Source of the DNA: Chlorokybus atmophyticus
Lineage: Eukaryota; Plantae; Mesostigma and Chlorokybus algae
DNA length: 64,000 nucleotides
Direction of reading: 5' to 3'
NCBI GenBank assembly: GCA_009103225.1
Contig: RHPI01003156.1
Coordinates: 1,293,043-1,357,042 of the forward strand
The notes under the pieces are model-generated. The model saw nothing but the letters and a program-made list of their open reading frames with translations, did no database searches and had not been told where the DNA came from. Both the position numbers and the translations under genes were made by a program. How positions within the stretch are numbered: the stretch's first letter is position 1; each line of letters begins with the position of its first letter. Positions 1 to 64,000 of the stretch are shown here, piece by piece.

Positions 1-78
1 CCCGATTACAGTCCCCTTGAGCAAAATCGAGGGGGGGACTGTGTAAAATGGGGGGGACTTAACGGGGTAAATACGGTA
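1..78. mobile_element. Terminal end of a putative pogo/Tigger-type DNA transposon or MITE extending out of the window to the left
   Basis: Reverse complement reads TA-CCGTATTTACCCCGTTAAGTCCCCCC, a CCGTA-type terminus with flanking TA (77-78). Subterminal inverted motif acagtcccc...ggggactgt. Only one end is visible. Confidence 0.4.
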
Positions 79-300
79 GTACTACTACATACTACTACAT
101 AAGCATTAGTAATGCTTATGTAAAATTGCAAACACCCCATTGCATTTACCATTTTAGTGAACACCCAGGTGTTATGCAACGGCACAAACCTGGTGCCGAT
201 TGGAGGCAGTGTATGATGGTGCTGTGGTATTGACTGCCAGGGTCGCCACGTTAACAGCGCCTGCCGCCTTCACCCTTGACTTCACTGCATCCGTCCAGGT

Positions 301-552
301 GAGGAGAAGATCGTCCACACCTTAGCTCTCCGCTAGGTCATCAGCATAGTGATATATACCACGGCTGATGGCAGCTATACAAGCATCGGCGCACAAGGTA
401 GCAGGTGGCCAATAGTTTGTAACCGCGGCCAGTAGGGGCCGAGAAGGAGATCGTCCACACCATAGCGCTCTGCGAGGTCATGTGCATAGTCATATATACC
501 ACGAGTGCTGACAGCTACACAAGCATCCGCACACAAGGTAGCAGCTGGCCAA
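301..552. repeat. Diverged tandem duplication, period 140 bp (301-412 and 441-552), inside the Penelope-like remnant
   Basis: Both copies read ga..agatcgtccacacc.tagc.ct..gc.aggtcat..gcatagt.atatataccacg...gc.aca..agcatc.gc.cacaaggtagcag.tggccaa. On the minus strand they encode GIYDYAHDLAERYGVDDLLL and GIYHYADDLAES*GVDDLLL. Confidence 0.85.
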
Positions 553-1830
553 CACTTTGTGCATGCGGTCAGCAGGGGGCGCACAGTAGCAGATTGCAGC
601 ATTGCATATCACACGTAACAACATGGCCGAGGGCATTCACGTAGGGTACTGTCACAGCCCACTCGACCACAAAAGACTTGGTGCTTTTATGGGCGATTTG
701 TGGTAATCTAATGTACCTTCCCGTTACATTCCCCCCCACTTAAGAACGTTGACGTCCTCGGCAGCTGCCCGCTCAGCTGGGGAATTACCTAAGGGGTTTG
801 TTAGGGTCGTTCACCGGCCCACAGCCAAGGACCGGCGAATTTAGGCCCATACCGATCAACGCGCGCATAGCGCGCCGCTGTCGGCTCCATAGGTCGCGTT
901 GCCGCGATAGGCAGGTCCCCCTGCCGCGCCGACTGAACTGGTCAGTTCGGCGCGACTGCCATTAGGCAATACGCGACCCATCGATGATTGCACTTATCAA
1001 GTGTTCATTTACAATGTTATTGGATCAAGAAACAACAACCGCGGAATTCGTGTGCAAGGCAGGAATTGAACCCGGGTCTCAAACTCCGATGACCAATGTC
1101 ACAGCCCACTCGACCACAAAAAATTGGTGCTTTTATGGTCGATTTGTGTGGAATGTACCTTCCCGTTACAGGTACCATGTATGCAGCATGACAGGTACAA
1201 GCAGCATTCATGATCGCCATGGCATGGCCACTTGCTGCTGCTTCAGCATGCGCAATGCAATGGTAGAAGGATTGCACACTACTTGGCAAGTAATACTTGC
1301 CCTTCCCATCGTCTCCCTGTACTTCTAGCTTACAACCGATGGTAGCCACGCTTGTTGTAGGGCTGGTGGCAAAATCAGCTTGAGGTCTGGATCGTTGAGG
1401 ATCTTGGATAAGGCAATGAGATCTGCCACAGCGCTAGAAAATTCGCAATGCACAATCAGGTTGGCATTCGCCCCCGCTCTAGTCTTTCGCGAATGTGCCG
1501 TGTAAATGGACAGCTTTTAATGCCCGTGTGGGGGCATCCTCATGAGATGGCCTAATTTGCAACTTGGCTGAAATTTGTCTTTTTAGCACGTTCAACATAC
1601 GATACAGGTTGCGTGGTCTATAAGCGCGTAGCTGTGCGCTGAAAGTGCTAGCCTGCCTGCACTGCGCTAAAGAACGCACATAATGTCTATTGCCTCTGTA
1701 CGCAAAAGTACGCCATCTCATGAGAACATAAGCATTATGCACATTTATGAGAAGATCACGAACATGCATGCGTGCACGCTCATGCATGGGGCGTGACATC
1801 TTGAAGCTGATTTTTTCTGTATTATAGTCG
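375..1830 (-). pseudogene. Decayed Penelope-like element (Chlamys/Naiad-type), pre-RT region, interrupted by a TRIM
   Basis: Removing 650-1175 restores an open frame MNAACTCHAAYMVPYVNALGHVVTCD. A frameshift then leads to MLQSATVRPLLTACTKCWP, matching the recalled CxC...GHVxTGDL...RxLLxKGxKxRP motif upstream of Naiad/Chlamys RTs. Upstream is KILNDPDLKLILPPALQQAWLPSVVS*KYRETMG. Stops and frameshifts are present. Confidence 0.6.
650..1170 (-). mobile_element. TRIM (miniature non-autonomous LTR retrotransposon), copy 1
   Basis: Direct repeats at 650-728 and 1097-1170, both TG...CA. Perfect 5-bp TSD GGTAC (645-649 and 1171-1175). On the minus strand, PBS-like TGGTCATCGGAG starts 1 nt after the 5' LTR, and [18 protein letters not shown] lies immediately before the 3' LTR. 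No coding capacity. Confidence 0.93.
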
Positions 1831-2677
1831 TTTGGGTGGTGTGAGCGGGGGATTTATATCCACTCCCGTTCTTGCCGGCGCTCTCGTGCTTTGCATTTCC
1901 ATAGTTTTAAAGTCGTACAAGCTGGCACCTACTTCACTGGAAGAATGAACCATTGATCAAACCCAGTCATGAGCATGGCCTTTTCTACTGCTGTTGCCAC
2001 CAGCCCTGTGACGCACAGTAATCCGTGTACCATGCTGTAGCTTTTAACTATATAGTGTAAACGTATCACATGCTACACTAGTGTGTTGCAACCCGTGCAC
2101 AACATGGGTCCAAACTTAGGACCAGCGGGTGCTCTAGTTTAATTAAAACTCACTCCTTTAGCAGGGCATCGGCGCCTCGCCTACAAAAATATCGATTGCG
2201 TTGGCCGGCTGTGCGCGGTAATATCAGTTTGTGAACTGGCCGACTGGTTGTTATTCAGGATAAATTTTACGTCGCGGTTGAACAACCGCATTGTCGTTGT
2301 CCTGTCCAATCATGACATTGCTTTAATTTCAATTCACACTCATAATGAAAATTGGAACCATCCTGTAATAAATGGCAAGCACCACAACGTGTTGAAGGTG
2401 TCATCAAGTTTGCATGCCATATTGCATGCGCGCAGTAATTGTGCCTTATTTCACAGCATATATATGCGTGTGCATGTGTGTGTGCGCATGCTCTACTGTT
2501 GCGCCATAGAGCACATGCGCGCGTAGGTGGGGTGCTTGCGAAGAATGTGCTCGTCATGAGCATATGTCACAATTATCACATATTGCCAATCCAGCAAGCA
2601 CACGACTACATGTCTGCATGTCACCACCGCAACCAAAGTAATCAACAATCAAGCTCGTACTGCATCTATGCACACAT

Positions 2678-2710
<33 letters not shown>

Positions 2711-2730
2711 TTACCACCACCACCATCATT
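2678..2730. repeat. (CTA)n/(CAC)n trinucleotide microsatellite
   Basis: ctactactac... running into caccaccaccatcat. Confidence 0.9.
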
Positions 2731-3665
2731 AACACCATTTCACCTCGCGCAGCAATCCACGTTAACAACCATGTATGCGTGCACACCCACATGCATGCAT
2801 GCATGCGCGTGCGTGCGTGCAGGTTCATGCGGGTAACGTCTGCATATGTCTGCCTGTGTGCACACGCATGTGCGTGTATGCACGCACAACAAAGTAAAAT
2901 CCGCCTGACACATGCACCCCAATACGTGAACAATAGAGGCTATAACCAACATGTTTCAAATCGATAGAGTTTTAAATTTCACTGCTATTCCCCCTAATCA
3001 AACGTATTTACACCTACTACACCCACCCACATCTACCTATGACCACTACCTATTACCTCACGCCAGCCACCAACCCATGCCAAGCCACCTGTGTGTGCGC
3101 ATGCACGCACCAAGGCCACATGCGCGCGCATATGCTCAAGTGTCACTGCGTGTGCGCATTTATGCGTGTGCTGGTGAGGGTGTGCGTGTGCGCACGGGTT
3201 GCAGGGGCAAAGCAGTAGCCAAGCAGCAAAGGCAACATCTTCAACTTACCTGCTTGCAATCGCCGCCACCGCCATCGCCCATGCCTGGTCAGGCCCTAAG
3301 CAGATCGGGAAAGTTACGACTCTATCAATGTAGCCACGACAGGGGCAGCAAGCAACTTGCTTGAAGGCGACATGACCACGCACGCACCCACCTACGCACG
3401 CACGCGTGAACATAAAGCGACGATATAACACTCACATGCTACAGCTGCATCCGCCAACTTGGCCCAATCACGTCCGTCGCCCTCAGCGGCATCTCCACTT
3501 GAGGTGCCGCCGTTGTCGCCGCCTGTGTAAAGGCAGTGAGAAGACACTGTGAGAGAGAGCGTTGGGGGGAGGGCAGGCCACAAACTCACACACCTCATCT
3601 GCTTGCTGCCATTGCCTGTGATCTGACATGGCGTGGTCTGCCTTGACCACAAACCAGCATGCGCG

Positions 3666-3779
3666 GGGGGGAGAGGGAGAGGGAGAGGGAGAGGGAGGGA
3701 GAGAGCGAGAGGGAGAGAGAGAGGGAGAGAGAGAGGGAGAGAGAGAGGGAGAGAGAGAGGGAGAGAGAGGGAGAGAGAG
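3666..3779. repeat. Polypurine GA/GGGAGA simple repeat
   Basis: gggagagggagagggagagggagggagagag..., about 110 bp of almost pure purine on the + strand. Confidence 0.9.
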
Positions 3780-4980
3780 TGCAAAACCACTAAGGCACAA
3801 ACTTACTTGCAGCACATGCCGTTGCGGGCTCTGTGAGCAGCAGGTGCATACCCTGGTGCGCCAGATGGGTGCTGTTGCTGCATATGCATGCCTGTGTGCA
3901 ACTATGCATGCATGTGTGGATCTCCGTGCCCGCGAGCATGCCTGCGCATGCATGCGCATGCGCACGCGCGCGCGTGCATGTGTATTTGTGTGTGTATGTG
4001 TGTGTGTGCATGGTTGCGTTTGGGCGTGCGCATCTGTGTGTGCATGCCATGCACAGTGCAGTGCACGCGCACAGTCGTGTGCCTTACTGTGCATGTGCGT
4101 GCATGCTGATGAGTGTGTGCTCAGGGGGTTGAGGGGCAAGGGGTAGAGCCAACCAACTCACCTGCAGTTCGCCGCCCTGGGCTGGGCAATAACTGGCTTG
4201 ATCTCAGCAATGGGAGAGGGCAATGGCGAGCCATCGCCGACTGAAGGGGGGTGGGGGCGGGTGTTAGACAGAACACACACACACACACACACACACATTC
4301 TCTCCCCTCACCCGGGCCTTCACCCTCATCTCCATCCTCACCTCACCCTCACTCTTTGTGCCTTCGCACCTTCACCCTCACCCTTGCCTTCACCTCGCCG
4401 CCATCCTCACCCCTTCGCCAACTGCCTTAAGTACCGCAACAATGCGGGAACAGCGCGACCCTCTGCGACCGCAGAAATGCGGCTGTAACGCTGTCACAGC
4501 CTGTTTGATGACGTGCCTTCTTGTCGTTGACGTGGACTTTGGGCGGGCGGCGGCGCCGCTGACAGGCGACGGCACGGCGGCTGACGGCACTGTCACCTCA
4601 CCGCGCCGCCCTCACCGCCGCGCCTCCGGATGAGCTGACAGCTGCGGCAGAGCGCTGCCGCTGTCCCCGCGCTACTACTGAGGACGACAGACGCCGCGCT
4701 GATTGACGACCCCCTCACCCCCTCACCCCCCATCACCGACGCTAGAGCACGCCTGATACTGGCTGCACGCACGCTGACTCTTAACCTCTCCTATTTCTTT
4801 CTTTTTTCTCGCCCTCTGAAATCAGGTGTGTCATTGCTACCTACATTAGCATATGGTGGCATTGTGTGTGGCATGATAGGAGTGGGGCTGGGTGGGACCA
4901 GGTGCGTGCAGTGGCACATGGTATGCGATGCGTTTTTGAAAGATTTTGTTGGGTTGTGCTCATACATGTGAGTGCGACTC

Positions 4981-5035
<55 letters not shown>

Positions 5036-5040
5036 CGCGC
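4981..5040. repeat. Compound (CT)n-(CG)10 microsatellite
   Basis: tctctc... to 5020, then gcgcgcgcgcgcgcgcgcgc at 5021-5040. Confidence 0.9.
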
Positions 5041-5899
5041 CCCTTCGCTGCCACTGCGTATGAGTGTGACACGTGTGCTCACATACGCTTTATGCATAAC
5101 GGTGCAATCTAAACTATTCTGTACACACACACACACACACATTGCCAAAACCACTCACGCAGGCAGGCAAGCTGATCCGGGAGGGAGGCGGCATGTACGC
5201 AAAACTGCCTAACCAACCTGGGGGGTGGGGTTGGATAGCGGGTGGGCGTTGCCGCCACCTAAGAGAGGAGGGGCGCTGCTGCTGGCAGGGCGAGGCCGTT
5301 GGCTGTTATTACCAACTTGGTGACGCGGCAAGCCGGCTCATTGCCCGGGGGGTGGCGGGCAGAAAGTAGCATAGACCATTGAAAGCCACACCCACCTGGC
5401 TGCTGCAAAGGAGTGCTACCGTTTCGTAAAACCGTCGCCCAGCACATAATTCACATCGCCACACGATTGCTGCATTCACCGCCACCACCACCGCTACATG
5501 GGTGGGGTTGTTTGTTTTGTAGTAGCCGCTTGTCACTCGTTCCGACCTTTCAATTGTGCATAATCGCACGATCGTGAGAGTTGAAACGATTTGGGCGGTG
5601 AAATTTCAAATGTGCGCGTGCGTGTGCACGTATGTGTGTGATGTGCTGAGTTCCAGTTTAATGGCACGCAGGTGGTTGTATGCATTCAAATATGTTCATG
5701 TATCTGATCTGCGTGCACGCGTGCGTGCGCGTGCATGCGTGCGTGCGCGTGCATGTGTGATGTGCTGAGTTCCAGTTCAATGGCATGCAGGTGTTTGCGT
5801 GGTGGTTGTGTGCATTCAATTATGGTCATGCATCTGATCTGCGTGCATGCGCGCGCGCGCGTGTATGCGCGCGCACATGTCTGCATTGTGCTGGTTTTC

Positions 5900-7205
5900 A
5901 GCAAAGGCATGCATGTGTTTACACGGTGGTTATGTGCGTTCAATGAGGATATGCGCCGTGCCAATCGACAAGTGCTGGTGCTCATGGACAACGCAACGCA
6001 CATCTGCGCGCAAGCCAAGTCGGGGACAAAAGGCAGCTTCAAGTCTCTCATTATGTCTCACCTGACCGGTGTTCTTGCCTCCAAACACAACATCAGTCAT
6101 TCAACCCTTGGATGCGTGCATAATTGCTGCATTCAAGTTGAGGTAAGGTTTGACATCATGTGAGCAAAGCACGTTACTTTGTGAGGATATGTTCGAGTCT
6201 TACGCATTGCTACGCAGGTACATGACCCTGACCGGTGTTCTTGCCTCCAAACACAACATCAGTCATTCAACCCTTGAATGCGTGCATAATTGCTGCATTC
6301 AAGTTGAGGTAAGGTTTGACATCATGTGAGCAAAGCACGTTACTTTGTGAGGATATGTTCGAGTCTTACGCATTGCTACGCAGGTACAAGAAGAAGTTGG
6401 TTGCGCACATGCTTGCAGAGTTTGACGCCAACCCCACTTCGAACCTCAGCAAAACCAAAGTGGATGTGCGCGACGCCGTCATGTGGAGCCGTGAAGCTTG
6501 GATGGAGCTCACTCCTTCTACCATACGCAATTGCTGGCGCAAGAGCAAGGTTATTTTTGCCGATTGGTGTGCTGATGCAATTAATGACAACCTCAACGCC
6601 CCATCCATTCGTCGCGTCATTGACGCCAAGGTATGTAGGCTTAGTTGGTGGATATTGCTAGAACAATGCTTGTGCCAACATTGGTAACTTGCATTGCTAC
6701 TGCGCGTAGGAGTTGGATGATTTACAGCAACTCATGGCGCGGATGAAACTTCCAGCATCAGACACAATCAGCGCCGAGTTTGTGGACATGGATGAGACAT
6801 TGCCCACGGAGGCAACAGCAACGGATGCTGAAATACTGGCAGCTGTTGGTGTCGGGCCATTGTCCGATGATGAAGAAGATGAGGAAGGTAAGTGATGGTG
6901 TGGTGCATGCACTATATGCAATTGCATGATAGCGGTTGTACATGTCGCTAAGACTAGCATGCACAGATGACCCTGACAATCAGCCCCCTCATGCGCCGAC
7001 ATTGAGAGAAGCGATGCAACATGTGGATGCACTTGACGCTTTTATCGTCGAAGCTTCTGAAGACTTTAATGAAATGGAGCAGATGGCGATTAGGAAGTTG
7101 AGAAATAAGTTGACGCATCTTCACATTTTCGGTGTGTCTAGTGCTAGACAGAGCATTCACTCATTTTTTCATCAGCGCGTAGATGATGTAGATGAGGAGG
7201 AGTAG
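5900..7205 (+). pseudogene. pogo/Tigger (CENP-B-like DDE_1) transposase remnant with three spliceosomal introns
   Basis: VFTRWLCAFNEDMRRANRQVLVLMDNATH, then (-/+1 frameshift at ~6067) VFLPPNTTSVIQPLDACIIAAFKLR|YKKKLV...VDVRDAVMWSREAWMELTPSTIRNCWRKSKVI, then a C-terminus PTLREAMQHVDALDAF...KLRNKL...ARQSIHSFF. GT-AG introns at 6309-6383, 6631-6709 and 6888-6966. N-terminal HTH not found. Confidence 0.85.
6061..6388. repeat. Near-perfect tandem duplication, period 166 bp (6061-6222 and 6227-6388), of a transposase exon plus intron
   Basis: The two copies are almost identical (ttggatgcg vs ttgaatgcg), and each includes the 75-nt GTAAGG...CGCAG intron. Confidence 0.95.
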
Positions 7206-9274
7206 CGTAGTTGCCGCATAATACATATGCATTATTGTGTTTGCTTGCGCTAATGATGATATCCGCATCACAAAAGTAGGACACACATGTTATCGGGCAC
7301 TTACACGCAGCATGTTGGTGTGCATGAACTTGCTTGCTCAATTTGAGTTCAGTTGGGGACGCGCGATTGTCGCACCTATCGACGTGCGCAGGTCGCTAGC
7401 CGATAGCAAGCAACGACGCACCACATGTTGGAAAAGCTTTATTGGGCCACACCACCATGTCTTAGTCAATGCATCGTGCGGCAGCTGTGGTAGGGCCCAA
7501 TGCGGTTTGGAGCTCAAATAGATTGCAACGAAACCGCACGTAACCACGGGGGTGTTAAGAATAGTAGGATACATGGCAAATTGTCTGTTGCACAGTGAAA
7601 AGTGTGTTCATAAGTATGTGGCCAATGATGAAATGTAAAGCTTGCATTTTAGCCTGAATGTTCAAATTTGCAATGAAGCCTCCAAATGTTTAACATGAAC
7701 AGTGTTAAATGCTATAATATTACATTTGAGATGAATCTTGTCATACATTCTAATCACATCGCACAAAAGAGTACTACCACCTTTTATAAAAGTCGTAACA
7801 CAATATGCGCTTATAAACAACTTCACCTTCATTCATCGATACAAGCAAGCAATGCTTTGGCATATCATATAAGATAAGATTTTCATTTATTTTATTTTAG
7901 AGGAAATGCAAGTGCATGCAACTATATAAGCTATATATATTGTCAATTGCAAATTTCATACTTGAACAAACATTTACCAAAAGTTTTGTATTTACTATAT
8001 TGGGCTTTTATAATTCGTAAAAAATCCAAACAAAGTGTTAAAACATTACATAATAAAACAAGACAGTCAAAGATTTTAGGCACCAAGATTATGCGCTTTC
8101 AATTGTATCTACTTTGAATTTGAGTAATGCAATGAAGATTATAATAAATAATCCATCCTGCTGTAGTGTGTTAAGCCTAACTCACTTAACGGGTGTACAA
8201 GTTTTATTTTAGCACACGGTGTGCTATACTATTATGCACATAACATAGTAAAGTAAAGTGATAATGCATAGCGTGCAATTTGCAATAGAAGTGGAAGCAA
8301 GTTGTAAAATGCCATCCTATGTCGAATATGAAAAGAAGAAATTGCAAGTACAGTCTACTACTCGAGCTATAAGTATTGTCATTATAATCATAAATGCCCC
8401 ATAAACGTAAAATGTCGGGGAGCCAATGGTTTTATCGAGCATATCCTGCAAATTGTAAATACTACTTAGTTACATGTAAACATGAAATATTGTTAAGGAG
8501 ATGTCGCAAGATTAGCGGAGAGTAGAGGGTCACGTCGCGCAGCAGCGTCACATCGTCACTGCGTGACGCTATTGCGCGACGCCACAGCGTCACGCTGTTG
8601 CGCGACGCCACGCGGTTTATTATAATGTACCTATGCTTACAAAGAAAGATACGGCACATAATGCACTTGCTGTTTGTAAGTAAATGTTATCATTATATAC
8701 ATGTAAACATATACAGCTTAGAGGTCAACATGTCTGCCCTATCAGTACATGATGTTTAAGGACAAGTGTATGCCTATAAGAAGAGTAGACTGTCATTCAA
8801 CCAAATGCCAGTAAGCGTTTGTCATGATCATGATCATGACCAAAGGTTGGTCCAAAACTGGTGCGTCATAAGTTATAACGCATCAAGTCGTTCATAGAAA
8901 GTCGGGGGACTCGAACCTTATCTGCTCGCCCGCCAACGTCCACTGCCCAACTCATTCCCCAAAGGCACAGCTGCACCGCAGACCGACGACCGGCCGAACG
9001 TACGGCCCGACCGTCCTGTGTCCCGCCGGTCAGGTACAGAGGCAAACAACGAGACGACGCCTGCAAGGCCGGGTCAAAAAGTCTGGCAAGGTGCAGCGCT
9101 TGTCCGGCCGCCGCCGCCGGAGACACAAAGCCTGTCCTCTCGCGTAAATTTGGGGCAGATTGGCGCTAGAGGTGGCGGCGTAGGTGTAGGCGGAGCAGGA
9201 GGTTGAGAAGAAGGAGGAGCCGGCGAAGGCGGCGGGGAGGTCAGGCGGAGGAGAGGCGGGGATCAGGTGTAGCC

Positions 9275-11106
9275 ATGGTGGCCGCAGCCATGACAGCCAT
9301 GACCGCCGCGGTGGCCGTGGCGCCTGCATTGCAGAGCGCCAGGCGCGCCTTCGCTGGCCAGGCTCTGCCCACAGTGTTGCACAGCCAGGTAGGGATGGGG
9401 AGCAAGCCTTCAGGACCCTCACGGTTGTTGCCTGTTCTGTCGTCGTCATCGTCGTTGTCGTGTTCTCTTCTATGTCCTCCACAACTGCGCATGCGCTGTT
9501 CAGACCTGCATTGCCAGCCGCACAATGCAATGCTACGGCACAGTTCCCTATCTTGAGAAGTGGCTTGCGCTTTTTCTTCCCAACACACCAGTGCCAAGTT
9601 GTTGGCGTTACGCCTCCCTAAGCATTTCACACAACTTACTCTCCTCATTGTTTTTGTTCTGGTCTGTGCAGAAACGGCTGAGCCGGCGCAGCATGTCTAT
9701 CGTGGCGGGTCTGGCACAGCGCCTTGAGTACATCTGGTCAGACGGCCAGGAGGGCCAGCCAAGCAAGGGCATGCTCTTCAACCAGATGCGCTCCAAGACC
9801 AAGGTCGTCCAGAAGCCCCTCTCCATCGGCAACGAGTCCAGCTTCCCGGAATGGTCCTTTGATGGCTCCAGGTGAGACACGCACACATACTAACACGCAC
9901 TCACAGATAAACACTTCACCCCATCCCGTTTTGCACACAGCTTCAAAACACGAACATAACCACTGGCAATGTGGCAATGTGGCTCAGCAGTTAACGCCCA
10001 AGCACTCACCTCCTGTGTGTTTTGTGCTTGTGTGTTATTTCAGCACTGGACAGGCTGAGGGCAGCTTCTCCGACTGCATCCTGAAGCCCGTTTTCTCATG
10101 TACGGATCCCATCCGCGGCGGACATGATCTTCTTGTGCTGTGCGAGGTGTTGACGGCTGAGGGCAACCCACACGAGACCAACTCGCGCTCAAAGGTGCGG
10201 GACCTCCTCAAGAACGAGAGCGTGGCCGCGGAGGAGACTCTCTTCGGCTTCGAGCAGGAGTACACCATGTTGGACAAGAGGGGAAAGGTGTACGGCTGGC
10301 CTGAGAGTGGTTATCCCGCCGCACAGGGACCCTTTTACTGTGGTGTTGGCCTGGAGTCTGTCTACGGCCGCCCCCTCGCCGAAGCCCACATGGACGCCTG
10401 CATCAAGGCATGTTGCATGTGTTTTGCATGTTGTTGAGTGTCACCTTGTATCTCGTTGTGTCAAATGTGTTGTCAACAACTTCGTTGTTGTGTGCAGTCG
10501 GGTCTGAAGATCAGTGGTATCAATGCTGAGGTGCTTCCGGGTCAGTGGGAGTTTCAAATCGGTCCGGCTGGGCCGCTTGAGGTGGGTGACCATGTGATGA
10601 TCGCGCGGTGGCTGCTGCACCGTCTGGGTGAGGACATGGGCATCAACGCCACATTCGATGCCAAGCCCGTGCCCGGCGAGTGGAACGGCACTGGTGGACA
10701 TACCAACTATTCCACCAAGACCATGCGCGCGGAAGGCGGCATCGCCGCCATCAATGCGGCCATTGAGAAGCTCTCAAAGAAGCACCCCGAGCACATCTCA
10801 GTGTACGGCGTGGGCAACGAGAGGCGCCTCACCGGCAAGTGCGAGACTGCCAACATCAACACATTTAAGTCTGGTGTTGCCGACCGAGGAGCTTCCATCC
10901 GTATCCCGCTTCCTGTCTCCCTTGAGGGCAAGGGTTACCTTGAAGACAGGCGCCCTGCTGCCAACGTTGGTAAGCATACCAACAGTAATGTGTGTTTTGC
11001 AACCTCAACACAAGCGCTAGTATTGCATTCGTTTTGATTGAATTCTTTATTCTGTGCAGATCCCTACGTTGTTGCTGGCATGCTCATTAAGACCACCTTG
11101 ACCTAA
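9275..11106 (+). CDS. GLN2: Glutamine synthetase type II, plastid-targeted, GSIIB (algal GLN2-like) subtype; 5 exons: 9275-9388, 9672-9871, 10044-10407, 10498-10969, 11060-11106
   Basis: Ala/Ser/Arg-rich transit peptide, then [97 protein letters not shown]. Intron 10408-10497 has a GC donor. Confidence 0.97.
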
Positions 11107-11439
11107 GCTGCGCGCGCCCCCACGACCCGGACCCGGTCTGAGTTGCTATGCTGATGTTCCTGCGGAGAGCTTTTTGTATTTCTTATTGTAGCAACACGAG
11201 CTACGTTGAGGCAGGGGTGTCGGCTTTTGAAGCGGATATTTCCAATGCGCCATTTGTAGAGCATTAGACATGGTCTTTGCCATGGCTGACCATTGAAATG
11301 AAGCCCACTGCGTCTGACTAGTCCATACCGCTTGCAACCAGTCAAGGTGGATTGCTCAAACAGTGTCATGTGAGCAATGAATGGCATGTTGAAGCAACTT
11401 GCTCTGCGTTTTCTAGCAACGGTTTGCAGGAGCATAGCC

Positions 11440-11900
11440 TGCTGAGTTTACAAGCACATACTGTAAAGGTGACACGTACAGCTGCAAGTACAACATCTGG
11501 CGTATTTGGACATGACAGTGTTCCAAACAGCAGCTGGCCTATGCACTCGGCTGTACTGCAAGCAGGACCTGCCGGCGTACAAGGACATCCCACGCTACCG
11601 GGCACCACTGCCCGAATCCAATGTGGCCAGCAGCATCAACCTTGGAGTAGTGCAATGCCAGTATGTGCGCTTTGCAAGAGTGTGCAGGTATCAAGTGCAC
11701 TTTGTACAGGCGATGGTGAACCTCTTGGTGACCATGCGTGCGGATGGTCACCCTCTCAAACGCATGCTGGCCACGTTGCGACAGAAGATGATGCGCAACG
11801 AGCAGGAGCTGTACTGCACACCACCGGCCTTGCTGTACAAGACAATCTTCGAAGCCTTCAAGCGCCAAACAGCAAAAAGATTGCAAGGGGAGCAGACTGC
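11440..11900 (+). mobile_element. 5'-truncated Penelope-like (Chlamys-type) RT C-terminal fragment directly downstream of GS
   Basis: AYLDMTVF...AGLCTRLYCKQDLPAYKDIPRY...SNVASSINLGVVQCQYVRFARVCRYQVHFVQAMVNLLVTMRADGHPLKRMLATL. It aligns by eye to the 28.4-28.8 kb RT end (QGLCRKLYDKKREPCFKHVP...VVSRFILSQKLC...HF...VNLL...GY...LL). Confidence 0.75.
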
Positions 11901-13362
11901 GTGGTGTGGAATGCAGCCTGCCCATGCGACAGACAGGTTCGGCCAACCCTGCCACCCAACCCCACCAGCAGCGCCTAATTGGCGGCAACAACACAGCAGC
12001 GCTGCACAGTGCAGTGCTGACAGTGGCGGGAGTGACGTCAGCGCGAGGAGTAGAGCAGAGGGGCAGGGCAGAGGGGCCCTGCCCGAGGGAGACAAAAGAG
12101 GGTTACAGCGTCCGCAAGCAGCAACAGGCGTGAGAGGAGAGGGGAGGTGTGAGAGGGAGAGGAGAGGCAGGCGGAGGGGTGGAGAGGTGGAGGAGACAGG
12201 AGCGGAGGGGTGGAGGGGTGAAGGAGAGGGAGGGAGGCTGGGGGTGGGAGCGGGAAGGGTGCATTCACACGCTGCATGCTCGCGCGCGCAAACACTGCTG
12301 TCGGCCTACCAGTACTGACGCTTCGACTCATGCTTGCTTGCTTGCTGCAGGTAATTACATTGTGATGCATGCATAACTTGCATGACCAACGGGGTGGTGG
12401 TGTAGGTAGTAATGTACATAGTGTAGTAGTATAGCCTGGTCGTGGACTATATGGGAGAGTGAGTACGGACTGCGTGCTGTTCCGATGCATGCGTGTGAAT
12501 GACACTATGCTATGAGCAATGACCTAGCGCATTGTGTGTACTACCATACTATCACGAATTTCACAACTATGCAACATCGTGGTTTTCAAACACTGCCACA
12601 CTTCGGCTAGATCCTGCTAACACTGGCAATGAATAAACGTTGTTCACACTACAACTGCAGTGCATATGCAGAGCCCACATAGCAACATACTCACTGTGGC
12701 GGTCCAGTTAGGTGATTTTATGGGGTGGGTGTGCGGGGTGTGTGGGTGTGACTGTGGCTATGGCGGCGTGGCACTCGCCATTTCGCCATGGACGCTGGTA
12801 AGTCGGTGTACAAAGAATGCAATGCCGTGAAAACCACGTAGTGTTGGCCACGTGCAACCTTTGTGTGTTATGTCTGAGTGGCACAACATACCATGGGCTT
12901 GGGCCAGCCCAGACGCTTAAGCATGCACACAATGTAGTGCAAATGCAATGCACTACTGGTGGTATTGCGGTGATCTTGTCAATATGTGATCAGCCAGGCT
13001 GGTAACACCTGTACTGGTCAGACACAGTCAATGGCCGTTAGCAGATACAGCCTGCCCGCCAGTTACAACCTGCCGGAGCAATGAATGTGACACAGCCTGG
13101 TTAGCTTGTAGAGAATAGACACATAGCCTGGCAGTTGTAGAAGTAACCAGTGCAATGGAATGGCGTGCGCCTATGTGATGATGGTGTGCATGCATGTGAA
13201 GCACTACAGCAAGAGACTGCGCATGTCAACATCCCTTGCGCCAGCATGTATGATGGAGCACTCGTACAAACGGTGTCAACTACTCTATCAGCGTTAACAG
13301 CCAGTAGTCCACAGCATCTATGCTAGCGATGCTTATTGGATCTATTCCTATCTTATTCTATC

Positions 13363-16300
13363 TTATTTAGTGAGCACCTCTACGCAGCCCGTGTAAGTGC
13401 CAGAGACAGCACACATGATGCCAATTATCACTACTAGATAGTTGACAATCTTCTCGCGAGTTGAGACCTGGTCTCCAAAGATAGCGAGGTAGCACATTGA
13501 CGGGAAAATCACGCTCACACACCTGCAGCAATCAGAGAGCACATAAGCACAGGCAGTAAGCACTCAGTACCTAACTCCAGCGCCACATGATTTAACTGCT
13601 TACAATGTGAGGCACGCGCCAATAAGCGACATAACTATCCCAAAAAATGGTACCGATGTCGCCAGCAACTGCACAGACCCAACAATTGGTCAGTTATTGC
13701 AGGGCCGAACACAAGGATAGTGAGACAAATGACACACAAGTGACGACACCGAAAACAGTGAACATACCAGTGCTGACAAACCGAGCGCCGTACGAACCGC
13801 TATCTTCTTAGGGGGGACAAGAAAGCCAAAGGTTTGGAACTTGTCTGCAAATGCAGCCATAATCAGCGCTAACCGCACCTGTTGCCCAACCGCACACAAT
13901 CCCAGCACATAGCAATAACACATAAGCACACCTGGGTTCTCATTGAGTTGCAACGCATTTTCAACTCCACGCTCCACTGGTTCCAGTGTCAAGGCAAACT
14001 GTGGTTGCCACACAACAGACGCATAAGACACATTGCATGCTACCAATGTTGACAACTACATTGATCGCTATGCAACTGGTCCACCATTGCTCTGTACCTT
14101 GGTAAAAGGATTGACGACAATCAGGCTGCAATCACATAAGCAATCATTAGCTAACCAAAGCGCCCACACCAGCTGTAAGCTGCCTGCTGCTTGACACCAT
14201 GCACAGCGCAAATAACAAGCAAACACCAACATACCAGGTTGCGAACGTGGCCAGCGGCCCGGCCGGCAAGTTCAGCGTTACTTCTTCCAAGACGCTACTT
14301 CCATACATCTGCAAGCGGCAGCAGGCAAAATGTAGTTTGTAAATCCATCATGTCACAGGTATGGCTGTGGCAGTGCTGTGAGAGAGATACTCACCGCATA
14401 GCCAACAACACCTAGAAGGGCACACACCCCACCAACGAGCAGGTACCTGACCCCGCAGTCAGAACAAGTTAACAACAGTATGACGCAAGAGCAGCCTTAA
14501 AAAGGGTAAACTCACGTGTAGTTCAACACCGTGTCATACTGCTCTGGTTGCTGCATGCTGCTCTGAACACGCCAGCCAATGCATCAGTAACCCAATCGAA
14601 ACGAGGGATGAACACAGCAAATCACAACAAGCAGTGCAATCGACACACTCCAACCGCTACCTTGATGCTTGGAAAAACCGCATGGCCAGCGTACACGAAC
14701 GCCAGCAAGCCAAATGTGAGTGGAAGGGTGGACGGGTGAAACAACGCAGTGTTGTCCGCCGCTACAAATCTGTTGCACGTTGTAAGATTCGTTTAATGCC
14801 CAGTTGCTACTTGCGCTGCACATGTGGCCATGCGCAATGCATGTGGCATGAGACAATCTGTGTGCAACTACTGTGTGACTTATATGCAAAGCACTCAAAC
14901 GGGCGCCAATGCCCGTACCCTAATGAGTACCAGCTGTACAGCACAACACCAAGAAGAGATACGGATGCCAACGCACCGAAAATTCCCAAGCCAGCTAGCG
15001 CCCTGCAGCACATCAACGGACGAATCACTGCGTGCTACATAGCTTGTAATCAACAACGCACTTGCTGCGTGCCTGGTAGCAATTTGACAACACACACATC
15101 AACAGCCACAACAGCACTTACCGCAAGTCGGGTAGCCAGGTTGTAGGAATGAACGCAAAAGCGCTGAGATACATAACAGTTCTGGGGTCTCCGCCGATCA
15201 AACGCGTTATATTATCTCCTTCTAGGATGAAAAACAACCCGCAAGTGCCGACCAACTCAGTGTACAGGATAAACGTAATGAATTTACGGCCAATGTCGCC
15301 AAACGCCGCTTCTCCTATGTCCTCATAGCTCTCCAGTCCACGCACAAACCGTTTAGAGCCAGTCGTGCCTTTCTGGGAGCCCGCCAAACACACCTTATCC
15401 TGAAAGACGCGCCAACAGATCGCAACTACGCCGCGCTGTACTTGTAAACAAATTTAACTACTGTATGTTTGAAGCTCACCTGGCAGTAGCCTAGCAGTTT
15501 CCCTGTGTAGTTGGTAACTATACCGAGAAGGGCCAAAACACCCAATGCGCCCCAGCCACCGACTTTCAACGCGAATGGAATGGACAGCAAGCCCACCCCT
15601 GCAATTGGAGTGCAAGTGATGAAGTGGCTGTGGTTGTACATGATATGTTATGCCAGCTGTCCGAGCCGCTGGTACTATTTCTTTGCTGCTTACCAAGAAG
15701 GATGTTGACGCAGTTGACCAATGCGGCTGAAAACGATGTGCCAGATTGATTGCCACTGGACGGGATGTAATCGTCTTCCATATGGAAGGTATCGCTCCAA
15801 TGCTTTGGCAATTCATTCTTCACCCGTGATGTTGTGATTTCTGCAAGGCAGAACAAGTGACTGTTAGCAACTGCGCTGCACCATCAGCGCATGGAATACA
15901 CCCCCTCTCACCCACCCGTACAAACACAACATCAACCAGCATTGTGCAAGGGGCACGATTGGTATGATGTGGAGGTAACCAGGTCACAAGGCAACCAGCT
16001 GGACAAGCGAATTGCCAACGTGACGGGAAGTATACTTGCTAGTGATGCCTGGGCTATGCTGAACTGTTTCTACAGCTGCTTCCTACTTACATCCTGCTGC
16101 ATTACAACACCCATGCGGTGAACAAGATCGCCATTGTCAACTGTGCATTGCATGGCCCCCTGTTGCGCACTGCGCATTACACCAGCAAGCTGATTAATCC
16201 CAATCTGAGCTTGTACTAACTCGAATGGTGCAGTACTGTTATGATTATTGGGTCGGCATTGTAGGAGAGACCTCACTTCTGTGCGTCATTGCTTGGCAGC

Positions 16301-16690
16301 AGACTTGTGAGGCAAACTATGTTAGCTGGGATCGACAAAGACGCATTGCCTAGCCAGCTGACAGCCAGATGTTGTCGCATTGCTGTCCGGTCGCAGCAAC
16401 TTAACAACAGACTTGCCTGTCCCCGGCGACACCACCTTCGCCACGGCACGCCTTGACGGTCTCCTCCACCCCGACTCTGTCTGTATTCTTGATGACAGGC
16501 GCCTCAGCGGCCTCGCTGACAACCTCGCTGACGACCAGCAACTCCGCCTCGCCGCCTGATCCACCCTCCCAAAGGACCCCAACGTCCTCCCGGCCGCCTG
16601 CGGCAGCTGCACAGCCGGCATTGCAACAGCGACGGAGGCGGAGGCGAAGGCGGAGGCGACAGTGCAGCTGGTCGCCATCATCACCGTCAT
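13363..16690 (-). CDS. Amino acid transporter, AAAP/AVT1-like (Aa_trans), multi-exon, with a transit-peptide-like N-terminus
   Basis: TSFSAALVNCVNILLG|VGLLSIPFALKVGGWG...NYTGKLL; SYEDIGEAAFG; LEGDN; PTTWLPDL; ending FPSMCYLAIFG...SGTYTGCVEVLTK*. Start codon and 5' exons are uncertain. Confidence 0.88.
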
Positions 16691-17381
16691 CGCCGAGTCA
16701 CAGCACCTAGCTGCACCCTCCACCCACTCCCTGATGAAGACGCCATCATCGCCGCCTCTCCCCACCCCGCCGCCGCCGCCGACACGGTGGCCGCAATGCT
16801 ACGCTAAAAGCCGCGTACTCACTCTCAGCCTCAAGCTTCTGACCCTTTCGGCTATTCAGTGCCATGCATTGAAGACGTCGTGCCCTTGTGCTCCGGTGTG
16901 CAATGCAGTGCATTGATGGCACGTTGGCGCTCGACAAGTGGCTAGCTGGGTTCTCTTGCTACGTTAAGCAAATGTGCTGCATGGGGCGTGGCGGCGGTGG
17001 CGGTGGTCGATGTGGTGAGCTGACGTGCGGAGAGGTGAGGTGTATGGTGAGCGTGCCGTGGGGAAGCCAATGTATGCGTCGTGATGACGTTGATTTGCGG
17101 TGAGTAGCAGCAGCAGCAGCAGCACTAGGCTGGTCAGTGTTTTGCTGGCTTGCTTGTTTGCGTGTGCGCCAAAGACAAGCAGACGATTAGCTTGTTGACA
17201 TGTGCTAAGCATATGGCCTGAAGCTGGTGCACTGCGGCTGCTGCTTGCGTGACGCTTGACGCATATGCATGCTTCAAGTAGAGCTTCCTATACTGTTTGA
17301 GCTGTCATCCAGCATATTTGCTTGGATTGCTTGGACCAACTGGTTATCTCAGCTGCGCGCAGTTGCTGATGTGAAAATCTG

Positions 17382-19380
17382 ATGGAGGCGATTGGGACCA
17401 ATCCCTTGGTTGCGTCCATGGCGTGCGCTCCGTATGGACAGTCTCGCTTTCAACTTGCACGGGGCAGGCTGCCACCACGGACACCAACCGCCTGCTCCGC
17501 TGGCACCGTCCAGCCCGCCCCCTTGAAGCTGACCGGCCCGCCCAAAGAGTGGGACTGGCGTGCTGCCACGAGAGACGACACCTTACGGCTGACTCGTTTG
17601 CACTGCCCAAGGTAAGAGCCTTGCAATTGTGATGCCAAGCTAAGCTCGCATCCAGCATCTGCCGCCTAGCACAGCAACACAGCAAACAGCATAGCATGGG
17701 CTAGGCTGTGCATGCACGTGACGTTTGTCTACATGCTCCTGTGAAGCTTATTGCCATTGGCGGAGTGTGGAGCATTAACCGTGGTGCCAAGAAGTGCGCT
17801 TTACGTGGAGCGGCGCACAGATGGTTATGTTGAGCCCGAGCGCATATGGCTGGTTGGCACCAGCCACGTGTCTCAACGCAGCACAGAGCAGGTCTCACGC
17901 AGCACAGCACACACAGACGCAAGTGCATGAGTAAACTGCGTAATGCTTTAACGTAATGCTTTAACAACAGCTTGCTTGCTTGCTTAGGTCCGCGAGGTAA
18001 TCACAGCTGCAAAGCCGGGTTGCGTGGTGGTCGAACTGTGTCGGAGCAGGTACAGCAGCGTGATCGGTTGCTGAGTATAAGTACAAGCACCAGGCTGTGT
18101 CATGATGCTGATGTTAGGTTGCGATTGCTTGGCAGAGCAGGCCTGTTGTGGGACAAGGATTGCACAGCTGAGCAGAGCACGCAAGATGATAGATCGGCGA
18201 GCAGCAACATGTTCAACCTTAGTGGCGAGTCCTTTGCATCCGCTGCTTCCCGCACACTACGCCTTGGTAGTACTCATGCTTTAGTGCACACCATCCATAT
18301 GCCATCATCACACGCATGCAATCAAGATTGTTACTGCCTGCAAGTGACAATCTCTTATTTTCGACACAGGAGGGCGCAGCGCATTGGCTCTTCGTCTTGC
18401 TTTGGCGAGCGTCTCAGAAAGGGCGCTTGGCACCGTGGGCAATGACATGGGAGTGGAGGTGAGACGGCCATAAGCATGCAGACGCGCACTCCTTCCATTA
18501 TGATATATGTATGTCAGGAGGTGACTAAGTGACAATCCAAGTTTCGTGCAGCGCGTGAGGCAGTCAAAGCTACTGGAGCCCAGTTGGTACTGGGAGATAG
18601 GCCAATAGAAATCACTCTACAAAGATGCTGGCAAGCGCTGACGCTCATTGAGAAGTTGCGCCTGTTGAAAGCTTTGATCAGCGGCATTGGTGAACCTCGC
18701 CCAAGGCTGCGAGAAGAGTTGCTCAATGTGCCACAGGCACGCATGCTATGTACTGCACTCATCTGGCTCATTTGTGCTGTTCTCCCCATCACCATGTTTG
18801 TGACGTACCCAACATTCTCGTGTATTAGGATGATGCGCTGTCAGCGCTCTTTGCACAGCTGGCAGAGCAGTTTCCATCATTGATGTCGCCACTGATCCAT
18901 GAGAGGGACACATACCTGGCGTGGTCCCTCAAGCGCAGCAAAGCAGTCAATGGTGTGGCTGACGTTGTTGGAGTGGTTGGCGCAGGTAACACTGTTATGC
19001 GTGTAGAATTGGTCGTTTGTGGTTGACAGCAGTTTACATTTGTTGAAGGGAAAAGTCCTTACTGGTGTAGCTCGGACAATCACTGTCTGGTTGATGGCTT
19101 GCTGGCTTTTCAGGACACTTGAGAGGCATTGCGTACGCTCTTCTGCACGACCATGGGTCACTAAAATTCAAGGTATGTGGTGGCGCACAAACAGTGCATC
19201 CCAGACATAGTGCTTCAAGAGGCCAACATCAGGTTACATACTTGTCCGCAGGACCTCGTTGGCTCGCATAGCGCACGCAAGCAGCCTGTGTTGGTGTCAT
19301 TGGCGCGCTCGGCTGCAGTGGAGGGCGCCATAGGCTTTGCAGGCTGGTGGCTATATCAGATGCTCACTTCCAGCAGCTAG
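17382..19380 (+). CDS. TraB/PrgY-family protein (plant organellar type), multi-exon
   Basis: ERIWLVGTSHVS; VREVITAAKPGCVVVELCRSR; LVLGDRPIEITLQRCW; LIHERDTYLAWSLKRSKAVNG..VVGVVGAGHLRGI; C-terminal hydrophobic tail. Start is uncertain. Confidence 0.9.
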
Positions 19381-19832
19381 TTGCATTACATATGCAGATG
19401 CTCTGCAATGTTTGCTGTAAGTTAATGCACAGTGACTATGCTACATGCGGATTGTCATTGTTGGACAAAGATTGGTTGGTATCCTTTGGACAAGAGCACT
19501 GAATTGCTTGCCAAGGATACTACTTAAACCAAGGCTTCTCCATGTTGCTTCGGTGGTTATTGATATATGTATTAGAGTTCAAGCCGCTCAAGTGTTAAGG
19601 CTTGTGCAAGTAATTTCAAACCTTGATTCAGCATACACGTGCATATAAGTATATTTTCCAATAGCGCCATTGTTACTGTTATGCATAGCAACTCTTGTGT
19701 GTGATGCCTATGAAAGTCTTTGCACTTGCTTGTGAGCTGTTGCGTGTCTACTGAGATTTGTGCTCATGCACATCTGCGCCAGCCATGTGTGCAGCTGATT
19801 GTGCACAGAAATGCTCTTGATTCAGTTGACCG

Positions 19833-19935
19833 TAACAATAATATGTGATATATACACAATACAATACAATATTACAATACAATAATATGTGATATATACA
19901 CAATACAATATTGATACAATATTTGTATCAATATG
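19833..19935. repeat. AT-rich tandem repeat with a terminal palindrome
   Basis: acaataatatgtgatatatacacaatacaata occurs twice, followed by the near-perfect palindrome tattgatacaatatttgtatcaata. Confidence 0.7.
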
Positions 19936-21385
19936 CAATATGCAATTACATACTTACCAATATATATTTCAACATTAAGCGTGACACGTATGCGTTAGAT
20001 GTGTTGCACATAAAGTTCGTGCACGTTCATTTGATTTGAGTAAAATGGCAAATCACATAGTCACTGAACGGGATAATGTTAACCATCAGCGTTTAAAGTT
20101 GACAGACACGGGTTATAATATGCTTCATTTGTAAACTTTTAACATGCTTAATCGTGTGATGTACATCATATCAAAAACGGAGTTGCTTTGTTGATGCATG
20201 TATGCAATTTGATGTATGGGGTCACCACAATATAGATCGTAGCATTTATGCACAACCATATGCGCACATGCAATGGATGCATAGCAGAGCAAGCAAGGCA
20301 GGCAGAATAAGCAGGGACAGTGAATATAATAACCGTGGTTGTTGCCTTGCTACATCACTTGACAAGTGCTGTTATATGCTATGCAATGGTAGCGGGGCAC
20401 TGCCGTTTGCAAGCAGTAGGCAGGTATGCTGTTGCGCTTTCTAGGTTGACCTTGTTGTGGGTAATTACAGCTTGCTTGCTCCCTATTGTTGTTGAGCACC
20501 ACAACAAATTACAAAAATGGATAAAATTGATTGTCAACAATGCACGCAGTGCAACAAGCAATGTACAATGCAAAACGCTGGGCCAACAATTGAGTGTTCA
20601 ACAACAATCACAACCGCAAATACAAAAAAAAAGCGCAGCAGGCAGGCAGGCTAATGAGAAGGGTGCTATATGTACATATGCATATACTTAAGGCGCAAAT
20701 ACAAGTGTCAACTTGTTGCAAATGCGCAAGCCTACGATATGTGCTTGCGCTTATGCCATTATATAAGATATGTAATTGCGACAACAGAGATACCGGATTG
20801 GCCACATGCACAGCCCATGCAATAGATATCATATGATGAGCGGTGGACGCATCAGCATATTCATGTAGCATTAGAGATATGCATAAGCAAACATCACAAA
20901 TGTTTGGGTGAATGCACTCCGAGACCGGCCCTAAGATGTTATTGCTCAAGTTTGCCTTTTCACGCGTGCAGCCCCATGTTAGCTGTGTCTTACCTTGCCA
21001 AGCTTACTCTCACCCCTACACAAGCCGCATAAAAGAACGAGTCCAGCTGAGAATTTTGGTCATACCGTTTAAAAATACATTTACTTTATAGCAAGACTTT
21101 AATTCTCAAGTCTCGCTATAATCTGGAATCAAAGAACATGTATGTTATTAGTCATAGTAAGCATTGGTCATTCCGCATATGTGACAGCTACAAGCGCATG
21201 TTGTCGTGTAACATAATGCAATATGGCTGCACAGCAAGAAGTATAACATCGCAAACCAATAGCAAACATGTGTATTATCAATAGAGCAAAGCACAGCAAA
21301 GCAGATAGGCTTGCTCAAGCCCTTAATTGCGCAAACCCAACAAAAACATCACCATCAACTGGCAAGCCTGCTTCACAGCCCACTA

Positions 21386-21834
21386 CATCACGAAACGATT
21401 TCATGATGATAATCACAGCACAATGGCCAAAAAACACACTATGTGCTTTTGTGGCCTGATGGTTCGTTTCATTGATAATCGGAGCTTGAGACTCAAAGGT
21501 GCTGAAGTCCAAACCGCCTCGCGACAGAACAACAAGGGTTTTTAAGGTCGTTGTTATCAAGCCATGAAATGATTGGTGTCGCGCATATGTTCAGTGCATC
21601 GCGCGACTTGACGAATGGCAGTCGGTCGGTCACTTAACGGCGCAATTTGCGCTGCGACTGCTTATAAATGTTACAAAGCGCTTCCACTAATACGTGACGA
21701 GATGCCCTGAAACTCACATCAAATGAGGACATAAGATATTTAAGTGGGGGGGGATGTCACGGGACGACTCGATAATAACGCCACAATGGCCACAAAACAC
21801 ACTTCGTGCTTTTATGGCCTAGTGGTTCACTACA
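21386..21834 (+). mobile_element. TRIM, older diverged copy 2 of the same family
   Basis: Degenerate 5' LTR ~21386-21471; PBS-like ttgataatcggagcttgagac (copy 1: ttggtcatcggagtttgagac); shared internal aatggcagtcg; PPT taagtggggggga ending at 21754; 3' LTR tgtcacggg...cactaca 21755-21834. No clean TSD. Confidence 0.75.
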
Positions 21835-22649
21835 GCTACCAAGTTGAGCGCGTGAACCGCAGTGAGCCAGTTGCTTTGCGGGCAACTGCGTAATATGTCG
21901 TTATTCAAACAGCGGAGTCAAAAGGGCAGCGCGAAAGTGCCTGCAAGCATGTTACGGTGCTTCATTTATTAATAATATACGTTACGCACTGCTGTTATGG
22001 CATGCAGCTACTGTGCCCAACAGATTGGGTGTCTAAATAACGCTCTTTTTTGCGGGCATTGTATCAATTATATTTGTTGGTATTCTAACGATGTTAATAG
22101 CTGAAACGGTTATCATGGTGACTTATTTTCAATGCTATGCCTATGTAGATAGGATTAGCCGCGAGTGTTTACGTCAACGCTACACATAAAAAGTGCCATA
22201 GATGCTCGCTGTGGCGGTTGTGTGTAAGTGAGGTGCAACTGTATGAGTTAACTTAATTATAAGAGGAAAGGAGCGATCCGAAGTGCGTTTTCATTTATCA
22301 TTGTCGAACACTGATCCGTAACGCAACGCAATATCCTTAGACGATCTTGGGGCAGGGAGCGACGGCGGGGGTAGCGGTGTTAAGATGAGGTTCTGTGGCC
22401 CAAGGCCCTCAAATAATTGAGGTGGACGCGGCGCTCGCGTAGCTTGGTAGCGTAGTAACGTGTAATTGTGAGGTGTGTGCTATTAGGCATGGTGCAGCAC
22501 CAACATCTGACACATACCTGTCCATAATAATAAAGGCGGAACATAATTATAACCTTTCAACCCCAGGCGGAGTCTGCAGGCAATGTTACAAGATGTTGCT
22601 TGCGTACATGATAGGCGCGAGGTTGTGTGAGCTACTAATTTGATAATCA

Positions 22650-22901
22650 TAGGTACCCGCATAGAAGACCCCCTTAAACGTAAAACCCCCACCTTACCCG
22701 TAATACGACATTCGTTACGCAAAGCCCCTCACCCTTTTTTGCCAAAGGGACCCCCACCCTGTTTGGCCGTGGGGCTTGTAATAGAGCCTTATCTTGCCCA
22801 TAAAACAGGCATCCATTACACAAAGCCCCTCACCCTTCCTTGTTAAAGGGGCTTGTATTAAAGGGGGTGGGGGGGAGGGGGGGTGGTTATATGGGTACCT
22901 A
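22650..22901. mobile_element. ~250-bp MITE with TA-flanked terminal inverted repeats
   Basis: Left end TA-GGTACCCgcatag..accccc, right end gggggtggttatatGGGTACC-TA. Internal duplicated motifs caaagcccctcaccctt and ggggcttgta. Confidence 0.6.
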
Positions 22902-23715
22902 CGGTAGTGTTTTGGTTTTCATTCCTTTTCTAGTCATGTTGGATGAAAGATGCAAACATGGGGGCAAAGAGGGGGGGGGGGGAGGCAACAGTGTAATTTG
23001 CATGATTCTACCTAGGTAACAACCATGACACTCCGCACTACAACCGAGGCCTGCGAACATGTTTGCAACACTTGCGATGGTCTGTTCGCTGGCATGCACA
23101 AACTCCAATATGCACCATGTGCACGCATAAGGAATTCATTGTAGAACATTGCTTGCTGGGTTGTAAGATCACAAGCTGTATTGTATATGACAATTTTGCG
23201 CATCCTCATTATCATAACAATACACCGTAGACACCTATCAATGCACATTATCAACTACACTATACTTGCACCTGAGCTCGAGTCAAGTGGGTTGAAACTT
23301 AAAAACCTGCCAACAGCAAAGTATGCACTGCCGCAGGTGCATGAGCACCTGAAAAAGAAACTGCACCCTTTCCCAACTGCTGGCATATTGGGGGAGGAGT
23401 GTGTTGCGAGTGCTCACCATTGCGGCTGCGCCAAGCATATCATATATCTGGTAATACCTTGCACGGCCGCAGCTTCTCCTGCAGGATACCCCACGACCCT
23501 GCCCTCAACTCCAACTGCCGAACTGAAAACTTCTCTACAAATGTACAAGGCCGACGCCATTACAGGGCCAAGCCGATGTTCTTGGGTGGTCCCTGCCCTT
23601 GTTGCGGATGCGCGGCTGAAAGCGAACTGCAGCAGCAAAGCCGCAAACCCAGGTGAGCAACTTGATTAGGCAAAATGAGAGTAGCGCAGTCCTCATGCAA
23701 CAAGGCTCTTACAGC

Positions 23716-25567
23716 TTACATATCTAGGGATGGCTCTTGATGATTGGGATGAAAAGCATGTGGCTGGCGGGAATTGGGAGGTGATCTGCAACCAGATCCC
23801 CAGTGTTCCCCGCTGCTGTGCTGACCGTGGCGAGCGTCCCACTGTGCCCGTTTTACCTCCCACTCAATCTGCTCGCCTCGCAACTTCAACTCCCGCACCT
23901 CCTGCGTAGCCAAGCAGAGAACTTGAGACCTCAACGGAGTACTGAGAAAATGACTGAGTGACATGACCATTTGGCATGAAACTTGCACCAGTGCGTGCTC
24001 ACCCCTCTTAACCTGCGGTTCTCTTCGCTCAATGTGTCACACCAGTGTCGCAGCAACTCACAGTCCTGTTCGGTTTGCTTCAGCTTTGTCCTGCAAAGGC
24101 CAAAGCCATCACCAGCAGCTCTCCACATCCATAATGTTGTGCTGAGCGCATACTAGTACAGAACTAGTTCACATACCGAGCGCGGCGATTTTGAAACCAC
24201 ACTTCCACTTGCCGTGGCAGCAAATCCAACTCCTGCGACAATTCAGCTTTGCTTTCCTGCGGAATCGCACAGCGCGTCAAAGAAAGAACTCGTGCTGACA
24301 GCTGTAGCTCCGCAAGCAGCTACATACTGGAGTTAATGTGCTTTGCGACTTAAAACTTTCTTCAAGAAGGGCTACTTGTTCCCGCTTCAAGCGCAGCTTC
24401 TTCTTCGGAGGCCCGGGTTCATCCTCTTCTATTGCCTCAGAACGCCCGCTCACGCCAGCCTGCTCATGATCTCTATGCATCATGTCATAGGAAGGAGCAG
24501 CCTGTGCATACTGCGGCAGGCTAGGCTGGTGCATAGCATGCGCCTGCAGTGCCGCAGGTGAAAGCCCTCCAGAAGCTGCCACAGCAACAAGAACGTCCAC
24601 ATGAGATGGGGTGCATTGGAATAACCCATATGCCAAGTTGGGTGTTTGACATATCAAGCAAGGCAAGGTAATGGCTGTGAGGAAGTAGAAAGAATTGCAG
24701 ACAACACAAAGCGGTTGCAAGAGCAAGTACCACTGTCAAGAAGCAAAAGCTTGCGCGCAGACAGAATTCACAACAAGGAAGCGTCAGAGTTGCATGCAAG
24801 AATAGAAAGCACATGTGACATGAGAACCTACTGGACATGAGGGGAGCCTGGGTACTCAAGTGTTGGGAGAGTTGATACTGCCACAAGCGTTTCACGGATG
24901 ACACATGCACAAAGCCCAGACTGTGTACAAGCTAACGGGCAAACAGCAACCAGTGGCGGCAGCTAGGATTTGCACCTGAGTAGTACGGGTTAGGTTGAGG
25001 CGTCGCAGCTTGCGAAGGAAGAGGCTGCAGCTGGGCCATGCGTGCGTACGCCGCAAGCAGTTCTTCAGAGGAAGGCATTGGGCCGGAAGGAGGCCGTCCA
25101 GTGGGCTGAGGAGGATAGATGGTGTTAAAGAGGTGCCGCAAAACCATGGAATCAGCGGCCATCTGTGCAGCGCCGGGCGGGGGAGGCCCGCCGACGGCAG
25201 GTGACATAGAGCCAGGCTGCGGCAAGGGCCCCAAGCCCAGCGGCGGCATGAGCGGCGAAAGATGCTGTAACCGCGGCGGCATGCCGTGCTGCTGCTGCTG
25301 TTGGTGAGAAGGCACGGGAGGTGGCGGAGGAGGAGGCGGTAGTTGCTGCTGCTGCGGTGGCAAGACCATCCTAGCAGACTCTGGCGGCCCTCCAGCAGAT
25401 GCCCCGTGCGCCACCTGGCCTGGCTGCTGCTGCTGCTGCTGCTGCTGCTCGGCCTGCCCGTAACCTAGCTCTCCCCCTGTCCTTCCATGCTTATAGCGGT
25501 CCCGGGGCAGCCGCGCGGTAGGCAAGCGCTTCTCCACCACGTCAACAGAGGCCGGCCCAGTTTTCAT
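23716..25567 (-). CDS. Homeodomain-leucine zipper class II transcription factor (HAT/ATHB2-like) with a long P/Q-rich N-terminus
   Basis: [26 protein letters not shown]|[27 protein letters not shown]|[28 protein letters not shown]|EVRELK. First true ATG is at 25567. The 3' end is uncertain (possible extra exon below 23700). Confidence 0.93.
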
Positions 25568-27029
25568 CCAGCCGCCTCCAGCCCCCCAGCTGCAAACTAA
25601 GCGACTGACCTTTACCTCCTTCCCCGCTTGCCCTTGCAACAACCCTTACAGAAACCCACACGACGCCCGAGCTTTCACCCGCACGTCCGCTCGCCCGTAT
25701 GCCCGTTAACCCGTCCCTGACCAGCCACACTGACCCTGCCCGCAGCAACGCCGAAAACGCCGCCGCCGGCTACACAATACCAGCCAGGTTACGGTTTTCG
25801 AGTGTTGTACCACTGGGGGGTTGAATGAGTGCGTTATCAATCACGTAACCTCGTGGTTTTGCCCATACCTTTCCAACCTCATGATTATATTATGATGTCA
25901 AGCGCGGATTGGCAGGATGCGGGCTCCGCTTGTCATCGCATGGCATCGCATTGCCTAGCGGGGACAGAACAGGCATTGAAAGACTTTGGCTTCCAATGTC
26001 GCTGTAGCGCGAAGCGGCGCCGAAATGTTGCGCAGCGCGGCAGCCAAAAAATCGCCCTGCCTGCCAGTTTTTGCAGGCCGCGGAACTGGCTTCGGCTCCA
26101 CGTAAGGAAGGGTATCCGCCGCGCCGACGCGCAAGATCCGTACGGCAGGCGGGGCGGCCCCAACCGAAGGGGCCTTCCCGGAAAGCGGAGCCAAAACATT
26201 TTCTCTTCCGCTGCCTCGTTTCGGGTTTTCGCTGCTCTTATGCCTGCCTGCACACAGCGGGGCTGACATGACATGACACTGCGCCGGCCCCAGGATTGAA
26301 TGAAATTGAGTGCATTGAGTGCAGTCAAGTTGAGTTGCGCGGCTGATTGAAAACAATTAATAGTATATTGATTGATGCGGGGCGGGGGAAGCATCGGACG
26401 TGGATTGATAGCTCACGCGCCGCGGAGCGCCCGCTGAGCACCACACGATCGACCCATACATCATTGCCAATGATTTTAGTATTATTTTTTCTGCATGTCG
26501 GCAGTTGGGGAGACGGGGCGCCTCGTTTTTTCTGTTCAGAAGCCGCTGTTTTTCTGGCTCACCTCTCGACACAATCAAAAAGGAGGGTTATCACAGGACA
26601 ACTCTCCACGGAGGGTCGAGTGTAATCGGCCACATGAACCAGTTACATGCCGCACTCACCGGCACATGTCAAGGTAGAGTTCATTTCTCGTGGCCATCAT
26701 GACCGGTAAGCTGTTTCCAACCGACAGGTCTGCTGAGATATTTGCTATAATGCTCCTTGCAATGGTTGGCCAGGCGTTGTCACAAGCTGCGACTCGCAAC
26801 AGGCTGTCGCCAACAGCGCCTTCGGGACTGACCAAAGCGGTAGTTTGCCATTGGATGGCATTACATCCAACGATGACAATCAATCGACAGAACAGTAAAG
26901 AACAGTGTGGCCAGTGCACGAAATAAGCAATCAGTGCTTACGGCCTGCCCTCGCTATAGGCCTGGCACTCTATAATAACAGCCCTCGAACTGACGTACAG
27001 CCTGCAAAAAGCCAACACTCATGAACCGA

Positions 27030-28780
27030 ATACAGGTAATCATGACATGTGAATGTAACACTACAGTCTACCTCTGCTATATAGTCATCACGTCTATCCT
27101 TCAACTCATTATTCCACTAACGGGGTTATCTGTTGGCATTCAAGAGATCAAATTCAATATATCGCATTAAACATGTACCAACCAATAAGGTTGATATGCT
27201 GTACTGTAACTTATATGCGCATGGCTTAGCAAAAGGCCTGGTTTTTCAGTGAGCAATTTGCTTTTCAATTATATAGTCAAGTCAAGGTCTGCTGCATATA
27301 GTCGGCGAGAAGCGTATATTGATACAACATGACTGCCGACTCTACGATATTTTATGCTTTTCACGATATTAAAAATGCATACATATGTGCGTCGTAACAA
27401 CGCAATGGAACAGAGTGCGCATGCAATGATATAATAGCATGCTTGGTTGTCTATCCAGGATAAATATATGCATTTCGCAACGCACGTGTGTGCTTAGCAC
27501 GCTCGCGCAAGTTGCTTTGTACATGCACAGAAACTCATGTTTAAGATATCTTGCAACAACAGGCAGCGTTCAACCAACAGCGTGGGTTTAAGCAACATCT
27601 GTTAAAGCTGGGATGCACAACAATACCACACTTGTATATGACTATAAAATTATATAAGCAACCACTTAAACCGCGGTTTATAGCAGCATCATTTAAGACA
27701 TCACTCACGGATGCCTCCATTTACCTAGCCAACTCTTACAAGGCAATGATGCAAATAGCACATGACATTTGGTCAGAGGTATGTGCAAAAGTAGGTGTTG
27801 CGGTGTTTGCACAAAACTCATGGGTGATGACTGAATCTGTGGGTGTGCTGTGAGTTCTGGATTACCGTAACACCACACAAAGCCCGGTACTTTTGCAGTC
27901 TTATGATTATACAACTGTGTATACAAATATAACACATGTAGAGCTCAAGGCTTGAGTGAAACAACTTGTGTATATGATCTATGAACGTCATTATCATCTT
28001 AAGCACGCAGCTGTCCTACAAGTAGATGATACGGAGAACAAACCTACCTATAAGTGGTTGCGGGCATGCCCCATACGTTTAGAACGCAATTAATTGGATT
28101 GAATGCTTTGACAAAAACGACATGTGCGAGATACGTGACTTCGTGGTGGATAACCCATGTCACCACCGCAAAGGATAGAGTGCACGAGCTAGTCATTGGC
28201 ATTCCCATGAGTAATAACGCGTGTGTTCTGATTGATATATATCTGTTCACTTATCAGTTGGAGGACATATCTAGCGGTTGGCTGCAGCAGGGGATGTACA
28301 GTACTTAACAACGGTTGCGAACAATACAACACGTTTTATGGATGACCTGTTTGTTGTAAATATTCCGGAATGTCAAGTTAATACGTATATACGTCAGTTG
28401 TTCAGAGGTGTAGATGTACATTTGCAAGACAGTTAATCAAGGCCTATGTAGAAAATTGTACGACAAGAAGAGAGAACCGTGCTTTAAGCACGTGCCCACA
28501 CAGCGCGCCCACATCCACATTTAATATGTATAAGCAAACCAAGCTAAGTGTGGTGAGTCGGTTCATACTTTCTCAAAAACTCTGCACACAGCAAAAGCAT
28601 TTCATGCATAAGATTGTCAACCTTCTCAATAATATGCAGTTGCAAGGCTACAAGATGTCAGCGCTGTTGCATAAGCTGAGGGGACGAATGTGGCATGATA
28701 CAAGGTTGTGGTATGGTGTCACGACAAGACATATCTTTCACATGATTGCAAGAGTGTGCAAGGAAGTGCGGAGAGCATAG
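27030..28780 (+). pseudogene. Decayed Penelope-like retroelement reverse transcriptase (Chlamys/Naiad-type)
   Basis: LAKGLVFQ; IPHLYMTIKLYKQPLKPRFIAAS; QSYDYTTVYTNITH.ELKA; FVVDN; VIGIPMSNNACV; RFMDDLF (28332-28352); LYDKKREP; C-terminal thumb. Several frameshifts and stops. Confidence 0.88.
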
Positions 28781-29508
28781 TAGTATGCCCGCACATGTAC
28801 AGTCAGTCAGTCAATCACAGTCCCCTACACTTCATGCAAGCATGGGTGTGAGCAGGCATGCAGCATGCACAGCATGAACGCACAGCATGTGCATAGCCCC
28901 ACATAAGAATACTTCGGTGTTCAAGGTGTTTTCAACACCACTCCGTTGTGGTTTGCTATCACCACTCACCACTCACCACTCACATTTCGTAACGCGCTTG
29001 CACTGATCACACCTAATCTAGCGGTTGCGAGCAGGCACTGCGGACTTAAAACCCCTATGGCGGCCACAGTCAAACGGCCCATTGTTTGGCAGTGACTGAC
29101 TGTGACGCTGTCATCTCAGGTGACTGCGGTGAAGGGCACTACAATGATCATGTTGGTGTTGGCAGCTCGAGGTTTGGGCCAGCTCCGAGCTGCCGCTGTG
29201 GTTTGCTTGCTGGTTGTGCATACTGTTGTTGATGGCTATGTTGCCACCTATGTGTTTGTGCGGACATTGGATGCATACTAGCACCCTACACGGCTGTGGA
29301 CATAGCATGACTGCGTGCGTAGCATCGCACACAGTCAAAGTTCTATTTTGCATATGCACAGAATCATGGTGGACGGCAGAACCGGCTTTGGTGTTGATCT
29401 CACGCTAACATGCTTGTTAAAAGTAATTCAGCAAACCTCACCACCTTAATTAAGCGACCCAAGCGCAAGATGCTATAGCAAAATTATATATGCAAATGCC
29501 TGCAGAGT

Positions 29509-32255
29509 TCAAGAGCCACTTTTCACAATCATATTTCCACTTAGGCTGAAGTCCACATCCAACTCCGGTGAAGGCGACTCGAGGTCATCGTTGCGCGATG
29601 TTGACAACGCATCGTAGCGGGCTGCCCCGCTCGAGTGCGTCCTTCCCAGCAAGAAAGGGATGGAATCACTAAGCCACCAAAAAGCTGCAGCAGTGGCCCC
29701 GACAGCAAATCCGCCCGCTGTATTCTTGAAGGCAAGGGCAGCTCCCGCCGTGAACAGCATTACCGACACGTCGCGTACCGTCTGTTGATCGCGGCAGGTT
29801 GATGCCAGTTCAACGCCAGATATCGCCAGCAGGACTCCCAGAAACTGATTATGGTGTTGGTCAGTCAAGCGGCATGCATGCAACTGCAATTGATCTTGAT
29901 ACTGCCAATTTGAATCAAGTCAGCGCACCGTGGCAGGAAACAGTTGGAGGATGAAAATCAGCGTGCTTCCAAGGGTGAGCGCAAACACCTGCACAAAGGC
30001 AGGGGCATCTGTCAGTTGGTGTAGCACAGATCCTGCCTTCAGCTACAGTATCCTCATGTTAGTTGTGCTGTAAGCATCGACTCTTCTTCAATCTCGACCA
30101 GCGTGCATCAGCTTGACGTGAAACGGCTCTGCCAGGCATTAGCAGGGCGGGGCTTGTTGTTCATCATTCTGAACTCTACTGAGGTGTGCGCACAGCTGTG
30201 GGCTTGCATTAACAGTCCCAAGGACACATTGACAGGCTCATTGACTAACATGTGTGAGTTACTCTTACCACTTTGCCAATGCCCAGCATGACAACAGCAG
30301 CCCCGGAGCGTGCGCCAAACTTGTATTGTGCAGCGAGCCCTCCAGCGCCATGACAACACGGCAACGCGCCAAACCAGCACCCAACTGCAGGCCCACGAAT
30401 GCGCACACCCACATAGTGACACGCATATCAACAACCTCACAATGCTGCACACCAGCTATAGCTTGTACACAATGCTGGTTGCAAGCTTACCCAAGTTCAT
30501 GAGGCCGACACTTATGCTGATTGCACGAGGAGAGGCCTGACGCTCAGGAAACAGATCCTCAGAGAGCTTGCAGACGGCAATGACCGAGTTCAATGCCGTC
30601 AAAGGCAACTGCGGGACAGCGCCTCGTACAAACCCTGCATTGCAACCAATGGCATGTGAGTGTGTTGTAAGTCAACTGATACCAAGTGCTGTGGCTTTGC
30701 CAAAAAGCCCTGCACACGTTCAATAAGCTTTAACAAGACATGGAGTGCATGCGCTACCCGTTGTGCAGTCGCTGAATGTGGGTGTGAGCAGCTTTGGCAC
30801 GCTCGGTCCGAGCCGCAACTTGGCAAAAAGCACTAAGGGCTGGCGAACAACTGCAAGGAACGCACCAACCGCGACAAGAATGAGCGCTGCGGGTATCAGC
30901 ACTCGCCTATAGCTTGCGCCTGCACTGCAAACATTGTAAATTTAAGTATGGTCATGTCTAGTAACATGTGTTTGAACTAATTGTTTCCAGGTGCAGACGT
31001 ACCATGCAATGCTGTTATTGGAAGTGCGCAGCGGAGGGGCAGTTGCTATTAGGACAAATGCAGCGGCCACGCCAGCTAGCAGCAGCCCGTCAAAGCCCAT
31101 CACCGGTCTCACGGCACTGTTGCTGTACAGAAGGGTTTGCAAGCCCTTCCCCGCCAAGGAGAGTCCCAGCCCCAACTGCATGCCGCGCACCTTGCTTGCG
31201 ATAAAAGCTCCAGTCATTCAAAGGACTGGCATGCAGCTGGGTGGTGATGGTGAGTAGTGCAATGAAGAACAGTAGTATTTGTATGCTATATTCGTCAGTA
31301 TTAATGTTACTGCTACACATAACGGTATCGTAGGCGCAACACGACTTACCACGGATAAGGGGACTACTCTGTTGAGCATGTCAATTAGACCAGTCAGGCC
31401 GAGACCAAGAACAATTGCACTTGTTGCGATGCCCGCCAAAAGAACCTGTGAAAGGCACAAACACTCAGCTTGTTGCTGAACACATATATGCACTTGTACA
31501 TGCTTCTATGCGAATGTATCCACTCACATGCATATGCAAGGCAAAGTACATACTTCACACCTGTGGGAGAGTCAAGCCTTCAGCCAGCGCCACGGCTGCA
31601 ATCGACTTCATAGGCTGCAGTTTGATTGCAAGTGTGAGATTGTGTGTCTATGAAAACCCACAGCCATGCCTCCATCCATTAACAGCAACTCTCGACTCAC
31701 TTGCACGGGCATGGGGATGCCAAACATCAGCCCGTTGTAGATGTTGTACATGCCAGTAAAGAGCAAGGTTGTGCCAAGGTCCAGGCCAACAGACACCGTC
31801 AGGGCAACAGCCAAAGGCAAGAACGTGCCAAGGTCGCCTGCGAATGGCGTACGTGTGTACAGCTCTTAGCGGATAGAGAGTGTGGGAAGCGCACGAGTTG
31901 CTTGATAATCAACATTGTAATGGGGCAAGCTTGGCTGCATGCAGTCGAACAAATTATTCAAGCCATCGTTGTACAACCAGCTGGTCAGAGCTTATGCATG
32001 TACAATTGCACAGCTTGATCTACAAGGGTCTTTTTCCTTTACGCTCAGCAGCACAACTTGCAGTTTGTGCAACTTGTGCAATGCATGCTCACCTAGAGCC
32101 CCGCTGGCTTCTTGCCATGTGGCGTCATGCTGCAGATTCTCCCTCCAACGCTCCCACAACCTCTTCAGCGACATTGTGGGCGACGACACCGACGCCCCCG
32201 CCCCTGTTCCCGCCGCCGAGGCGGCGGCACCGCTGCCACGTGGCACAGCCTCCAT
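29509..32255 (-). CDS. MOT1: Molybdate transporter, MOT1 family, multi-exon
   Basis: WQEASGALG|DLGTFLPLAVAL...GLMFGIPMPVQ|PMKSIAAVA; LNRVVPLSVV; GAMPVCHGAGGLAAQ; FGARSG; LGVLLAISGVELA. Confidence 0.92.
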
Positions 32256-33065
32256 GCTATGCTTGCCGCACGCAAGTCCAATTATTTCGATGGAATCCGC
32301 CCGTAACGTTTTCAATGTTTGGGCCGTATTCGTGAATCTGATTCTTGCAGTTTACATGCGTTCTATTGGCGCAACCTAGACTCGGAATCTCCAATTGTTT
32401 CACGGAACCCCGCAAACAATCGGGCGCTTTCCGTATTATCTTTTTGCTGGCAGGGCCGTAGCTGTAGCTGTGGCTTTAGGTGTAGCTGTAGGTGTAGCGT
32501 AGCTGGGCGGTGGCCGCTGCGCCGGCGGCGGCGGTGGTGAAGGCGAGGCTTTCGGTCGTCGTGTTGGTACGTACGTCTATGTGAGCACGTCAAGAGTGGG
32601 GTGAGCTTCACATTCGCTGTATTGTGATGGTGAAGTGGCATGATGCTTTCCTGGGTGTTGACGCTCTGTGTGCTGGTCCGGTGTGGTCTGGTCAGGCTGC
32701 TGTTGGTCCGTCGTGGGACTGTCACACAGTCAAGCTCACGTTGTGTGTGGGTAATGACGACGAGACTGTGACAGCCATGCGTGCGTGTTTGCTGGCAGCG
32801 CTTCTTGCACTCTCACATGTGTCGTTACTAGCTGATATGTCAAACTCAAGCTAGCGTTTGAATCAACTGCTGCAGCCAATGTGTCTATCACTTCTAGTGC
32901 TTATAAGAGACTCCTCAGTGCAGTTGGTTGAGCAATGGCCTGCGGTGTGCCGGCATGCATGCTACACTGCATGCTCCACCCAGCCTTGCATGCAGCCTGC
33001 TCCACCCACTCTTGACGCACAGCTGACTTGCAGTGCCTGCGTGTGGCACTGCAAACAGCTCCAAC

Positions 33066-36000
33066 ATGCCGCCAAAGTTGAGGGTAGCAGTGATAGGCCA
33101 GTCCCTCTTTGGTGCGACCGCGTACTCGCGGCTGCGTGAAGATGGCCACACCATCGTTGGGGTGTTCACTGTGCCTGACGTCAAAGGCCGCCCAGACCCG
33201 ATTGCCATTGCAGCGGAGAAGGATGGTGTGCCTGTTTTTAAGGTGAGCTGTGGCAGTGTGCATGGAATTACCCGTGTATGCTTGTGTGTACACAGAGGAC
33301 AAGTGTGTGTGTATGCATGCCATGTGTATAGGTATGGGATTATACATTTATGAGCTGCTGTTCGTTTGGTCGGCACCGTTTACAGTAGCGACCAATGTTG
33401 TCTGCAAGCTTTGCCACAACATGTCTGCGTTGTAGTTACATATCGCACTGCAAATGAACGGTTGAGTGCATGCAGTGCCTCCACCCTTAGGAGGGAGGGG
33501 GGGGGGGGGGGGGGGGGGGGGNNNNNNNNNNNNNNNNNNNNNNNNNNNNNNNNNNNNNNNNNNNNNNNNNNNNNNNNNNNNNNNNNNNNNNNNNNNNNNN
33601 NNNNNNNNNNNNNNNNNNNNNNNNNNNNNNNNNNNNNNNNNNNNNNNNNNNNNGGGGGGATGTGTGTGTGTAGTGGTCGAAAGCACAGCATGGTTTCGTA
33701 ACATTGATATCTTGCGTGCATACCGAGCACAGCCAGCATATGGAACACGCACATGAGAGCTGTCGTCCACTTACCTTGTCACAAAGCTCATATGCGTGTC
33801 GCATGAGTTGTCGAGGCGTGGGGTGGGAAAAGGGTGTATGTACGGGGCTCATCACATGCATGGTGGGTAGGTAGAGCGATGGAAGGCGCTGAAAAAGGAT
33901 GGGGGCGCTGTCATCCCCGCAGTGCTGGACCAGTACAAGAGTGTGGGCGCAGAGCTGAATGTCTTGGCATTCGTAACACAGGTAAAGCTACAAGACCAGT
34001 TGCATGATCGACGTAGCTTAGCATACACACATTCGCGCAGAGCAATGTCCTGTGCAGTTTATTCCGATGGAGGTGAACGATTTCCCCAAGCACGGGTCCA
34101 TCATATACCATCCCTCATTGCTGCCGAGGCATCGCGGTGCCAGCGCCATCAACTGGGCTCTCATGTGCGGCGACAAGAAGACCGGTTTCACAGTGTTCTG
34201 GGCGGATGATGGCCTGGACACTGGACCCATACTGCTGATGAAAGAGTGCCCCGTCAAAGATGATGATACGGTCAACACCCTGTACTCCAGCTTCCTGTTT
34301 CCCGAAGGCATCAATGGTGCGTTGACAACTGGTTCATGATTGTTTTGCGCAATACAGTGCCGTGCAATCAGCGTTATGAGACTTGATGCATGGTGCATTG
34401 TGGTTCGTTTGCTACACATGCCCATGCGCGTACACACATTATCAACATGCATACAGACGCATGCATGCACACCCAAGTGCACTTACGCACACAGACATGT
34501 ATGTGCACGCGCACACACATGCCAACATGCCTACACACGAGTGCACATGCACCCACGCATGCATGTACACTTGCTCATACCTGCCAGCATGCTTGCTTAC
34601 AAGTTGCACACGCTACGCAGGCATATCAGAGGCCGTGCAGCTGATAGCTGAGGGCAGGGCCCCGCGCATAACGCAACCAACAGAAGGTGCAACGTATGAC
34701 CCCATTTGGAAAAACAAAGACCAGGCTAAGATCGATTGGTCGAAGACGGCAGAGGAGATTCACAACTTCATCCGCGGCAATGACAAAGTTCCGGGTGCTT
34801 GGGCAAATATCAACGGACAGCAGGTGCGTTGTCATAGTGAAGAAAAAAGCAGGTAGCTGATGTAAACAGACATGATTGGTTGTGTCAGTGGCTTTCATCG
34901 CCCAAAGGTATAACACAACTACTCCCTGCATCAACCCTTGGAGAATGGAGAAGTGCCATGGGCGCAATGCAGCAGTTGCATTGCAGGCAATCGGACTGTA
35001 CATCATACTTGCAATGTGGTGACTCTGCGGTTGTGCCTTGCAGGTCACCGTTTATGGGTCAACATACATCGATCGCCACCATTACTTCCCATCGCAGCAC
35101 GACGGGCCTACTGTTGAGGTTGAAGGCGCGTCGCAGCCCGGCATTGTCACAGAAGCAGGGCTGGTGCTGACTGGCTCGGATGGCAAACGCCTCCTGGTGC
35201 AGACTGTGCAGGTGATATGCATGCACAACCACTGTTGGCACAGTCTATCAGTGCATATAGACATGTTGCCACGAACAATGTCTCTATCAAAGTCTGTCCA
35301 ACCAGGCCTAATGTTCTTCATACCCGAAACAACATATCAATGCGTTGCAGAATGGCTAGTGAGCCTTCTCCTGACAGTTCCCTGCCTTGCGCGTCATTGA
35401 CGCTGATACTTTGCTCTTGCACTGTGTGCATGTCCGTGTGCGTGTGGACAGGTCGGCGCAAAGACGATGCCCGCGAGCAAGATTTTGTCACCAGATGAGG
35501 GCGCTCAAGAGCTCGAGCTGACGCCTGAAGAGAAGAAGCTTGAGGCGGGCTTGAAGTCGATCTGGCAGTCTATTCTAGGCGCTGAATCCATCCGACCCAC
35601 TACAGACTTCTTCGCGTCTGGTGCTGGGTCGATGGACGTCACACGCCTCACAGAGACCGTGCGTGCACAACTCGGTGTCGCAATCACCCCCGAACAGGTG
35701 CTGAGGACAACATCACAATGAATGCCTCAATAGCTACCCATCCGTCACTTGTTGGGTATACTACACTGGCGTGTACTTCCGAGCACGTGTGTATAGCATA
35801 CTCTCTGCGCTTCCGTTGCATACGCGTCTACAATAGTTCGTCTTGTGGGTTCAGGTGTTCATGAACACCAAGTTTGGGGACTTTGTGACGGCGGCAGTGC
35901 TTGCCTCGCGCAGTGGTGGGGAGATTGTCGTGGAGTATGACGCGCATGAGGTGGAGGCGAATAGCATGAAGCTGCGGTTCCCGACACAATTGTTCATTGA

Positions 36001-39000
36001 TGGGGAGTTTTGCAACGCACTGTCTAGCAAGACGATTGATACTATTAATCCAACCACAGAGGAGGTCATTTGCCAGGTACGGGACGACACGTCCCTTGCG
36101 TTTTTGGCTATGCCCAAGGCCTGGGTGTGTGTGGCATTGCGTCATTGAGTGTGCACATGGCTGTATGCACTCTGTGCTATGCTGGTGTTGCTACCCTGCA
36201 GCTCTTAAACTCGCATGGCAATTGAAAGGATCTATGCATTGGACAGCGTAGTAAGTGCACACGCATGCACATGTACACATGCGCGCGTGCGCACGCACAC
36301 AAACATACATGAATGTGCGTGCATGCATGCGTCATGCATGATGCTACTTGCAGTGGGTCAAGTAGGACGATGTGGCATGAAGCTGTTACGTCTGTATGGT
36401 GGCAAAGTGCCAGAGTGCAGGGCAGCTACTTGGTTCCGATGCTTGCTATATTTTGACGGATGGTCATCACATGCGCAGGTACAAGCCGCTGGAGTTGAAG
36501 ATGTGGACGTAGCTGTGAAAGCCGCCAAGAAGGCCTTTGAAACGGGCGAGTGGCGGTCAATGAATGCGCGCGACCGCGGCCGTTTGATGTACAAGCTCGC
36601 AGATGGCTTGGAGGCCGCCAAAGAAGAGCTTGCAACACTGGAGTCACTAGATTCAGGTACCATTTTTCTTCTTTTTGCTTATTTGCATATTGCATCACAA
36701 CATTACATCACCACAAGCAGTACACTTGCATTACTAATATCTGAGATAGGTGCGTCTTATTCAACGCATGCACTCATTTGTTGCTTCTTACAATGCATAT
36801 GCTCAATAGGTGCTGTGTACACGCTCGCGGTGAAGACCCACATCGGCATGTCCATCGACACATTCCGCTACTTTGCGGGGCTTTGCGATAAGGTCAGCGG
36901 GCGCGTGATACCCATCAACCACGCCCGCCCCAACTACGACCTGTGCTTCACCAAGAAGGAGCCCATCGGCGTCGTCGGCCTCGTCATTCCCTGGAACTAC
37001 CCCCTCATGATGCTCGCGTGGAAAATGGCCGCTGCCCTTGCGGCTGGAAACACTGTTGTTCTCAAACCTGCAGAGGTACTAGATGTACATTGGGCATATA
37101 CATGTATGCATATGTCTGCTCACATGTTCCAGCAGTTACGTACACCCATATCTGCATCTGTATTACACATGTTTCTGCTCGCATGCACATGTGTACTGTG
37201 TTTTACAATATCCTTGTTTTCTGCGGATGTGCATACATTGATAGGTGTGTGATGTATTACATAACTTGTGTATAGCCATGTTGTAAGTATGCATGCATGC
37301 GTTTGCCTGCGTGTGTGTCTACATGCATGCAAACAAATATATGTAGGTACAACTTACTCATAAACACACACATGCGCACAGGTATGCACGCATGCATGCA
37401 TATATGTATGACCTTGTATGACATCCTTTGGTACAGCGTCTGCAGGATATGACCAAGCGTGTGTTCCAAGAAGCTAACAACCTTTGCCGCAGGTGACGCC
37501 ATTGACAGCGTTGAAGTTTGCTGAGATATCCGCGCGGGTTGGTTTTCCGAAGGGCGTGATCAACATCCTTCCCGGTTTGGGTCCGGTGGCTGGTCAGGCG
37601 CTGGCGGAGCACCCGCTGGTATCGAAGCTGGGCTTTACGGGGTCAACGAAGGTCGGGAAGATTGTAATGGAGGCCGCCGCCAAGAGCAACGCCAAGCGCG
37701 TGAGTCTGGAGCTAGGTGGCAAGTCACCGCTTATCGTGTTCGCTGACGCTGACCTTACGCGCGCCGTGCGTAATGCCCTCGGCGCCTGTTTTTTTAACAA
37801 GGTCAGGGATGCGCGAACCAACACGTTACTCACGCTTTCAAGCACGTGCATGCAAGTGTATGCATGCATACAAGCACGCCGTGTGCTGAAGCATATATGA
37901 TGCCATGCACATCGTGGTCTCTCTCGCATGCGTGCGTGCGTGCATCACACAGGCAGGCGCACACTCAACTGCAGCATGCTGTGGGACATGTTGCCATCGT
38001 TCATGGAAGTTGTTTGCATGTTTGCAGGCTTGTTGTATGGTGGAACGCTTGGGCTCTGATGCATGGTGTACTGCATGCACAGTGGCAGCATCCTTGTGAA
38101 GATTGTGACGATTTGTGTTTGCAGGGCGAGAACTGCATAGCAGCCGGGCGCATATTTGTTGAGGATAGCATACATGACGAGTTCGTGCGATTGGTTGTTG
38201 AAGAAACGAAGAAAATAACCATTGGGGACCCTCTGGACAGGTCAGTTGTTGCTGCTGGCTTAATGGTTTGCTTTAACTGTGTGGAGTATTGTATAGGATA
38301 AGTGACCCGACACTGCACACACAAGCTGCGTCATTGCAGGAGCGTGTCACATGGCCCTCAGAACCACAAAGCCCACCTGGACAAGCTCGTGGCGTACATC
38401 CAGAAGGGCGTGGAGGAGGGCGCAACCCTTGCCTATGGCGGGAAGCGCGTTGACCGAAAGGGCTACTTCTTGCAACCGACCGTTTTTACCAACGTCAAAG
38501 ATGACGTCTTCATCGCAAAGGAAGAAAGGTGTGCCCAATCTCATGCCTGCCTTTGTGAGTTGACTGCACATCTTGTTTCCTAGCGACTAGCACTATGTCA
38601 ACACACATGCGCACATCGCATGGGGCTGTGCGTGTCTGCGTATGTGCGCAGGCACCTGTGTGCATGTGTGTGTAAAAGTGCACACATGTGTTTGTCCATG
38701 CACGCCTACTTGCACGCATGCCCAGGCATGCACATGCGCGCGCTGGCACACATGTATGCACATACACATGCAAACACACGCGCATATGTCTACTCGCTTC
38801 ATGCGCACGAGCTTGCACAAGCACACTGAATCCTCATTCACTCTGGCAGTTTTGGTCCCATCATGATTATCTCCACATTCGATGGGAGTGTCGACACGGT
38901 GCTGCGGCGAGCCAACAACACCGACTACGGGCTTTCGTCCGGCGTGTTCACGCGCGACATCAACAAGGCGCTCCGTGTAGTGGACGGCCTTCAAGCAGGC

Positions 39001-39144
39001 ACTTGCTACATAAACACGTACAACAAGACTGATGTCGCCTCGCCGTTTGGCGGCTTTAAACAGAGCGGCTTCGGCAAAGACTTGGGCGAAGAAGCGCTCA
39101 ATGAATACCTGCAAACAAAAGCCGTTACCATTGAGTACTCATAG
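33066..39144 (+). CDS. ALDH1L1: 10-formyltetrahydrofolate dehydrogenase (ALDH1L/FDH): formyltransferase/hydrolase, acyl-carrier and ALDH domains, many exons
   Basis: [16 protein letters not shown]; [19 protein letters not shown]; WADDGLDTG; FLFPEGI; [14 protein letters not shown]; [15 protein letters not shown] (Ser at 35629-35631); [12 protein letters not shown]; FTGST; LELGGKSP; GENCIAAGR (Cys at 38134-38136); EESFGPIM; [41 protein letters not shown]. The gene symbol marks family membership, not proven L1 orthology. Confidence 0.97.
33522..33653. other. Assembly gap (132 N) flanked by poly-G, inside ALDH1L intron 1
   Basis: Run of N in the sequence. Confidence 1.
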
Positions 39145-39556
39145 GTACTCATTCAACAATCATTGCAGCCATTTGCAGCCACTTCACTTGTCGGTTGTTA
39201 GCCATTTGCAACATTGTTAACAAGTAACAATTATTGAACCATCAGCATAGATTTTGTTGGGTTGCTCAAGTCAGTAGTTTGCAGAGTGTGTGGGCTTTAT
39301 TTTCATGCTGTATAGTTTAAGCAGCTTTGCGCAGGGTGTGTTACATAGCACATTTGCTGTCTTACAAAACGCCTCTTGTTGAGTGTTGTTTACTAGCTGG
39401 CAATGCCACGTAAGATCAGAAGGGAGTGCTAGTGCATATGCTACGCGCTGATGAACAAAAGTAAAGCTGCTTCTTTACATAACTTAACCTCATCATTCTT
39501 TGCTCAAGTAACTGCGTGTCAACTTCAATTGTTGTACATGTTATGGTTTGCACGGG

Positions 39557-41576
39557 TCACAAGGATCCAAATGCACCCCTGCGTGCCGCTGTGACTATAT
39601 CCGAGTCCCAATGCTCGTCTCCGCCCAACTTCTGCGTCATTTTGTCCAACGTTTCCTGTTGGGAAGGCATGTGAAGCCATGTCTGTATGTATGCATATGC
39701 GTGAGTGTGCATGTGCGTGCGTGCATGTGCATGTGCGTGCGCGCATGTGCATGTGCGTGTGCGCGTGCCTGCATGCGTGCCTGCATGTGGGGGCGCAGGT
39801 GGGTGTGGGGTTGTGCGGGTGAATTTGTGTGTACTGCACATGATGGATGATGCGTGTGTCGTGAGCGTGGCTGTGCTGATATGCTTCAGCTGACAAGGGC
39901 TCAGTGAATCGTTCACATCATCAGTAGTGCTGCTGCTTGTTTATGAGATCCTTAACCTCGCAATACCTTCAACATGTCCGAGAACTCCTCCGCCATGTCC
40001 TCCATCTTCGACTTCATTTCCGACACCTAACATTTGCAACAAACAACAACACGTTTGTCGTATCCGAATGTGTCATCGCCGTTGCGTACTTTGTCATGCC
40101 CTCAACCATTGTCATGCCAATGCTAATCAAACAGTGCGTTCAAGGCGCTCGCATGCGGTCATGCACAGATCTCGATATCACTCTCAACATTGAATGTTGC
40201 AATGTTGCAATGCACTTACTGCACGCTCGTGTGCAGACTCTGCTGCCAGCTTCTCCTTCTTCAACTGCGCAATCGCAGAACTCTTCTGCGCTGTGAGACA
40301 AAGGATGTCAGTTCAGCAACAAAAGTATAACAGTACTCAGAGTGGCAACAACATCTTCAATAGCACCAACAACAACATCAGCAAACACACTATGATGAGC
40401 GCACCGGACTCGGCCACCAGAGTAGTACAACGCGCCTCCAGATCAGTAATTTTCCCTGTCAAGCCCGCCTGCACCGACTGCGCTTGCCGCCTCATACTCG
40501 CACTGCCGTCGCAAATTGTTATTGTTCTTACTTTGATGACAACAACAACAACCACAAGAACAACAACGACACCACACCCACAACAGTCACAACTACTCAC
40601 ACAATGTCATCTGCGTTTTTTTTCTGGTCTGTTATGTTCTTCTCCTGCAGCTCTATCTGCTCCCTCAGCCGCCTCTCTGAAGCCCTGCCCAGCAACATCT
40701 CCCTCTCCCTCTCCCCTGCCAACTATACGAGTTGAAAATTACGGAAGATAGCGCAGTGGCTTTGTCCGCGCTCACAACAATAACAACAACAACAACAACA
40801 ACAACAATACACGCAACACACACCTAGTTGCCATTTGAGCGTGGTGATGTCGGTTTCTGCCCTTTGCAGCTGAGCTTTGTATGCGGCGATCACAACCTCA
40901 GGATCAGCTGCACGCACAGAGAGGATCATTGGTACAAAGTCGACCTTTGAGTGGTTGTGGTTGTGGTTGTGGTTGTGGTTGAGGCGCACGCACGCGCACA
41001 CGCAGTCAAAAGAGTGTATGTTGAGCAGGTGTTCTTTCACGAGTTCAGCAAACTTTGATCTTGGATGATTGATCTGCTGCACACCTCTCTCTGACGTATG
41101 TGTAGTATTGCTGATGATAAACTCACGCTTTTTCTGTGCTGTTTTGGGCCTCTTTGAGCTCGCTGTCGCCGGCCTCGGCCTCGTGCTGGCCATACCCACA
41201 TCACAACTAAAAGGCAGACTCGACAACACCCTTAATGACAAAAATTTCAAACACCACACAACATCAGAAAGCCGTGAGCTGAGTTGGTGCGTAAACAGGC
41301 AACAACAACAACAACAACAACAACAGCATCACATGTTTGCGACACGTGAGTTGAACCCAGTTCCAGCCTCCAGCAAGCAATACACTCGCCGCGATCCGGA
41401 TCATGCCTGACTGTCACGATCGCGCCACACAATTGCCACGCGTAAGGATCGCCACGGCCAAGTTAGTTGCAGCGCTGTTGCTCAGCCGCTGCCTGCTGCA
41501 GTGGCAAGCGCGGCGTTGCAGATAGCGTTGTAGGACGCGTCAAACCCTACCTCGAGGTGGCGGCGGCAGCAGCCAT
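39557..41576 (-). CDS. CCDC153: Coiled-coil protein, CCDC153/DRC12-like (axonemal dynein regulatory complex)
   Basis: Lys-rich N-terminus, coiled-coil exons, and C-terminal [20 protein letters not shown]|[10 protein letters not shown] typical of recalled CCDC153 homologues. Start is either 41576 or 41193. Confidence 0.65.
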
Positions 41577-41684
41577 AGCCGCAGCGGCAGTGCTGTGGTA
41601 GCCCTCTTTGCGCCTGGTTGTTGCCGGCGCCGGTGGCGGCGGCGGCGGCGGGTGCGGTGGGTTGGTGAGGAAGGAGGTTTAGGG
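41542..41684. promoter_or_regulatory. Telo-box motifs near the RPL19 start (AAACCCTA at 41542-41549; TTTAGGG at 41678-41684)
   Basis: Exact telo-box matches upstream of a ribosomal protein gene, the known context for this element in plants. Confidence 0.5.
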
Positions 41685-41708
41685 AGGGTTGGACGGAGTT
41701 TGGACAAG

Positions 41709-43040
41709 ATGGTGTCCCTCCGCCTGCAGAAGCGCCTGGCGGCGTCGGTGCTGAAGTGCGGCAAGCGCAAGGTCTGGCTTGACCCTAATGAAGTCAACGA
41801 GATCTCCATGGCCAACTCCCGTAAGTGTGACGTCATTCTCTCTTATGTTGGTTTTGGCTGTGGGGCTGCGCAGGTGTGTCGTCTATGACGCACAGTTCCT
41901 GCGCTTGCTGCCGATCTCCATAAAACGTTGCCCGCAGAGGCTAGCAACTCTGCAGTTGGCAGTACTTGTCATCATGGTGGGCTGCAGCCAGGCGTCTGCA
42001 CCTCTGTAGCGAGTATCAGCTTGCTCATTGCTGCTGGTCCAGCAGCGAGCAGCAAGTCTGCTCAGCTTGACGTGGTTTCGGACTTAATTGAAGTGCGGAA
42101 CACATAGGTTGACTGTGTTGATCCGCAGTTGCATGCCAGCACTGGTTGTGGCTTGTGGCGGCATACCGCAGCTGTGACGACCTCCTGGCTGTTGCACTGC
42201 ATTTTGCTTTGTGCATATAGCTGTCAAAGCTTTGTGCATCCATTCACTAATACTCTTGCCATGGCAGGGCAAAACATCCGGAAGTTGATCAAGGACGGTT
42301 TCGTCATTCGCAAGCCCCAGAAGATTCACTCGCGCGCTCGCACCCGCCGTCTGCATGAGGCGAAGGCCAAGGGCCGTCACACTGGCCGCGGTACGGTACA
42401 CTCCAACATTGCACAATACTGCATATGTTGTATAATCTGCAGTGTTTCTCGTTTGTGTAGGATTTGGTTGCTTTAACTGTGGCTAGACACTGATGCTCTT
42501 TGCCCTGCAGGTAAGCGCAGGGGTACGCGGGAAGCGCGTCTGCCCACAAAGATCTTGTGGCTGCGAAGGCTTCGCGTGTTGCGCCGATTGCTTAGGAAAT
42601 ACCGTGACGCCAAGAAGATTGACAAGCACATGTACCACAACTTCTACATGCAAGTGAAGGGTAACGTGTTCAAGAACAAGCGTGTGCTCATGGAGACCAT
42701 CCACAAGGCCAAGGCCGAGAAGGTCCGCGAGAAGACCATTTCCGACCAGTTCGAGGCACGCCGCGCAAAGAACAAGGCTTCGCGTACTCGTAAGATTGCA
42801 CGCCGTGAGGAGCGACTTGCGGTAAGTCAATTGCGATAGTGGAGCGTGCGTGCTCATAAGACTGCTTACGTTGCCACATTCTGATGTCATTCTCCATGTG
42901 CAGGGCATTGCTGCTGATGTTGCCATGGATGCTCCCACCGGTCAAACAGGGTAAGCTAGCGCAATTTGCTCTTGTCCAAAGCCATTTCAGGCGCTTGTGC
43001 TTTGTGCTGAGTTCTATGTTTCTGTTGCAGGAAGAAGTAA
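41709..43040 (+). CDS. RPL19: 60S ribosomal protein eL19, 5 exons
   Basis: [38 protein letters not shown]|[10 protein letters not shown]...GRHTGRG|[11 protein letters not shown]...[13 protein letters not shown]; ends GKK* at 43040. Confidence 0.98.
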
Positions 43041-45394
43041 ACACAATTAGTGCCGTAATCTTAGACTGGTGGGTTTGGTACCAAGCCTGACCGCAGGAAT
43101 TAGCTGTACCGTGTTTTGCCCTGACCAATGTCAGACCCTGTATGAAACTACATGAGCACGGGTTGCATGCCTTGGCCTCTCTGGTGTCTGGTTTGCACCG
43201 CGTTGCCTGATCGTTCAAATTGTTCGTGTCAATGCCAGCTCCAGGTTTGTGACATCTCTGTGGGTGCATCTGCAGTCTGCTGCGTGTCCATTATCACCTG
43301 TAATTGAGCCATTGCAACCAGGGTCATACAGGTGTACTTGGCATTTTATGTACACATATTGGATGCCAGCATCAGGTATTATCATGGTTGGCGGGACCAG
43401 TCCTTGATTGAGGGGATTGTGTGCGCTATCTCTTACAACCACTATTGTACATATGCTTGGGTTGTACCGCATTTGCACATAGATACACAGCCCCATAGCT
43501 AGACCACGTGATCTCCGACTACTGACGCAGATGCGGCGCTTGCTTGGTGCGACATGATATCTGTGTGTAGGGTTGTATGTTGGTGGTGTCTGGTTGGCCA
43601 TGGTGGTCGTTAGGCATGGTGGCAGCACTAGACAATGAACACTTGTGTCTCGTTGATATTACAGGTTGTCGTATATTAGCAGCTTGTGCCTTGTGCCCTG
43701 TGCTGTTTACTTGCTGCATGCTGCGTGCTTGTTGTGGCTATGTTATGCTTGTAATCTTTCATTGCTATACACTATACTTGTAAGGACACCATAGTTGTAG
43801 CACTTGATATTTCTTACGACGCTCTTTTGAATCTATGCGCAGTGCCGCGCATAAGGCGTTGGGTGATTATCTCATAGCGTGCAAGAAGCATGTTACTGCA
43901 TCGGTAAAGAGCCTGTTGATTTCATGCCAATTCTTGGACAAGATACACAGATGCGAAAAGATTCCTTAATCGCGAAGTCAAGCCGCGGCTGATGCCTACT
44001 GTTGGAACCACTATCATGAATTGCAGCACTCAATTAGGCAGGGAAGCACATGCCTCGAAGTTGGCAAAGTGCTGTAAGCACAGCAAGTATGCACATACAA
44101 ACTCAGTTTCATTCTTCATTCTTCATGTGGCCGAGAGGCGTTTCGTACTTAGGGGACCTCATTCTACAAATACACCAACATCGCGCCCCGCATGGTTCAG
44201 CATAGAGGATTGTATGCCATCCGCATGTCGGGCTAAGATTAACAACTTCGATGCCCGTAATTAGATTAAGATTAACGACTGCCCACCAACTCACTACGCT
44301 GAGGCGATTCACTCTGCCTAGCGCGACATCATACATGTCTGCTGCTGCATTATGTTCATGTACCTGCCGACTGCAGGGCTAATCGTGGCCACTTGTGTGC
44401 GCCTTGTGTTGCTTGAGCCATTGCACGACACATAGCAGCACTTATGGTAGAGAGTAGGTGGCTCCGGGTGTATTATGAACTACCTTTGCTTGTGATGTCC
44501 GCTTCGCTGGCCCTGCTGTGCATCTTCGCATGTCCACGCACGTTTGCATAATCTACTGCGATCCATACCATATTCAACTCTCCATGACAGTGTCTAATAG
44601 CTAGCATTGCTCTGAATCCGGGATGCAAGTCTTCGCGTGCATTCAATTTGGTTGCTCTTGGTGTGCTACTATGTTTGCACACGGGCACACTTGCACTCCA
44701 TAGCTTGACGTATGCAGCGAATTGTGCATCATCGGGCTCGAAGCGTGGCGCATGTTGAGAGAGCAACTACGAGCGTGTCTGCAGTTTAGGGTTGGCTACC
44801 ACCACGGCCTGTCCCTACGACTACCCAGTCGGACGTTGCGATGCTCTTGGCGCGAGTGGACATGAGGTCACAAGAGAGTGCTAGTGCATATGCTTACATG
44901 CATGGGTGGTTGCCGCGTGTTGGTATTTGGTAGTTGCCTTGTGTTGATGTGTAGCGCTATGGTTCTACATTGGGGCCTTGTGAACTGGCATCACAATATG
45001 GATGATAATAACTACGAACAAAGTCAAACATTGCAACTTCAATGATCACATTGATGCACGGTGTCGTGCTAAACACTCTTCTCATCAACACACACTACTA
45101 GCACGCAACCTGTTCCAACGCACCCACTCACCAATATCAACTTGGCTGGTTATGACAACCGTAAGCGGCATATTATGCTGTGAAGGAGCATATAACATAT
45201 ATACAACTACACATAGCTACAGTCCAGTACAACATGAGTGCTGTCCATTTTAAATGTGCCCAAGCTTTCAATCAAAAAGGGAAACCAGCTGAGTGCAGCA
45301 TCAGGTTCCCCACTTTTGGCGGGTGATTGGTGTGGCGGAAGTGGAGCCAGCCATTAGATTTAATGAAGGCGTGGCGCGTCACAAACTATGCAGA

Positions 45395-47056
45395 TCACAA
45401 GCTGCCGCCCATAAAGTAGTTGGCGAGAAGCACAGCGCCGAACAGAGCCAGCGGACACTGCATCAGAGGGGCGTGTGCATGTCAGTCAACATATGCACAC
45501 ATGATCACATAATAATCATTTCGTCCATGCGCAAAATCCCAGGCAGCAACACTGCATGTAACGAACATAATCAAGTAAGAAACACCTCTCTCGCTTACAC
45601 ATAATAGCAGGGTGAGGGGCGTCTGAGCGTCGCGCAGCAGCTCCCCGACAAAATGCGTCTGCAGCAGACCGAACAGCAGCATCGACCACACCACCACGTG
45701 CGTCACCACTTCCAAGCTATCCACCTGCACCACACGCGCATACACAACACAATGATGATGCCGAGATTGTACTGGACACAGAATCAAACAATACTGCAAG
45801 CACACACGCGCATGTGCAGCACCAGGCACACACTTGTGCGTACACACGCGCGAGCGCGCGCAAGTACACACACATCCAACTCGCCTCATTGGCTGCCTTC
45901 TGAGGTGGTTTGGAGGTGTTCGTGTCAGCAAAGGCGCAATCGTATGAGAGATGGTCCTGCAGGTCCATCCGCAAAACTTGCGCGCACTTCTCGCCGCCAG
46001 CTGGACACGCCACGCTGGCGTAGTCGCAAAGCTGCGAGCGAGAGCACTTAGACGCACCACATGAACACAACGCAATCGCGTGGACACTGACTACCGGTGC
46101 GTGTTCATATCTCGATCATGCGTACCCGTTCGTGCGAGTGGCGCCGACCCCATCGAAGCACTTCTGGACAACTCTCCTCGTCCACATCCCACCTGAAAAT
46201 AGGAAACTTTGACTTAACTCTGTACGTGCACATTGACATGCATCCCGCTCCATGCTGTCACTAAACACTAAACACACTGGTGCACGCACGCACGCACGCA
46301 CGCACAACTCACCCCGTGTCCGTTAGAACGCAAGCGTGCGTGCAGTGAACGAGCAGTCCATCGACGCGCGCCTGCAAATCTGGCTGCAAAGCAGAAACGC
46401 AAACACATTCTTTCAACCACCAACACCAACACCGATAATGACAACAACAACGACAACTTGCTGTTGTCGTACGACAACAACAACAGCAACAGCACAACCA
46501 AGCGCGGCGAGAGGCGCCATGTTACAGTGTCATGTGTTTGTTACCATCCGGAGCATTTTGTCGGGTGGCAGAAGTGGTCGTCGGTCCAACGGGCATCTCC
46601 CCGTGGCAACGTACTCCTTTTCTGCGCAGGCGCCGCAGAAGACGTGACCGCACCTGTGTTGGGAATGGGAAACCATTGCATGCTGTGCAGGGAACAGATG
46701 GTGCTTTGTGTTGTGATCGACATGTGAGTAACGCGTGCGCAACACGTGTCGTAGAATGGAAACCACTTGCGTTCAGCAAGAGTCAGGCACGCTAACGTCT
46801 GGTAAAGAATTATGCAAACCATTGTGAACAGTGTGTATACTATACCCTTGGGCGCTGTGTGCATTGTCTGTGACAGTGCGCGCGCGCGTCACTGTGTTTG
46901 TGTGTGTGGGTGTGTGTTTGTGTGTGGGTGGGTGGGGAGGAGGTGCGTGTGCTGACAACAGTCTCTGCTAGCTGTCAACTCAAGCCTGCCTTTGAGCACA
47001 ACAAGTCACACCATAAGTCGGGCATCGAGGGACAATGTGTGCAGTTGATTGTAGCT

Positions 47057-47092
<36 letters not shown>

Positions 47093-47343
47093 TCCAACGA
47101 CCATCAAAGCAGACATGACCAAGATAATGACGCGACACGAGCTGAAGTGGATGCCCCCCATTGTACGTACGTAACAAGCAATGGTATGTACAAACACCTG
47201 GGGCTCACCTACCTTGCCTGGAGCGGTCGTCGCAGCAGGCGGAAGCAGGCGGAGCACAGCAGCGACGGGTCCGGCCTGTCCACGAACACGTTGACGGAGT
47301 CTTCGCCCGCCACCTCAACGTGACGCCGCTTCCCATCCGCCAT
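45395..47343 (-). CDS. C3HC4 RING plus TRAF-type zinc-finger protein with C-terminal hydrophobic (putative TM) helices; probable membrane-anchored E3 ligase
   Basis: VFVDRPDPSLLCSACFRLLRRPLQAR|CGHVFCGACA...CPLD; LLVHCTHAC...WDVDEESCPEVL; CDYASVACP...CAQVLRMDLQDHLSYDC; then VVVWSMLLFGLL and LTLLLC|CPLALFGAVLLANYFMGGSL*. Confidence 0.8.
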
Positions 47344-47558
47344 CTCAACCACCCCACCCCAGCCTAGCCTTTTCCCTGGGCTGGCCTGGGCTGGCCTGGC
47401 CTGGCTGCACGTTTAAAGACACCAAACGCTCTCTCTAGCAACTTAAATCGTGGCCGTTCAGCGCCTTAACAGGCTGTTAAGGCGCTGAGCGAGTCTGATT
47501 CAGGTTGTCAGGCACGTTAGGCTCTTTGAGAAGTGACAGCTTAACGGGTTGGAGCAGC

Positions 47559-49394
47559 ATGGCGGCGGCGGCGGCGGCGGCGGGGAAGGGTAAGAAGGCG
47601 GCGGGGGCGATGGTCGGCGTCAAGCGAAAGCCTGAAGGAGGAGGAGAAGGACGAGGAAAAGGGGGAGGAGGAGGAGGAGAAGGAGGAAAGGATTTGCAGA
47701 ACAAGCAGTTCCGCCCAGCTGCTGCTGCAGGTGGTGAAGGCGGGAAGACGCAGCCGAAGCAGCACGATGGCAAGCCTCAGGAAAAGGACGCAACTGAGTC
47801 GAGGCAGGATCAGAAGGTGACGTACACACGCACGCGCACGCACACACTCCCACCCAACTCACTCAGTCACTCTCTCATTCTCTTACTCACGTACTCGGTC
47901 TGTCACTCTCGCTCTCGCTCGCTCGCTCGCTCGTGCGCTTGCTCTCGTCTTGTTACAGTCATTGCATGCAAGTCTGCTGTCTTGTTACTGCTTAACGCGT
48001 ACAGTGCATGCAGTCGTCTTGAAAGCTATCCCTGTCAGTGGTGCAAACACACATCGTGTCTCACTTTCCTGCTGAAACACATTCAGTAAGCGTTAACAAC
48101 AGAAAATGTGAAAAGGGTACGAGCTTTGCAATCAATCGCTGTACAGCTTTGGTCAAGGCATGCACGTGAACAATGTCATACACATGTTCTCTGTGCGTCA
48201 GCTGTGTCTGATCAAGTCATCATCACAGGCCGCAAAGGTCGCGCGGAAGGCGAAGCGCAAGCCCAACTTTGAGCTGATTCACGTGAGTCGTCACACCCTG
48301 CTGTTGATTCGTGTTGTTGACTGTGTTGTGTTACAAAACGCAACATATTGAATGCTCTGTCACTTGTCGTGTGCGCAGGATGCCTCGCAGCTTTGGGAGA
48401 AAGTGCGAAGTGAGAAGACGCCCGCAGCAGAACGCACTGCGTGAGTACACAGTCTTTGCAACACGCACCATCTTTTGTTATCGCCTAGTTGTGTTGTCAT
48501 CGCATGCGTGCAGTAGATGACGACAACCACCATTATTGTGTGTGCTTGCAGCTTGGTTGGGCAGCTGTTGCAGAAGCTCAAAGGCAAGCTGTCTGAGCTG
48601 GCTGTGTCCCACACAGCTTCAAGAGTTGTGCAGGTACAGACTATACCTTCATCGTAATCAACCATTTCATACTGAGTTACACAGGCATGAACAGGCTGTG
48701 TGCTGAGGTTTTGTGTACATGTTACCATAGCTTGTTACGTTGTGTTCGGTAAATCTCATCCCTTAAATGTCTTGTTATTCTTGCGCACGCTTGATCAGCT
48801 TCCCTTACAGACTTGTCTCAAGCACGGCACGCCCGAGGCGAGGGCGACGATCTACGCGGAGCTTCAGCCTCACGCGGTGGTGCTGTCCAAGAATGTGTAC
48901 GCGCACTTTCTGGTTGGGAAGCTGCTCGATTACGGCACCAAAGAGCAGCAGCAGCAGCTACGGAAACTGTTTAACGGCCATGTTGTGGCGCTGATGCGCC
49001 ATCCCACAGCCTCAGCAGGTACGCGCGTATGTGCGCATGGTGCGTATGTGTATGAAGCATACATACACATATACACGCCTATACACACGTATGTGCGTCG
49101 CATACCTGTGCACACGCATGCAACACATACACGTGTGTTTGCATGTCTTGCATACACATGCACATATATGCGATGCATATGTATGCACAATGTTGGTTGG
49201 TTGGTTGGTTGATAGATAGTCATCCTGCGCAGTTGTTGAGCAGGTGTATCAGGCATCAAGCGCGAAGGACAAGCAGCTGATGGCCGCAGAGTTCTATTCA
49301 GAGGAGTACCGGCTGTTCAAAGGCAGCGACGCTGTCGGCTCCGGCAGGTTTGGCATGCTAGTCATCTCTGTTACAATGCAGCTGCCTCACACAC

Positions 49395-49471
<77 letters not shown>

Positions 49472-51483
49472 CAATAACAACAACAGGCTAAAAGACATAC
49501 TCGAGCGCGCGCAAACGGGCCAGAAGAATGCCGTGCTGGAACATGTGGCACACGCGGTGCAGCCCATACTTGAGAAGGGAATCATCGATCACTCGCTACT
49601 CCATCACGTCCTCATGGAATACCTCCCCGTGGCCACACAAGTGCGCAGATGTTGTGTATGCATCAACCGCGTTGTGTACTTACCCAACTATTTCTAATTA
49701 GTTTGCTGTCTGCTCTTCAGGGTAGTGTGGAGGACATAGTCAACGTGTTGGCGGGTCCTCTGCTCATGCGCATGGTGCACACGAAGGACGGGGCGAGGGT
49801 CGGCCTCGCTGTCATCAACTCCAGCACTGCGAAGCATCGCAAGAAGATTGTTAAGGGGATGAAGGGACTCGTGGCACGCATGTGCCGCGACGAACACGGC
49901 CACCTTATCGTGATGCGCCTGCTTGACGTGATGGATGACACCACGCTGCTGAACAAGGTGGGCTTGTTCCTGTTGGGAAGCTTGGTGTTTGACTAGCATA
50001 CATTAGCCATGTGCGTATGCATGCGCGCGCATGCGTGTGCGTGTGTAACACGTGTTTGTTGGTTCTGATATTGCAGCGTGTACGCATGTGTTGTGTGCAC
50101 GCACATAATGACGTGTGCACACAACACCCCCGCAGCCCCACATGCATTCACCCCTACACGCATGCACTCGTGCTTACACAACTTTCTCCTGCAGGTACTG
50201 GTGTCTGAGATCCTGAAAGAGCTGCGCGACATTGTGCACGACAAGCGCGCTCGTTTGGTTGTGCTGAGGCTGCTGGCTCCCGCGTGCACGCGCTACTTCT
50301 CGCCCAACATTCAGGAGTTGCTCCAGCGACAGGTCGCACCCATCGTCAACCCGAAAGTCAACAACGCTGCCGTAGCCGAAGGCGACAGCGATGACGATGA
50401 TGAACAACAACAACAAGAACAACACCAGAGTGTTAGCAAGAAAGACCCTGAAGTGAGAAGAGTTGAACTGTTGTCGGAGCTCGCGCAACCGCTCTCGGAC
50501 TTGTGCGCGGATCAAGCGGGTGATATGCTTCGGTCGCCCACGGCAGGAGATGTGTTGTATGAAGTCATGGCCGGGTCGGCGCGAGCAAGCACGGATGCCG
50601 TGACAGCAGTGCAGCAGGCTGTTGCCGACGCAGCTGCTGAAGAACCCGGTTAGTGCTTGGTGTGTGCACTGCATCATCCATGCACCCGTGCAGTCAGCGA
50701 GTATGTACACATGTTGCATACAACCAATGTGCACGCACGCTTTGTCTGTGCGTGCTTAGGCGCGTATGTGCACACCTGCATGTGTGTACGCATTGGCTAT
50801 GTACACACGCGTACGTGCCTTCATCATGTACACAGGTCGGCATGTACACGCACAAGCACGCGCATACACCCACATACACGTACGCACACATGAGTACAAG
50901 TATATACTCTCTTTCACTGGCGCTCACTTACTGCTTGTCTTGCGTGCATGGTACAGGTACCAGCGATGCAGCTGCTGCGGAGGAATGCGCGATGGAGCAC
51001 TTTTACGGCAGCCGTCTCCTTCGTCGCCTCGTGCTTGCGCCTCGTCCGGCCCACACCGACTGCGAGCCCTTTGCGGCCGTGCTGTGGCGGCGCGCTTTTC
51101 AAGGCCGATGCGAGCGGTGGGCCAAAGGCCACAGCGCCAAGGTCGTGGCCGCCGTGTACACATATCCACACGACGCACAAGTGACCAAAGCAGCGGAAGC
51201 CGAACTCAGGCCACTGTTCGAGTCGGGACAAGTTGATGAGTCTTTGTTCAAGAAAATCGTGCCGGCGGAGCAGCTTGAGAAGCATACCAAGTCACAGGCT
51301 GAGCAGGTCACCAAGCAGCCAAAATCAGCAGAGCAGTTGGCAGTGAATGATGCGGATGAAGCTGCATTGGATGTTGACTCCACCCCGTTGCGCACGCCAG
51401 CCAAGAGGCGTGTCAAAGCTGCCAGTGCGGTGCCCACGCCGGCCAGCACAAGGCCCAAGCGAGCGTGCACAGTCAAGAAGTAG
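47559..51483 (+). CDS. Pumilio-family nucleolar protein PUM3/Puf6/APUM24-like with CPL domain
   Basis: Basic N-terminus; LAVSHTASRVVQ|TCLKHG; LSKNVYAHFLVGKLLDYG; RMVHTKDGARV; HLIVMRLLDVMDDT; MEHFYGSRLLRRL; WAKGHSAKVV. Confidence 0.92.
49391..49467. repeat. (CA)n microsatellite in a PUM intron
   Basis: cacacaca... about 70 bp. Confidence 0.95.
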
Positions 51484-52556
51484 TGGCATTCGTGCCTGTG
51501 CAGTTGACCCTGCTGATGCTGCGTTGGTCTTGTGATGGGTAACGTGATGTTGCCAAGACCCAGTTAAATGAGAGGCGGTTGCCTGTTGCATCTGGCGTGA
51601 GCAGACGTGCCACGTGCACTGTCATATATGAACTGCTACTACTGCTATGCCAAAGCATGCAGCGTGGCTCTTCAGAGTACAAAGCACTGCGCACTGCCAC
51701 TGTGGTCAATGCTACATGCTGGGCAGTAGTCAGACCATGTCTGACAACCCGGTGGGGGTGTTAATTGGATTGAAGTGTTAGTCAGTGAGGGCTTTCAGTC
51801 CAAGACCTTTTTGTTGTATGGGAGGAGCCACCTTGTGAATCATTGTCGCTGTGCGATAGCATTGGCGGATAGTGAGTGCGTTTGCCACCCGATCACCACT
51901 TGAGGGCCGATATCCATAGCAATGAACGCGCACATAATGTGAGGCAACAACAAGGCTGCATTATGTGAGTGGACACATGAGTGCGAGCTTATGGTGGACG
52001 CGCTGCATCTGCTTGATCTGCTAGCATGCGCTATACTCCATGTAATTATGTACATACAATGCGCGTGGCATATGTAGGCCGCAGCAAAACACTTGTACAC
52101 ACAATCTATCATAGTATTTACACTTCCACAGGCGTGTCATACCATGATGGAGGTGCCATCAATTGTTGCGTCAAGTTGCTTGGAATGACAAGAGACATGC
52201 TGCCTGTGCCCTCAGCCTGACAGCGGTGCTGCGCCAATTAGCCCCTTTCCTTACTTACTACAGCCCCTGCCTCTGCCTGCTGCTTACATAATAGCTGGGA
52301 TTGTACTCTAGTGGTCTTGTCAACAGTCCCCTTTCACTTAGTGCCCCCCTTTGGTGAGTGTGAGCATTGCTGATACCATTGTTTTGGTATTGTATACTAC
52401 AATGGTACCTATTACTGCGGTATGACCACTCAGCACGACCGGTGCCATGCACAACAAAACTGTGTCTGGAGAACACCCCCATTAACACAGCAGGCTGGCA
52501 AACAAACAATAAGTGACAGAGTTAATAGCGGAGACAGGTTCATAAGTACATGATGA

Positions 52557-53756
52557 TCACCGTGGAGGACCACCCCTGCCCCTGCCCCTGCCTCCGTCAC
52601 CACGCCCTCCCGCACCCGGTGGCTGCGCAACAATGCAGTTCAATCAGCAGTAATCCGCATTGCATCAACAAAGTACGACACGGCATCCCCATTCATAACA
52701 ATCAACTAATCACACTAGCACCGGAGCCCATCCATAATTGAGCACGAGACAGCGCAAGATGCACGCGGCAGATTGGCAACGTATGCAGTGAGCATTTACC
52801 CGTGGACCTCCCCGGCCTCGACCAGAACCACTGCGTCCCTGTGTGTGTGTGCGTGCAATGTTAATCAGTGCATAACAGGTACCAACTTCTTGAAATCAGT
52901 GCATATGTTCAACGCTTTACGATGCACAGCTTGTACCGAGTGACAGCATCAAAGCAAGGACACCAAACTATACAGTACCTTTGCCTTGGCTTCAATGCGC
53001 TTGAACATGGGGGCGTTCTTGAGCATGTCCGGGATGATCAAAAACCTGCATGCGACAATGTCAAACAAATACGGATGCATACTCTGCATAAGTATAGCTA
53101 AATGTATCTCACACTGATCACCTCACAGCACAACCAAACAGGTTTGTAAGGTGCACTTGATGTGCCTGGTGAGCAAGCTATTGCCATAAACATACGTGCC
53201 ATGCGGATGGCTCAAGCCTTACGAACACAATGCAACTAGCGTTCCCTAAGTCCTTGAATCAAGCGCACGAGTGGCAGCAGTGTATTCTGGTTGGGAACGG
53301 CAAAGGGGCATGCTCGCTGGGAGTAATACCTGACTTGGCTGCCGCGGATGAATGCATGCTCCAAATGGGTGACCTTCCCATCCTGCCAGCAGCACGCAAT
53401 AGAACAACTATTCAAGTATGTGCAAGAGTTTGAACGACGATATACTAGACAATGGGCACCGCTTATACACCATACTGTAGCATGCACAGTAATGAGTGCA
53501 ATGCATGGCTTGCCTAGTGCGAACCAACTTGTTGGTGAGAGCTATCGCTGCATCATCAACAGGCATGCATGCATGCATACTGATCGCTTCACACCTTGCC
53601 AGTGGCTGTGATGCCTGTGAGCTGAGCGTTCCAGTTGTCTTCCGCCTCAACAAGCTGCCCGCGGTACGTCTCGCCGCTCTTCAGCTCCACGGTGACAACG
53701 TGCCCCTCCGCCTCGTGCAATAGCTTCACGGGTATCCCCAGCCCCTTGCCAGCCAT
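52557..53756 (-). CDS. SmD3: Small nuclear ribonucleoprotein Sm D3, 5 exons
   Basis: [43 protein letters not shown]...|[18 protein letters not shown]|[16 protein letters not shown], with an RG-rich tail ending [11 protein letters not shown]. Confidence 0.97.
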
Positions 53757-53827
53757 GCTGGCCGCCGACAAGCCTCCCCCCAAACTACCTCACCGCCGCC
53801 CACGCCTGCTCACCCACCCCAGCCAAC

Positions 53828-54049
53828 AAACCCTAACCCTAATCGGCCAACCGCCACTGGAGGCCACTCAAACGCCACTCAAAAACACATCAAAAACACA
53901 ACCACTCGCACAACCTGACCTTGATTTTGACACAGAACACTCACACCACCAACACCAACACCAACACCAACACCAACGCCAACGCCGACGCCAATGACAA
54001 CCGCGCCGCCGCCGCCGCCGCCGCCGCTCAGGCAGCAAGCAAACCCTAA
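53828..54049. promoter_or_regulatory. Telo-boxes in the SmD3/STI1 bidirectional promoter (AAACCCTAACCCTAA at 53828-53842; AAACCCTAA at 54041-54049)
   Basis: Exact interstitial telomere-like motifs between two divergent start codons. Confidence 0.6.
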
Positions 54050-54268
54050 TCACTTGTCCATGTTGGTTGACATGGGCCGTACTGTTATTGAGCATAGCAG
54101 CTGTATTCGATATCGACTGCGAGCGGATATCAGCGACGTCAGCACGTGATGTGAACTTAATTTTCCGCTATCCAATTGCGCAGGCAGGCAGTTAGGCGGC
54201 GGCGGGTGTCCGGCGGCTTGTCGTTGGTGGAGTCTTCTTCGTTGTTGCTGTCATAGCCATCACGCGAC

Positions 54269-55644
54269 ATGGTGGCTTTCAAAGAAGAAGATGAAGGTGA
54301 GTTGGTGTGGTATGTCTGTTGGCTGGTTACTGGCAACGTTGTCCACCTGCTAGGTGGTTGCTCTGTTTGTCTATCATTGGATCAATGCACTTGAGATGTT
54401 AGCTTGTCATCAATATGCAACACAAATATTTGAGTGTTGGTCTCATGTTGAACTACTACTTCAGATGACATGCCGCCGCCGCTTGAGGACATGTCAGAAC
54501 ACATGATAATTTCCGAGCGAAGTTGGGCGCAAACCCAAACGCAAGCCACCACAACAGCAGCAGGTAATCAGCCTACATGCCAACTTGCGTATATGTGTGC
54601 GTGCATGTTTTGGGTATGCGTTGCCATATGCGTGTGTGCATGCGTGCGTGCGCGTGGGTGAGTATAGGGTTGTGAAGAGGGCGCGTGTGTGTGCGTGTGT
54701 GTTGGTGTGTTGCCATCTGATGTGTTGCGTTTGCGAGCGTGTGCACGCGCACTTGCGTGTGCACGCATTAAGTGTGCATGTGCGCGCATGTATAAAGCGA
54801 TGTGAAGAAGGATCGTGTATGGTAGTATGTACGTGCATGCAAACTCGCAGTGAGGTATGACTATGACTCTTTGCGTGGCAGCTACGGGTATCAGTGGCGC
54901 GGATACATCATCAGAGAAGCCGGCACCATCAAGAAGCAATGGTTCTGCCATCAAGCGAGGGTTCTTTGATAATCCCAAACCAGCAAAGGCGAAGCTGAAA
55001 CCTCAGCTGAAGGAAGACAAGGGGAATGAAGTCCCTTTCATCAAGGCTATGAGGGGTGCAGGGACCAACTCTGCAAAACAAATCCCTGGTGAGTACTGGC
55101 AACACTGCGATGCATTGTACTTTTAATAAAGGTTACTTGCGCGTATGCCTGAAGTGTCCTGCTCATAAATGCAGACTTCATGAGGGTGGACCAGCAAGCG
55201 AACCCAGTGGAGAAGCTGAAGAAACAGATGATAGGTATAAGAGTTGGGTTCTTGCAATGACCTTCCTTCTTGACGCCAATGGTCCCAGAGCCAAACACAC
55301 ACATGTGCGCACACGCACATGATGTAAACGCGCACACATACACACATTCTCGCTCATGTGCACTGACACTGAGCCGAGTGCATTCTACTTTTCCCCCTCG
55401 CTTACTTCCCTTTCTATCAGATGCGTTGGCTCCTACCCCCGCCGTGATGTCCCGCGTGCTGTCCGACCCGGCCCTCCTCTCCGGTTTCGACGACCCCGAG
55501 GTGATGTCGGCCGTGGCGGAGATATCGCGCGACCCGACGGCCATGACCACGAAATACAGAAACAACACCAAAGTGGCCGCGTTCTACCGACAGGTGGCGG
55601 GGATGGTGGCGGGGAGACTGGAGGAGATGGGCGGGGGAGGGTAG
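54269..55644 (+). CDS. STI1/HOP-DP-like domain protein (putative co-chaperone), 5 exons
   Basis: MVAFKEEDE|DDMPPPLEDMSE; KRGFF; C-terminal VLSDPALLSGFDDPEVMSAVAEISRDPTAMTTKYRNNTKVAAFY. Confidence 0.75.
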
Positions 55645-58068
55645 GAGGGAGGTGGGGAATTGGGATAAAAGATTGGCTATTGGTCGTGCATGCGCAGTGT
55701 GTGATCTTGTGTGGATATGGTGTGCATTGCGCGCATCGGTGATACGCACAGTGTGTGCCAAGGCTGTGGAGGAGAGCTACTGTCACTTTCATTGGCATGA
55801 TACAGTTGGGACATACAGCATGCATGACATGTTGTGCCAGACACGCACAGTGCCAGAACATTATCCTCCGAAAACCATGCCAAACTAGTAAGGTGTATAC
55901 GCCAAGATTTTGCCGGCGAATGCTCCTTGGTTGTGTGCATGGTGCTCATGCGTATGCACAAACATTCATAAGGCGCAACATTAGCTGTTGCTGTTGTTGC
56001 TGCTGTTGTCATTGCGAACTCAGTGTACTCTGTGCAGGGAACCAGTGTGCACAGATAAGCTCGGAGCAGGTTGTGAACAGCAGTGGTCGCGCCGTGCACA
56101 CTGTGAAGATCAGGAGCATGCGGGTGGTGTGTATGCGAGTATGGCAGTGCACACAACAGCATGACATTGACCCTCCTGTCAGGCGGTATGAACCATGTGT
56201 AACACAAACATCTCTAATAAGTTCCACCACCACGCTGCGGACCACCAGCCTCCTGTACATGCTAGGCACTACTAGCATGCACTCCGTTTTTGCTCCCCAT
56301 AACTATCTAAGTACATCCAATTTACCAACGTGCTTGTTCTGTTACTCAATCAATCCCCAAATCCACCAGCGCATGTTGTCAGATTACCAGTGTCGATTGA
56401 TGTACGCTTGTGGCTGTGAGTTGCTTTCTCATTGCGGTCTTGCCATTGCATATGCATACTGCTGCCCTACTGAAACAAAAGACTTCTGCATGCGTACTTG
56501 TAGTCTACATATAGCAATGCATGGAAGAGCTTGCAGCGCCCGCGCAAACGGGGAGGGGGGGGTAGCCATCACAGGTACTGAACACTGAACAAAGGTCTGC
56601 AAGGCAAGGTGAAATGATAACTCTTGGGTAAAAGAGTGGTGGCGGGGCGTGTTGCTGGAAGACTTGAAGACATGATCTCGTGATATAGACCTTCTGCACG
56701 TGCAGTTTAGTGGGTGAGTAATATGTTCAACAAGCGTGCTGTATGAAGTATTGCACTTTATTGCTTACAACAGCAGCCCAGTGCCTGTTGTGAGCAACCG
56801 ATTGTTAGTCGTGCATGCACGGTGTGTGTTGATAAGACTGCATGGTGTGTGCAAACACCGTGGACAGGAGAACTATCATCCTTGTCACGTTCAACAGCAT
56901 GGTGCAGTTGGGGTGTAGATATAGAGAATGGCATGATACATGTTGCCAGGCATTAACAACTTGCACAGAAGCTAGCGTCTGCTGAGCAATCTATGTAGCC
57001 TATGCCCATCTTGAATGAAGAGGAATTGAATCACAGTGAGCAGCATGCTAGCATGCTACCATACTGGTTGTGCATGAGTGGCACAACTTATTAAATGAAT
57101 GCGAGGAGGGGGCCACCCTTACCGTGTCTGTGCAGATTGCACATTGTGCTTGTGTGTTGCCAGCAACACGTCCATGTGCCTCTGCATGCAATCTCTGCAT
57201 ACCATTCGCTATGCAAGTGACAAAGTTCTGATAACCACGTCCAAACACAGATTTGCATGTCAGCCGTTGATCAACAGGATACAACCGACACTACACAACA
57301 CTGTCCGCTGTCTATGACTCCAAGCACACACATGTGTTGAATTTTGGTTCTTGAACACAAGCGCGGTGAGGGCAGGTGAGTCTGCAAGCTTACACTGCTG
57401 CTGCGTCAGAAGGAGGAACTGTGGCCTTACTTTAACGGTTTTTCATACAAACTGAGTGTACGCAACTCACACTAAGACGAAGGCATGCATGGTCGAAGGC
57501 ATAGGGTATAGAGCAAAAAGGCACTCAGCACACAGCATGCATATTGCCAAGCGCGTGTACGATTGGCAGCAGGTAGCTCTTGAGGACACTGCTCGTGTTC
57601 AGCCTACTGTGTGATGTAGAGTGTCGTGGGGTTTTTGAATACCTAAACTCACAACAGCCAGTTGGCACCCGTGTGATTTATTCATTCATTTAGCCACCAA
57701 CAGCCTCATGTGCTGCAAGCTGCTGCTGGTCTCTCCCTGCTCTACACTGCTACTAGCAACTGGCTACCACATACACAAGTCTCTCAGCTATGGCATGTTG
57801 TTGATGCTAACAACGGTACTGCTCAAACCGCACACCAACGAAATACAAGCCTCAACGTGGCTTAGCTTGAAGAAAGGGAAAGGCGAGCCAGCAGCCATGC
57901 AGGATTGTTCGGGTCGCCTGGTGCCCGCATGGCTGGCAAGCTATACGCCATCGTCGTCGTCGTCGTTGTCGTCATCAGCGTGGTCGCTGGCAGCCACGCT
58001 GACAACAACAACAACCACGGCACCCCTCGTCCGCCACCGCCGCTTGTCAAGCTGTGTGGCGCAGCAAC

Positions 58069-61000
58069 ATGGAGGCGGAGGCGGCGGTCGAGGCGGCGGA
58101 GGGGAAAGATGTCAACCAGGAAGGGCAGGAGCATGAGGAGGAGATGGGGAAGGAGGTGGAGGTGGAGTTCAGGCGTGGAGGCTATGTCGGAGACGTTACT
58201 GCCTTGCGGCTGCTCAGCCTTCAAGGCCGTGCCTTTGCCGTCCTAGCTGGTAAGTGCTAGCTTATTTGCAGCAAACTGTTCAAGCTCCTCAAGCTTTGTC
58301 TGTGCACGAAGCTTAGCTCAACTTCAAATCATCATTGGTCTACTTGATGCTGTGAGTGACTGCAGCGAAGCATTGTGTGATGGTTGAATTGGTGTTGCTT
58401 GCTTCAGGCACTGGAGCCCAGCTGCGTTGCTACCACCTGCACACCGGCCAGCTGCTACTCTCCTTGTGCGTGTTTGACGGACTCCGCATCCACTGCATCG
58501 AGGCAAGCCAATGACGAATGAAGTGTCTTTTGCTTGTCATTTGTTTGTCATTGCATTTAAGTGAAGCTGTTATCTCCTTTCAGGTGGAGGCTGCTGCTGT
58601 TGCTAGCAGTGGTACATTTGAAGAAGGGTCAGGGTCATGCTTCAACGTAGCAGTGGCTGGTGAACAACGGGTTCGGTTATTTCGCCTTGTGATGAATGCT
58701 GTGAATGACAATGCTGGACAGAGCAGAGCTGAACTGGTCTGTCGGCTTCCTGCAATGGGGCACTGGGTGCTGGCAGTCAAGCTACTACTGGGACAGGTGA
58801 GAATGCCTGTGCGTGTGCCTGTGCGTGTGCTTGTGCGTGTGCAGGTGTTTCACACACACACACACACACACACACAAACAAGCGTGCGCGCGCGTGCTGG
58901 GTTGTGTGTGTGAAGCAGTGAGCAAGCCTGGAACAAACGTTTCTTTCAGTGCGTTTCGCTGACTCATCACTCTATCATCACTTCATCATCTTGGTGTTGG
59001 AAAACAATGCTGGATCAAGGCCTTTGTATGACAGCGTTTGACAAGGTTGATGTGTGTGCGCGACGCAGTTGCTGGCGGCGGGTCTTGCGAATAACTCGGT
59101 CGAGTTGTGGGACTGGAAAGCGGGTCGGCTGATCCGTAGGGTACTGTGCAGCGGTGAGTATCATCACATTTCATCGACAATGGATTCATATCAAGTTGTT
59201 GTTCAATAACACCGTTTTTCGTATTCAAGCAGAGCGGTGCATGTTGTACTCGCTCGCCTTTCGCCATGACGACAGCGGTAAGCTGTTGGTCGCTGCTGGT
59301 ACAATCTTTAATGAGGTCAGTGCCTGACTGATATAGATGCATATATCCACATTCAAGCGGATTCATCGTGATTACAGCTGTATTAATGCACGCTTAACAG
59401 GTGCTGGTGTGGCCAGCGGCAACCTCAACATCACCATGGCAAGAAGAGTTCACGCCACGACATAGGTTGCAAGGCCACGACGGCTCGATACACAACCTAT
59501 GTTGGTCGCACGACGGGCAGTGCATTGTGTCTGTTTCTGATGACAGGACGTAAGTGTGATGCCAAGTGACAGGTGCTTTGCTGCTTTTGTAATGTTGCTC
59601 ATGCAGTTGGTATGGCATGCAGTGCACGGTTCTGGCACATTCCCAAGGAAGAGTACGAACATGCAATGCCTGGACCTGTTCTCTACGGTCACACAGCACG
59701 GATATGGGACTGCTACTTGGGTAGACAGGTCCTCAACAGGCATACTCACATGCATGCATATGCTCGCACGCACGCATGCACGTGCACCCGCGCACACACT
59801 CATGCACGCTTGTATGCACGCACACACGCACGTGCAAGCACATGCGCAGGCAAGTGCGCACAAACACAATTACACGTCTTACGTACAGACACACGTGCAC
59901 ACCTTCATACATACTCACAAGTTCTGTGTGATTCAGGTGCTTGTCACAGCTGGCGAGGACTGCACCTGCCGAGTATGGGACCATCAAGGCCGGTTGTTAA
60001 CGGTGCTGCAAGGCCATCGGTGAGTGAAACCCAGGTACGCTTCCCCAAACTATGTACAACCATCCAACATGTGCCATCGAGCAAAGCCCAAAGCCCATCA
60101 AGTCCTGTACTGACTACAGTGATTATGACAGGGGTCGCGGGATCTGGCGTGTTGCCTTTGATGAAGCAACAGCTTCCCTCGTCACAGCAGGCGCAGATGC
60201 ATCCATTAAAACTTGGTCGCTTGCACAATGGCAGCAGATAGCCTCTATTGAAGAAAATTCTGGTGTTTGTAAGTCATCATCAGCTCCTGAGGTCTTTACA
60301 CTGATCAATATGCCGGGTGTCAATGGAACAAACGAGAGTAACAGTGGCAATCTCCATGACAGGTACTATTACTTTGCCGTTGTGCAATGGTGCTATTGGT
60401 TGTGCTTATGTTGTATCCTTTGCAGCACATCCGAGTATGTGCGAGCAGTGGTATTGCGCGACCATACAGCACTCTACGTGGCAACCAATCAGGGTTTGTT
60501 GCATCGCGTCCTTCTACCAACATCAACATCACCCTCCAGCAATGAATACTGGATTACGCTATTTGACTTTAGCTCCTTTGATGCACCTGACCAATCTACT
60601 TTTCGAGGCGCTCCCATCACCTGTCTGCAAGTGCTAGCTGGCGTTGACGATGATGATGGGGATTATGTTTTAGTTGGCGAGCACTCCGGTTGGGTAGCAG
60701 CATTGTATGTCACCCGTGCGAGTGATGCACACTGCACCGTTGAACGTGTCAATATCTGGCCTGCACACGACACGCGCCAGCTTGTTGGTGCATTCTGGTG
60801 CACGGAGCTTGGACCGAGGTAAATGCAATGTCAGTGGCTGTTGTGTATCCAGAATAGTAACTTGTGTGTGCACAAACAGTTTCTCACTGTCTTGTTGTGT
60901 GTGTACAGGCATGCGTTCACTGCAGACCCCAAAGGCAGGTTGAAGTGGTGGCTTCTGCCTGATAGATTGAAGGACAATGCATCAGACGCGAAGCATGACA

Positions 61001-64000
61001 AGACAAGCCATTTGCTGGCGGAGCTCAAAACGAGTAGTAGTTATCGAGTACTCTGCTTAACTGTGTCGCCAAGCTTGCAGGTGGCTTTTCACGTTCTGTT
61101 GTTGTTGTTGCTGTTGCTAATAAATCAGGCAGGTTGGCCTGAAAATTGAGCAACTTGGTGTGCGTCCTTTGCTGCAGTTGCTTGTTTGCGGGGACCAGCA
61201 AGGCAATATATTTGCCTTCAAGCTGCCGGCTTCCCTGCTATCTCCAGGCAATGTAACACCTTCATCACAGGTAGAGGAGGCAGTCGCACATGACTGACGC
61301 CATATGCAATGCTACTTTGTTTGCATTGAGTTTAATTATCGTTCAGGAGGTGGTGCAATTGACACCCACTGCAAGGCTTAGGGGTGCGCACGGCACGATG
61401 GCAGTTACCTCCCTGTCTGTGCGCAACGATACCGTCATATCGGTACGCACTCTTGTGTATGCTGTTTGGTGCTCAACTGTTGGGGGCCATGTTGGTGAGT
61501 ACAGACAGCGTTGTGTACAGACAGGCCGGGACGGTTGCATTCGTCATTACATGCACCAAGACGGCAATTTGCAATGCTGCCAAACAGAGGGTACAGGTGT
61601 GCGCAAAAAATGAAGCACATTCTTGCTTGCTACTCTGCACAGGGTGCCAAGTGCTGAGTTCAATGTTGATGCCACAGACATCTCAGCCGTGGAACGACTA
61701 TACGCTTCTGATGATGGCAGCAATAGGAGTTCAATAGTGCTTGGGTTTCTTTCAGGGGACTTCATCATCCAAGACTTGACAGATAATAGAGAGGTGCTGA
61801 AGCACAAGTCCTTACAACGATGATAATGGCGCTGTGACCTGATCATCATGATTGTTCTCAATACATTGTTTACATGCTTAGGTGGTGCGCATAGACTGTG
61901 GCGGTTGGCGCCGCCCGCACGACTGTGCGATAGATGTGGGCACGTCGTTGCGCTACTGCTTCGTTTACTACACACACCGGCAGCTTTGCGTGCAGCTGAG
62001 TTGGAGTGTTAATGATGGCAACGAAGCGTTGACGGATGCTCCCGGCCGACAAACATCCTTACATTGGAGCTTTCATGGCATGGAAGTGCATAGCCTGCTA
62101 TTTGCACCGCTCTCACTCGGCAGTCAAGCAGAACAAGAACAACACGTCATTGTCACTGGCAGCGAAGATGCATCCATACGACTAACCAGGTGACTAGCTG
62201 TTTGATTGCTAGTAATAGCGTCTCTAGCTTGATATCTTTAGTGGTTGGTTTTACATTTCCCTGTATGCAGGTGCACACAAGATGCGCAGATGGACAGTTC
62301 ATATGTCTTAGGGGAGCACGTTGGCGGCCAGAGCGTGCGTGCCTTAGCCGTCATTCCCACCGACGGTCTGTTGCAACAACAACTGCTTGTTGCCTTGACC
62401 ATCCCTCACACTTGCATGTTGAACTGAGTCTTGTCCCGATTGTGGAATTCAGGCCATAATGAAGAGACAGTTCTATTTACTGCTGGAGCCAAGGAGATAC
62501 TCAGCTGCTGGGTGTTGTCGGAAGCATCCTCCATATGGCTCAGCACGTTTGTGCGTCACGGCGGCACATCGCTCGGACATGGCTCCAGCGATGACAGGCG
62601 ATACCTTGCCTTGACTGCATTTGCAAAGGGCAGCTTTGGTGACAGGTATGTGGGTGCTTTATGAACACAATTGAAATGAATTTAAAATTGTGTCTGATTT
62701 TGAGGTTGAGCTTACGGTTGGTTGTATGGTGCAGGACTTTGGTGTGCTTTATTGTGGTGGCCAGCTCGAATGCTACGCTCACGCTGTTTGCATTCAACAT
62801 GCACGAGAAGTCCTGGTAAGGCATTAGACAGATCACAGTTGCTCAATCGGTTGGCATGACCTCTTGTGGTTGGTGACTTCAATCCCACATGCAGGAAGTC
62901 TCTCGCCGCACTGGATTGCCACACAGCGCCGGTTTTGTCGCTGGTCCACCACATCTTGGCCAAAGAGTCTGGTATGTGCCTCATAGCATGCATGCATGCA
63001 TACGTAACCATGTACTGCATACGTGCAACACACCACAAGCCTCTGAGTTACTGTTTGTCATGTTTGCAGGAGATGGTGATGCAACTGTGGTTTTCAGCGG
63101 GTCAACAGATGGCTCGCTGGCTGCGTGGGACGTGACTGAGTTCACAGAGCAGTTCATGTCTGGCACAACCAATGGCAAAACATCAAGTCAGGAGGAAACA
63201 ATAACGCAGAATGGGGTTGTAGACAACAGCACACTCTCTATGAAGAAGTCCGCTGATGGCGCGTACAGAAAGCGCACGTCTTCAAGGGCCAAAACCAGAG
63301 TAGCGCACAACATGTATGCGACGGAAGGCCCGAAAGACCCTCTCACAGTGTTGAAGCCCGCTTTCTTCGTCAACAAGCTGCACCAATCTGGTGTCAATTG
63401 CGCAAGCGTTGCAACCGTAAGCGCACGAGCGTGCTTGCTGGTGACAGGCGGCGATGACCAGGCCATCACTGCAAGTATGGTAGTCAGAGACTCGAATGGT
63501 GGCTTCATGCATCAACTGCTACACCGAGTGGACATTGCTCATTCATCCGCAGTGCGAGGTACTGTTGTGACTATCAGAGTGGTTGCTGTGTCCTGTGCGT
63601 GCATTGTATCGTTGGTGGTGAAGAGGTATCAAAACTGCAGTTGTTTGTTGCAGGTATCTGGACGGACGCCTGCTGCATCATCTCCGCCGGCCTTGATCAG
63701 AGGTTGCGGGTGTGGTCATTCAGTGAAGAGGGCTGCGCTTTATCACTCAAGGAAAGCTGCTGTATGGTGACTGATGTGCCGGACATCAGCGCCATGGACG
63801 TGCAGCTTTCAAAGCAATTGGACAGGCAAGGCTGTGTCTCGTCCTTTCTTGTCAGGACAATAACTGTTTGTTGACTGCTCATGCTGTAGGATACATGTCA
63901 TAAACGAGCAGCCCATGACCAAATTGTTGACTCTGCCGCTGTACTGTAATGCAGCAACGGTCTGGGCCAGTCTAGACTGCACTATCGCATCGCGTGTGCT
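58069..64000 (+). CDS. WDR6: WD repeat protein WDR6/Trm734-like (tRNA methylation cofactor); 3' end outside the window
   Basis: GYVGDVTAL...AG|TGAQL; GTIFNEVLVW; LQGHDGSIHNL.WS.DG..IVSVSDDR; LYGHTARIWD; LVTAGEDCTCRVWD; LVTAGADASIKTW; FHGMEVH; TGSEDASIRL; HQSGVNC; VTGGDDQ; AHSSAVRG; SAGLDQRLRVW. Confidence 0.9.

What the first reader, a model, noticed from the sequence alone, without database searches (positions are those of the whole stretch)
33066..39144. Complete animal-type ALDH1L (10-formyl-THF dehydrogenase) in a green-lineage genome
Seen in sequence: a full tripartite ORF with the hydrolase His/Asp motifs (YHPSLLP, DDGLDTG), the phosphopantetheine Ser in the carrier domain ([12 protein letters not shown]), and ALDH Glu/Cys ([17 protein letters not shown]), with no stops or frameshifts in the exons. 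Its introns have the same RY-rich style as neighbouring genes, and those neighbours are plant/algal (MOT1, HD-Zip II, GSIIB), so it looks native rather than contamination. Established: ALDH1L is generally described as metazoan and absent from land plants, which remove 10-formyl-THF with PurU-type deformylases. Inference: this alga has a cytosolic (no transit peptide) NADPH-producing route from 10-formyl-THF to CO2, either an ancient eukaryotic gene lost in land plants or a lateral acquisition. It could act as a one-carbon or photorespiratory valve not described for plants.
Basis: partly seen in the sequence, partly recalled or inferred. Interest (0 to 1): 0.9.

Follow-up and report, generated by a model that had tools for sequence, protein, structure and literature searches.

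The report
Expressed ALDH1L folate enzyme in Chlorokybus
The early-branching green alga Chlorokybus carries and transcribes an intact gene for the three-part folate enzyme ALDH1L, otherwise seen here almost only in animals, and its copy branches outside all animal copies, so the enzyme is probably older than animals.

Summary
Window 33066-39144 (+) holds a 13-exon, all GT-AG gene for a 912-aa protein with formyltransferase/hydrolase, carrier and aldehyde-dehydrogenase domains. The ALDH1L catalytic residues are all present: His114, Asp150, Ser366, Glu683 and Cys717.

The assembly gap lies inside intron 1. RNA contigs from two studies join exon 1 to exon 2 across it and show all 12 introns removed without a mismatch.

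The protein matches the public Chlorokybus atmophyticus model jgi/Chlat1/3518 except at two splice junctions, where the RNA supports my model. Continuous sequence links the gene to plant-type neighbours, and its introns have the same composition as theirs. It is therefore native, not contamination.

It is 62-64% identical to animal ALDH1L but is not an animal gene:
- It groups with a sequence labelled Luapelamoeba hula (Amoebozoa) and an environmental relative (100/99 support).
- Rooted trees of both catalytic domains put it outside a single animal clade.
- Only 1 of its 12 intron positions matches the 21-25 conserved animal introns.

No other green alga or plant appeared in the lists I could see. 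Ancient inheritance with many losses and protist-to-alga transfer both remain open.

This is a new member of a known enzyme family. The gene is already annotated publicly, but I found no paper on it. The scan noted the same stretch once before (s1-177286).

The parts
33066..33242 (+). Exon 1: start codon and the first 59 residues of the formyltransferase-like N domain. There is no presequence.
   Evidence: model; in-frame stop 12 codons upstream. RNA contigs cover it and extend at least 81 nt upstream.
33243..33870 (+). Intron 1 (628 nt as assembled). It contains the N gap at 33522-33653, which has G runs on both sides.
   Evidence: joint 33240(+2) to 33869, GT..AG, in two RNA runs.
33871..33981 (+). 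Exon 2 (N domain).
34058..34316 (+). Exon 3: hydrolase catalytic core with His114 (IIYHPSLLP) and Asp150 (DDGLDTG).
   Evidence: Formyl_trans_N 7.8e-29. residue alignment. joints.
34621..34823 (+). Exon 4: start of Formyl_trans_C.
   Evidence: 2.1e-9. The joint supports this acceptor, which keeps 'GIS', against the public model.
35044..35211 (+). Exon 5: remainder of the N-domain C-terminal subdomain.
   Evidence: In one search the record coordinates imply that intron 5 is removed.
35452..35697 (+). Exon 6: carrier (ACP-like) domain with the phosphopantetheine serine Ser366 (GAGSMDV).
   Evidence: PP-binding 8.8e-10; best PDB hits are the ALDH1L1 carrier domain 2cq8 and 7rlt..
35855..36076 (+). 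Exon 7: end of the carrier domain, the linker, and the start of the ALDH domain.
36479..36656 (+). Exon 8 (ALDH domain).
36810..37075 (+). Exon 9 (ALDH domain), ending in VLKPAE.
   Evidence: Aldedh 3.5e-27. The joint 37073(+2) to 37491 supports this donor against the public model. This is the only intron position shared exactly with animals.
37493..37801 (+). Exon 10: ALDH cofactor-binding region and the general base Glu683 (LELGGKSP).
   Evidence: 5.1e-36. ALDH1L1 structures at 1.4e-38..
38125..38240 (+). Exon 11: catalytic Cys717 (GENCIAAGR).
38340..38528 (+). Exon 12 (ALDH domain).
   Evidence: 5.9e-16..
38850..39144 (+). Exon 13: end of the ALDH domain and the stop codon (…TIEYS*).
   Evidence: 4e-31..

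Best explanation
This is a native, intact, transcribed nuclear gene of Chlorokybus atmophyticus. It encodes a 912-aa ALDH1L-type 10-formyltetrahydrofolate dehydrogenase with no targeting presequence, so it is most likely cytosolic.

The inferred mechanism is that of the animal enzyme. The N domain (His114, Asp150) hydrolyses the formyl group off 10-formyl-THF. The formyl group is carried as a thioester on a 4'-phosphopantetheine arm attached to Ser366 of the carrier domain. The C-terminal ALDH domain (Cys717, Glu683) then oxidises it to CO2 while reducing NADP+ to NADPH and regenerating THF.

Shown here: the gene structure, splicing, expression, domain order, residue conservation, host linkage and phylogenetic position outside animals. 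Inferred: the enzymatic activity, the cofactor, the phosphopantetheinylation and the location in the cell.

On origin, the three-domain fusion predates crown animals. The alga's copy is either a rare survivor of an old eukaryotic gene or, slightly more likely given that no other green-lineage copy was seen, an old transfer from a heterotrophic protist. In either case it has since acquired host-style introns.
For: - Gene model: clean, all GT-AG.
- Domains: all four Pfam domains are present, in ALDH1L order.
- Structures: the best solved matches are ALDH1L1.
- Catalytic residues: all five align with those of sponge, placozoan, hemichordate and gar enzymes.
- Identity to animals: 62-64% over the full length.
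- Organism: the protein matches jgi/Chlat1/3518 (Chlorokybus) outside two splice choices.
- Expression: RNA contigs from two studies (2013, 2021) are spliced exactly as modelled, with no mismatch. One 3015-nt contig spans the whole coding sequence, including the joint across the gap.
- Neighbours on uninterrupted sequence: an HD-Zip gene with a HALZ domain, a weak sub-threshold match to a MOT1-type molybdate transporter, glutamine synthetase, RPL19e and a PUF protein.
- Composition: GC3 of 0.67 lies within the neighbours' range, and introns of neighbouring genes share the purine-pyrimidine-alternating style.
- Location: an in-frame stop 12 codons upstream of the ATG rules out a longer N-terminus.
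- Phylogeny: the split between {Chlorokybus, Luapelamoeba, P0289} and 25 animals has 100/99 support. Animals form one clade in outgroup-rooted trees of the ALDH domain (95-96) and the N domain (93).
- Introns: only 1 of 12 positions is shared with the conserved animal set.
Against: - No enzyme activity, cofactor preference or phosphopantetheinylation was measured.
- The matching phosphopantetheinyl transferase could not be looked for, because only this window was available.
- The carrier-to-ALDH linker is less acidic than in animals. Its negative charge is reported as conserved across species and suggested to matter for function (PMC8748788).
- The absence of other green-lineage copies rests on hit lists capped at 120 rows and 8000 scored candidates.
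- The label 'Luapelamoeba' comes from a transcriptome and could itself be a contaminant.
Confidence: 0.85

Rival explanations
1. Old horizontal transfer. The Chlorokybus lineage acquired ALDH1L from a heterotrophic protist, possibly amoebozoan-like, and later gained host-style introns.
For: Chlorokybus groups with the Luapelamoeba-labelled sequence and its environmental relative at 100/99 in the full-length tree. A profile of these three finds nothing else between them (1797 bits or more) and animals (1541 bits or fewer) among 5.8 billion proteins, and no other green alga or plant appears. Eleven of the 12 intron positions are not those of animals.
Against: In the rooted domain trees the base is a polytomy. 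The vertical topology, with Chlorokybus outside amoebozoans plus animals, is not rejected (log-likelihood difference 0.36, p-AU 0.125). One intron position is shared exactly with animals and another lies one codon away. The donor is unknown.
Confidence: 0.5
2. Ancient vertical inheritance. ALDH1L was present in an early eukaryote and was lost in nearly all lineages except animals, some amoebozoans, Chlorokybus and a few others.
For: Animals form a single clade and all non-animal sequences fall outside it. The AU test does not reject the species-tree arrangement. A third, divergent non-animal-looking lineage exists (P0147). One intron position is shared exactly.
Against: It requires very many independent losses, including at least three within the green lineage. 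The branch separating non-animals from animals is short (0.24) compared with branches within animals, which is unexpected for a split as old as the eukaryotic supergroups. No other green-lineage copy was seen.
Confidence: 0.35
3. Contaminant or chimeric scaffold: the gene belongs to an animal or amoeba in the culture, not to the alga.
For: Identity to animals is high at 62-64%. There is an assembly gap inside the gene. Algal cultures can hold amoebae.
Against: The mRNA joins both sides of the gap. Each side is continuous with plant-type genes. Introns and GC3 are host-like. Intron positions are unlike those of animals. The gene is transcribed in two independent studies of the same organism.
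Confidence: 0.03
4. Recent transfer from an animal donor into the alga.
For: Sequence identity to vertebrate and hemichordate enzymes is very high.
Against: The gene lies outside a well-supported single animal clade in the full-length tree and both domain trees. Animal introns are strongly conserved from sponge to gar, yet only 1 of the 12 Chlorokybus positions matches them.
Confidence: 0.03

Closest known systems
Rat and human ALDH1L1 (cytosolic 10-formyl-THF dehydrogenase; PDB 7rlt, 7rlu, 2o2p, 2cq8)
   Same: It has the same three domains in the same order and about the same length (912 vs 902 aa). Identity to animal ALDH1L is 62-64%. The residues equivalent to His106, Asp142, Ser354, Glu673 and Cys707 are conserved. 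There is no presequence.
   Different: It branches outside all animal enzymes. It has 12 introns, of which only one is at an animal position. The carrier-to-ALDH linker is less acidic. The host is a photosynthetic streptophyte alga.
ALDH1L2 (mitochondrial paralogue of vertebrates)
   Same: Same architecture and a similar identity of about 63%.
   Different: ALDH1L2 carries a mitochondrial leader and arose by duplication within vertebrates (topology). The algal protein has no leader.
ALDH1L-like protein labelled Luapelamoeba hula (EukProt EP01087, P0271) and environmental P0289
   Same: These are the nearest relatives: 64-68% identical, in one clade with 100/99 support, with the same domains.
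   Different: They are known only as transcript or short-contig sequences of uncertain provenance. P0289 is 76% identical to P0271, which is closer than either is to Chlorokybus.
PurU-type 10-formyl-THF deformylase of plants and bacteria
   Same: It also removes the formyl group from 10-formyl-THF through a formyltransferase-fold hydrolase domain. This comparison rests on my own knowledge and was not tested here.
   Different: PurU releases formate and has no carrier or ALDH domain, so it yields no CO2 and no NADPH. Whether Chlorokybus also has PurU could not be checked from this window.

Membership tests
ALDH1L (10-formyltetrahydrofolate dehydrogenase) | N-terminal formyltransferase-fold hydrolase domain with the catalytic His and Asp (His106 and Asp142 in rat numbering) | tested here: met
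   Formyl_trans_N 7.8e-29 and Formyl_trans_C 2.1e-9. His114 and Asp150 align with the animal residues.
ALDH1L (10-formyltetrahydrofolate dehydrogenase) | Intermediate acyl-carrier-like domain with the phosphopantetheine-attachment serine (Ser354) | tested here: met
   PP-binding 8.8e-10. The best PDB hits are the ALDH1L1 carrier domain. Ser366 aligns in the G-x-S-MDV motif.
ALDH1L (10-formyltetrahydrofolate dehydrogenase) | C-terminal aldehyde dehydrogenase domain with the catalytic Cys707 and Glu673 | tested here: met
   Aldedh on four exons, down to 5e-36. ALDH1L1 structures score above ALDH1A and ALDH2. Cys717 and Glu683 align.
ALDH1L (10-formyltetrahydrofolate dehydrogenase) | All three domains on one polypeptide of about 900 residues encoded by one transcript | tested here: met
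   912-aa model. A single 3015-nt RNA contig spans the whole coding sequence.
ALDH1L (10-formyltetrahydrofolate dehydrogenase) | Groups with ALDH1L sequences rather than with stand-alone ALDHs or formyltransferases | tested here: met
   All top hits are ALDH1L. Bacterial ALDH and stand-alone Fmt-like outgroups sit on long branches outside it.
ALDH1L (10-formyltetrahydrofolate dehydrogenase) | Short, acidic linker between the carrier and ALDH domains, reported as conserved across species | tested here: inconclusive
   The linker is one residue shorter than in gar but has fewer acidic residues (…[12 protein letters not shown]… against …RGEDAEGELQVDY…). The criterion comes from PMC8748788.
ALDH1L (10-formyltetrahydrofolate dehydrogenase) | NADP+-dependent conversion of 10-formyl-THF to THF and CO2, which needs a 4'-phosphopantetheine added by a PPTase | not testable with these tools
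   This needs an enzyme assay and a search of the whole genome for the transferase.

The most novel reading that the evidence does not exclude
The three-domain ALDH1L fusion is not an animal invention. It arose in unicellular eukaryotes before animals and moved between distant protist lineages. Chlorokybus is the only green-lineage holder I saw, after an old transfer from an amoeba-like donor, and it uses the enzyme as a cytosolic CO2-releasing, NADPH-yielding outlet for one-carbon units that I have not seen described in plants.
Probability: 0.4. Interest if true: 0.65.

Novelty: new member of a known kind. Interest (0 to 1): 0.55.

Why it matters
From my own knowledge (unchecked here), ALDH1L is studied almost entirely as an animal enzyme, as a liver and astrocyte marker and a candidate tumour suppressor. 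[quoted passage not shown] An intact, expressed copy in a streptophyte alga that branches outside all animals moves the origin of that fusion to before animals. It also gives a concrete non-animal enzyme for comparison. For plant and algal metabolism, it raises a testable question: whether this alga can dispose of one-carbon units as CO2 while gaining NADPH, instead of releasing formate through PurU. The scope is limited to one gene in one alga, and the gene is already present, without comment, in the public annotation.

Tried and rejected
- My first hand-read exon coordinates were off by one or two bases and gave a frameshifted translation. I fixed this by anchoring on the splice-site context.
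- A whole-database search with exon 3 alone returned mostly fragments and stand-alone formyltransferases. It served only to obtain full-length protein ids.
- The Atlas search returned only animal clusters and bacterial ALDHs.
- The metagenome scan returned mainly bacterial ALDHs. Its four ALDH1L contigs (L004-L007) are closest to animals.
- The scan of 185,579 prokaryotic species genomes matched only the ALDH domain (residues about 392-903) in its 80 best loci, so no prokaryotic three-domain form was seen among them.
- Nine literature searches found no paper linking ALDH1L or 10-formyl-THF dehydrogenase to algae, Chlorokybus, protists or gene transfer.
- The two papers on ALDH1L evolution (PMC4414694, PMC3103616) are not held.
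- The quick tree that included the long branch P0147 attached it among arthropods. I treated this as a long-branch artefact. In the rooted ALDH-domain tree, P0147 falls outside animals.
- The DNA-run search gave one weak holder (share 0.12) and added nothing.
Full report
**Observation**

The stretch 33066-39144 (+) contains a gene that I rebuilt by hand from the sequence.
- It has 13 exons, and all 12 introns begin GT and end AG.
- It has 2739 coding bases, giving 912 residues and one terminal stop.
- Pfam, run on the separate exons, finds Formyl_trans_N (7.8e-29), Formyl_trans_C (2.1e-9), PP-binding (8.8e-10) and Aldedh on four exons (down to 5.1e-36), in that order along the gene.
- Against solved structures, the ALDH exon scores best on rat and human ALDH1L1 (1.4e-38), ahead of ALDH1A and ALDH2. 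The carrier exon scores best on the ALDH1L1 carrier domain (2cq8, 7rlt).

**The gap**

The only run of N in the window (33522-33653) lies inside intron 1 (33243-33870) and has G runs on both sides.
- Homologues show no residue missing between the end of exon 1 (…VPVFK) and the start of exon 2 (VERWKAL…).
- RNA contigs from two runs of two different studies (2013 and 2021, same coded organism) join 33242 directly to 33871.
- Eleven of the 12 intron joints are listed at exactly the modelled sites, and the contig coordinates imply the twelfth (intron 5). There are no mismatches.
- One 3015-nt contig covers the whole coding sequence and at least 81 nt of leader.

The gap therefore hides no coding sequence, and both of its sides belong to one transcribed gene.

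**Whose gene it is**

A profile search returned a protein named jgi/Chlat1/3518/Chrsp23S03699 from EukProt, which is the public Chlorokybus atmophyticus annotation.
- It is identical to my model apart from two splice choices, which leave the public model without 'GIS' and 'VLKPAE'.
- The RNA joints support my version at both places, and so do the homologues.
- Earlier notes of this scan had already named the genome as Chlorokybus. This identity confirms that independently.

Each side of the gap is continuous with ordinary plant-type genes:
- glutamine synthetase at about 9.7-11.0 kb;
- a homeobox gene whose next exon carries the plant-specific HALZ leucine zipper (8.3e-7, above Pfam's cutoff);
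- a weak, sub-threshold match to a MOT1-type molybdate transporter;
- RPL19e, and a PUF-repeat protein.

The coding GC3 of the gene (0.67) lies within the neighbours' range (0.47-0.71). Its introns are rich in alternating purine-pyrimidine runs (0.28 of bases), like the introns of the neighbouring PUF, WD40 and GS genes (0.15-0.65). Contamination or a chimeric join is therefore very unlikely.

**What it encodes**

In an alignment with sponge, placozoan, hemichordate and gar enzymes, the residues equivalent to His106, Asp142, Ser354, Glu673 and Cys707 are conserved as His114, Asp150, Ser366, Glu683 and Cys717.
- Against these five animal enzymes, identity is 57-65% in the N domain, 39-45% in the carrier region and 67-70% in the ALDH domain.
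- Over the full length, identity to animal enzymes is 62-64%.
- The reading frame has a stop 12 codons upstream of the ATG, and the protein begins where ALDH1L1 begins. There is no room for a transit or mitochondrial peptide.
- The linker between the carrier and ALDH domains is one residue shorter than in gar and is less acidic than in animals. Its negative charge is reported as conserved across species (PMC8748788).

By inference from the animal enzyme, the protein hydrolyses the formyl group from 10-formyl-THF. It moves that group on a phosphopantetheine arm and oxidises it to CO2 with NADP+. None of this chemistry was tested here.

**Relatives**

Three searches of 5.8 billion proteins list almost only animal ALDH1L1 and ALDH1L2. 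There are two exceptions:
- P0271, labelled Luapelamoeba hula (Amoebozoa; EukProt EP01087);
- P0289, a JGI environmental contig that is 76% identical to P0271 and 68% identical to Chlorokybus.

A profile of these three sequences finds nothing else between them (1797 bits or more) and the best animal (1541 bits). No other green alga or land plant appears. These lists are capped at 120 rows and 8000 scored candidates, so absence is indicated but not proven.

A further divergent full-length form exists (P0147, 895 aa, 46% identity). It is intronless, has a GC3 of 0.85 and comes from an unidentified run. It carries all four domains and recognisable motifs.

Scans of metagenomes and of 185,579 prokaryotic species genomes gave only stand-alone ALDH matches apart from four animal-like contigs. 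No prokaryotic three-domain form was seen among the 80 best loci.

**Phylogeny**

A careful full-length tree (28 sequences, 925 columns, LG+C20+F+G4) separates {Chlorokybus, Luapelamoeba, P0289} from 25 animals with 100/99 support. The branch is 0.24 long. When the tree is rooted there, the animal part looks like the species tree: sponges, placozoan and cnidarians are basal, and Bilateria has 97/95 support.

The root was tested separately for each catalytic domain:
- With bacterial ALDHs as outgroup, animals form one clade (95-96 SH-aLRT) and the non-animal sequences fall outside it.
- With stand-alone Fmt-like proteins as outgroup for the N domain, animals again form one clade (93).

The arrangement expected from vertical descent, with Chlorokybus outside amoebozoans plus animals, is not rejected (log-likelihood difference 0.36, p-AU 0.125). 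The gene is therefore not derived from within animals, but the trees cannot choose between old inheritance and old transfer.

**Introns**

I mapped exact exon boundaries for Trichoplax, Ephydatia, Corticium, Saccoglossus and Lepisosteus genes from their genomic loci.
- These animals share a strongly conserved set of 21-25 introns.
- Of the 12 Chlorokybus introns, only one is at an identical position and phase (after VLKPAE, phase 0).
- One more lies exactly one codon away from an animal intron.
- About 0.1 exact matches would be expected by chance, so a single match is weak evidence for a retained ancestral intron.

This pattern excludes a recent DNA-level transfer from an animal. It fits long residence in the algal genome.

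**Origin**

Vertical descent needs many losses, including at least three in the green lineage. It also fits poorly with the short branch between non-animals and animals.

Transfer needs one event into the Chlorokybus lineage. It fits the strong full-length grouping with the amoebozoan-labelled sequences.

I put transfer at about 0.5, ancient inheritance at about 0.35, and contamination or recent animal origin at a few per cent each.

**Novelty**

The enzyme family, its architecture and its mechanism are known. The gene model already sits in the public annotation with these four Pfam domains.
- Nine literature searches found no paper that mentions ALDH1L or 10-formyl-THF dehydrogenase in algae, Chlorokybus or protists.
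- The two papers on ALDH1L evolution could not be read. The statement that the family is regarded as animal-only therefore rests on my own knowledge.

I file this as a new member of a known kind, with moderate interest. The same stretch was noted once before by this scan in another window (s1-177286).

Noticed in passing
window 33485-33521 and 33654-33659: Long G runs border the assembly gap on both sides. The gap is probably an unreadable G homopolymer inside intron 1, not a scaffold join between unrelated pieces.
   Followed up: partly
window 34316/34621 and 37075/37493: The public Chlorokybus model (jgi/Chlat1/3518) uses different splice sites at these two junctions and so lacks 'GIS' and 'VLKPAE'. 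RNA contigs and homologues support the sites used here.
   Followed up: yes
window 36657-36809: Intron 8 is 153 nt, in frame and free of stops, so a 345-aa open frame (36215-37252) reads through exon 8, the intron and exon 9. Retention would add 51 residues, but the RNA contigs show it spliced out.
   Followed up: partly
window 23931-25642 (-): This is an HD-Zip gene. It has a homeobox exon (…[18 protein letters not shown]…), a next exon with a HALZ leucine zipper (Pfam 8.3e-7) and a long Gln/Pro-rich first exon.
   Followed up: partly
window 6316-6687 (+): An open frame has a weak DDE_1 transposase match (1.3e-4). It is probably a pogo/Tigger-like transposon remnant.
   Followed up: no
L002 69-2756 (Logan DRR337540; protein P0147): A divergent, intronless, full-length ALDH1L (895 aa, 46% identical, GC3 0.85) has all four domains and recognisable catalytic motifs. 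It comes from an unidentified GC-rich organism. It falls outside animals in the rooted ALDH-domain tree, on a very long branch.
   Followed up: partly
proteins P0059, P0106, P0062, P0074, P0078, P0092: These stand-alone proteins of about 300-330 aa (Pfam-checked for P0059 and P0106: Formyl_trans_N + Formyl_trans_C) are about 40-46% identical to the ALDH1L N domain. They are the closest unfused relatives seen. Their source organisms are unknown.
   Followed up: partly
L084, L085, L087, L086, L088: The intron positions of animal ALDH1L genes are remarkably conserved from sponges and a placozoan to a hemichordate and a fish. About 15 positions are shared by all five.
   Followed up: yes
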